From positions 1-32,000 of the forward strand of contig JAUWKS010000030.1 in NCBI GenBank assembly GCA_030614005.1: 32,000 bases of DNA. Reading direction: 5' to 3'. The notes under the pieces are model-generated. The model was not told where the DNA came from and did no database searches. It saw only the letters and a list, made by a program, of their open reading frames with translations. The position numbers were made by a program, and so were the translations under genes. The first letter of the stretch is position 1. Every line of letters starts with the position of its first letter. Origin of the DNA: Candidatus Heimdallarchaeota archaeon (lineage in GTDB: Archaea > Asgardarchaeota > Heimdallarchaeia > JABLTI01). Of this stretch, positions 1-32,000 are shown piece after piece.

Positions 1-111
1 ATTCTAATTTTAGACAAGCAACCAATTACTTGTACACAGCATAAGAAGTTTTTATTCCATTAAGGGAAATAGATAAATTCAAAAAAACATCGAATCGATG
101 TAGATTAAAAA

Positions 112-189
112 GTGCGAGTGGTCTAGCCTGGTGTGACGCCTCCCTCACACGGAGGAGATTCGCCGGTTCAAATCCGGCCTCGCACACCA
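112..189 (+). tRNA. tRNA-Val(CAC), CCA encoded
   Basis: Acceptor stem GTGCGAG/CTCGCAC, discriminator A then CCA (187-189). Anticodon arm CCTCC-CT CAC AC-GGAGG. T arm GCCGG-TTCAAAT-CCGGC. D loop TAGCCTGGT. Confidence 0.97.
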
Positions 190-681
190 ACAAGATTTAT
201 TTAAAAGATCATTTTCTCCACCGTGAAGTATTGGTAAAATTACAATCTTATCATCGGCATTTACTAGATCATCAAGTGAATATATTTCACCATTTACAAG
301 TATAGTATGTTTGTTAAACGCACCCTCTTTAAACCCGTTATTCTTCATGTAAATCCTGACAGTCATTGGGAATTGGTGTTGCTCAAATGGTTCAAAAGTA
401 AATTCCGGCAAACTCCTTTGTTTTAACTCAATAAGGTTATAGAAGTGAAGAAGAATTTTCACAACATCATCAAAGAGAGCGGGGTTTGTGAAATTGCCTT
501 TATTAGTAGCTTCGAATAGTTTCTTCTTGAGATTTTCGCACAAGAATATCTGTTCATCTGCTGAGAGTTTTTGCCAATTTTCTTTTAGTTTCTCGTGAAA
601 AATCTTTAACTTGAAATTTTTATTAAACTCAATTTCTTCGAGCAATTTCTTAGACCGTTTAAATTTATCAGATCCAACCAT
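145..681 (-). CDS. Fusion of an N-terminal helical domain and a ThiS/MoaD/SAMP-like ubiquitin-fold domain, with a 23-aa tail after the GG motif
   Basis: C-terminal part reads TVRIYMKNNG...ILVNGEIYSLDDLVNADDKIVILPILHGG, matching the MoaD/SAMP pattern (VAVNGE...L.DGDEVAI.PPVSGG). The last 45 nt overlap tRNA-Val antisense. Confidence 0.7.
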   Translation of the reverse strand: MVGSDKFKRSKKLLEEIEFNKNFKLKIFHEKLKENWQKLSADEQIFLCENLKKKLFEATNKGNFTNPALFDDVVKILLHFYNLIELKQRSLPEFTFEPFEQHQFPMTVRIYMKNNGFKEGAFNKHTILVNGEIYSLDDLVNADDKIVILPILHGGENDLLNKSCWCARPDLNRRISSV

Positions 682-966
682 AATTTGAACTTCATCCTTC
701 CATTTGATTAAGCTAATATCTCTTTTTTTACTGAAAAGTTTTTTCTATCTTGGTTAGAGAACACAAGTTCGGTTCATGCCCAACTTCGTGTGTCATTCTT
801 ATCTCAATCTATCATTCTATACTTACTTAAATTCATCAGTGTTTCCAAAATTAAATGTTGAATTATTTTCCGAATGCTTTCGACAAATTCTTTATTAATA
901 CTAGAGTATTTTGTAGTTTACTGTAAGTTTTTTCATTACAGTAAAAACAAATAGGTGAGAAGAGAT

Positions 967-1818
967 TTGTCTTTTGCAGATGTTAAAAAAAAACTACTCG
1001 TGAGTCCTTATCTTGGTATAGGGGCGGCCTCATTTTTAGGTGCCGCAGGAATAATAATCCATGCAGCAATTAATAGTATTAGTACGGAACTGCAAATTGG
1101 GTTTGTTGAAAATATAATAGGTTCAATTTGTTTTTTTATTGGGTTTGCGTCTATTATAGTAATTTTGGTTTTAATAGCAATAGCTTTTGAAAAAAAGCGA
1201 CAAGAAACAGTTGCTACCATAATTTTACTTTCGATATTCATTATCTTAGAGATCGCTCGTTCACATTACACGAGCCTTGGAAGCTCAAGCCCCTTCATAT
1301 ATATTGGTTTGATAATTTTTTATGGTGTTTTGAGAGGTATTGCTTTACAGAGAACAAACAAAGCATTAAAAATTCCATTTCCGGGGTATGGTACTAAAGC
1401 TTTTAGTGCTTATGGTTGGTCTTACATAGTTATTGGAACTCTTTCAATTATTCTTACTTTTTTAGGTGCTATGTTTTATAGCATGGGATTACTGCTTTTT
1501 GCATCGTGGCTTCTTACTTTTCTATATTTCTTTCAAGCAATTTGTTATCTAGTAATTGGCTTTAGATTTATTCAATATATTTTAGCTAATCCGGTAATTT
1601 CAGCGACTGCTTTAAAAAGAACAAGTACAACAACTACAGGAGTATCAACAACAATACCAATAACAGCGCAACCACAAGATTACTACCATCAAGAAGTTAT
1701 TCCTCAAGCAACTGTAAATGATGAATTTGAAATTGCTGAAGAATATTGTTCAAATTGTGGAGCTACTATAACTAGAGATAACCAAGTCTGCGAAATATGT
1801 GGAGAAGCGAGAAAGTAG
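967..1818 (+). CDS. Polytopic membrane protein with a C-terminal zinc ribbon
   Basis: About six hydrophobic segments, a Thr-rich linker, then CSNC-x10-CEIC. The GTG at 955 lies within an AGGTGA RBS, so TTG 967 is the likelier start. Confidence 0.8.
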   Translation: MSFADVKKKLLVSPYLGIGAASFLGAAGIIIHAAINSISTELQIGFVENIIGSICFFIGFASIIVILVLIAIAFEKKRQETVATIILLSIFIILEIARSHYTSLGSSSPFIYIGLIIFYGVLRGIALQRTNKALKIPFPGYGTKAFSAYGWSYIVIGTLSIILTFLGAMFYSMGLLLFASWLLTFLYFFQAICYLVIGFRFIQYILANPVISATALKRTSTTTTGVSTTIPITAQPQDYYHQEVIPQATVNDEFEIAEEYCSNCGATITRDNQVCEICGEARK

Positions 1819-1962
1819 CTTGCTTTCAAATCTCTTTTTGAACAAGCATTTGAGGACTCACATAATAGCAACAATGACTCCTTCTTAGCTGAGTTTCAAT
1901 TTTCTTTTGTTAAATATATTGTAAGACAAAAAGATGTTCACGCTCTACAGCGATGGCTACAT

Positions 1963-2217
1963 TTGCTTCAAGCATGTTACAATGCGGGAGAAAGAAGCAT
2001 TGATTCACACGCAACATTGTTTTCAGAATTAGTAACTATAATAACATTCCAACTTGATTTGCTTGATAAAAGCGAGTTTTCGAAAGAAAGCAAACTAATC
2101 TGGAGTATAAGTCACTTCATAGAAGATATGATTGATACTGGTAAAGAAAAGTTAGAAAAACAAGCACAGAGATTAACTGAATATTTTGAAGAAAGAGAAA
2201 TCAGCATTGAGAATTAG
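1963..2217 (+). CDS. Hypothetical helical protein, or the C-terminal continuation of the upstream gene past its TAG
   Basis: The frame is open from 1819 to 2214, in frame with the upstream CDS. The first canonical start is TTG 1963, with no clear RBS. Confidence 0.4.
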   Translation: MLQACYNAGERSIDSHATLFSELVTIITFQLDLLDKSEFSKESKLIWSISHFIEDMIDTGKEKLEKQAQRLTEYFEEREISIEN

Positions 2218-2281
2218 AAACCTCTTTTGGAAAAATAAACTAATAACTTCTTTTATTGAGGTTATCTTTCATTATTTCCAA

Positions 2282-2818
2282 CTATTTTCTTCTGCTAAAT
2301 TTAACTATTCTTTTTGTATTTTCTATTAGTTTGAATCTATTTGTTTTTTCAATTAACTCAGCAATAGCATCCGCTGACATTTTTGATTTTTGGATTGCAA
2401 TTATTCCATCTTTTGTGAGAATTCGATCCATTTCCAAGATAACGTCATCAATTATGTTCACTAATGAATGTATTATACCAAAAAAGAAAGCAAGATCAAT
2501 ACTATCATCAAGCAAGCTCGTCTTTGTGACATCCTCAAGTAGTAATTTAACATTTTTAATATTCTTCTTGGCAATTTTCTTCTCGACTTTTTTAATAGCA
2601 AATGGGTTTATATCATTTGCAAAGACGATTCCTTCTTCACCAACAATTTCTGCAGCAGGAATAGTGAAGAAGCCAGGACCACAACCGACCTCAAGTATCT
2701 TCTGTCCTTTATCAACACCAGCAGCTAATAGCAAATCTTCGGCTTTCATAAACAATCCATACATTGTTTCATGTATAAATGAAACACCCATAAAATGAAT
2801 TCTCTCACGGAACGACAT
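2282..2818 (-). CDS. Class I SAM-dependent methyltransferase
   Basis: Motif I ILEVGCGPG, motif II FANDIN, and later LEDVT and IDLAFF segments. Confidence 0.9.
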   Translation of the reverse strand: MSFRERIHFMGVSFIHETMYGLFMKAEDLLLAAGVDKGQKILEVGCGPGFFTIPAAEIVGEEGIVFANDINPFAIKKVEKKIAKKNIKNVKLLLEDVTKTSLLDDSIDLAFFFGIIHSLVNIIDDVILEMDRILTKDGIIAIQKSKMSADAIAELIEKTNRFKLIENTKRIVKFSRRK

Positions 2819-2999
2819 ATTGAATGAATCCTCAAATATTGGACTAAATTAGTTACTTAATAGTTTGTTCAAAGTTTTATATAAACATTCCAGAAACAAT
2901 TTCACTCCAAAATAAAGCATTCATTTCCAGTGTATCATTAAATTGTAGGATTTGCTCTTTTAGAAAGGAAATAAAATTCAATAGCATCTTTTTTTGAAG

Positions 3000-4658
3000 T
3001 TATTCTTCATCTGTTTCTTTTGTTATAAAATCGGGTTGCTTTGTATCACTAGTTTGAACACTACCATCATCATAGATGGTCCACCCTGCAGATGTTTTTA
3101 GACTCTTAACTGATTCCATAAATTGTTCTACTAATTTAGCGTATTTCTCTTGTTCTACAGTTTGATGATAAATTATTGTGATATCCTCTTTCAGATTAGC
3201 TCTTGTGCTTCTTATTCGACCCATAGCTTGTTCACGAGCTTCAATTGACAATGTTGTTCCAAAATGGATGCAGCGATCTGCTTGCGGTAAATCTGTTCCC
3301 TTTCGTATAAGCCGTTCGCTTGCAAATAGAACTTTAACTTCTCCACTCTTAAAGCGTTTAATTTGCATGTTTTGAGATTCACCACCCATACCACCATGAA
3401 CAAAGAGGTTTGGAATACCCTCCTTTTCAAGCAAACGAGAAAGATGTCTAGTCATATCAACAAAGCGTAAGAAAATAATTACTGAGCTATCTTCTTCCCG
3501 AACAAGTTTCTTTACAATTTGAATTAATCTCAAATCTTTAGGAGAAATTGTTCTAGATTTTCCGTCCTTCATCGCTATCTCTACCAATTCTTTGATGGCA
3601 AGCCAATCAGAAGAGTTCAAGAGAAGGCTGTTTCTTATCTTGAGTACAAAACCAGAGAATTTAGCAAAAGTGTGTTCAAAGAGAAATTGTCTAGCAATTA
3701 CTAGATCAAGATACGCACCAGCATTGATTATTAAATTCTTGAAAAACGCTTCAGAGCCTTTCGCAAAGTTCGTCCCTTGATAGGAGCGTTTCAATAAATT
3801 ATTAGCGAAAAGAAGCATTCTATTACCAGGCAAATTTTGGCCACTCAATCGTTTATAACCACTTCTCAATACTTTCTCAGTTTTTGAGCGAAGAATAGTA
3901 AGATATTGGTCCACCTCTTTTCTCATATCATCAAAAACATAAAATCGCTTCAATTTTATTGCAGGAGCATGTTCTTGGAAGTCGTCACTTTGTGGGTAAA
4001 TGAATTCAACCTTGTCTTTTCCACCCAAAGTTCCTTCGATGAAGGAGAGCTTACCTTTTTGAAGGAGGGATGCTGTTAAACCTAAGAATTTGGAACTTTC
4101 TTTAGCTTTTAACCGGTCAATCAAAGGAGCAAAGCGTTTGTCCATTCGAAATCCTCCACCGGCTACTGTTTGGGCAGTAATATCTAGAATCTCATCAATA
4201 ACAATAAACTCTGTTTTATCAAGATCTTCTGGGAGAACCCTTCTTTGTGAGGGCGTCCGTGCAAAGAGGGAATTCATTAATAGAGCAGGAGTAGCAAAAA
4301 TAAAACGTGATAAAGCAAAGTGCTTTTGAATGATTTTTGGTGGTAAACCTTTGCCTTCTGGTAAAAGGAATGAACCGCCATATCCAGATAAGTCAACTTG
4401 ACAAACATCATGTAACTGATGTTTTAGTTTTCTATCAGGGGATAAGAATAATACTTTGCCTTCAGGAGAAATGACTCCTTTTTTAAGCAACTCAACAATA
4501 ACCATAACAGCTACATTTGTTTTGCCCATCCCAGTAGGTAATAATAAAATAGCAGAACGCTTTTCATCTTCATACAATGATTTCAGAATTCTCTCAGCAG
4601 CATCTGTTTGATAATCTCTGGGGGTGAAGGATAAATCATCTAAACACTCGAGTGTCAC
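3000..4658 (-). CDS. SF2 DEAD/DEAH-box helicase, Hef/FANCM-like, with no nuclease domain
   Basis: Q motif PRDYQ, Walker A PTGMGKT, motif II VIDEI, motif III LTAS, helicase C-domain IIF...FVHGGM, and a motif VI-like QAMGR. Confidence 0.82.
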   Translation of the reverse strand: MTLECLDDLSFTPRDYQTDAAERILKSLYEDEKRSAILLLPTGMGKTNVAVMVIVELLKKGVISPEGKVLFLSPDRKLKHQLHDVCQVDLSGYGGSFLLPEGKGLPPKIIQKHFALSRFIFATPALLMNSLFARTPSQRRVLPEDLDKTEFIVIDEILDITAQTVAGGGFRMDKRFAPLIDRLKAKESSKFLGLTASLLQKGKLSFIEGTLGGKDKVEFIYPQSDDFQEHAPAIKLKRFYVFDDMRKEVDQYLTILRSKTEKVLRSGYKRLSGQNLPGNRMLLFANNLLKRSYQGTNFAKGSEAFFKNLIINAGAYLDLVIARQFLFEHTFAKFSGFVLKIRNSLLLNSSDWLAIKELVEIAMKDGKSRTISPKDLRLIQIVKKLVREEDSSVIIFLRFVDMTRHLSRLLEKEGIPNLFVHGGMGGESQNMQIKRFKSGEVKVLFASERLIRKGTDLPQADRCIHFGTTLSIEAREQAMGRIRSTRANLKEDITIIYHQTVEQEKYAKLVEQFMESVKSLKTSAGWTIYDDGSVQTSDTKQPDFITKETDEE

Positions 4659-4820
4659 TAATTACACGCTCAAAGGATTTTACTAATTACTGATTTGTAA
4701 ATAACTCTTATTTAAAAAAAATTAGGTATAACTCTTTTAGGATTAAGCCTAAATAATTGATTAATTTTATAGAAAAAAAGGAAAAGAAAATGGTAGGTTC
4801 GAATGCCTCGAACTCTAACA

Positions 4821-6164
4821 TTAAGAAACGAATTTTATATTGTCTATAGCGACATAAGGAACATACCAACTAGGTGTCCCTCTAAAGGGTTTCAATTCTT
4901 TGCTAAGATGAGTGATTGATTTCAAATTAGTGAAGACATTACCAACAGCAGTAATTTCCTTGAGAGTATCAGTAATTTCACCGTTTTTGATTAAACGACC
5001 ACCTTTCACAGCACCAGAATAATCACCTGAAACGGGATCAGGAAAAGTGCTAATCCTCTGAATGAGGATTCCCTTCTTAATCTCAGGAATGATATCATCA
5101 ATGGATTTCTTGCCGGGAGTTATTTTTAGATTAGTAGTGGACAGATTTGGAATGTTCCTAAAACCACCGCCAGCATGACCTGTACTCTGGAGATTTTCTT
5201 TGTTCGCTGAGAAAGTATCATAAAAGACACCAGTAAATGTTCCTTTTTCTACGATAGTGAGTTTTTTATGAGGAACTCCTTCTCTATCGAAACTTCGACT
5301 ACCAGGACTATTTTTAATAGATCCATCGTCGACCAGAGTTACAGCATCAATAGCAATTTTATCTCCAAGTTTATCTTGTAGATAACTGGACCCAGATTGA
5401 ATATTGGTTGCTTTAGCTCCTTCAATAATAAGACCAAAAATCAATTGAGCAGCATCGGGAGTGAATATTGCCGGGCCTTCAAAAGAGTCAATTTTCTGAG
5501 CATTCAAGTTTTGTAATACTTTTTGAGAGAATTCTTTTGCTGTCTTTTGGAGATCCACATCTGCAACATTGATAACAGAATCGAATTCATAATCAAAAGA
5601 ACCGATATCAGCACCATCAACAGCCATCCCAAATAAACCATAACTCAAAGCAGATTTCTTATCGGAAGAATTTATACCATTTGAGTTTACAATAGCATAA
5701 TAATCTTCAGTTGTTTCGAAATTACCCGAATCAATAGAAATTCTCGAATCGATTTTGCGAGTAGTTTTTAGTAATTTGTTGCTGTAAGAAACGACATCAT
5801 CCATTGAAACATTACTAATCTCTTCATCAAAGATATTTGCTACTTGTGGAGTAGGTTGTTTTTGAGGTAAGAAATAATTATCTTCAGGAGGAGAAACCTT
5901 AGCAATAGAAAACGCTTCCTTAAGTGCTACTCCAATCTTCTTTTTGTTAAATGTATTAACACTAGCAAATCCCAAGGATTTATTCTTCAAAATACGTATT
6001 CCTACACCTTCAATAATCGTAGAGACAGCTGATTTCAAATTATTTGCTTCAAAGTTCACTGTCTTTTGTTTTTGTCTATGAGCATATAGCTCGACTTCAT
6101 CAGCACCTAATTTTTGAGCTTTAACAACAAAAGAATCTATTATTGACAATAATTCATCAGACAT
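4821..6164 (-). CDS. pmbA: PmbA/TldE subunit of the TldDE metalloprotease
   Basis: TldD/PmbA fold motifs (GIRI...LGFAS, FDREG, TGHA, GDYS) and no HExxxH. ATG at 6164 sits 2 nt after the tldD stop. Confidence 0.88.
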   Translation of the reverse strand: MSDELLSIIDSFVVKAQKLGADEVELYAHRQKQKTVNFEANNLKSAVSTIIEGVGIRILKNKSLGFASVNTFNKKKIGVALKEAFSIAKVSPPEDNYFLPQKQPTPQVANIFDEEISNVSMDDVVSYSNKLLKTTRKIDSRISIDSGNFETTEDYYAIVNSNGINSSDKKSALSYGLFGMAVDGADIGSFDYEFDSVINVADVDLQKTAKEFSQKVLQNLNAQKIDSFEGPAIFTPDAAQLIFGLIIEGAKATNIQSGSSYLQDKLGDKIAIDAVTLVDDGSIKNSPGSRSFDREGVPHKKLTIVEKGTFTGVFYDTFSANKENLQSTGHAGGGFRNIPNLSTTNLKITPGKKSIDDIIPEIKKGILIQRISTFPDPVSGDYSGAVKGGRLIKNGEITDTLKEITAVGNVFTNLKSITHLSKELKPFRGTPSWYVPYVAIDNIKFVS

Positions 6165-6165
6165 T

Positions 6166-7569
6166 TTATTTACCTCCAACACTACCTGAAACAAGAGCAA
6201 TCGCTCGAGTAGTTCCTCCACCACCATCAACTTTAGCTGGCTGCCACTTGCCACAATGTCCGTTACCCATTTCTAGTCTCCAATCTTTTGCAATTGCATC
6301 TACTGACTTCAGCACTTCGTAAGCATTTCCAGTTACTGTTACATTCTTTACGAGTCCACCTATTTCACCATTCTTTATTTCATACGTTTCTGGCATGGTA
6401 AACATAAATTCTGCCGTGCTATCTGCTTGTCCCCCACCGGGACTTACCAGATAATAACCGAATTTTATTCCTTCAAAGAGTTCTTCTTTCTTGAAATCAC
6501 CTGGTTCTAGGTAAGTATTCCTCATTCTAATTAGTGGTTCGTGGTTATATTCAAACGCACGCTCATTTCCCGTTGGTTCCACACCAAAATAGTGTGCGGA
6601 AAAACGACTATGCAAAAATGATTTCATTATTCCTTTCTCAATGATAACCGTTTTCTGTGGTTTTACACCGGCATCATCTACTGGCAACCAACCTGAAGCA
6701 TAATCTTGCTCTCCGGTATCGACCATTGTTACAAGTTCACTTGCAACTTTTTTACCGATGGTGCCTTTCGCAGCACTTCCAGACATAACAAAATCACTCT
6801 CTACAGTATGACCAATAGCTTCATGGGATATTATTCCCACTACTTTTGGATCCATTACTACAGTGTGTTTTCCTCCTTTTGCTAAAGGAGCATCTAGTAG
6901 TTTTATTGCTGTAGTAACAGCAGTTTCAACCATTTTCTCAGGAGGTGATATTTCAAATATTTCCCAACCACCACATAATCCTCGAGCAACCATAAATGGC
7001 ATCATTTTTCCTGCATCGTGTGCAATTGCTTGAACATAAAAATCAGGTTTGCTATCGAATACCTCAGCATTTGACCCATCTGAATTCATAACTATTCTAT
7101 GATTATGATATTCTCGCAAAAAGATCAGTGAGCCTTTAATTTTCTCATCTGCTTTCAGAACTTTTTGGTCAGTATCTGCAACAAGTTTCACTCGTTCCTC
7201 TATACTGTGATTTGCTAATGGATCTTTTCCCAAAGATTTGAAAACACCGATTACTGGTTTTATTGGTGCCAATTCAATCTTTTCTTTCATACTTGGAGCT
7301 AGATTTCTTGCAGCGGCAATAGCATCATTCAGAGTCCCTTTTACTGTGGATTTATCTAATTTGCTTGTGCTTGCAAAACCCCAGGCGCCGTCAACCAGAA
7401 CTCTTATTCCTATACCAGCAAAATCATCAACAATTGCTTTCTGAAGTTTTCCTTTGTCAGAGCGCACTTCGATCTTTTTCCTTTGATGATATCTTGCTTC
7501 TACATGAACGCCATCTGGTCGTTTATCTATTACTGTTTGTAGTAAGTCTTTCAATAAAAAAAACACCAT
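6166..7569 (-). CDS. tldD: TldD metalloprotease subunit
   Basis: HEAIGH metal-binding motif, RMRNT, and C-terminal CGK...GGG. Confidence 0.93.
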   Translation of the reverse strand: MVFFLLKDLLQTVIDKRPDGVHVEARYHQRKKIEVRSDKGKLQKAIVDDFAGIGIRVLVDGAWGFASTSKLDKSTVKGTLNDAIAAARNLAPSMKEKIELAPIKPVIGVFKSLGKDPLANHSIEERVKLVADTDQKVLKADEKIKGSLIFLREYHNHRIVMNSDGSNAEVFDSKPDFYVQAIAHDAGKMMPFMVARGLCGGWEIFEISPPEKMVETAVTTAIKLLDAPLAKGGKHTVVMDPKVVGIISHEAIGHTVESDFVMSGSAAKGTIGKKVASELVTMVDTGEQDYASGWLPVDDAGVKPQKTVIIEKGIMKSFLHSRFSAHYFGVEPTGNERAFEYNHEPLIRMRNTYLEPGDFKKEELFEGIKFGYYLVSPGGGQADSTAEFMFTMPETYEIKNGEIGGLVKNVTVTGNAYEVLKSVDAIAKDWRLEMGNGHCGKWQPAKVDGGGGTTRAIALVSGSVGGK

Positions 7570-7719
7570 TTGAATTAATTTTAATGTTATAATAGAATGT
7601 GATTGTTTCTAAGTTTAATATTTTATTGTCATTTTATAGAATTAGAACTTGGGAATTAAAATTAAACTCGAAGAATTATTAACAGAAAAATATATGAGAG
7701 TAGAATTGGATATGTTCTA

Positions 7720-7974
7720 CTAGTGTTTTCTTCTTTTGTCTGCTTTGTGAATAACACTGTAATCTTTTATTTCATATTGTTTTGACGCAACAAGATTTAA
7801 TCCACAAGAAATGCACAATACATTATTTGGTTCATTTAATGTCTTACAGTTTGAACATTCAATTTGCTTTTCTTCTGTTAGTGCTACCTTTTGTTTTTTT
7901 AAACTTTCTTTTACTAGATCTTTATCTTTTCTTATATGTTTTTGTGCTTCGTCTATTGGCATAATATAATACAA
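7720..7974 (-). CDS. Small basic zinc-ribbon protein
   Basis: CSNC-x10-CISC. AGGAGG lies 8 nt upstream of TTG 7974. Confidence 0.75.
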   Translation of the reverse strand: MYYIMPIDEAQKHIRKDKDLVKESLKKQKVALTEEKQIECSNCKTLNEPNNVLCISCGLNLVASKQYEIKDYSVIHKADKRRKH

Positions 7975-8006
7975 TCATTTTTCCTCCTAGTATAAATTGT
8001 TCAAAT

Positions 8007-8017
8007 AAGTATTTAAG
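8007..8017 (-). promoter_or_regulatory. TATA-like box upstream of the 7720..7974 gene
   Basis: CTTAAATACTT on the coding strand, about 33 nt upstream of the start. Confidence 0.5.
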
Positions 8018-8105
8018 GATTAGTTAATTGAAAAAAAGAAAAAGTGAGAAGAGAAATTTTCGTATATTCCTCTCTTCCTTGTGCCACTCATTACTTTGCT
8101 ACAAG

Positions 8106-8261
8106 CTATTCAGTCACTAATGCTTTGTCAGAATCTTGCCTACAAATAGCACAAACTTTGTGATCTTTTCTGAGAATCTTTCCACAGAGTGGACATCTTC
8201 TCCCATCATCCAACCCTTTTTCTACTATTGCTAGTCTCCAATTAAGTAAAAGCTTACTCAT
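8106..8261 (-). CDS. Small zinc-ribbon protein (about 51 aa)
   Basis: CPLC-x10-CAIC. Start placed at ATG 8261 because the longer ORF from 8342 spans a TATA-like box at 8289-8303. Confidence 0.6.
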   Translation of the reverse strand: MSKLLLNWRLAIVEKGLDDGRRCPLCGKILRKDHKVCAICRQDSDKALVTE

Positions 8262-8288
8262 CCTTATTCCGAATAGTTTTGGTGTGAA

Positions 8289-8303
8289 GAAGTATTTAAA
8301 ACT
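8289..8303 (-). promoter_or_regulatory. TATA-like box upstream of the 8106..8261 gene
   Basis: AGTTTTAAATACTTC on the coding strand, identical to the 15-mer at 8708-8722. Confidence 0.55.
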
Positions 8304-8344
8304 AAGCGAATGAAAATGAATAATTGAAGAGAAAAATCTCATTT

Positions 8345-8680
8345 CTACTGTTGTCTTTTTCTCTTTCTTAAACTACTCATACCGCTGAGATCAAGTGGTT
8401 TAGACATTTCATATTGAACAAAATTTATACCACAAGAAGAACAGATTACGCTATCAAAGGCGTTCAAGTTTTTGCACTTGGGGCAATCCTTTTCCTTCAT
8501 AGGAACTACTCTATCTTTTTCCTTTGCCATATTTGGGTCATTTTTACAATAAGAACATAGTTTTTCTCCGATTTTCAAGGGTTTTCCACAGTGGGGGCAA
8601 TAACCGACTACATCCTTCGTTTTTTTTCTAATATAAGATCTACCTCTATTAAGTCTACCTCTGCCTGGAATCATATACAT
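8345..8680 (-). CDS. Double zinc-ribbon protein with basic termini
   Basis: CPHC-x10-CSYC and CPKC-x10-CSSC. GAGGT RBS upstream of the ATG. Confidence 0.8.
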   Translation of the reverse strand: MYMIPGRGRLNRGRSYIRKKTKDVVGYCPHCGKPLKIGEKLCSYCKNDPNMAKEKDRVVPMKEKDCPKCKNLNAFDSVICSSCGINFVQYEMSKPLDLSGMSSLRKRKRQQ

Positions 8681-8707
8681 TCATACCTCAACTATTATAC
8701 ATTTGAT

Positions 8708-8722
8708 GAAGTATTTAAAACT
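8708..8722 (-). promoter_or_regulatory. TATA-like box upstream of the 8345..8680 gene
   Basis: AGTTTTAAATACTTC, about 28 nt upstream of the ATG. Confidence 0.55.
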
Positions 8723-8829
8723 TAATATTCGAAAAGCACTTAAAAAAAGTTCTACAAAAAATTAGTGATTTTTTGGTATAAAAGAAAATTATTTATGCGG
8801 TTATTTCTTGGCAACTCTGCTCTTAAAAT

Positions 8830-8885
8830 GGTGATGAAATCCACCTTGACCTCTGTCTGAACCGCATATGGCTGATGACTTCTAC
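8830..8885 (+). ncRNA. Fluoride riboswitch (crcB motif)
   Basis: GGTGATGAAATCCACC...GCTGATGACTTCTAC matches the fluoride riboswitch pattern (GGCGAUG...CGCC...GCUGAUG...CUAC). P1 is GGTG/CACC and the pseudoknot is GAAATC/GACTTC with one mismatch. It lies directly upstream of crcB. Confidence 0.88.
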
Positions 8886-8913
8886 TTTTAGAACTAAGGT
8901 GGAACAAACAAGA

Positions 8914-9296
8914 ATGAATTCAATATTAATAGTTGGTATAGGTGGCTTTGTGGGAGCGATTCTACGATATCTCCTAAGCACTTGTATGCAAAATGGTGGA
9001 GAAACGTTTCCTTATAGACGTTAGCGGTAAATGTTATTGGAAGTTTCCTTTTAAGTTTGGTAATGTTTACTTCGGAGTATACAGGCATTTTCCCGGATGA
9101 TACAAGATTGTTTCTTACAGTAGGACTGCTTGGAGCGTTTACTACTATGTCTACTTTTAGCTATGAAACATTCAAATTTTTTGAAATGGGCGAGATGATC
9201 ATGCTAACCAAATATGTTGTTGGAACAATTGTTTTTACACTCTTAGCAGTTTACCTGAGTAAAATAATTGTTGTAACAATGATGGGAACAAAATAA
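8914..9296 (+). pseudogene. crcB: Fluoride channel FluC/CrcB with a 1-nt deletion frameshift
   Basis: ATG 8914 gives MNSILIVGIGGFVGAILRYLLS...FPY, then TAG at 9022. The -1 frame continues TLAVNVIGSFLL...GLLGAFTTMSTFSYE to 9296. One extra base near 9016-9017 restores a 127-aa Fluc. Confidence 0.9.
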
Positions 9297-9313
9297 GTAG
9301 AAAGAGGAAGTAA

Positions 9314-9505
9314 ATGACTACTATTACATTTACTTACAAATTTGTGGCTTAAGATAATTCACAGATAATTGACTTGCGAACGATTCAATATCTACTGAAT
9401 AACAATCAAGATTTGATTATAGATCATGTAATTGAGCGAACGTTTTCTCATCTAACTGATGAGAATTACAACGAATTTGGAGTAGGATTACAAAAAGATT
9501 ATTAG
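9314..9505 (+). pseudogene. Possible decayed small ORF with an internal TAA
   Basis: RBS-like AGAGG, ATG 9314, 12 codons, TAA at 9350-9352, then 50 open codons in the same frame to TAG 9503-9505. Confidence 0.25.
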
Positions 9506-9588
9506 AAAAAAAATTAGTTTTAACATTTTAAAAGAAGGGATTAGTCTACGTATAACTAAAATATTCAATTGACTCTATAATTATAAGG

Positions 9589-11610
9589 ATGGATTTATTA
9601 TTGTATCAAATAAGAAGAAATTGTATCTTGTTATTATCAGTTTTATGTCTAATCCTTCAATTCCAGCTTACTGTTGTCGGAATTAATTCACAACTACCTG
9701 CAGTTGAGATTCAATGGACGTATCAGACAAATAACCCAATTTTTTCATCTCCAGTAGTGGCTGATTTGACTAATGATGGAAAGTTGGAAATACTGTTTAG
9801 TTCAATGGGAAATACATTTACTCTTGATTCAAATGGAAAATTGATTTGGAATAACACAGACATAAAGTTTGCCTATTCAGCAGGTGCCATTGCGAACCCT
9901 GCAATAGTAGATATAGACGGAAGTAATACTTTAGAAATAGTTGTTGATTCGTATAGTTATGGGGTTTATTGTATAAATCGCTTCGGAGAGGTAATGTGGT
10001 TTTATGAAGAGGATGCTATAGTAACCTCACCGGTGATAGCTGATTTAGATAATAATGGGGATATGGAGATCATTTTTGCCACACAACAGAGAATACTCTG
10101 CTTGAATTCTTCCGGACTTGTGAAATGGAACTATACCGTTGAAGTAGCATATTCATTTGGCACTCAATTTGCCTTGGCTGACCTTGATGATTCAGGCGAT
10201 GTTGAAATATTAATCAATACTCAAAGTAGTGAGCTTTTATGTTTGAATACAGATGGTACAAAAGCTTGGTCTTCAAATTATTCAGGTATGCCAATAACAG
10301 CGGATTTAGATGGAGATAACTCAAAAGAGATAATCCTTTCTTCATACGACCAAGTAACATGTCTAAACAGTACTGGTGGATTTCTATGGGAATACATAGG
10401 AGGAAGTGGTTTCACTGTTATTAGCGTTGCAAACATCATTGAAGATGAAAAACTTGAAGTGATAGTTTGCAGTGGGGCCGGAAAAAGTGTGATATGCTTA
10501 AATTCTCTGGGACAATGGGAGTGGACGTATTTTGCTGATGAAACACCAACTTCACTTTGCATTGCAGACCTTACTGGGGATGGAAACTTGGAAATAATCA
10601 TTGGCACAGAGTATGGTGGCCTATTTTGTTTGAGTGCAAATAAAGCATTGCTCTGGGAAATCAGCGTCTCGGATGAGTTCTGGGCAGTAACATATCCTTG
10701 TATTATAGATTTAAATGGTGATGGAATACATGAAATCGTTTTTGCTCATTTTAAAACAGTGTATTGTCTAAAGGTTACTGGTATAAGTAAATCAGGTGTA
10801 GCACCGTGGTATTGTAAAGGAGGAACGGTATTTAGAACTGGCACATTGGATTCTGATGGTGATTACATAGATGACCTCTCAGAAGAGACTTGGCTCCAAA
10901 CAGATAGGCTTGTAGCTGATTCGGATTTCGATTATCTCACAGATGGAGAGGAGTTCCTCTATTACCATACTGATCCAACAAATCCTGACACAGACGGAGA
11001 TGGTTTTCTCGATGGGGAAGAAATTGCATCGGGAACCGACCCTTTAAACCCAGATGATAATCCTGCAATAAGACGAAGATTACTAATCAAAAAAGTCTTG
11101 ATTATTGTTATTCCAATAATGGCCATTTTGTCTTTTCTATTGATAGTTTCTAAAATTTCTTATGTGCTCAAACATCCGAAGAGTATTTTGAGTAGAACCA
11201 TTGCTCAATTGAAGAATTCAGATAATGAATTCGTTCCTCTTAAAGAGCTCATTAACAAAACAAACCTCACTCGAGATAAAATATTGAAGCAATTAAAGAA
11301 AAATAGTTTCTGTGAAAACAATAATATTATCTTTTTTTCAAATTGTCTCTATTTTAAGGAAAAAATTGATCTTAAAGCGATGATTACAAATTTGGAGAAA
11401 GCTAGTGTAGAAATTCAAGGAAAGGAAATAATAAATAACGATACAATACTTTTGCTTTCTGAAGGAAAAGAGCAATTAGAAAAAGTTAAGTTCTTTGCTG
11501 AAGAACTGAAAAATCAAGAAATCATCAATAAGTGTCATAAAATATCCCATGACTTGACAGATGTCATGAATAAAATAGATTTTGACATTTTAGCAAGAGT
11601 AAATGGATGA
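9589..11610 (+). CDS. Cell-surface FG-GAP/VCBS beta-propeller protein with Ca-binding TSP3-like repeats, one TM helix and a cytoplasmic domain
   Basis: N-terminal hydrophobic signal, eight (A/I)D(L/I)xxDGxxE(I/V)-type repeats, three DxDxD...DGEE-type repeats, the hydrophobic segment VLIIVIPIMAILSFLLIV, then a charged C-terminal region. Confidence 0.85.
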   Translation: MDLLLYQIRRNCILLLSVLCLILQFQLTVVGINSQLPAVEIQWTYQTNNPIFSSPVVADLTNDGKLEILFSSMGNTFTLDSNGKLIWNNTDIKFAYSAGAIANPAIVDIDGSNTLEIVVDSYSYGVYCINRFGEVMWFYEEDAIVTSPVIADLDNNGDMEIIFATQQRILCLNSSGLVKWNYTVEVAYSFGTQFALADLDDSGDVEILINTQSSELLCLNTDGTKAWSSNYSGMPITADLDGDNSKEIILSSYDQVTCLNSTGGFLWEYIGGSGFTVISVANIIEDEKLEVIVCSGAGKSVICLNSLGQWEWTYFADETPTSLCIADLTGDGNLEIIIGTEYGGLFCLSANKALLWEISVSDEFWAVTYPCIIDLNGDGIHEIVFAHFKTVYCLKVTGISKSGVAPWYCKGGTVFRTGTLDSDGDYIDDLSEETWLQTDRLVADSDFDYLTDGEEFLYYHTDPTNPDTDGDGFLDGEEIASGTDPLNPDDNPAIRRRLLIKKVLIIVIPIMAILSFLLIVSKISYVLKHPKSILSRTIAQLKNSDNEFVPLKELINKTNLTRDKILKQLKKNSFCENNNIIFFSNCLYFKEKIDLKAMITNLEKASVEIQGKEIINNDTILLLSEGKEQLEKVKFFAEELKNQEIINKCHKISHDLTDVMNKIDFDILARVNG

Positions 11611-11656
11611 GTCTTTTAACGAACAATGCGAAGAGAGCAATTGGAGTTATTTTTTT

Positions 11657-11772
11657 AAAAAGGAAGAGAGAAAGGAAGGAATCGAGGAGAAAAAGAGTTA
11701 GCAACACAAGGGAGAAGAAAGGAGAAGAGAAAGGGATACTGATGAGAAGAGGAAAAGAGAAAAGGAAGAAAA
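11657..11772 (-). terminator. Long polypyrimidine trailer 3' of tRNA-Ser (terminator-like)
   Basis: About 115 nt that are almost all A/G on + and T/C on -, directly downstream of the minus-strand tRNA and facing the convergent gene. Confidence 0.45.
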
Positions 11773-11777
11773 TGGCA

Positions 11778-11861
11778 TACCGGGGACGGGATTTGAACCC
11801 GCGAGTGCGGAGGCACAATGGATTAGCAATCCATCTCCCTACCAGGCTAGGAAACCCCGGT
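11778..11861 (-). tRNA. tRNA-Ser(GCT), long variable arm, CCA not encoded
   Basis: Acceptor stem ACCGGGG/CCCCGGT. Anticodon arm ATGGA-TT GCT AA-TCCAT. Variable stem GTGC-CTCC-GCAC. T arm GCGGG-TTCAAAT-CCCGT. Confidence 0.95.
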
Positions 11862-11986
11862 GAAAAGTCAGAGATTATTTTTGTTTTTTCGATAATTTGT
11901 TCATAAAGATTATGGTTAAATTGTGATTAATGTTTTTATAAGTTTTTTGAAATCAATTTAATAGTTATAGTAGACTATTTTTCTAT

Positions 11987-12694
11987 ATGAACACTAAAGA
12001 TGATTTTGCCATTCCTGAAGAGTATACGGATCTTCTTACTTCAGTGAGGGAGAAACAAATAGAGCTTGCATTGGGCATTTCCCTTGATAATAGAATCAGT
12101 TTCGGGGATATTCGAGTAATTGCTGGATTAGATGTTGCCTTCTCTGAGAAAAATGATTTGGCTTGTGCTGGCATTGTTATCATCGATTCTCGTTCTTTTG
12201 AAGTATTGGATGAACAAGTAGCATTCTTTGAACCGCGAATTCCTTATATCCCTACTTTTCTCCATTATCGAGAATCCCCTGGGTATCATAAGATTATAAC
12301 GCAAATAAGTGAAAAACCTGATGTATTAATCTTTGATGGCAACGGTATTATTCACCCTTTTGAGTTTGGCATTGCAAGTCAGATGGGATTAGAATTTGAT
12401 ATCCCAAGTTTTGGCATTGCTAAAAAGTTACTTCTTGGTGAGTATGATAATCGTTTAAATCGTGGTGGTTTTTCAGATATCCTACACAATGAAAAAACCC
12501 TTGGCATTGCTTTTCAGAGCCTTGCTCCACCTGCAAAACCTATTTTTGCCTCCCCTGGTCATTTAATTGATATGAGAACGATAACCAATATCCTTCGTGA
12601 TTTTAATTTACAGCAGAAATTCCCTTCTAAATTACCTTTGCCTCTTGCTTTAGCAGATAAACTAGTGAGAGAGAAATTAGCGATTGGTACGTGA
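11987..12694 (+). CDS. nfi: Endonuclease V
   Basis: IAGLDVAF, PYIPTFLHYRE, IFDGNGIIHP, GIASQMG, GIAKK and PIFASPGH motifs. Confidence 0.93.
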   Translation: MNTKDDFAIPEEYTDLLTSVREKQIELALGISLDNRISFGDIRVIAGLDVAFSEKNDLACAGIVIIDSRSFEVLDEQVAFFEPRIPYIPTFLHYRESPGYHKIITQISEKPDVLIFDGNGIIHPFEFGIASQMGLEFDIPSFGIAKKLLLGEYDNRLNRGGFSDILHNEKTLGIAFQSLAPPAKPIFASPGHLIDMRTITNILRDFNLQQKFPSKLPLPLALADKLVREKLAIGT

Positions 12695-12819
12695 TTTTCT
12701 TATATGTTGTAAGTTAATTGGCGTATACCTAACGTACAAGTTATTAAACTTAAAGAAAGATATAAAATGAAAATAAGATTTCGCTTAGTAAAAATAAAGC
12801 GAAACTCTATTTTAATTGA

Positions 12820-13935
12820 TTATTTTTTTATTGATGCTTGAGCAATTTTTTGGAAACCCATTGCATTAGCCATTACTGGATCTTCTGGAACGATAACCTC
12901 GTCTGGTGTGTGTACGATATTATGTTCTGTAAGAATGGTTTTCATGTTTTTACCAAAAACTTCAGCGCCACCACCAGTTAGAATTACTTTTTCTATCCAT
13001 GCATCGGGTGGTAAAGTGCCCAGAAGAGTTGAAACCTCATCTACAATGATATCAGCGATTGTATTTACATAATAATCAGTTGTTTCAGAGATATCGTATT
13101 GTTCTCCTGCTATCATAACGTTTTTGCGACCAATTTCTATTGCTTTTATCAATTCGAATGGTCGTAGAATTTTTCCTGTTTGCTTATTGAGATTGTCGGC
13201 TATTCTCCCTGCAAGAGTTGTTATCGATTCGTGGACACTTCCACTGGCTGTTCTCATTAATCTTCCTTCATACACTGTAAGAATATTTGTTGCGCCTGCA
13301 CCTATATCAATAACTATAGCATCCACAGCTCTATCTTCCCCTGATGTCTTCAAGATTTCATAATAAGAACCATAACAGACTGGCATAACTAAACATTGGT
13401 CAATCTTTAGTTTGATTTGTTTTTCTTCACCAGAAGCATCATTAGCGACATTAATTGTCATGGCGCCTTTCATACCAGAGCTAAGTGTTGTCATTTCTTC
13501 TTGAGAACTTGCGACAGGTACACCGGTTGCAATCACAAAGTTAGCATAATCTTTTTCCACAAAATTCGATAAAGCCGCTTGCATTGCTATTATTGCATCC
13601 TTCAAGCTTTTCATTTTTCCATCTGCAGCCAGCGGTCGCTTGATTTCACTTTGAAGTCTAGCTAGTTCACCGACAAAGAATTTCTTTCCTGCATCTGTTG
13701 TTAGAACAAGATTATTTATCCACGATTTGTCAGTTCCTAATCCTTTCCATCCTGGGTTTGGATCGCCTACAAGGCTAGGAATTTTTATTTCCTTTTTTCC
13801 ATCGGGACCAACCAGTTTTATTAAACTAGTTCCTAGATCAATGCCAATTGCCATCGGATTGCCTGTATCTTTAGCTTTCGATTTAGATTTATCTTTTGAT
13901 TTAGCTTTAGCTTTTTGTTTAGATTTTTTAGACAA
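12820..13935 (-). CDS. Actin-like protein of the ParM/StbA (Ta0583-like) type
   Basis: Phosphate-1 IGIDLGTSLIK, phosphate-2 VIDIGAGATN, adenosine motif VILTGGGA, connect-2 MANAMGF. AGGGTGA RBS precedes TTG 13935. The longer ORF-track start overlaps the upstream gene. Confidence 0.88.
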   Translation of the reverse strand: MSKKSKQKAKAKSKDKSKSKAKDTGNPMAIGIDLGTSLIKLVGPDGKKEIKIPSLVGDPNPGWKGLGTDKSWINNLVLTTDAGKKFFVGELARLQSEIKRPLAADGKMKSLKDAIIAMQAALSNFVEKDYANFVIATGVPVASSQEEMTTLSSGMKGAMTINVANDASGEEKQIKLKIDQCLVMPVCYGSYYEILKTSGEDRAVDAIVIDIGAGATNILTVYEGRLMRTASGSVHESITTLAGRIADNLNKQTGKILRPFELIKAIEIGRKNVMIAGEQYDISETTDYYVNTIADIIVDEVSTLLGTLPPDAWIEKVILTGGGAEVFGKNMKTILTEHNIVHTPDEVIVPEDPVMANAMGFQKIAQASIKK

Positions 13936-14026
13936 AATTTTCACCCTAGTTTTTAGAAGGAATAATTTCCTTATATAGGTATAAAAAAAGCATTTTAAAT
14001 ACTTTCTAGTCTGGACATGAGAGAGT

Positions 14027-15376
14027 TTATTCCAGTTGCGGACTAGCTCCCGCATGTATATCAGCATCTGTTTTGTTCTCTTCTTGTGTATCTTCCTTGA
14101 TTGTGTGGATAACTTTACCCGCATTAGCTCTTTCGCCTATTTTTTTAGCTGCTCTTCTTTGTATTGCTTGAACAATTAATCCCATCACCATAAAGAAAAT
14201 AGCTAATGGAATTAAAACTAGCATTATCATTTCAGGTTGCCCTGCTTCGACGCTGTTTATTATTGAATCTGGAAGATTAAGAACTCTCAGTACTGGTACG
14301 GGATTTAATGCTAAATAAGACATAAAAAGCAAAGTAACCATTCTGAACAGTGTTCCAGATAGTACTATCAAGAATAATCTCATTAATGAAGGTGTATAAG
14401 CAGATGCCGAGAGAGAGACCGAGATGAATGGATCATTTTCCTCTAATCTCAAATAATAATTCTTCAGTCGATTGTTCATTTTATCCCAATCTTCTAATGG
14501 TGAAATCCTAAAGAGTTTCTGACCAACTAAAGCTCTTATTTGTGAGAATGCAGTAGTTACTTTCAATAATGATGTTGATGTTTTCTTTCCTTTAACCATT
14601 ATTGATTCTTCTTCTTCTATTTGCTTCTTCTCTCCAATTGGCATCTTAAAATCCTTAAGTCGTTTAATGTTGCTTGATATTCTACGATGTCTTTGAACAT
14701 TTGGTCCAATAACGTTATAGATATAGCTAGCCTGGAAGCTTAACTCAAGTGAGAAATAAATAAGAAATGCAGTAATAACCATTTTTGAGAAAATCATTTG
14801 GAAAAAGTTTCCACTTGAAAAGTCAAGATTTAGTAATAATTTTCCATTCATAGCTGCAATGCCTAATACTATATTCATCGAGAAAAAGGATATTGCTGAT
14901 AGTGCTGGATTGCATTCCTTCAAAAATCCCACTCCAGACACAAATGCAATAATGATTGCTATCATAATAGTAAATGCAAATGCTGCATCTATGAGGCTTT
15001 GTTGTTGCGGAAGCTGTAATGGTTGAGTAACCAATTCTTCGATTGGAATACCTAATACAGTTTCATTTCCGCCGAAAATTGCAACATGAATTGCACTCAT
15101 AATTGCTACTGCCCCTGTATCACCATACCCTAGAATTAGGGCAATTCCATACCCTACAAGCAGGAACAATAGTTCGAATAGAAAGATAAACATCTTCAAC
15201 CCATACCAAAATGATTGGAATCGCCAAATGGTAGGATCAACTGAAGTCATTACCAAAACAAAAGCAGCCACTGACACTAGCCCTGCAAATATTCTTGCTG
15301 AACCTAACAATGTTCTCATTTTTCGTACTCGTTCATTTTCTACTCGTAAGCTTATAGATTGTTCAGACAAGTCCAA
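14027..15376 (-). CDS. Polytopic membrane protein of the MoxR/DUF58 cluster
   Basis: Many hydrophobic segments and a charged central loop. The start overlaps the DUF58 stop and follows AGGAGG (TTG 15376 or 15370). Confidence 0.8.
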   Translation of the reverse strand: MDLSEQSISLRVENERVRKMRTLLGSARIFAGLVSVAAFVLVMTSVDPTIWRFQSFWYGLKMFIFLFELLFLLVGYGIALILGYGDTGAVAIMSAIHVAIFGGNETVLGIPIEELVTQPLQLPQQQSLIDAAFAFTIMIAIIIAFVSGVGFLKECNPALSAISFFSMNIVLGIAAMNGKLLLNLDFSSGNFFQMIFSKMVITAFLIYFSLELSFQASYIYNVIGPNVQRHRRISSNIKRLKDFKMPIGEKKQIEEEESIMVKGKKTSTSLLKVTTAFSQIRALVGQKLFRISPLEDWDKMNNRLKNYYLRLEENDPFISVSLSASAYTPSLMRLFLIVLSGTLFRMVTLLFMSYLALNPVPVLRVLNLPDSIINSVEAGQPEMIMLVLIPLAIFFMVMGLIVQAIQRRAAKKIGERANAGKVIHTIKEDTQEENKTDADIHAGASPQLE

Positions 15377-16766
15377 TGCCCCTCCTTTTTGCGTCAATAT
15401 ATTCGTTGATAACTGTAACTAAGAAATCATCTGGGCCCACAGAGATCACCCCAGCACGATATCTTTGTATATCTTTCCCAAGCCTTCTACGTATTTCATA
15501 ATACTCTTCAGCGATAGCTTCTCCTAATGCTCTTTCAGTAGGTCCGAGTCGAGTATTTTGTATTTCGAAGAATGGACCAAAAGGTGAAATAACTATTACA
15601 TCGAAACCCACTGCAGATGCTTTTCGAATTCCACTAAGAATATCTTTTACGCTACCTTCAAGGTCAGAAATAATAATTAGCAATCCTCTACTTCTTGTTC
15701 TCATAATCAAATTTTGTACAGCATTTGTGAGATTTGAAGGACCTCTTGGTGTGACATATGCAAGGTCTTCTAAAATTCTATTTAAATGTGATGAACCTTG
15801 TTTAGGAGCTATAAACGTATTTACTTTACTATCATAGGTTGCAATTCCTATCAAATCTTTTCTTTCAGAAGCCATATGTGCTAATAATACTACGGCTCGA
15901 ATGCTAAACTCTAGTTTCGTGTTTCGAATTAAGCCTTGTTCCATACTTTGTGATGTATCTAGTAAAACCATTACTCGAACATTTTTTTCTGTTTCAAATT
16001 CCCTAATTTGTAATTTATTTGTTCTACTGAAAGCTTTCCAATCAATATGTCTGAAAGCATCTTCTGGATAATAATCTCGAATGCCCCAGAAATCCATTCC
16101 TGTTCCTTTTAATTTTGTTTTATGGATACCAAAGATTTTCCCTAATTGCCTCTTTGCACCTAATGTTTTCAATTTAGCAATATCTTCATATGATGGATAG
16201 ACTAAGACTTCATCATAATCTTGTTTGACTACCGCTTCTTCATAAAAACCAAGGCGGTCATGTATAATCACTTTTGTTGGACCTATTTTATATAGTCCTC
16301 GAACTGGAGTTCTCACAATATATGAAAAGTCTACTTTTGCGCCGGCATTCAATCTAGTATAAAGGTAATTTTCTCCAAGAACCAAATCCATTGCCTCGGG
16401 GTATGCGTCATATATTTCTAAATGATCTATGGCATTTGGTGCACCATTTTTTACCGTTATTTTTACGTGAATGTAGTCTCCTGCAAAGCATTTTCGTTTT
16501 TCGAGTACTCTATGTACTTGTATTCCTTCGGTGTTTGCTTGGATTCTGAAAATCGGATATCCAAATGTTGTGCCGATAACCATTAAAATTCCAATTAATA
16601 GAAAATAGGTGACAATGACATCTGGAATAGGATAGATTACTTGTTGTAATGTGAAATAGGCTATGATATCAAATATAGGACTTATGCCTTCAAAGGCTAG
16701 TCCTACTGAAATCATAAACATACCTCCGAAAAGGATAAACGATCCTCGTTTGGAAATCATTTTCAA
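15363..16766 (-). CDS. DUF58 domain protein (membrane-anchored, Ig-like plus VWA domain)
   Basis: Two N-terminal TM helices, RGLYKIGP...DRLGF, VLVYP, F.GIRDY.PED..R.IDWKA, and a VWA MIDAS motif LLDTSQSM...IISD. Confidence 0.92.
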   Translation of the reverse strand: MKMISKRGSFILFGGMFMISVGLAFEGISPIFDIIAYFTLQQVIYPIPDVIVTYFLLIGILMVIGTTFGYPIFRIQANTEGIQVHRVLEKRKCFAGDYIHVKITVKNGAPNAIDHLEIYDAYPEAMDLVLGENYLYTRLNAGAKVDFSYIVRTPVRGLYKIGPTKVIIHDRLGFYEEAVVKQDYDEVLVYPSYEDIAKLKTLGAKRQLGKIFGIHKTKLKGTGMDFWGIRDYYPEDAFRHIDWKAFSRTNKLQIREFETEKNVRVMVLLDTSQSMEQGLIRNTKLEFSIRAVVLLAHMASERKDLIGIATYDSKVNTFIAPKQGSSHLNRILEDLAYVTPRGPSNLTNAVQNLIMRTRSRGLLIIISDLEGSVKDILSGIRKASAVGFDVIVISPFGPFFEIQNTRLGPTERALGEAIAEEYYEIRRRLGKDIQRYRAGVISVGPDDFLVTVINEYIDAKRRGIGLV

Positions 16767-16817
16767 CAGTCCTAAGTATCTATTCTTGAAGCTACTCTTT
16801 GTTTTTCGTAGATTGAA

Positions 16818-17852
16818 TTATCTCGTTTCTCTTATTGGAATATCTCTGATAATGTCTTTCACAATTGTTTGTGAAGTTATGCCTTCCAAATCTGCTTCAG
16901 GTTTTAAGATAAGTCGATGGTAAACAGACCCTACTACTATTCTTTTGATGTCATCTGGTACAACGAAATCACGACCGCATATTGCAGCATAAGCTTTCGA
17001 AGCGCTCAGCATAGCGATACTTGCTCGAGGACTTCCTCCAAGAATCAATCTCGGATCTGTTCGTGTTCTCATTGTAACATCACGAATATATTCGATTATT
17101 CCTTGATCTACAAAAACACCATCTCTGACTGTCTTCTGTAATCTAACTATTGTTTCAGCAGTAGTTATCTCTTGTATTTGGCTCTCAACAGGTCGATGTT
17201 TTAATTGAATGATTTTTTCTTCTTCAGCTGCATTTGGTAATCCAACTACTGATTTCATCAAAAATCTATCAAGTTGAGCCTCCGGTAAAGGATACGTTCC
17301 TTCTTGTTCGATAGGATTCTGTGTAGCAATAACAATGAAAGGCGAGGAAAGAACATAGGTGTTTCCTTCTATCGATACTTGTCTTTCAGCCATTGCTTCA
17401 AGAAGAGCGCTCTGTGTTTTTGGTGGAGCTCTGTTTATTTCATCAGCTAAGAGGATATTTGTGAAAATTGGTCCTCTTCTTAATTTAAAAGTACCAGACC
17501 TTTGGTCAAAGATATTTGTTCCTAAAACATCAGAAGGAAGTAAATCAGGGGTAAATTGTACTCTCTTGTACTTGCACCCTAATGTTTTTGCAAACAGTTT
17601 TGCTAAAGTAGTTTTAGCAATTCCAGGTACTCCTTCAAGCAAAATGTGTCCATCACATAATAAACTGATCATTAAGTTTTGAACAACATTTTTCATGCCA
17701 ATAATGTGTTTCGAAAGTTCGTCTTGAATACTCTTAGATATTCTTTCTACATCGGATATATCCACTAACCCTCCTGCGGGTCCAGAAACAATTTTTTCTG
17801 TAGGGGGAGGGGGTGGTGGTGCAAACTCAGACATTTTTTTTACATACCCCAT
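16818..17852 (-). CDS. MoxR-family AAA+ ATPase
   Basis: GHILLEGVPGIAKT (Walker A), RVQFTPDLLPSDV, LLADEINRAPPKTQSALLEAM (Walker B), ATQNPIEQEGTYPLPEAQLDRF, SPRAS. Confidence 0.96.
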   Translation of the reverse strand: MGYVKKMSEFAPPPPPPTEKIVSGPAGGLVDISDVERISKSIQDELSKHIIGMKNVVQNLMISLLCDGHILLEGVPGIAKTTLAKLFAKTLGCKYKRVQFTPDLLPSDVLGTNIFDQRSGTFKLRRGPIFTNILLADEINRAPPKTQSALLEAMAERQVSIEGNTYVLSSPFIVIATQNPIEQEGTYPLPEAQLDRFLMKSVVGLPNAAEEEKIIQLKHRPVESQIQEITTAETIVRLQKTVRDGVFVDQGIIEYIRDVTMRTRTDPRLILGGSPRASIAMLSASKAYAAICGRDFVVPDDIKRIVVGSVYHRLILKPEADLEGITSQTIVKDIIRDIPIRETR

Positions 17853-17869
17853 TGTTTTTTTTTATTTTT

Positions 17870-19369
17870 TTAATATCGTGATCTAGGTTTAGTTATTATT
17901 TCTTCAATATTCTTCATCTCTAATACTAGAGCAAGGAAATCTTCCTCTGTAATCTTCTTTTTCTTTTCAGTAAATAGTTCTATACTTTTGAGGCTCTTCA
18001 AAAGAAGATTATAATTGAATTTCCCAGGATATTGTTCTTCAAGCAAATCCACAATCTGAGTGAAATTAATATCCAATCCGGAATTAAATTTCTTATCAAG
18101 TCTTCTTTTCAAACGTTTATACAGAACATTCAACGCTTTATCATATTGCTCATAATTAACATACCAGGACATTTTTGCTGCAAAGAATGATCGAGATCTT
18201 TTTTGTTTAATTTTTGTCATTAATAATGGAGACGCACCTCGACTTTTTGGATAGTTACGTCTAAGAAAAATTAAAGCTATAATTGGGAAAAATGGTGCTA
18301 ATAATGGAAACATTGTAAATGAATTGATATAGCGTAAATACATGCTCACATAGCTAAAGGGATCCAAAACACTCAAAGCTGCTCGGCCTTTGGAAGGTGA
18401 AAGATGCCCTTCATCATAAAAAATAGTTCTTGAACCATTAATATCCAACCAATTAAATAGATTACTTGCATATTGAGCATTGTCATATTGTGACATACTC
18501 ATTAGCTCGTTGATGAAAATACTGGGATCGGCACAAATCAAGATGTTACCCAATCCTACTGCACCCAAAGGCAAAGGAACCATAAGAGAGAATGATACTC
18601 CTCTCCACTCGTCTTCATCTGGTTGGAACTCACCATTTCTCGCTTTTTCAATATCCTTTTCTAACCAACTTACTGGAGTGCTATAAGCAATTCCAGAAGG
18701 AATTGGTTGCCCGGCAATTGAAAAGGAAGGAATCCATCGAGTCGTACCCCTCTCTGCATCATAAGCTAAAAAGCTTACTGCTGATGGATAACTTGTAACT
18801 ACTTGAGTAACACCAGCGATAGAAGGCAATCCAGGCGCACTAATGAAATTCTTAATTACGGGCATAGCAGGTGTTTGATGATATGACTCATAGTCCATTA
18901 GCAATGATTTGTTTATTTTCACTCCTTGAAGTGGAACACCGCCAATACCTAGTCCTGAAAGGTCAATATTCTCGAGAAACGGTGCAATTATTACATTAAT
19001 AAGGCCAAGAATGTCATTCGCACTTCCAAAATCATCTGCTATTAATACACTTCCACCTCTCATTATGAAATAAGCTAAAGCTGCTGTTTCTGTTGGGTCG
19101 AAAAATATTGTTGGACCCACAAGAGCTAATACACCCAAATTATCTATTCGTGTCAGTGTATTCAATGTCGAAACAATAGGTTGGAATTCATATCCTTCGC
19201 TTTCTAAATTTTCTTTCAGAATACTTGTACCATCCCAGTTAGTATTATAAATCGAAAACTGGCGAGTTTCTTCTATTCCTAATCTCGTAACTGATAAAAC
19301 GATTGGCAAACAAAATATGATAAACAATATTGATAACATGAATGCATTTCTATCAAATTTTCTAGCCAT
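17870..19369 (-). CDS. DUF4350-type membrane-anchored protein
   Basis: N-terminal TM helix, FSIYNTNWDGTS, GGSVLIADDFG, ADPSIFIN..M, IFYDEGH, second TM helix near the C-terminus, and position directly upstream of MoxR. Confidence 0.82.
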   Translation of the reverse strand: MARKFDRNAFMLSILFIIFCLPIVLSVTRLGIEETRQFSIYNTNWDGTSILKENLESEGYEFQPIVSTLNTLTRIDNLGVLALVGPTIFFDPTETAALAYFIMRGGSVLIADDFGSANDILGLINVIIAPFLENIDLSGLGIGGVPLQGVKINKSLLMDYESYHQTPAMPVIKNFISAPGLPSIAGVTQVVTSYPSAVSFLAYDAERGTTRWIPSFSIAGQPIPSGIAYSTPVSWLEKDIEKARNGEFQPDEDEWRGVSFSLMVPLPLGAVGLGNILICADPSIFINELMSMSQYDNAQYASNLFNWLDINGSRTIFYDEGHLSPSKGRAALSVLDPFSYVSMYLRYINSFTMFPLLAPFFPIIALIFLRRNYPKSRGASPLLMTKIKQKRSRSFFAAKMSWYVNYEQYDKALNVLYKRLKRRLDKKFNSGLDINFTQIVDLLEEQYPGKFNYNLLLKSLKSIELFTEKKKKITEEDFLALVLEMKNIEEIITKPRSRY

Positions 19370-19407
19370 AGTCTTTTACCTCAGTATACTTTTTCTTGGT
19401 TATTGAT

Positions 19408-21888
19408 TTATCTTTGTTCTTGTGGTGCTGGGCCTTTCTCTATTGCAAGCTGAATGTTATGTAAAGCTTGTCTTGCTTGTGTGTAAGAGTTCTTTGTAAT
19501 CTTATGATCACTAAATCGAGCTTCTTCAAATCGCATAACAAGCATAGTAACGTCTCTCACAGGGACTCTGTTAGTTGAAGCAATTATACGTGCAAGCTCT
19601 CTGGGAGAAAGTGAAGGTGCATTTATTATACCGAAATTCGACATACAAATTGACTCAAATGCACGATAACAAAGAGTTGAAGCTCGTTTGAAATCTTTCG
19701 CATTTTCAGATTCATCAATTAGCTTCAATATTGTATTTAGGTCGTATTGATCGACCCCTACAGCCATTCCAGGTCGTTTCTTTGACTTTCTGAATCGACC
19801 GAATGCATAAACAGATGATACTATTATTATTCCAGATACCATAGCTATTAATATTCCAATCAATATAGGTCCCAAATTAGTGCCTCCAGGCAGTGATGAC
19901 GTACTCACACTTGTATCAGTATTAGTAGGTGTAGGATGTACTTGAAAGTTAACTCTAAAACTAAAGTCGATATTTTCCTTAAAGGTTATCGTTACAGTAT
20001 AATCAGTATTTGTTAATAAAGTTTCATCCCCAAAGAATAAATAACTAAAATCACCTATGCTTGATAGAGTTATAGTAGTGATTCCAAGGGATTCAAATGT
20101 TATGTTGACAGTTCTATCCGTAATCGGTCTATCAAATTGATCCGTTAAAGTTGCTTGGAGAGTAAAAGTGGAATTATTATATAGCGGATTGCCACCAATC
20201 GAACTATAACCTGCATCTTCAATAACATTTGAAGAATTAATTGTAGCAGCAAAATTGACTGTTGTGAAAATATCAAGAGTGTAACTTGTATTAGAAGAAT
20301 CAAAGTAAGTGGTTGCCAATGCTTCTATATTTATTGCCCACTGGCTAACTATAGCTGTAAATGAAAGTGGAACTGCCATTAAAATAGTAAATGTACCAGT
20401 TGCAGAAGTATTACTATTATATACTGGTCCAGTGACGTCCCATTGAGCTGTTATAGACATCCCCTCAATTACTCTATTATCATAATTATCTCGCATTGTA
20501 CCAGTTACTTCAATAGACTCACCAGGCATGACCATAAAAGCTTCTGTAAAAACATCAGTATTATTTACTTCTGAATTTAGTACTGTTGAATTTCCAACAA
20601 CGGTAAGAATTTTGTATTCAGTTACCGCACTTATTCCCTGCCCTGTAGCAACATCCACCCAAATAGTATTGTCACCTACTGGAAGATAAGTTCCAGAAAC
20701 GACGAAAGTCGAATTAAATAGACCAGTACCCCCAGCAGCTATTGTAGTGGCTTGTAATGTTGTTGCTGTTTGTGTGGTACCTTGATCCACATAAATCTCA
20801 AGATCAACATCTGAGACATAGGGATTTCCAAACGAATCTTCTATTAAGCCAGATATTGTAACACTTGTTTCATTGCGGAGAATTACTGGATCCGCTCCAG
20901 GACCAGATGTTGCCGGATCGTCGATTGAAAAAGTAATTCCAGCACCAGAAAAGACAGTTATATTCACAGTTTCATTTGCCCAATCTGCAGCAGGAGTACC
21001 AATTAAAGCCTCATTTCTAATATCACCTACAACGTAGGAAAGTCCTAGAAGACTAACATTAAATGACCCTTCTAAAGCATGTTGAGTTAATGGGGTCGCA
21101 AGGGGAACGTTAAATGTTGTATTTGTTATTAAACTTACAATTGTATCAGTATATGTAGATCCTAACCATTCAAAACTAATATCTTCTCCATTAGACTCAG
21201 GAACAACAGGCAAAGGATCGCTGTCATAGTATAGCAACCCAGCAATTGCAAAGAAATCCTCTTGCTCACGTACAAGTGTTGTATTTGTAGACATACCCAT
21301 GTAGATACTTGCATAACAGTCCACACTTTCTGAGATAGCTTGTCGATTATCTTCGATAGGACCTAAGAATGGGTCACCAGGAAAGACAGTATAAACAGTT
21401 ACTACACCAAAATCTTTTGAGTAATCTATATCACGACAAGTAACTGAAAAATCACCATTGCTATCTGTTCGATCTTCACCGATTAGATAGTCATTCTTTA
21501 AACCTTCTTGATCTGCTTCATAAGCAGCCCAAGAAAAAGTTGACCAGAAAATCTCAATTGGTTCATCTGACCACCCTACACCAGTTCCTGGGTCTTCTAA
21601 ACGACCAGTTACTATAAATGAATTTCCTCTAATAATAACTGTAGGAATTATAGTTTTTGGTGAAAAATAATTATCTTGGGGTAAGCTTTTTTCTTCAAGT
21701 CGAGGATTTATTATCTCTGCATTGAGTGACGTTTCAATCAAGGATGGTTTGTTTATGACAACCTGTGAATCGTCTTTAGAATTACCTATATAATTAGCAA
21801 CTGAATAAGATACGCTCACAATTACAATAAAGATAATTGTAACTACTTTCAAGCTAGCTTTATTCCGACTCAAGTTGAACATCACCAA
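19408..21888 (-). CDS. Large surface protein with Ig-like domains, a TM helix and a C-terminal DUF4129 domain
   Basis: N-terminal hydrophobic helix, long Thr/Val/Gly-rich beta-type region, Thr/Ser linker, TM helix, and C-terminal SPRELA...LVMRFEEARFSDH.IT, typical of DUF4129. Confidence 0.82.
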   Translation of the reverse strand: MVMFNLSRNKASLKVVTIIFIVIVSVSYSVANYIGNSKDDSQVVINKPSLIETSLNAEIINPRLEEKSLPQDNYFSPKTIIPTVIIRGNSFIVTGRLEDPGTGVGWSDEPIEIFWSTFSWAAYEADQEGLKNDYLIGEDRTDSNGDFSVTCRDIDYSKDFGVVTVYTVFPGDPFLGPIEDNRQAISESVDCYASIYMGMSTNTTLVREQEDFFAIAGLLYYDSDPLPVVPESNGEDISFEWLGSTYTDTIVSLITNTTFNVPLATPLTQHALEGSFNVSLLGLSYVVGDIRNEALIGTPAADWANETVNITVFSGAGITFSIDDPATSGPGADPVILRNETSVTISGLIEDSFGNPYVSDVDLEIYVDQGTTQTATTLQATTIAAGGTGLFNSTFVVSGTYLPVGDNTIWVDVATGQGISAVTEYKILTVVGNSTVLNSEVNNTDVFTEAFMVMPGESIEVTGTMRDNYDNRVIEGMSITAQWDVTGPVYNSNTSATGTFTILMAVPLSFTAIVSQWAINIEALATTYFDSSNTSYTLDIFTTVNFAATINSSNVIEDAGYSSIGGNPLYNNSTFTLQATLTDQFDRPITDRTVNITFESLGITTITLSSIGDFSYLFFGDETLLTNTDYTVTITFKENIDFSFRVNFQVHPTPTNTDTSVSTSSLPGGTNLGPILIGILIAMVSGIIIVSSVYAFGRFRKSKKRPGMAVGVDQYDLNTILKLIDESENAKDFKRASTLCYRAFESICMSNFGIINAPSLSPRELARIIASTNRVPVRDVTMLVMRFEEARFSDHKITKNSYTQARQALHNIQLAIEKGPAPQEQR

Positions 21889-22513
21889 ATAGTTATAGTT
21901 AATTTATACACCAGACTATTTTAATTATATCTGAATGAACAATCATACTATTTATTAGTTGTCAATTACGCATTGATTGTTAATTGCAAAGTTAGTATAA
22001 ATAGATAGACCAGATAGGTGATCGAGATAAACATCGTAGAAATTTCCGAAGCTTAAACTCGACCATCCAATTACACAATAAACATACGGTTTGGCATTCT
22101 AGGACTCATCTATTATTGTCTATTGTGTTCCGGTATTTTCAACGTTCTATTACTTTAAGCACTATTCTCTTCTCTCGGGCAATCAAGAAGATTTCTCGTT
22201 TACTTTGGTGGCTCTATAAACACTCTACCCGCTACATTGAGTATTTATCCATAGTAAATTTGGAGTGTGCTCTTTGCTAGAACGAGAAGCATGAATTGAT
22301 AAATTACCATGTTCTCTTCTTAAGAATAACGTTGACAACTCTTCTATTAAAAACTTTACTAGCGCGCATATCTTTGCGTCTTTTGCAAAGGGATTGTAAG
22401 TAAGAAAAAAGGGTATATACACCAAATTGTAATAGAATTACAAACATTTATATACTATTTTCTGTAATAGTAATACAGAAAAGTGTAAAACTTTTCCTCT
22501 GAAGTGAATTAAA

Positions 22514-22603
22514 ATGATTGACAAAAAGAAGAGAATTAAAGAACAAGTCCGAAAAGACATCAATAAAATACGAATGAAAATGGCTCTTACAACAGGAGCC
22601 TAA
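22514..22603 (+). CDS. 29-aa basic small ORF upstream of the ArsR-like regulator
   Basis: MIDKKKRIKEQVRKDINKIRMKMALTTGA. RBS-like GAAGTGA 6 nt before the ATG. The stop is 23 nt before the next gene. Not in the ORF track because it is too short. Confidence 0.5.
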   Translation: MIDKKKRIKEQVRKDINKIRMKMALTTGA

Positions 22604-22626
22604 TATTAATTTTTAAGGTGAAAATA

Positions 22627-23697
22627 ATGTCAAAAGAAAATAGAAAGAAAGAATTAGAAAAAGAAATCGAAAAACTACAGAGAAAGCTCGGTAGTTTAGA
22701 TGATGGAAAACAATATGACAACGATGACGAGTTTGATGAAGAAAGAAAGGCTCGTCGTAGAAAAAGACGCTTGCCCTTACCTCCTATGCCTACACCAGTA
22801 GTTATTCCAATTGTAAACAGAAAAGGTAGAAGAGTTGTAAAAGTTAGTGATATCAGTGCTAAAGAAAAAGAACAATTGCGCAAAGAAGCAGAACAAATAA
22901 GACAAGAAAAGCTTCGTTTGAGAGAAGAAACAAAAAGAATGAAAGATTCTCTGAATGCAAAGAAACGTGAATTTACTGATTTTCGCAGAGAATTAAGAGA
23001 ACGAGAAAATGAAATTAGAGAAAGAGAACGAGATTTACGAAATAAGCGTGATCATAGCCATAGCTATTCTTGGGACTCAGATATCGATGAAGATATGGAG
23101 ACCTTAACTGATGATCTTGAGCTCCAGCTTGGAGATTATACACGTTCAATTCTAGCATCAGTTGCTCAAAGCTTGAAATCATCAATGGGTGTAGTTGTGA
23201 AAGGAGCTGGTGATGTTGGAGTTGAAATGAAGAATGTTGGAGTCGAGCTTGATAAAATTGGCAAAGAAATTGGTGAAAAGATCTCCAGAGATGTTTATGT
23301 GAGTGTTGGAGGAAACATTCCTGAAGATAAGCTTGAAGAATTTTATGAAATTGGGGCAACAATCGTAGCTGCGATTGGTGACTCAAATCGTTTGAGAATT
23401 CTCAAGGAATTAGAACGCGGGCCAAAGTACCAAAAGGAGCTTAGCGATATTACAAGCCTCCGTGGTGGCACCTTCAAGCATCACATGGATCGTCTTCTAG
23501 ATAGAGAAGTAAAATTTGTTACTCAAGAAGTTGTTCGAGGAAGATACTTGATAACTACTCGAGGTCGAGAAGCTTTGAAACTTGCAGAAATGCAATTTAG
23601 GCGTTACCTTCAAGTGAAAGAGCGCGATGATATGTCAGGTTCCCTTAATAAAGACAAACTTGACCCCGACGAAGAATTCGATGTGGATATTAAATAA
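22627..23697 (+). CDS. ArsR-type winged-helix regulator with a long N-terminal coiled coil
   Basis: C-terminal IGDSNRLRILKEL...ELS...GGTFKHHMDRL...GRYLITTRG. E/K/R-rich helical N-terminal half. The GTG at 22618 is part of the AGGTGA RBS, so ATG 22627 is the likelier start. Confidence 0.8.
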   Translation: MSKENRKKELEKEIEKLQRKLGSLDDGKQYDNDDEFDEERKARRRKRRLPLPPMPTPVVIPIVNRKGRRVVKVSDISAKEKEQLRKEAEQIRQEKLRLREETKRMKDSLNAKKREFTDFRRELRERENEIRERERDLRNKRDHSHSYSWDSDIDEDMETLTDDLELQLGDYTRSILASVAQSLKSSMGVVVKGAGDVGVEMKNVGVELDKIGKEIGEKISRDVYVSVGGNIPEDKLEEFYEIGATIVAAIGDSNRLRILKELERGPKYQKELSDITSLRGGTFKHHMDRLLDREVKFVTQEVVRGRYLITTRGREALKLAEMQFRRYLQVKERDDMSGSLNKDKLDPDEEFDVDIK

Positions 23698-23715
23698 TCT
23701 GGAGTGTGCAATGTA

Positions 23716-24432
23716 ATGAAGTTGGAGTTAGTTAACGAACCCTTACGAACAACTCAAAGAGCGATTATTGCTGATCTTGAAGACACAATGATCACTATCG
23801 GCAAGAGAGGACATATTTTTCCAGTAATTAATACACGAACGTATGAAAATATTGGCTATTATCTCATAGGAGATATTTACCTTGGTTCTGATACTATTAT
23901 TAATACTAATAAAGGCGCTATTGGAAGTTCCATTGAAAAGCTTGCTCGAGAAGCTTTCATTAAGTGTGACACAATTGATTTCTCCAATACTAAAGCAGAT
24001 AACCTATCTGATAAAGATTTTAGAAAAGTTGAAATCAAAGCATATCGTCATTTTGAAAAAATCTACAAAAGGCATTTCAATGGAAAAGGCAACCTTATAA
24101 TTAACAGCAAACGGTTTGATAATTATAACAAGTTAGAGGATGTGGAATTCTACACCTATTTATTCGATCCGGAAGAATTCATCTTGATCAAAGATAATCA
24201 AACAATTATCGCAATCTCTAGTTTAGAGAATGAGGTTATTATCTGTGATAAAAAGAAGAATTCGTATATTGAAGTATCAAAGGATACAGGTGTTCAAATT
24301 CATAATAATGATGGTCAAGTTGTCAATGTCGGTTCAACTGGCGGGATTATTATTAACGGAAAAAATCTCAAAGAAGTAATCTCTGGAGCATTAAAGCCTC
24401 TTTCCAATATGTTTGATAAAAACAATTATTAG
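23716..24432 (+). CDS. Hypothetical protein, probably co-transcribed with the regulator
   Basis: Open frame of about 238 aa. GGAGTG RBS-like sequence shortly after the upstream stop. Confidence 0.75.
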   Translation: MKLELVNEPLRTTQRAIIADLEDTMITIGKRGHIFPVINTRTYENIGYYLIGDIYLGSDTIINTNKGAIGSSIEKLAREAFIKCDTIDFSNTKADNLSDKDFRKVEIKAYRHFEKIYKRHFNGKGNLIINSKRFDNYNKLEDVEFYTYLFDPEEFILIKDNQTIIAISSLENEVIICDKKKNSYIEVSKDTGVQIHNNDGQVVNVGSTGGIIINGKNLKEVISGALKPLSNMFDKNNY

Positions 24433-24479
24433 AAAAAGGCAAGATAAGCAAGCCTTTTTCATCTGTTTTTTTATTTTTT
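24432..24479. terminator. Bidirectional hairpin and T-tract between convergent genes
   Basis: Perfect 9-bp inverted repeat GAAAAAGGC (24432-24440) / GCCTTTTTC (24452-24460) with an 11-nt loop, followed by T-runs. Confidence 0.7.
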
Positions 24480-25217
24480 TTACTTAATAGGAGATGTTGC
24501 TGCTTTCGTTTCTTTTGCAGCCTTTTTTAATGTAGTAATTTGTCTTTTCATTTTCTTAATTTCTTTGTCATTTTTAGTTACTTGTTCCACCAGTTTAGTT
24601 ATTTCATTAGTAAGTGCTGAAACTTTATCGTCTATTGTAATATAGCTCGCAGTTGATCTAATTTCTGTTTTAGGTTGAGCAACAACTGGTTCCTTAGTAG
24701 TAACAGCAGGCGCTGGAGAAGGTTCAATCATTTTCTCTTTTTGAGGCAACGGTTTTGGTGTTTTAAGCTGAATTTTACCTATATTTTCTGAAGTTGCATC
24801 AAATTTAGATTTCTCTAGAGGGTGATGTTCAATTACTGACTTTTGAACAGCTCGTCCATCTGAATGAGCAATCAAATTTCGAACATTTATCGATGTGGGA
24901 ACTAATTTTTTTTCTTCAGCAGCTATCGTTTCCTTTACTTCTAATTGGTCTTCTTGAGGGATTTTTTCGAGAAGAATATTCACAACTCTATCAACCACAA
25001 CTGGTGAGATATAAACTTCTTCAGTATCAAGCATGGATCTCAATCCAATTTCAATTTCTTGAGGTAATTCGTGGAGTGGAGTTCCTCTTAAAATATTCAA
25101 TTTCTTGGATTGAATTGCTTGTCTTCCACGTATTAGAAATATAGCGTAATATTTCCCTTCTACCCCAAATTGCAATGAATATGTTGTACCAGGAATTTTT
25201 GTTATGGTTTCATTCAA
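24480..25217 (-). CDS. Hypothetical protein: globular N-domain, Pro/Lys/Thr linker, C-terminal coiled coil
   Basis: 245-aa ORF with heptad-like IDDKVSALTNEITKLVEQVTKNDKEIKKMKRQITTLKK. Confidence 0.75.
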   Translation of the reverse strand: MNETITKIPGTTYSLQFGVEGKYYAIFLIRGRQAIQSKKLNILRGTPLHELPQEIEIGLRSMLDTEEVYISPVVVDRVVNILLEKIPQEDQLEVKETIAAEEKKLVPTSINVRNLIAHSDGRAVQKSVIEHHPLEKSKFDATSENIGKIQLKTPKPLPQKEKMIEPSPAPAVTTKEPVVAQPKTEIRSTASYITIDDKVSALTNEITKLVEQVTKNDKEIKKMKRQITTLKKAAKETKAATSPIK

Positions 25218-25384
25218 AGTAATCCTTCCTCTAGTTGTTATATATAGGAATTTCTTGTATAAATCCCTTCTCTTATTGACATGAGAGTTTTTTGTCTTTT
25301 TTCCTTAGAAAATTTGATTAGTAAGAGGCAGAATAGATATGAAAGTTACTACATCTTAGGTAATGTATCTATTTGGTGAAAAAA

Positions 25385-26185
25385 ATGACAGAAGAGAAAA
25401 GTCAACAGAATGATATTTTTAACATAATTAATGACAGACGGTCAATTAGAAAATTTCTTGATAAGGATATACCTGATGAAGTTCTTGAAAAAATATTACA
25501 AGCGGGTTTTAGAGCGCCCTTTGCTTATCAAATTACGAGTATAGTTTATACCTTAGATAAAGAAAAAATGAAAAAATTGAAAAGAATGGGTGTTTATCCT
25601 TCCACTAAACTTTTTATGGTGTTCTTTTTTGATTTTAATCGAATGGAAAAAATCGTTCAAGCTAGAAAGTACGAATATAATTTTGATGATAGCTTACTTT
25701 TGTGGATAGGGATACAAGATGTTTCACTTGTGGCTGAAAATATCATCCTAGCAGCTGATGCTTTAGGTTTAGGGTCAGTTCTACTAGGTGGTGCACCATT
25801 GATGGTTGATCAAATATCAGAAGTATTTGATGTTCCAACCAAAGTTTTTCCCGTTGTTGGTTTATGCTTAGGTTACCCAGACCCAGAACACCGGATGGAT
25901 ATTCGACCACGTTTTCCATTAAAACATACAGCTTTTGAGGACAAATACAAAGAACTATCTGAAAAAGATTTGAAAGAATGTATGCACTCAATGGATGATG
26001 GATATATTACTCAGGGTTATTACATAAAACAAAACGCAAAAATTCCTTTAACAAAAGGAGATGATAAAATAGATATGAGTCAATATTCTTGGTGTGAGCA
26101 TATCAGTAGAAAAATTTCCCAAGGGAAGTGGTCTGATAAATCTCTAATTCAACTGCTAAGAGAGCAAGGATTCAAATTAGATTGA
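25385..26185 (+). CDS. Nitroreductase family protein (NfsA-like)
   Basis: RRSIRKF FMN-binding motif, AENIILAADALGLGSVLLG, PVVGLCLGYP, RPR. Confidence 0.92.
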   Translation: MTEEKSQQNDIFNIINDRRSIRKFLDKDIPDEVLEKILQAGFRAPFAYQITSIVYTLDKEKMKKLKRMGVYPSTKLFMVFFFDFNRMEKIVQARKYEYNFDDSLLLWIGIQDVSLVAENIILAADALGLGSVLLGGAPLMVDQISEVFDVPTKVFPVVGLCLGYPDPEHRMDIRPRFPLKHTAFEDKYKELSEKDLKECMHSMDDGYITQGYYIKQNAKIPLTKGDDKIDMSQYSWCEHISRKISQGKWSDKSLIQLLREQGFKLD

Positions 26186-26809
26186 ATCCAGACTCATTTT
26201 TCCAAATAGACAGTCTTTTCTTAAAAAACAGCTGCCACATAATGGGTTATTTTTCCTACAAAAAGTTCTAGCGTGAATTACAAATAAAGCGTGAAATTCA
26301 TTATATCTACCAACATTTTTTCCAACTTTTTCCTCGAAAAATTCTTTCCATTTACTGTTAGTTTGAAAAGAACCAAAACCTATTCGTTCACTAATTCGAA
26401 TGGTATAGGCATCAATAACAAATTCAGGTGTATTTAACAAATAAAGCAAGATTGAATCTGCTGTTTCAGCACCAACGCCTTTTACAGCTAACAATTCTTT
26501 TCGAGAAGGATTTGAATTTTCAGCCCATAATGCACTCAAATTTTTTAGATATTTAGATTTTTGATTGAAAAACCCGGAGGGTTTTATTTGCTTCTTCAAA
26601 AAATCGTCCTTACATTGTAGAATTGCTTGAGGATTAAGAAGATCTGCTTTTCTCAAATTTTCCAATGCCTTTTCTACATTGCTCCAAGAAGTATTTTGTG
26701 TGAGCACTGCACCAATTGCTATCTCAAAACCTTCTCCTGGCCACCAATCTTGAACACCATAGAAGCGATGCATTTTTTTGAATAAAGCATTCGGGTCCAT
26801 AATAATCAA
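26177..26809 (-). CDS. Endonuclease III-related HhH-GPD DNA glycosylase with a [4Fe-4S] motif
   Basis: GAVLTQNTSW.NVEKAL, LLAVKGVGAETADSILLY, FVIDAY, and C-x6-C-x2-C-x5-C. Confidence 0.92.
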   Translation of the reverse strand: MIIMDPNALFKKMHRFYGVQDWWPGEGFEIAIGAVLTQNTSWSNVEKALENLRKADLLNPQAILQCKDDFLKKQIKPSGFFNQKSKYLKNLSALWAENSNPSRKELLAVKGVGAETADSILLYLLNTPEFVIDAYTIRISERIGFGSFQTNSKWKEFFEEKVGKNVGRYNEFHALFVIHARTFCRKNNPLCGSCFLRKDCLFGKMSLDSI

Positions 26810-26903
26810 TTAAACGTTATAGTAAAATATCTTTAGGAAGAAATTAACAAAACTTTAATCAACAGTTTTACCCTTCTATTAAAGAGCAGAAGGCGAGAAA
26901 ATA

Positions 26904-27581
26904 ATGGGTACAAAAATAACTATTGTTTATGATGATCAAGCTTCTGAAGGATTTATCACAGGCTGGGGGTTCTCAGCGGTGATAGAAAAAGATGATGATA
27001 TATTATTATTTGACGCTGGTTGGGATGGAACGGCACTATTAAAAAATCTAGAAACAGCGAATTTTGACCCTAAGAAATTTAGCCATATTGTAATCTCCCA
27101 CAAACACTGGGATCACATTGGAGGTTTGAACACAATTCTATATCAAACAAATAATCCAACAGTTTATGTCCCTTCATCTATCTCTTCTCGATTAAAAGCA
27201 GAAATAACCAAATTTGCTGATTTAAGAGAGGTTGTTGATGTTAAAGCAGAAGTTACATCAGAAATTTGGACCACACCACAAATGAAAACGGATATTGACG
27301 ACCTTCAAGAACTCTCCTTATTAATTCAAACAAAAAAAGGAATAGTTATCATTTGTGGATGTTCACATCCAGGATTAGATAAAATAATTGCAGTTGCTAC
27401 CAAATTTGGCAAAGTTCATGCAGTAATTGGTGGGTTTCATGGCTTTGATAAACTTGATTATCTCGAGAATATAGAAGTAATTATTCCTTGTCATTGTACT
27501 AAAAAGAAAAGAGAAATTTTAGAAAAATACCCCAATAAAAGCGTAAAATGTTATTCAGGGTTAGAAGTAACCTTTGAGTGA
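26904..27581 (+). CDS. MBL-fold metallo-hydrolase (COG1237-like)
   Basis: WGFSAVIE, LFDAG, SHKHWDHIGGL, GCSHPG, GGFH and PCHCT motifs. Confidence 0.9.
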   Translation: MGTKITIVYDDQASEGFITGWGFSAVIEKDDDILLFDAGWDGTALLKNLETANFDPKKFSHIVISHKHWDHIGGLNTILYQTNNPTVYVPSSISSRLKAEITKFADLREVVDVKAEVTSEIWTTPQMKTDIDDLQELSLLIQTKKGIVIICGCSHPGLDKIIAVATKFGKVHAVIGGFHGFDKLDYLENIEVIIPCHCTKKKREILEKYPNKSVKCYSGLEVTFE

Positions 27582-27677
27582 AACTATTACTGTTTTTTTT
27601 ACAGAAAAAATTAATTAGATTAGTCCTATAATAGTAATCACAAGTATCTTTTCTTTTATAATTTTGGAGACGGAAGA

Positions 27678-28085
27678 ATGAAATCAACAGAAATAGTTAG
27701 AATAAACGAAAAAGGCGAATTGACTATTCCTGAAGAGATTCGTGATAGTGTTGGAATAGTTGAGGGTATGCATGTTATGATGAAAACGGATTTGGAAAGA
27801 AGAGAAATCCGAATCATTCCATTTACTACTGCAGAAGTTGATTTAGTTGAATTTACAATAACTTTGGCCGATGTCCCAGGGGCATTAGGTAAATGCGCTA
27901 CATTTCTTGGAGAACATAAAATTAACATGATGGCAAGTGAATCAAAGATCCTTCAAAGTGGTGAAATTGCTGAATGGATTATCGTTGCAGATATTTCTAA
28001 ATGTAAAGAAAATATTAGAGATTTATGCAAAAGGATTGTTGATGAAGGATACGCAAAAAATTCTGTTTGTCGTAGTTTTCAATAA
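27678..28085 (+). CDS. AbrB/MazE/SpoVT DNA-binding domain fused to an ACT domain
   Basis: INEKGELTIPEEIRDSVGI (AbrB type), followed by LADVPGALGKCATFLGEHKINM (ACT). Confidence 0.85.
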   Translation: MKSTEIVRINEKGELTIPEEIRDSVGIVEGMHVMMKTDLERREIRIIPFTTAEVDLVEFTITLADVPGALGKCATFLGEHKINMMASESKILQSGEIAEWIIVADISKCKENIRDLCKRIVDEGYAKNSVCRSFQ

Positions 28086-28099
28086 TTAATCCTATTTTT

Positions 28100-28489
28100 T
28101 CATTTTTTTTCAAATTCAGTTTCAGATTCTTCAACAAAATTTGTTATCGGTTCCGCAATAACAAGAGGTTCATTTATTATTCTCTTAGCAGAAATTACTA
28201 AAATTGATCCAAGACTAATACCAAATCCTGCAAGTATGTATCCTATTATCTGCTCAATTAGCATGGCTAATTCATCTGGTTGTCCGGGATGATAAAAATA
28301 GGTTACAATTACCAATGGAAGAATAATGGAGCTCAACACTATAAGCAAAATACCAAACAATCGATAAAAAGTGACAGTAATTTTACGTTCTCTCTTGAGA
28401 ACTTGTAATTGTTCTGAAGTTATCTCTAGGTCATCTACGTCTTCTTGATTTATACTTTCAATGGACAGATGATTGCTTTCTTCCAACAT
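28100..28489 (-). CDS. Small two-TM membrane protein
   Basis: Two hydrophobic helices flanked by acidic termini. Confidence 0.7.
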   Translation of the reverse strand: MLEESNHLSIESINQEDVDDLEITSEQLQVLKRERKITVTFYRLFGILLIVLSSIILPLVIVTYFYHPGQPDELAMLIEQIIGYILAGFGISLGSILVISAKRIINEPLVIAEPITNFVEESETEFEKK

Positions 28490-28676
28490 TTAGCACCTAT
28501 GGTATTCTATCTTGTATTTTCATTGATTATGTCTTAAGAGTCTCATATATCTCTTTTGACAATTTGCTATTTTCTGTTAAAGAATACATCGGCGTATTTC
28601 CACATTGCACCTTTAAGAGAAAAGGTTTATTTCAACTTATAGCTCTCTTATTGTAGAAATGTTATGAGGATGTAAA

Positions 28677-30137
28677 ATGTCGGATAAAATTTTAGTTGAC
28701 TTAGAACCGAAACTTATTTGGGAAATATTCGAAGAAATAACCACCATTCCAAGACCTTCTAAAAAAGAAGGAAAAATTCGTTCTTGGCTTAAGAAATGGG
28801 CTAAACAAAACAATGTCACAATTAAAAATGAAGATAAAGTTGGAAATCTTCTTCTTAGAGTGGAAGCTTCTGAAGGTTGTGAGAAATTTCCTACACTAGT
28901 TATGCAAGCTCATATGGATATGGTTTGCCAAAAGAATGCTGGTGTAGAAATAGATTTTGAGAATGATCCTTTAGCTATTGTTGTTAAAGACGATATAGTA
29001 TTAGCGAATGGTACATCCCTTGGAGCTGATAATGGAATTGGTATGGCATATGGATTGGCAGCATTAATTGACAAGGAATTAAAACATGGACCCTTAGAGG
29101 TGCTTTTCACAGTTGACGAAGAAACGGGGTTAACCGGTGCTTTTGCTCTCAAACCAGGTTTCTTTTCAGGAAAGTATCTACTGAATGTTGATAGTGAAGA
29201 TTTAGGTACAATAACTATAAGCAGTGCAGGTGGAGGAGGAACTGACTTTATTCTTCCTGTTGAATATAAAGAACTTGAAAATATGCAAGCTATTGAAATC
29301 TTTGTTTCAGGTCTACAAGGTGGTCATTCAGGTATTGATATTGATCTTCCGCGTTTAAATGCAATAAAAGTTGGGATAGATGGATTGCTAGCACTGCAAG
29401 ATGAGAGTATTCAAATAAAAAACATAAATGCCGGAACAGTGCATAATGCAATTCCAAGAAATTTTACCGCCGAAATTGTTTTTCCAAAAGAAAATAAGAA
29501 AAACAACAAGAATAAACTTAATGACTGGAAAAAGAAAACACTGACAATCGGAAGAGAAGCTGAATCAAAGCTAAAAATTGACTTCAAAGATAGTTCAGCA
29601 TCTAAAGCAATTTCTAAAGAGAAAACAAAGGCTATTCTTGATCTATTAGATGGAATATTTCATGGACCAATTTCTTTTAGTAAAGAAATAAGTGGTTTGG
29701 TTCAAACATCCAACAATTTAGCAACAGTGAAGCTAACTGAAAAGGAGATAGAAGTACATGTTAGTACTAGAAGCTCTGTAAATGAAGAGCTTGATGTAAC
29801 CCGAGAAAAGTTAAAAAAATTAGGCGAAGAGATAGGCTTTACTGTAAAATTGGATGAAGCATATCCGGGTTGGAAACCAGACATTCAGTCACCTTTTCTA
29901 AAGCTAGTTAAAGAGAAATACGATGAAGTAACTCAAACTCCAACTAAATTGGTAGCAATTCATGCTGGATTGGAGTGTGGTCTTTTTCTTGTGCTAGATT
30001 CCAATTTACAAGTAGCATCTATAGGACCAAATATTAAGAATGCCCATAGTCCTGATGAGTATGTTGAAATTGCTAGCGTAGGAATAATATGGAATATAAT
30101 CAAAAAAATAATTGAAAATATGGGTTCCTTAAGCTAA
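28677..30137 (+). CDS. pepD: Aminoacyl-histidine dipeptidase (peptidase M20C)
   Basis: QAHMDMV, LGADNGIG, FTVDEETGL, LNVDSE, GGHSG, HAGLECG and HSPDE motifs. Confidence 0.94.
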   Translation: MSDKILVDLEPKLIWEIFEEITTIPRPSKKEGKIRSWLKKWAKQNNVTIKNEDKVGNLLLRVEASEGCEKFPTLVMQAHMDMVCQKNAGVEIDFENDPLAIVVKDDIVLANGTSLGADNGIGMAYGLAALIDKELKHGPLEVLFTVDEETGLTGAFALKPGFFSGKYLLNVDSEDLGTITISSAGGGGTDFILPVEYKELENMQAIEIFVSGLQGGHSGIDIDLPRLNAIKVGIDGLLALQDESIQIKNINAGTVHNAIPRNFTAEIVFPKENKKNNKNKLNDWKKKTLTIGREAESKLKIDFKDSSASKAISKEKTKAILDLLDGIFHGPISFSKEISGLVQTSNNLATVKLTEKEIEVHVSTRSSVNEELDVTREKLKKLGEEIGFTVKLDEAYPGWKPDIQSPFLKLVKEKYDEVTQTPTKLVAIHAGLECGLFLVLDSNLQVASIGPNIKNAHSPDEYVEIASVGIIWNIIKKIIENMGSLS

Positions 30138-30170
30138 GATTGCTGGACTTTTCAGCATCTTCTATTTTTT
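30137..30170 (+). terminator. Hairpin plus T-tract after pepD
   Basis: TGCTGGA-CTT-TTCAGCA stem (30141-30157), extendable by AGA/TCT, followed by TTTTTT. Confidence 0.55.
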
Positions 30171-30306
30171 ATTTTACGAAGAGATTTTTTTCAAAATAAG
30201 TCATTTTTTGCTGCTTTTTTACTAAAAAATTATAACTGCTTTTGATATAATAGTCAGTAATACATAGTTAAGAATATAATAACTCCAACAACTGGAGGTT
30301 GTTGCT

Positions 30307-31218
30307 ATTAAGAAATTTAAGGGAATCTTTGCTTCCACACTTACTCCATTTAATAAAAATGATGAGGTAAATTATCAGTTGTTAGAAAGACAAATTGATT
30401 ATATTATAACCAAAGGTGTTCACGGGATAGTTGCAGCTGGAATAAATGGTGAATTTTCCAGCATGGATTTAGTTGAAAGGAAAAAAGTTATTGAAGTATC
30501 TGTAAAAGCAGCTAAAAGTCGTGTGCCAGTAATAGCAGGAGCATATGCAACAAGTTGGAAGGAATCTCTTGAGCTGGTAAAATTCTCAGAAGAGAAAGGT
30601 GCAGCAGCAGCGATTATTACCACACCCTTTTTCTTCAGAAGACCAACAGAGGAGGGATTATATCAATATTTTAGCAATATTTTATCTCAAACAAAGAAAT
30701 TTCCAATTATATTATGCAATGTCCCTATTTATTCATTAATAGAAATGAACCATGGGTTAATTGAGAGCCTTCTTCTTAAACACAAAAATATTGTCGGAAT
30801 TAAAGATTTAAGTGGGAAACCCGAAAGTATTACAGCCTATGCTGGAGTATTTGAAGATTTATCAGTCCTCATTGGAAGTGACCGATTAGTTTTTCATGGT
30901 CTTAATGTTCAATGTGATGGAGCGGTTAGCGCTATCGCAAGCATTTTTCCTGATTTTGTTTTAAAAATTTATAATGTCTATAAAGAAGGAAATATTGACC
31001 AAGCATGGATAGAACAAGAGTCTTTAACAGGAATCCGATCTCTTCTGAAAAGATTTCCTTCAAGAGCAGCACAAAAATACATTTTTTCAAAAATTGCTGG
31101 AGAAGAATCTTACGTTCGTGCTCCATTAAGGAACCTTTCGCAAGAAGATAAAGAAAATTTACAGTTTATTCTTGAAGAGCATGGGTTGCTTTCTATGAGT
31201 CAAACAGCAACAATGTAA
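30307..31218 (+). CDS. DapA/NAL-family (DHDPS-like) TIM-barrel protein with a divergent active site and a probable ATT start
   Basis: FKGIFASTLTPF, G..GE, TP....P..EGLYQYF, and Schiff-base IVGIKD. GGAGG lies at 30294-30298. Confidence 0.85.
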   Translation: MKKFKGIFASTLTPFNKNDEVNYQLLERQIDYIITKGVHGIVAAGINGEFSSMDLVERKKVIEVSVKAAKSRVPVIAGAYATSWKESLELVKFSEEKGAAAAIITTPFFFRRPTEEGLYQYFSNILSQTKKFPIILCNVPIYSLIEMNHGLIESLLLKHKNIVGIKDLSGKPESITAYAGVFEDLSVLIGSDRLVFHGLNVQCDGAVSAIASIFPDFVLKIYNVYKEGNIDQAWIEQESLTGIRSLLKRFPSRAAQKYIFSKIAGEESYVRAPLRNLSQEDKENLQFILEEHGLLSMSQTATM

Positions 31219-31345
31219 ACTCTTTTTTCTATTTAGTTCAATATTCGAGTAATAATCTTAAACAAAATTATAAGTGAAAGTTTTTTATATCTCAATAACT
31301 GCAATTGTTTTAGCTTATATTAACAGAAAAAAAGAGATTATTAAA

Positions 31346-32000
31346 ATGTGTAGAAGAAAAAAAGAAGACCTTCGTTCTGAAGTAGAAAAAAAAGGTAAAA
31401 TTACATATTATACAATGTCCGATGGGACAAAGGTAAGAGTACTTGTATTCGATTCAGCCAAAAATCCACATGAGTATTCGATATTTGTCATACCTGGGTT
31501 TCTCACAGTTTTTCAAGGTTGGGAAAAAGCTATGGCATCTCTTTCTAAAGAGTTCAAAGTTTATTATTTTGAAACTCGAGAAAAATCTTCAAGTGTAATG
31601 TTAAATAGAAGAAAAGAAAGAAATGTTTCATTCCACAGAATGGCTTATGATCTTAAAGAAGTCATTGAACAGATGAAGTTAGATGATACAAAGTACATTA
31701 CTTTGTGTAGTTCTTCTGGTGGTACAATAGAAATAGAAGCTCTGATGAATAAATGGATAAATCCAAAAGGAGCGGTGATGGTTGGACCAACATTACAGTA
31801 CAATCTTCATCGAATTGTACCAATTTTGATTTATATGGTTCCAAATTTCGTGAAGGAATTTTTTATGCCAATCTTTCGATTCTATATGGGAAGATTTCAT
31901 GTTGACAAAAACAAATATCCGGAACAGTATAGGAAATATGTTCGTGCAGGCGAGGAGTCTAACCTTCGTAAGATTCGTAGAGTTATATGGAAAATAGGAA
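31346..32000 (+). CDS. Alpha/beta hydrolase, truncated by the window end
   Basis: Open frame from ATG 31346 to the window edge, with oxyanion-like FVIPGF, YFETRE and nucleophile elbow CSSSGG. Absent from the ORF track because there is no stop. Confidence 0.8.
   Translation, partial: MCRRKKEDLRSEVEKKGKITYYTMSDGTKVRVLVFDSAKNPHEYSIFVIPGFLTVFQGWEKAMASLSKEFKVYYFETREKSSSVMLNRRKERNVSFHRMAYDLKEVIEQMKLDDTKYITLCSSSGGTIEIEALMNKWINPKGAVMVGPTLQYNLHRIVPILIYMVPNFVKEFFMPIFRFYMGRFHVDKNKYPEQYRKYVRAGEESNLRKIRRVIWKIG

What the first reader, a model, noticed from the sequence alone, without database searches (positions are those of the whole stretch)
145..681. Ubiquitin-like fusion protein whose di-glycine motif is capped by a tail read antisense into tRNA-Val
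Seen: about 90 aa of helical domain fused to a ThiS/MoaD/SAMP-like beta-grasp ending LPILHGG (GG codons 217-222). It continues for 23 more residues, and the last 14 plus the stop are the reverse complement of the tRNA 3' half. The codon after GG is GAA (214-216), one base from TAA. Established: SAMP/MoaD/Urm1 activation needs a free C-terminal GG, and ubiquitin precursors with extensions are matured by proteases, including JAMM/Rpn11-type enzymes in archaea. Inference: either a pro-form Ubl needing cleavage, or a stop-loss or assembly error. The N-terminal fusion is unusual in either case.
Basis: partly seen in the sequence, partly recalled or inferred. Interest (0 to 1): 0.6.

Follow-up and report, generated by a model that had tools for sequence, protein, structure and literature searches.

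The report
SAMP-like fusion protein with stop-loss tail
A real but rare Heimdall-archaeon gene joins a four-helix domain to a ubiquitin-like (ThiS/MoaD/SAMP-type) domain ending in Gly-Gly; relatives carry only 2-4 residues after the Gly-Gly, so the long tail that runs backwards into the tRNA-Val gene is an accidental one-base stop-loss or assembly variant.

Summary
ORF 145-681(-) gives 178 aa, the GG codons are 217-222, 23 residues follow, and the last 14 codons plus the stop lie antisense to tRNA-Val(CAC) at 112-189.

The gene is real. Its orthologues are 68-99% identical, and differences from the one orthologue with DNA fall mostly at third codon positions. AlphaFold2 models a four-helix N-domain (8-88), a disordered linker and a C-domain. 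The best solved-structure matches of the C-domain are all TtuB, MoaD, ThiS or SAMP2. That domain is a paralogue of the genus's stand-alone 67-aa '...VLPILKGG-stop' proteins (hhalign 98%).

The long tail is peculiar to this assembly. Other species end GGRK-stop. A 99%-identical strain, seen on 3 contigs, ends GGENDL-stop. The window's species lost one base after GGA, which turned GGRK-stop into GGENDL. The window alone then has TTA (202-204) where that strain stops.

What is typical of the family is a short, variable cap after an invariant 13-residue block ending in GG. This fits a trimmed precursor like C. subterraneum pro-ubiquitin, QbsE or CxnE. Two distant homologues lack GG and no E1 or JAMM gene lies nearby, so a non-conjugated Ubl-domain protein remains a serious rival.

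The family is narrow: 3 clusters among 1.84 billion representatives. Interest is modest.

The parts
145..681 (-). ORF as it reads in this assembly, 178 aa (P0001)
   Evidence: the same 178-aa protein is on record in NCBI and ENA
217..681 (-). Conserved core M1-G155, shared with all close orthologues
   Evidence: alignments; differences from orthologue L001 at codon positions 1/2/3 = 15/17/45
418..660 (-). N-terminal four-helix domain (residues 8-88), no recognisable family
   Evidence: AF2 pLDDT 80-87; only generic helical matches, Z <= 8.3; no Pfam family or Atlas hit
379..417 (-). Low-confidence linker (residues 89-101); by eye, residues 93-100 FTFEPFEQ resemble the stand-alone paralogues' LKFIPEER (their residues ~12-19, L006)
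   Evidence: pLDDT 33; sequence comparison by eye (inference)
217..378 (-). ThiS/MoaD/SAMP-type beta-grasp domain (residues 102-155) ending DDKIVILPILHGG
   Evidence: Pfam ThiS 20.9 bits, profile 22-76/76; Foldseek top hits TtuB, MoaD, SAMP2, ThiS; PDB profile MoaD E=0.0022; hhalign 98.1% to stand-alone paralogues
217..222 (-). Gly154-Gly155 codons (GGT GGA)
   Evidence: invariant in the 7 close orthologues
205..216 (-). ENDL cap, shared with the 99%-identical strain protein P0002; created by a 1-nt loss relative to the GGRK-stop orthologues
   Evidence: a hidden TGA at 209-211 in the +1 frame lies 1 nt offset from the orthologue's TAG
202..204 (-). TTA codon where P0002 has its stop; it lies in a T4 run (AAAA at 203-206 on the + strand); this is the stop-loss site
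   Evidence: P0002's DNA was not obtainable, so substitution versus +1 T is inferred
148..201 (-). 18 further read-through codons unique to this assembly, the last 14 antisense to the tRNA; TGA stop at 145-147
112..189 (+). tRNA-Val(CAC), intron-less, CCA encoded, convergent with the ORF
   Evidence: the orthologous tRNA sits at the same place in L001

Best explanation
SHOWN. The gene encodes a real, lineage-restricted two-domain protein of a Heimdallarchaeial genus. It has an orphan four-helix N-domain, a flexible linker, and a C-terminal ThiS/MoaD/SAMP-type beta-grasp. That beta-grasp is a diverged paralogue of the genus's own stand-alone 67-aa '...VLPILKGG-stop' protein. An invariant 13-residue block, DDKIVILPILHGG, ends the conserved part. 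What follows GG is short and unstable: RK in four orthologues, ENDL in the sister strain, nothing in one possibly cut record, and 23 residues here. Relative to the orthologue with GGT GGA AGA AAA TAG, the window's species lost one base. That turned GGRK-stop into GGENDL-stop. In this contig alone the next stop reads TTA, so the frame runs 19 more codons through the spacer and 45 nt of antisense tRNA-Val to the first TGA. The tail into the tRNA is therefore a by-product of a single-base difference, either a real strain variant or a consensus error 200 nt from a contig end. It is not a built feature. INFERRED (about 45%). The family is made as a short-capped precursor. A peptidase, with the genome's four JAB/MPN proteins as the obvious candidates, trims it to ...HGG. 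One of the three ThiF-type E1s then adenylates Gly155 for thiocarboxylation or conjugation, so the modifier carries a helical domain with it. If the cap is removed anyway, its sequence and length are neutral. That would explain why frameshift and stop-loss are tolerated right after GG while the 13 residues before it never change.
For: Real gene: orthologues at 99, 81, 77 and 68% identity; third-position excess 15/17/45; conserved position next to a convergent tRNA-Val in a second species. Fold: AF2 pLDDT 75.7 with a 17-sequence alignment. All of the first 12 Foldseek rows, and most of the first 22, are sulfur-carrier or SAMP beta-grasps: TtuB 5ztb_D, MoaD 2q5w_D, P. furiosus SAMP2 5lda_B (TM 0.66, 30% id), ThiS 1zud_2. 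The PDB profile hits MoaD, Ta0895 and SAMP2 all align to their terminal GG. Paralogy: hhalign 98.1%, E 8.6e-14; the stand-alone genes stop right after GG in 10 loci. Tail: P0002 (3 contigs) ends GGENDL, while P0003 to P0006 end GGRK. The DNA alignment shows the 1-nt gap at GGTGG-AGAAAAT. Machinery is present: 3 ThiF and 4 JAB genes score over the Pfam cut-offs. Precedents: a 9-aa propeptide after GG of C. subterraneum ubiquitin is cut by Rpn11 and blocks E1 activation until removed (PMC5654768); QbsE has GG-CF and CxnE has GG+10, each with a JAMM protease (PMC5925218).
Against: No E1, JAMM, E2, MoaE or ThiG-type gene lies among the nine neighbours scanned, out to 14 kb, or beside the orthologue. 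The two distant homologues with the same architecture, P0009 and P0010 (about 32% identity), have no GG. The Pfam ThiS score is below the gathering cut-off (20.9 vs 22.5). The first strand or strands of the beta-grasp are not confidently modelled. P0002's DNA could not be fetched, so the exact stop-loss change is inferred. Reads could not be checked, so a real variant and an assembly error cannot be told apart.
Confidence: 0.6

Rival explanations
1. A non-conjugated Ubl-domain protein. The beta-grasp is a built-in interaction module and the GG is a leftover of its SAMP-like ancestry that is never exposed or activated. On this reading the cap residues are simply the protein's free, unconstrained C-terminus.
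For: Every orthologue with a verifiable end has residues after GG. The distant homologues P0009 and P0010 keep the architecture but have DW or AK-type residues in place of GG, plus 8-9 further residues. There is no linked E1 or JAMM gene. N-terminal fusions are not typical of sulfur carriers (own knowledge).
Against: The longest invariant run of the close orthologues (A1) is the 13 residues ending exactly at GG, including the predicted flexible ILHGG (pLDDT < 50 from residue 154). Conservation stops abruptly at GG. The closest paralogues end GG-stop.
Confidence: 0.3
2. The 178-aa form does not exist in any cell. The TTA at 202-204 is a consensus or assembly error about 200 nt from the contig end, and the organism makes the 159-aa GGENDL form.
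For: The window begins at base 1 of contig C54. Three other contigs of the same species-level cluster give the 159-aa form against one for the 178-aa form. The site is in a 4-base homopolymer. Another record of the family, P0008, is frameshifted inside the domain, so indel variants or errors do occur in these assemblies.
Against: P0002 differs from the window protein at two further residues, H102Q and G131E. The populations are therefore distinct and a true polymorphism is equally plausible. A 4-base run is not a typical short-read error site (own knowledge). Flanks on both sides of the tRNA match the orthologous locus, so the junction is not chimeric (motif comparison by eye).
Confidence: 0.35
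3. The long tail is purposeful: a strain-specific pro-peptide, or a device that couples the gene to tRNA-Val through antisense overlap.
For: Only that the frame stays open across the tRNA and that the record is annotated this way.
Against: The tail is absent from the 99%-identical strain and from all other orthologues. In the second species the gene stops 19 nt before the tRNA's 3' end (position 4494; the TAG ends at 4474). Antisense tRNA sequence is G+C-rich (62.8%) and so poor in stop codons, which makes a 19-codon run-on after a lost stop unremarkable (inference).
Confidence: 0.03

Closest known systems
Archaeal SAMPs and ThiS/MoaD/TtuB sulfur-carrier beta-grasps (e.g. P. furiosus SAMP2, PDB 5lda_B; T. 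thermophilus TtuB, 5gha/5ztb; MoaD, 2q5w_D)
   Same: The C-domain has the same fold class and size. Its ...GG tail aligns to the terminal GG of these proteins. Its closest relatives in the same genus are 67-aa stand-alone proteins ending GG-stop.
   Different: It carries an approximately 95-aa helical domain and linker in front, and has residues after GG. Its Pfam and NCBIfam scores are under the curated cut-offs. It has no partner genes nearby.
Capped precursors: Caldiarchaeum subterraneum pro-ubiquitin (GG + 9 aa, cut by Rpn11/JAMM), QbsE (GG-CF, QbsD) and CxnE (GG + 10 aa, CxnF)
   Same: A short, non-conserved peptide follows a conserved GG.
   Different: In those systems the JAMM protease is encoded in or close to the same cluster. 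Here the four JAB/MPN genes sit on other contigs. No cleavage has been shown.
Large eukaryotic Ubls with N-terminal extensions or extra domains (Atg12, ISG15, FAT10); from own knowledge, not tested here
   Same: A C-terminal Ubl with a Gly terminus that carries an extra N-terminal part, which would travel with the modifier.
   Different: There is no sequence relationship. The N-domain here is an orphan helical bundle, and conjugation is unproven.

Membership tests
ThiS/MoaD/SAMP sulfur-carrier-type beta-grasp (Pfam PF02597 clan) | Sequence score over the curated family threshold | tested here: not met
   PF02597 scores 20.9 bits against a cut-off of 22.5, E 5.4e-4. NCBIfam Urm1_like scores 19.9 vs 70 and moaD_arch 12.3 vs 49.5. 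Orthologues and stand-alone paralogues are likewise 17-20 bits.
ThiS/MoaD/SAMP sulfur-carrier-type beta-grasp (Pfam PF02597 clan) | Beta-grasp fold | tested here: met
   The AF2 C-domain has pLDDT 76-92. All of the first 12 Foldseek PDB rows, and most of the first 22, are TtuB, MoaD, SAMP or ThiS, with target TM 0.44-0.66 for the top ten, probability about 1.0 and E 0.025-0.3. Caveat: the N-terminal strand region (residues 89-101) is not confidently modelled.
ThiS/MoaD/SAMP sulfur-carrier-type beta-grasp (Pfam PF02597 clan) | Di-glycine at the position of the family's C-terminal GG | tested here: met
   The Pfam alignment ends at profile position 76/76 on G155. The PDB alignments end on the last residue of MoaD and Ta0895. 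The GG is invariant in the 7 close orthologues.
ThiS/MoaD/SAMP sulfur-carrier-type beta-grasp (Pfam PF02597 clan) | GG is the free C-terminus of the primary translation product | tested here: not met
   The window has 23 residues after GG, P0002 has 4, and P0003 to P0006 have 2. Only P0007, from a 962-nt contig, ends at GG.
ThiS/MoaD/SAMP sulfur-carrier-type beta-grasp (Pfam PF02597 clan) | Adenylation by a ThiF/MoeB/UbaA-type E1 | not testable with these tools
   Three ThiF-family genes are present in the genome (C123, C91, C94). None is linked to this gene.
Capped Ubl / sulfur-carrier precursors processed by JAMM (Cs-Ub, QbsE, CxnE type) | Short non-conserved peptide directly after a conserved GG | tested here: met
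   RK, ENDL or 23 aa follow the invariant DDKIVILPILHGG.
Capped Ubl / sulfur-carrier precursors processed by JAMM (Cs-Ub, QbsE, CxnE type) | JAMM/MPN+ protease encoded in or near the same locus | tested here: not met
   The nine neighbours out to 14 kb are a Zn-ribbon membrane protein, a methyltransferase, a DEAD helicase, a TldD/PmbA pair, a small zinc-ribbon protein, a beta-propeller/FG-GAP protein, endonuclease V and an actin-like protein. The JAB genes are on contigs C63, C30, C84 and C9.
Capped Ubl / sulfur-carrier precursors processed by JAMM (Cs-Ub, QbsE, CxnE type) | Proteolytic exposure of GG | not testable with these tools
   Needs biochemistry or proteomics.

The most novel reading that the evidence does not exclude
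A Heimdallarchaeial 'large SAMP': a 155-residue protein modifier made as a capped precursor and trimmed to ...HGG. It would be conjugated to targets or thiocarboxylated with a four-helix domain attached. That would make it an Asgard-lineage invention parallel to eukaryotic precursor-processed, multi-part Ubls, derived recently from a plain 67-aa SAMP-like gene of the same genus.
Probability: 0.25. Interest if true: 0.6.

Novelty: new variant of a known kind. Interest (0 to 1): 0.3.

Why it matters
For annotation, the 178-aa record overlapping tRNA-Val should not be taken as the natural product. The conserved product is 155 residues plus a 2-4-residue cap. For biology, the case shows a plain SAMP-like gene duplicated and fused to a new domain within one Heimdall genus, with a labile cap right after an invariant GG. 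If the cap is trimmed and the protein activated, this would be a small and tractable example of precursor processing and modifier elaboration in the archaeal group closest to eukaryotes. If not, it is one more lineage-specific Ubl-domain protein.

Tried and rejected
The DNA of P0002, P0003, P0005, P0009 and P0010 could therefore not be read, and the exact change at the lost stop is inferred.
- Two scans of metagenome contigs found nothing: peptide patterns and a degenerate DNA pattern for DDKIVILPILHGG.
- The genome-contig scan gave only one orthologous locus, L001.
- The first AF2 run, with 5 sequences, was unusable at pLDDT 40. It was replaced by the run with 17 sequences.
- The ESM Atlas gave no usable hit for the whole protein or for residues 1-95.
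- The exhaustive HMMER profile search gave 4 hits. One of them, P0011, is a 1320-aa WD40-repeat protein and was rejected as a repeat artefact.
- The N-domain gave only generic helical-bundle matches (Z <= 8.3, within the stated noise for helical models), so no fold assignment was made.
- 'Not a gene' was rejected on the grounds of orthologue conservation and the codon-position bias.
- A chimeric contig end was rejected because the tRNA and its far flank match the orthologous locus.
- Earlier notes of this scan near the window concern other genes and did not bear on this finding.

Full report
**What is there.** The window is the first 32 kb of contig C54 of a 3.6-Mb, 90%-complete genome. The only related named record is a Candidatus Heimdallarchaeota MAG. 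The window is about 33% G+C.

- ORF 145-681 on the minus strand gives 178 aa.
- The GG codons are 217-222 and the next codon is GAA at 214-216.
- 23 residues follow GG.
- tRNA-Val(CAC) lies at 112-189 on the + strand, with an encoded CCA. The last 14 codons and the TGA stop of the ORF are antisense to the tRNA's 3' 45 nt.

**The gene is real.**

- A word-indexed search of 5.8 billion clusters found four relatives at 99, 81, 77 and 68% identity, all 157-160 aa.
- Cluster look-ups added three more variants.
- Against the one orthologue whose DNA is available (L001, contig JABCTZ010000037), differences fall 15, 17 and 45 at codon positions 1, 2 and 3.
- The gene has the same start, preceded by a shared AAGGATGAAGT motif.
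- It has the same convergent tRNA-Val downstream in L001. The junction with the tRNA is therefore authentic and not a chimeric contig end.

**The two domains.** With only five sequences AlphaFold2 failed, at pLDDT 40. With 17 sequences (orthologues, two distant homologues and stand-alone paralogues; alignment A2) the mean pLDDT was 75.7.

- N-domain: four helices spanning residues 8-88, pLDDT 80-87.
- Linker: residues 89-101, disordered.
- C-domain: residues 102-153, pLDDT 76-92.
- The GG end is floppy.

Foldseek against the PDB matched the C-domain to sulfur-carrier or SAMP beta-grasps in all of its first 12 rows and most of the first 22. These include TtuB (5ztb_D, 5gha_E), MoaD (2q5w_D), P. 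furiosus SAMP2 bound to JAMM1 (5lda_B, 30% identity, target TM 0.66), ThiS (1zud_2) and SAMP1. The E-values are weak (0.025-0.3) but the probability is about 1.

Other evidence agrees:

- A sequence profile hits MoaD (E 0.0022), Ta0895 and SAMP2, each aligned to its terminal GG.
- Pfam ThiS scores 20.9 bits, just under the 22.5 cut-off, and covers profile positions 22-76 of 76.
- NCBIfam hits are also sub-threshold.

The N-domain has no family. There is no significant Pfam hit, no Atlas hit, and only generic helical-bundle similarities at Z <= 8.3.

**Where the beta-grasp came from.** Nine of ten other genomes of the same genus, and the window's own genome (C9:71.2 kb), carry a stand-alone gene of about 67 aa. 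Its product ends ...DDEIIVLPILKGG, followed at once by a stop. A profile-profile comparison of the fusion family with these proteins gives 98.1% probability, E 8.6e-14.

The fusion architecture is rare. It was found in only 2 of 82 class-level genomes. An exhaustive HMMER search of 1.84 billion representatives found just three true clusters; the fourth hit, a WD40 protein, is an artefact.

**The tail.** Among the close orthologues (alignment A1) the longest invariant run is the 13 residues DDKIVILPILHGG. Conservation stops abruptly at GG. What follows differs between records:

| Record | After GG |
|---|---|
| P0003, P0004, P0005, P0006 | RK |
| P0002 (99% identical, 3 contigs) | ENDL |
| P0007 (962-nt contig, may be cut) | nothing |
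| Window | 23 residues |

The DNA alignment explains the series. The orthologue reads GGT GGA AGA AAA TAG. The window reads GGT GGA GAA AAT GAT CTT TTA, one base shorter after GGA. It has a now out-of-frame TGA at 209-211, 1 nt offset from the orthologue's TAG.

That one-base loss is shared with P0002, so it is a real evolutionary event. It turned GGRK-stop into GGENDL-stop. The window then has TTA at 202-204, where P0002 must have a stop. The site lies in a T4 run, so the difference is either a T-to-A change or one extra T.

After that, the frame meets no stop through the short spacer and the G+C-rich antisense tRNA until TGA at 145-147. The read-through into the tRNA is thus an accident of one base. 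It is private to this contig and lies about 200 nt from the contig end. Whether it is a true strain variant or a consensus error cannot be settled without reads. P0002 also differs at two other residues, so the populations are distinct.

**How it most likely works.** These points are shown:

- a short, freely changing cap directly after an invariant GG-terminated block;
- closest paralogues that end GG-stop;
- three ThiF-type E1 genes (259, 333 and 284 aa) and four JAB/MPN genes (145, 285, 211 and 329 aa) elsewhere in the genome.

Precedents exist in the literature. The C. subterraneum ubiquitin is made with nine residues after GG, cannot be activated by E1 until Rpn11 removes them, and works if truncated at GG (PMC5654768). 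QbsE (GG-CF) and CxnE (GG plus a decapeptide) are sulfur carriers with a JAMM protease encoded in the same cluster and shown or proposed to trim them (PMC5925218).

From these I infer, at about 45%, that the family is a capped precursor. It would be trimmed to ...HGG and then adenylated, and the helical domain would travel with it. A cap that is discarded would be free to frameshift and lengthen, as observed.

Several facts count against this reading:

- None of the nine neighbours scanned out to 14 kb, nor the ORFs around the orthologue, is an E1, JAMM or sulfur-transfer partner.
- The two distant homologues with the same architecture (P0009 and P0010, about 32% identity) have no GG at all.

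A non-conjugated Ubl-domain protein with a vestigial GG is therefore a serious rival, at about 30%.

**Comparison and novelty.** At the superfamily level the C-domain belongs with ThiS/MoaD/SAMP beta-grasps: fold and GG position are met, while the curated sequence thresholds are not. It fails the 'free GG' criterion in the same way known precursors do. The new elements are the N-terminal four-helix domain and the recent origin from a stand-alone SAMP-like gene within one genus. The eye-catching part of the finding, a cap read antisense into a tRNA, is ordinary. I rate it a new variant of a known kind, of modest interest.

**Limits.** As a result only one orthologue's DNA could be read. No reads were available. 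All functional statements beyond fold and homology are inference.

Noticed in passing
L001:4494-4600 (minus strand) versus window 112-189: The orthologous tRNA in the second species carries a 30-nt intron, while the window's tRNA-Val(CAC) has none. Default ARAGORN missed it. With -i it calls Leu(CAA) by placing the intron at 35/36. Placing the intron at the canonical 37/38 site gives the loop CTCACAC, identical to the window's tRNA-Val (read by eye).
   Followed up: partly
protein P0008 (JGI contig, 137 aa): One record of the orthologue cluster is frameshifted inside the beta-grasp: after ...GAFGK it reads TYCPCKWGNIFTF. Indel variants or errors therefore occur in assemblies of this gene.
   Followed up: no
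window 955-2818 versus L001:2322-3882: Local gene order differs between the two species. In L001 the SAM-methyltransferase gene lies directly upstream of the fusion gene on the same strand. In the window the Zn-ribbon membrane protein gene (955-1818, +) sits between them.
   Followed up: no
L003:611-1629 (G000:C9, about 70.3-71.3 kb): The genome's stand-alone SAMP-like gene (70 aa, ends ILKGG-stop) lies just downstream of a gene that by eye looks like an Arf/Arl-type small GTPase; no Pfam scan was run on it. A JAB/MPN gene on the same contig (C9:9.2 kb) sits next to a Ras/Arf-family GTPase.
   Followed up: no
window 4821-7569 (minus strand): There is a pair of overlapping TldD/PmbA-family metallopeptidase genes (477 and 467 aa) 4 kb from the fusion gene. 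No link to the cap was tested.
   Followed up: no
window 75-100 and L001:4625-4645: A shared motif, TTTTTTGAATTTATCTAT on the fusion gene's strand, lies just upstream of the tRNA gene in both species. It is probably the tRNA promoter region (read by eye).
   Followed up: no

Follow-up and report, generated by a model that had tools for sequence, protein, structure and literature searches.

A natural, probably hydrolysis-impaired paralog of ParM/Ta0583-type actin-like proteins beside a MoxR/vWA gene cluster in Heimdallarchaeia

A stretch of 32,000 nucleotides from a Candidatus Heimdallarchaeota archaeon (JAUWKS010000030.1:1-32000; hereafter the window) encodes an actin-like protein with valine at the position of the catalytic glutamate or glutamine. 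As far as can be judged from sequence, this Val-type protein is probably a lineage-specific pseudo-ATPase paralog that is maintained by selection, is impaired in hydrolysis, and may work at or scaffold the membrane complex of a MoxR cluster encoded next to it.

The product of the Val-type gene is a ParM/Ta0583-type actin-like protein. It matches the Pfam domains ALP_N (PF17989; 1.8e-13, 51.4 bits against a cut-off of 26.3) and MreB-like_C, the Ta0583-type C-terminal domain (PF21522; 1e-14, 55.6 bits against a cut-off of 27.8). The only NCBIfam matches, to ParM, PRTRC-D, FcmB and MamK, were below threshold. The AF2 model of the protein (pLDDT 92.7, pTM 0.90) was matched best by Ta0583 in Foldseek (E 5e-22, TM 0.77-0.84), with Dh-cParM1, BtParM, CorM, Alp7A and pCBH ParM among the further top matches. 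When the family profile was compared with solved structures, pCBH ParM, Dh-cParM1, CorM, Ta0583 and MamK were found. Homologs come nearly all from Asgard archaea, in Heimdall-, Loki-, Hel-, Njord- and Thor-labelled MAGs. Our search of the literature, which does not prove absence, found no description of an Asgard ParM-like family or of the valine variant.

Residues are numbered here from the MAIGIDLG methionine (sequence P0001), which makes the valine residue 159; the ORF that starts there spans 12820..13854 on the minus strand. In several orthologs this methionine is replaced by Leu, Lys or Ile, and an upstream alignment of nine orthologous loci revealed a conserved start, TTG-TCY-AAA-AAA (M-S-K-K), at window position 13935. 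The gene is therefore placed at 12820..13935 (Table 1), and the conserved TTG is most likely, from this alignment, its true start. The longest ORF, of 434 aa from 14124, was rejected as a gene model because it runs into the gene upstream and because the orthologs begin at the conserved TTG. The N-terminal tail is about 19 residues longer than in most orthologs and is built from low-complexity codons of the AAA/GCT/TCT type. Its long K-rich stretch is an expansion common only to the nearest relatives (G072, P0002). The C-terminus is also basic, with IKK here and KKKK in orthologs. Upstream of the start, the alignment of nine orthologous intergenic regions (region 13942..14005) contains two conserved elements that appear to be a promoter-like box and an SD-like element of the actin-like gene.

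Table 1. Features of the Val-type gene and its neighbourhood (window coordinates).
Feature	Position	Strand	Remarks
Actin-like (ParM/Ta0583-type) gene, Val-type paralog	12820..13935	-	371 aa from conserved TTG; 344 aa from MAIGIDLG at 13854
Val159 codon (GTC)	13378..13380	-	catalytic Glu/Gln position, start of connect-1 helix
Cys160 codon	13375..13377	-	family-invariant Pro replaced; PEP to PVC
Phosphate-1 loop D6-K13, DLGTSLIK	13816..13839	-	conserved residues kept
Phosphate-2 loop D183-N190, DIGAGATN	13285..13308	-	family sequence DIGHGSTD
Segment S210-A215	13210..13227	-	A210S; D212 now variable; T215A
Adenosine motif G294-E298, GGGAE	12961..12975	-	GGG kept; aromatic Y/H298 to Glu
Lys/Ser-rich N-terminal tail SKKSKQKAKAKSKDKSKSKAKDTGNP	13855..13932	-	SKK start conserved in orthologs
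TATA/BRE-like box AAAGTATTTAAAA (AAAGTATTTAA box in orthologs)	13993-14005	-	conserved, ~55 nt upstream of TTG
SD-like GGGTG	13942-13946	-	conserved, 6 nt before TTG
Multi-pass membrane protein, 456 aa	14027..15397	-	last gene of older module; syntenic in f1, f3
DUF58/vWA-domain protein	15363..16766	-	Pfam DUF58 1.4e-31, VWA_2 3.7e-11
MoxR-type AAA+ ATPase	16818..17852	-	Pfam AAA_3 2e-66, AAA_lid_2
DUF4350 protein (arCOG01314 type)	17870..19369	-	Pfam DUF4350 3.8e-12
826-aa protein, C-terminal DUF4129	19408..21888	-	Pfam DUF4129 6.3e-07; first gene of cluster

The catalytic position of ParM is Glu-148, which positions the catalytic water, is equivalent to actin Gln-137 and lies at a strand/helix junction (PMC3794156). 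The original prediction had placed valine at this position, and the register bears it out. The Val159 codon, which reads gac on the plus strand, lies inside CAATGTTTAGTTATGCCAGTCTGTTATGGT, encoding Q-C-L-V-M-P-V-C-Y-G (residue context LVMPVCYGSYY). HMM alignments to solved structures set V159 opposite the glutamate of CorM (VMPEGYGS) and the glutamine of Ta0583 (RPQGVG), pCBH ParM (FPQGAG) and Dh-cParM1 (LPQSYG). In the secondary structure of the AF2 model, strand 144-158 passes directly into helix 159-170, which begins with V159 at the junction where ParM and actin have their catalytic residue. By these alignments, valine occupies the catalytic E/Q position of the actin-like fold.

The replacement is fixed in one lineage. 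Alignment of 121 family members with MAFFT showed PVCYG in 31/31 clusters of close orthologs (73-95% identity) and PEP[YF]G in 90/90 other Asgard members. When 82 genomes of the class were surveyed, the Val type was found in 12/12 genomes of one family, f1, each of which has three paralogs except for the 64%-complete G078, where two were found. Families f2 and f3 carry one or two canonical copies, and in four families of the class the survey gave no actin-like match at E 1e-20. A related-locus search of genome contigs returned no Val-type loci among the matches listed; it identified family f3 / genus g7 as Ca. Heimdallarchaeum, with Ca. Heimdallarchaeum endolithica PR6 among the related genomes of the class, so that the genome of the window belongs to Heimdallarchaeia. 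In the wider ALP family, represented by 136 clusters at 50% identity, 117 representatives have Q and 11 have E at position 159 (128/136 E or Q), and V occurs only in the query. A contig-end fragment in an f3 bin (G010:C26:1-441) is 86% identical to Val-type residues 196-342 and stops short of position 159; this bin otherwise contains the canonical type only, and the fragment is probably a binning contaminant. Five metagenomic sequences close to the Asgard family (P0125, P0126, P0129, P0131 and P0134) have S, G, S, S and K, respectively, at the catalytic position, some of them also with altered phosphate-2 ends. Across these sequences, catalytic residues seem to have been lost several times in the Asgard-related actin-like family.

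The loss extends beyond position 159. The core hydrolysis motif of MreB is E...T-X-[D/E], formed in CcMreB by E140, T167 and E169, of which the first corresponds to Q137 and the last to H161 of actin (Takahashi et al., PMC9597168). The spacing of the MreB sequence D-I-G-G-G-T-T-E matches that of D-I-G-H-G-S-T-D in the present family, with S188 at the place of CcMreB T167 and D190 at that of E169. The family motif is therefore E159...S188-T189-D190. In the Val clade it reads V159...A188-T189-N190, with all three functional residues replaced, and among the 136 ALP representatives this triple loss was found only in the query. The phosphate-2 loop as a whole has changed from DIGHGSTD to DIGAGATN (H186A, S188A, D190N) and no longer has the form D-x-G-x-x-[ST]-x-[DE], just as the Glu or Gln expected after the conserved Pro is missing at Val159. 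The original prediction had proposed slow or absent hydrolysis from the valine; at the level of sequence the case is stronger than was noted, since the changes at A188, N190 and H186 add to V159.

Could the protein still be a competent ATPase? Hydrolysis would then have to rely on another residue, such as Cys160 or one of an adjacent subunit, or on one that a partner protein contributes in trans. Two observations speak for this reading. The nucleotide-binding residues are strictly conserved in the Val clade, so that the pocket is still constrained, and pSK41 ParM has Met at the aligned position and still forms dynamic filaments (PMC4911067); a missing E/Q in a pairwise alignment is therefore no absolute proof of inactivity. 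Against it, all three residues of E...T-X-[D/E] were lost together, in addition to H186, and no acidic or amide residue has been gained and fixed near the site. The Val-clade sequences were searched for a fixed compensating E/Q near V159, and none was found. Q154 alternates with K inside the clade, and the gained E166 and E298 are located away from the gamma-phosphate side; these candidates were rejected as far as the alignment goes. Cys160 is the only polar candidate neighbouring position 159. Single T or D substitutions in SpeMreB5 lowered Pi release at least 5.6-fold, and in the motif-less MreB3 it was unmeasurably slow (PMC9597168). Retained ATPase competence is thus regarded as improbable.

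The remainder of the pocket has been kept to a large extent. Both phosphate loops and the adenosine motif had originally been described as intact, which holds for phosphate-1 and for the GGG of the adenosine motif; it does not hold for phosphate-2, nor for the aromatic residue adjoining GGG. Phosphate-1 retains the pattern D-x-G-x-x-x-x-K (DLGTSLIK; Val-clade consensus DLGTS..K). Invariant in all 31 orthologs are D6, G8, T9, S10 and K13 of phosphate-1, D183, G185, G187 and T189 of phosphate-2, and G294-G296 of the adenosine motif; these are residues whose backbone or carboxylate contacts Mg and phosphate. The E-type set has 59 invariant positions, and the Val clade departs from it at just six of them: E159V, P160C and D190N in the catalytic motifs, together with A210S, D212 (variable) and E335Q. 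Compared with the 90 E-type sequences, the fixed clade-specific changes are E159V, P160C, H186A, S188A, D190N, A210S, T215A and Y/H298E, the last of which turns GGGA[Y/H] into GGGAE within LTGGGAEVFG. D212, invariant in the E-type set, has become variable.

Some of these changes bear on nucleotide binding itself. The substitutions Y/H298E and A210S and the relaxed D212 could mean that binding is altered or lost, and a complete loss would leave a purely structural or adaptor protein of the actin fold, polymerising or not. A stronger decay of phosphate-2, to ISLDLLTE, is known from other Asgard relatives and would fit such a course. The strict conservation of the phosphate-1, phosphate-2 and GGG residues in 31 orthologs would be unexpected for an unused pocket, and complete loss of binding is judged to be unlikely.

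To examine the history of the paralog, an ML tree was computed from 69 sequences. In it the Val-type sequences form a monophyletic clade (SH-aLRT 100), whose sister group (97) is a canonical clade with the paralog on contig C34 of the same genome (61% identical). The stem branch of the Val clade measures 0.48 substitutions per site, compared with 0.18 for the sister. Within the Val clade, dN/dS is 0.02-0.08 (Nei-Gojobori, unsaturated pairs), as in the pair formed by the window's genome (G000) and G072, with dN 0.030 and dS 0.68. The median dN of the Val type exceeds that of the canonical sister by a factor of 1.47 for the same genome pairs. In these sequences the record is one of duplication, a burst of change and then strong purifying selection, with no decay. 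In G081, which alone represents genus g2, the conserved E70 codon (GAG-like) of the Val-type copy has become an in-frame TAG (loci L014/L039, C275:2498-3523). An error in sequencing, a recently formed pseudogene or a site of read-through could each account for it; P0025 is a full-length relative of this copy, 79% identical. Apart from that single stop codon, which would suit a decaying pseudogene or an assembly or sequencing artefact behind the valine, the ORF is intact in 11/12 genomes, the 31 independent clusters, drawn from several data sources, all have the same motif, and the dN/dS values are low, so that this highly improbable reading is effectively refuted.

The genome of the window contains at least five actin-fold cytoskeletal candidates. 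The sister paralog (C34:33389-34411; L002:1477-2577) is canonical, with PEPYGSYY and DIGHGSTD; an Arf-family small-GTPase-like gene is encoded near it (L002:1-441; Pfam Arf 8e-07), and no MoxR module adjoins it. A second canonical paralog, 53% identical (C9:11857-12864; L003:1477-2550), has PEPFG and DVGHGSTD and lies downstream of a HypB/CobW GTPase gene. The gene on its 3' side, which overlaps it by about 20 nt, encodes a Lys/Ser/Pro-rich protein of 231 aa without a Pfam match (L003:2528-3223), a purely speculative candidate for an adaptor with a ParR-like role. Two further genes match Pfam Actin (PF00022) above the cut-off (C74:12939-13871 and C82:36862-37968).

A comparable pair of genes was observed in another Asgard lineage. 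At locus L102 (G226:C17:19110-23141), a canonical and a degenerate paralog are adjacent and divergent, about 130 nt apart. The canonical copy has VLPEPYG and IDIGHGSTD, and the degenerate copy has IMPQSYG with ISLDLLTE as phosphate-2; this degenerate type is also found in L101, L103 and the Helarchaeota record P0124. The adjacency in G226 is a hint that a pairing of degenerate and canonical ParM-like paralogs may recur.

The Val-type gene is the last of a series on the minus strand, in the order DUF4129, DUF4350, MoxR, DUF58/vWA, membrane (TM) protein and actin-like gene. The gene is directly flanked by the membrane protein gene on its upstream side and, on the other side, by a convergent gene for endonuclease V. 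The order from DUF4350 to the actin-like gene was found in 8/8 f1 genomes with enough contig, between most of which dS is saturated; the locus lies on the chromosome and keeps its synteny from genome to genome. Two f3 (Heimdallarchaeaceae-like) genomes also have the DUF4350-MoxR-DUF58-TM block in synteny, without the actin-like gene. In one of them (G006), the TM gene is succeeded by a convergent gene, and the genome's single canonical actin-like gene is found about 1 Mb from the block; in the other (G002), the examined locus contains no actin-like gene. It follows that the module predates the Val-type gene, which joined its 3' end in f1. With co-oriented genes and membrane-protein partners in eight f1 and two f3 genomes, the series has the make-up of a DUF4350-MoxR-vWA envelope module. 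Clusters of DUF4350 (arCOG01314), MoxR and vWA genes have been predicted to encode a secretion or membrane-remodelling complex (Makarova et al., 2015, PMC5898192); a search for 'actin' in the text of that article found no mention of an actin-like gene. For the 456-aa membrane protein, no Pfam or NCBIfam family was found, and its ESM Atlas matches are nameless Asgard clusters; the remaining module proteins received no NCBIfam name. Three MoxR-type ATPases are encoded in the genome of the window, and only the one in the window is adjoined by an actin-like gene.

How closely are the actin-like gene and the module linked? A gap of 91 nt separates the TM gene from the actin-like gene, and together with the promoter-like box this makes co-transcription with the module uncertain. 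The conserved box suggests that the actin-like gene can be transcribed on its own, and adjacency may reflect co-regulation only. The MoxR ATPase had been proposed as a factor that disassembles the actin-like filament. No evidence for this role was found, and the module occurs in the two f3 genomes without the actin-like gene; the conserved partner of MoxR is therefore the vWA protein. Next to the actin-like gene there is no ParR-type adaptor gene, and the locus does not have the composition of a ParMRC partition system.

The evidence is best accommodated by a selected pseudo-ATPase paralog. A duplication would have taken place in the ancestor of one Heimdallarchaeia family, after which one copy kept E...[S/T]-x-[D/E]. 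The other copy would have evolved fast, acquiring E159V, S188A and D190N as well as H186A, P160C and Y/H298E, before coming under strong purifying selection. Since the pocket residues are invariant in the clade, nucleotide is most likely still bound via the kept Mg- and phosphate-binding residues. The attacking water would be neither positioned nor activated, and hydrolysis would be very slow or absent. In ParM-like filaments hydrolysis destabilises the polymer, and ATP hydrolysis makes actin-like filaments dynamic. The expected outcome would therefore be a stable, non-dynamic homopolymer, or a silent subunit that does not hydrolyse nucleotide and either joins the canonical paralogs in assembly or regulates them. 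The fixed position of the gene directly 3' of the MoxR/vWA cluster suggests a role at the membrane complex encoded upstream, on which the protein may act or which it may scaffold.

A more specific version of this proposal is put forward only tentatively. The Val-type protein might be an obligate non-hydrolysing subunit, either as a permanently stable membrane-tethered filament anchored on the MoxR/vWA complex or as a silent partner of a canonical paralog, comparable to alpha-tubulin or an Arp. If this were true, Heimdallarchaeia would have split catalytic and non-catalytic actin-fold subunits, independently of the eukaryotic Arps. More generally, a natural paralog that lacks the hydrolysis motif, preserves the pocket and is maintained by strong selection offers a test case for the uses of a non-hydrolysing actin-fold protein, and this one comes from the class of archaea that stands closest to eukaryotes. 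It may also provide the first cytoplasmic, cytoskeleton-type handle on the widespread and uncharacterised DUF4350-MoxR-vWA membrane module.

Several known systems can be set beside the Val-type protein. Ta0583 and the ParM/StbA-like ALPs (pCBH ParM, Dh-cParM1, CorM) have the same domain composition, ALP_N with MreB-like_C, and share with it the framework of phosphate-1, phosphate-2 and adenosine motif, Ta0583 with a TM of about 0.8. They differ in having Q/E after Pro and [S/T]-T-D at the end of phosphate-2, where the Val-type protein has V and A-T-N. In contrast to ParM-type systems, the Val-type gene is chromosomal, follows a MoxR/vWA cluster and has no adjoining ParR-like adaptor gene. The same catalytic position has been altered in engineered ParM mutants of Glu-148 and Asp-170. 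Filaments of ParM E148A are stable and lack dynamic instability. Such mutants are laboratory variants of a plasmid-segregation motor, whereas the Val-type protein is natural, fixed and carries further changes in the pocket.

By analogy, the closest tested precedent for the Val-type protein is MreB3 of Spiroplasma, which lacks E...T-X-[D/E], releases Pi unmeasurably slowly and still forms filaments (PMC9597168). Both are lineage-specific paralogs beside canonical copies, and in both all three core hydrolysis residues are replaced; the Val-type protein has V...A-T-N and is accompanied by two canonical paralogs in the same genome (C34, C9). MreB3 belongs to the MreB family and to another domain of life, with the substitutions D/K/S instead of V/A/N and with a different genomic context. 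The DUF4350-MoxR-vWA neighbourhoods described in archaea (PMC5898192) have the same core genes and represent the same kind of cluster as the window. What distinguishes the window from them is an actin-like gene fixed at the 3' end of the cluster, in a single family of Heimdallarchaeia only.
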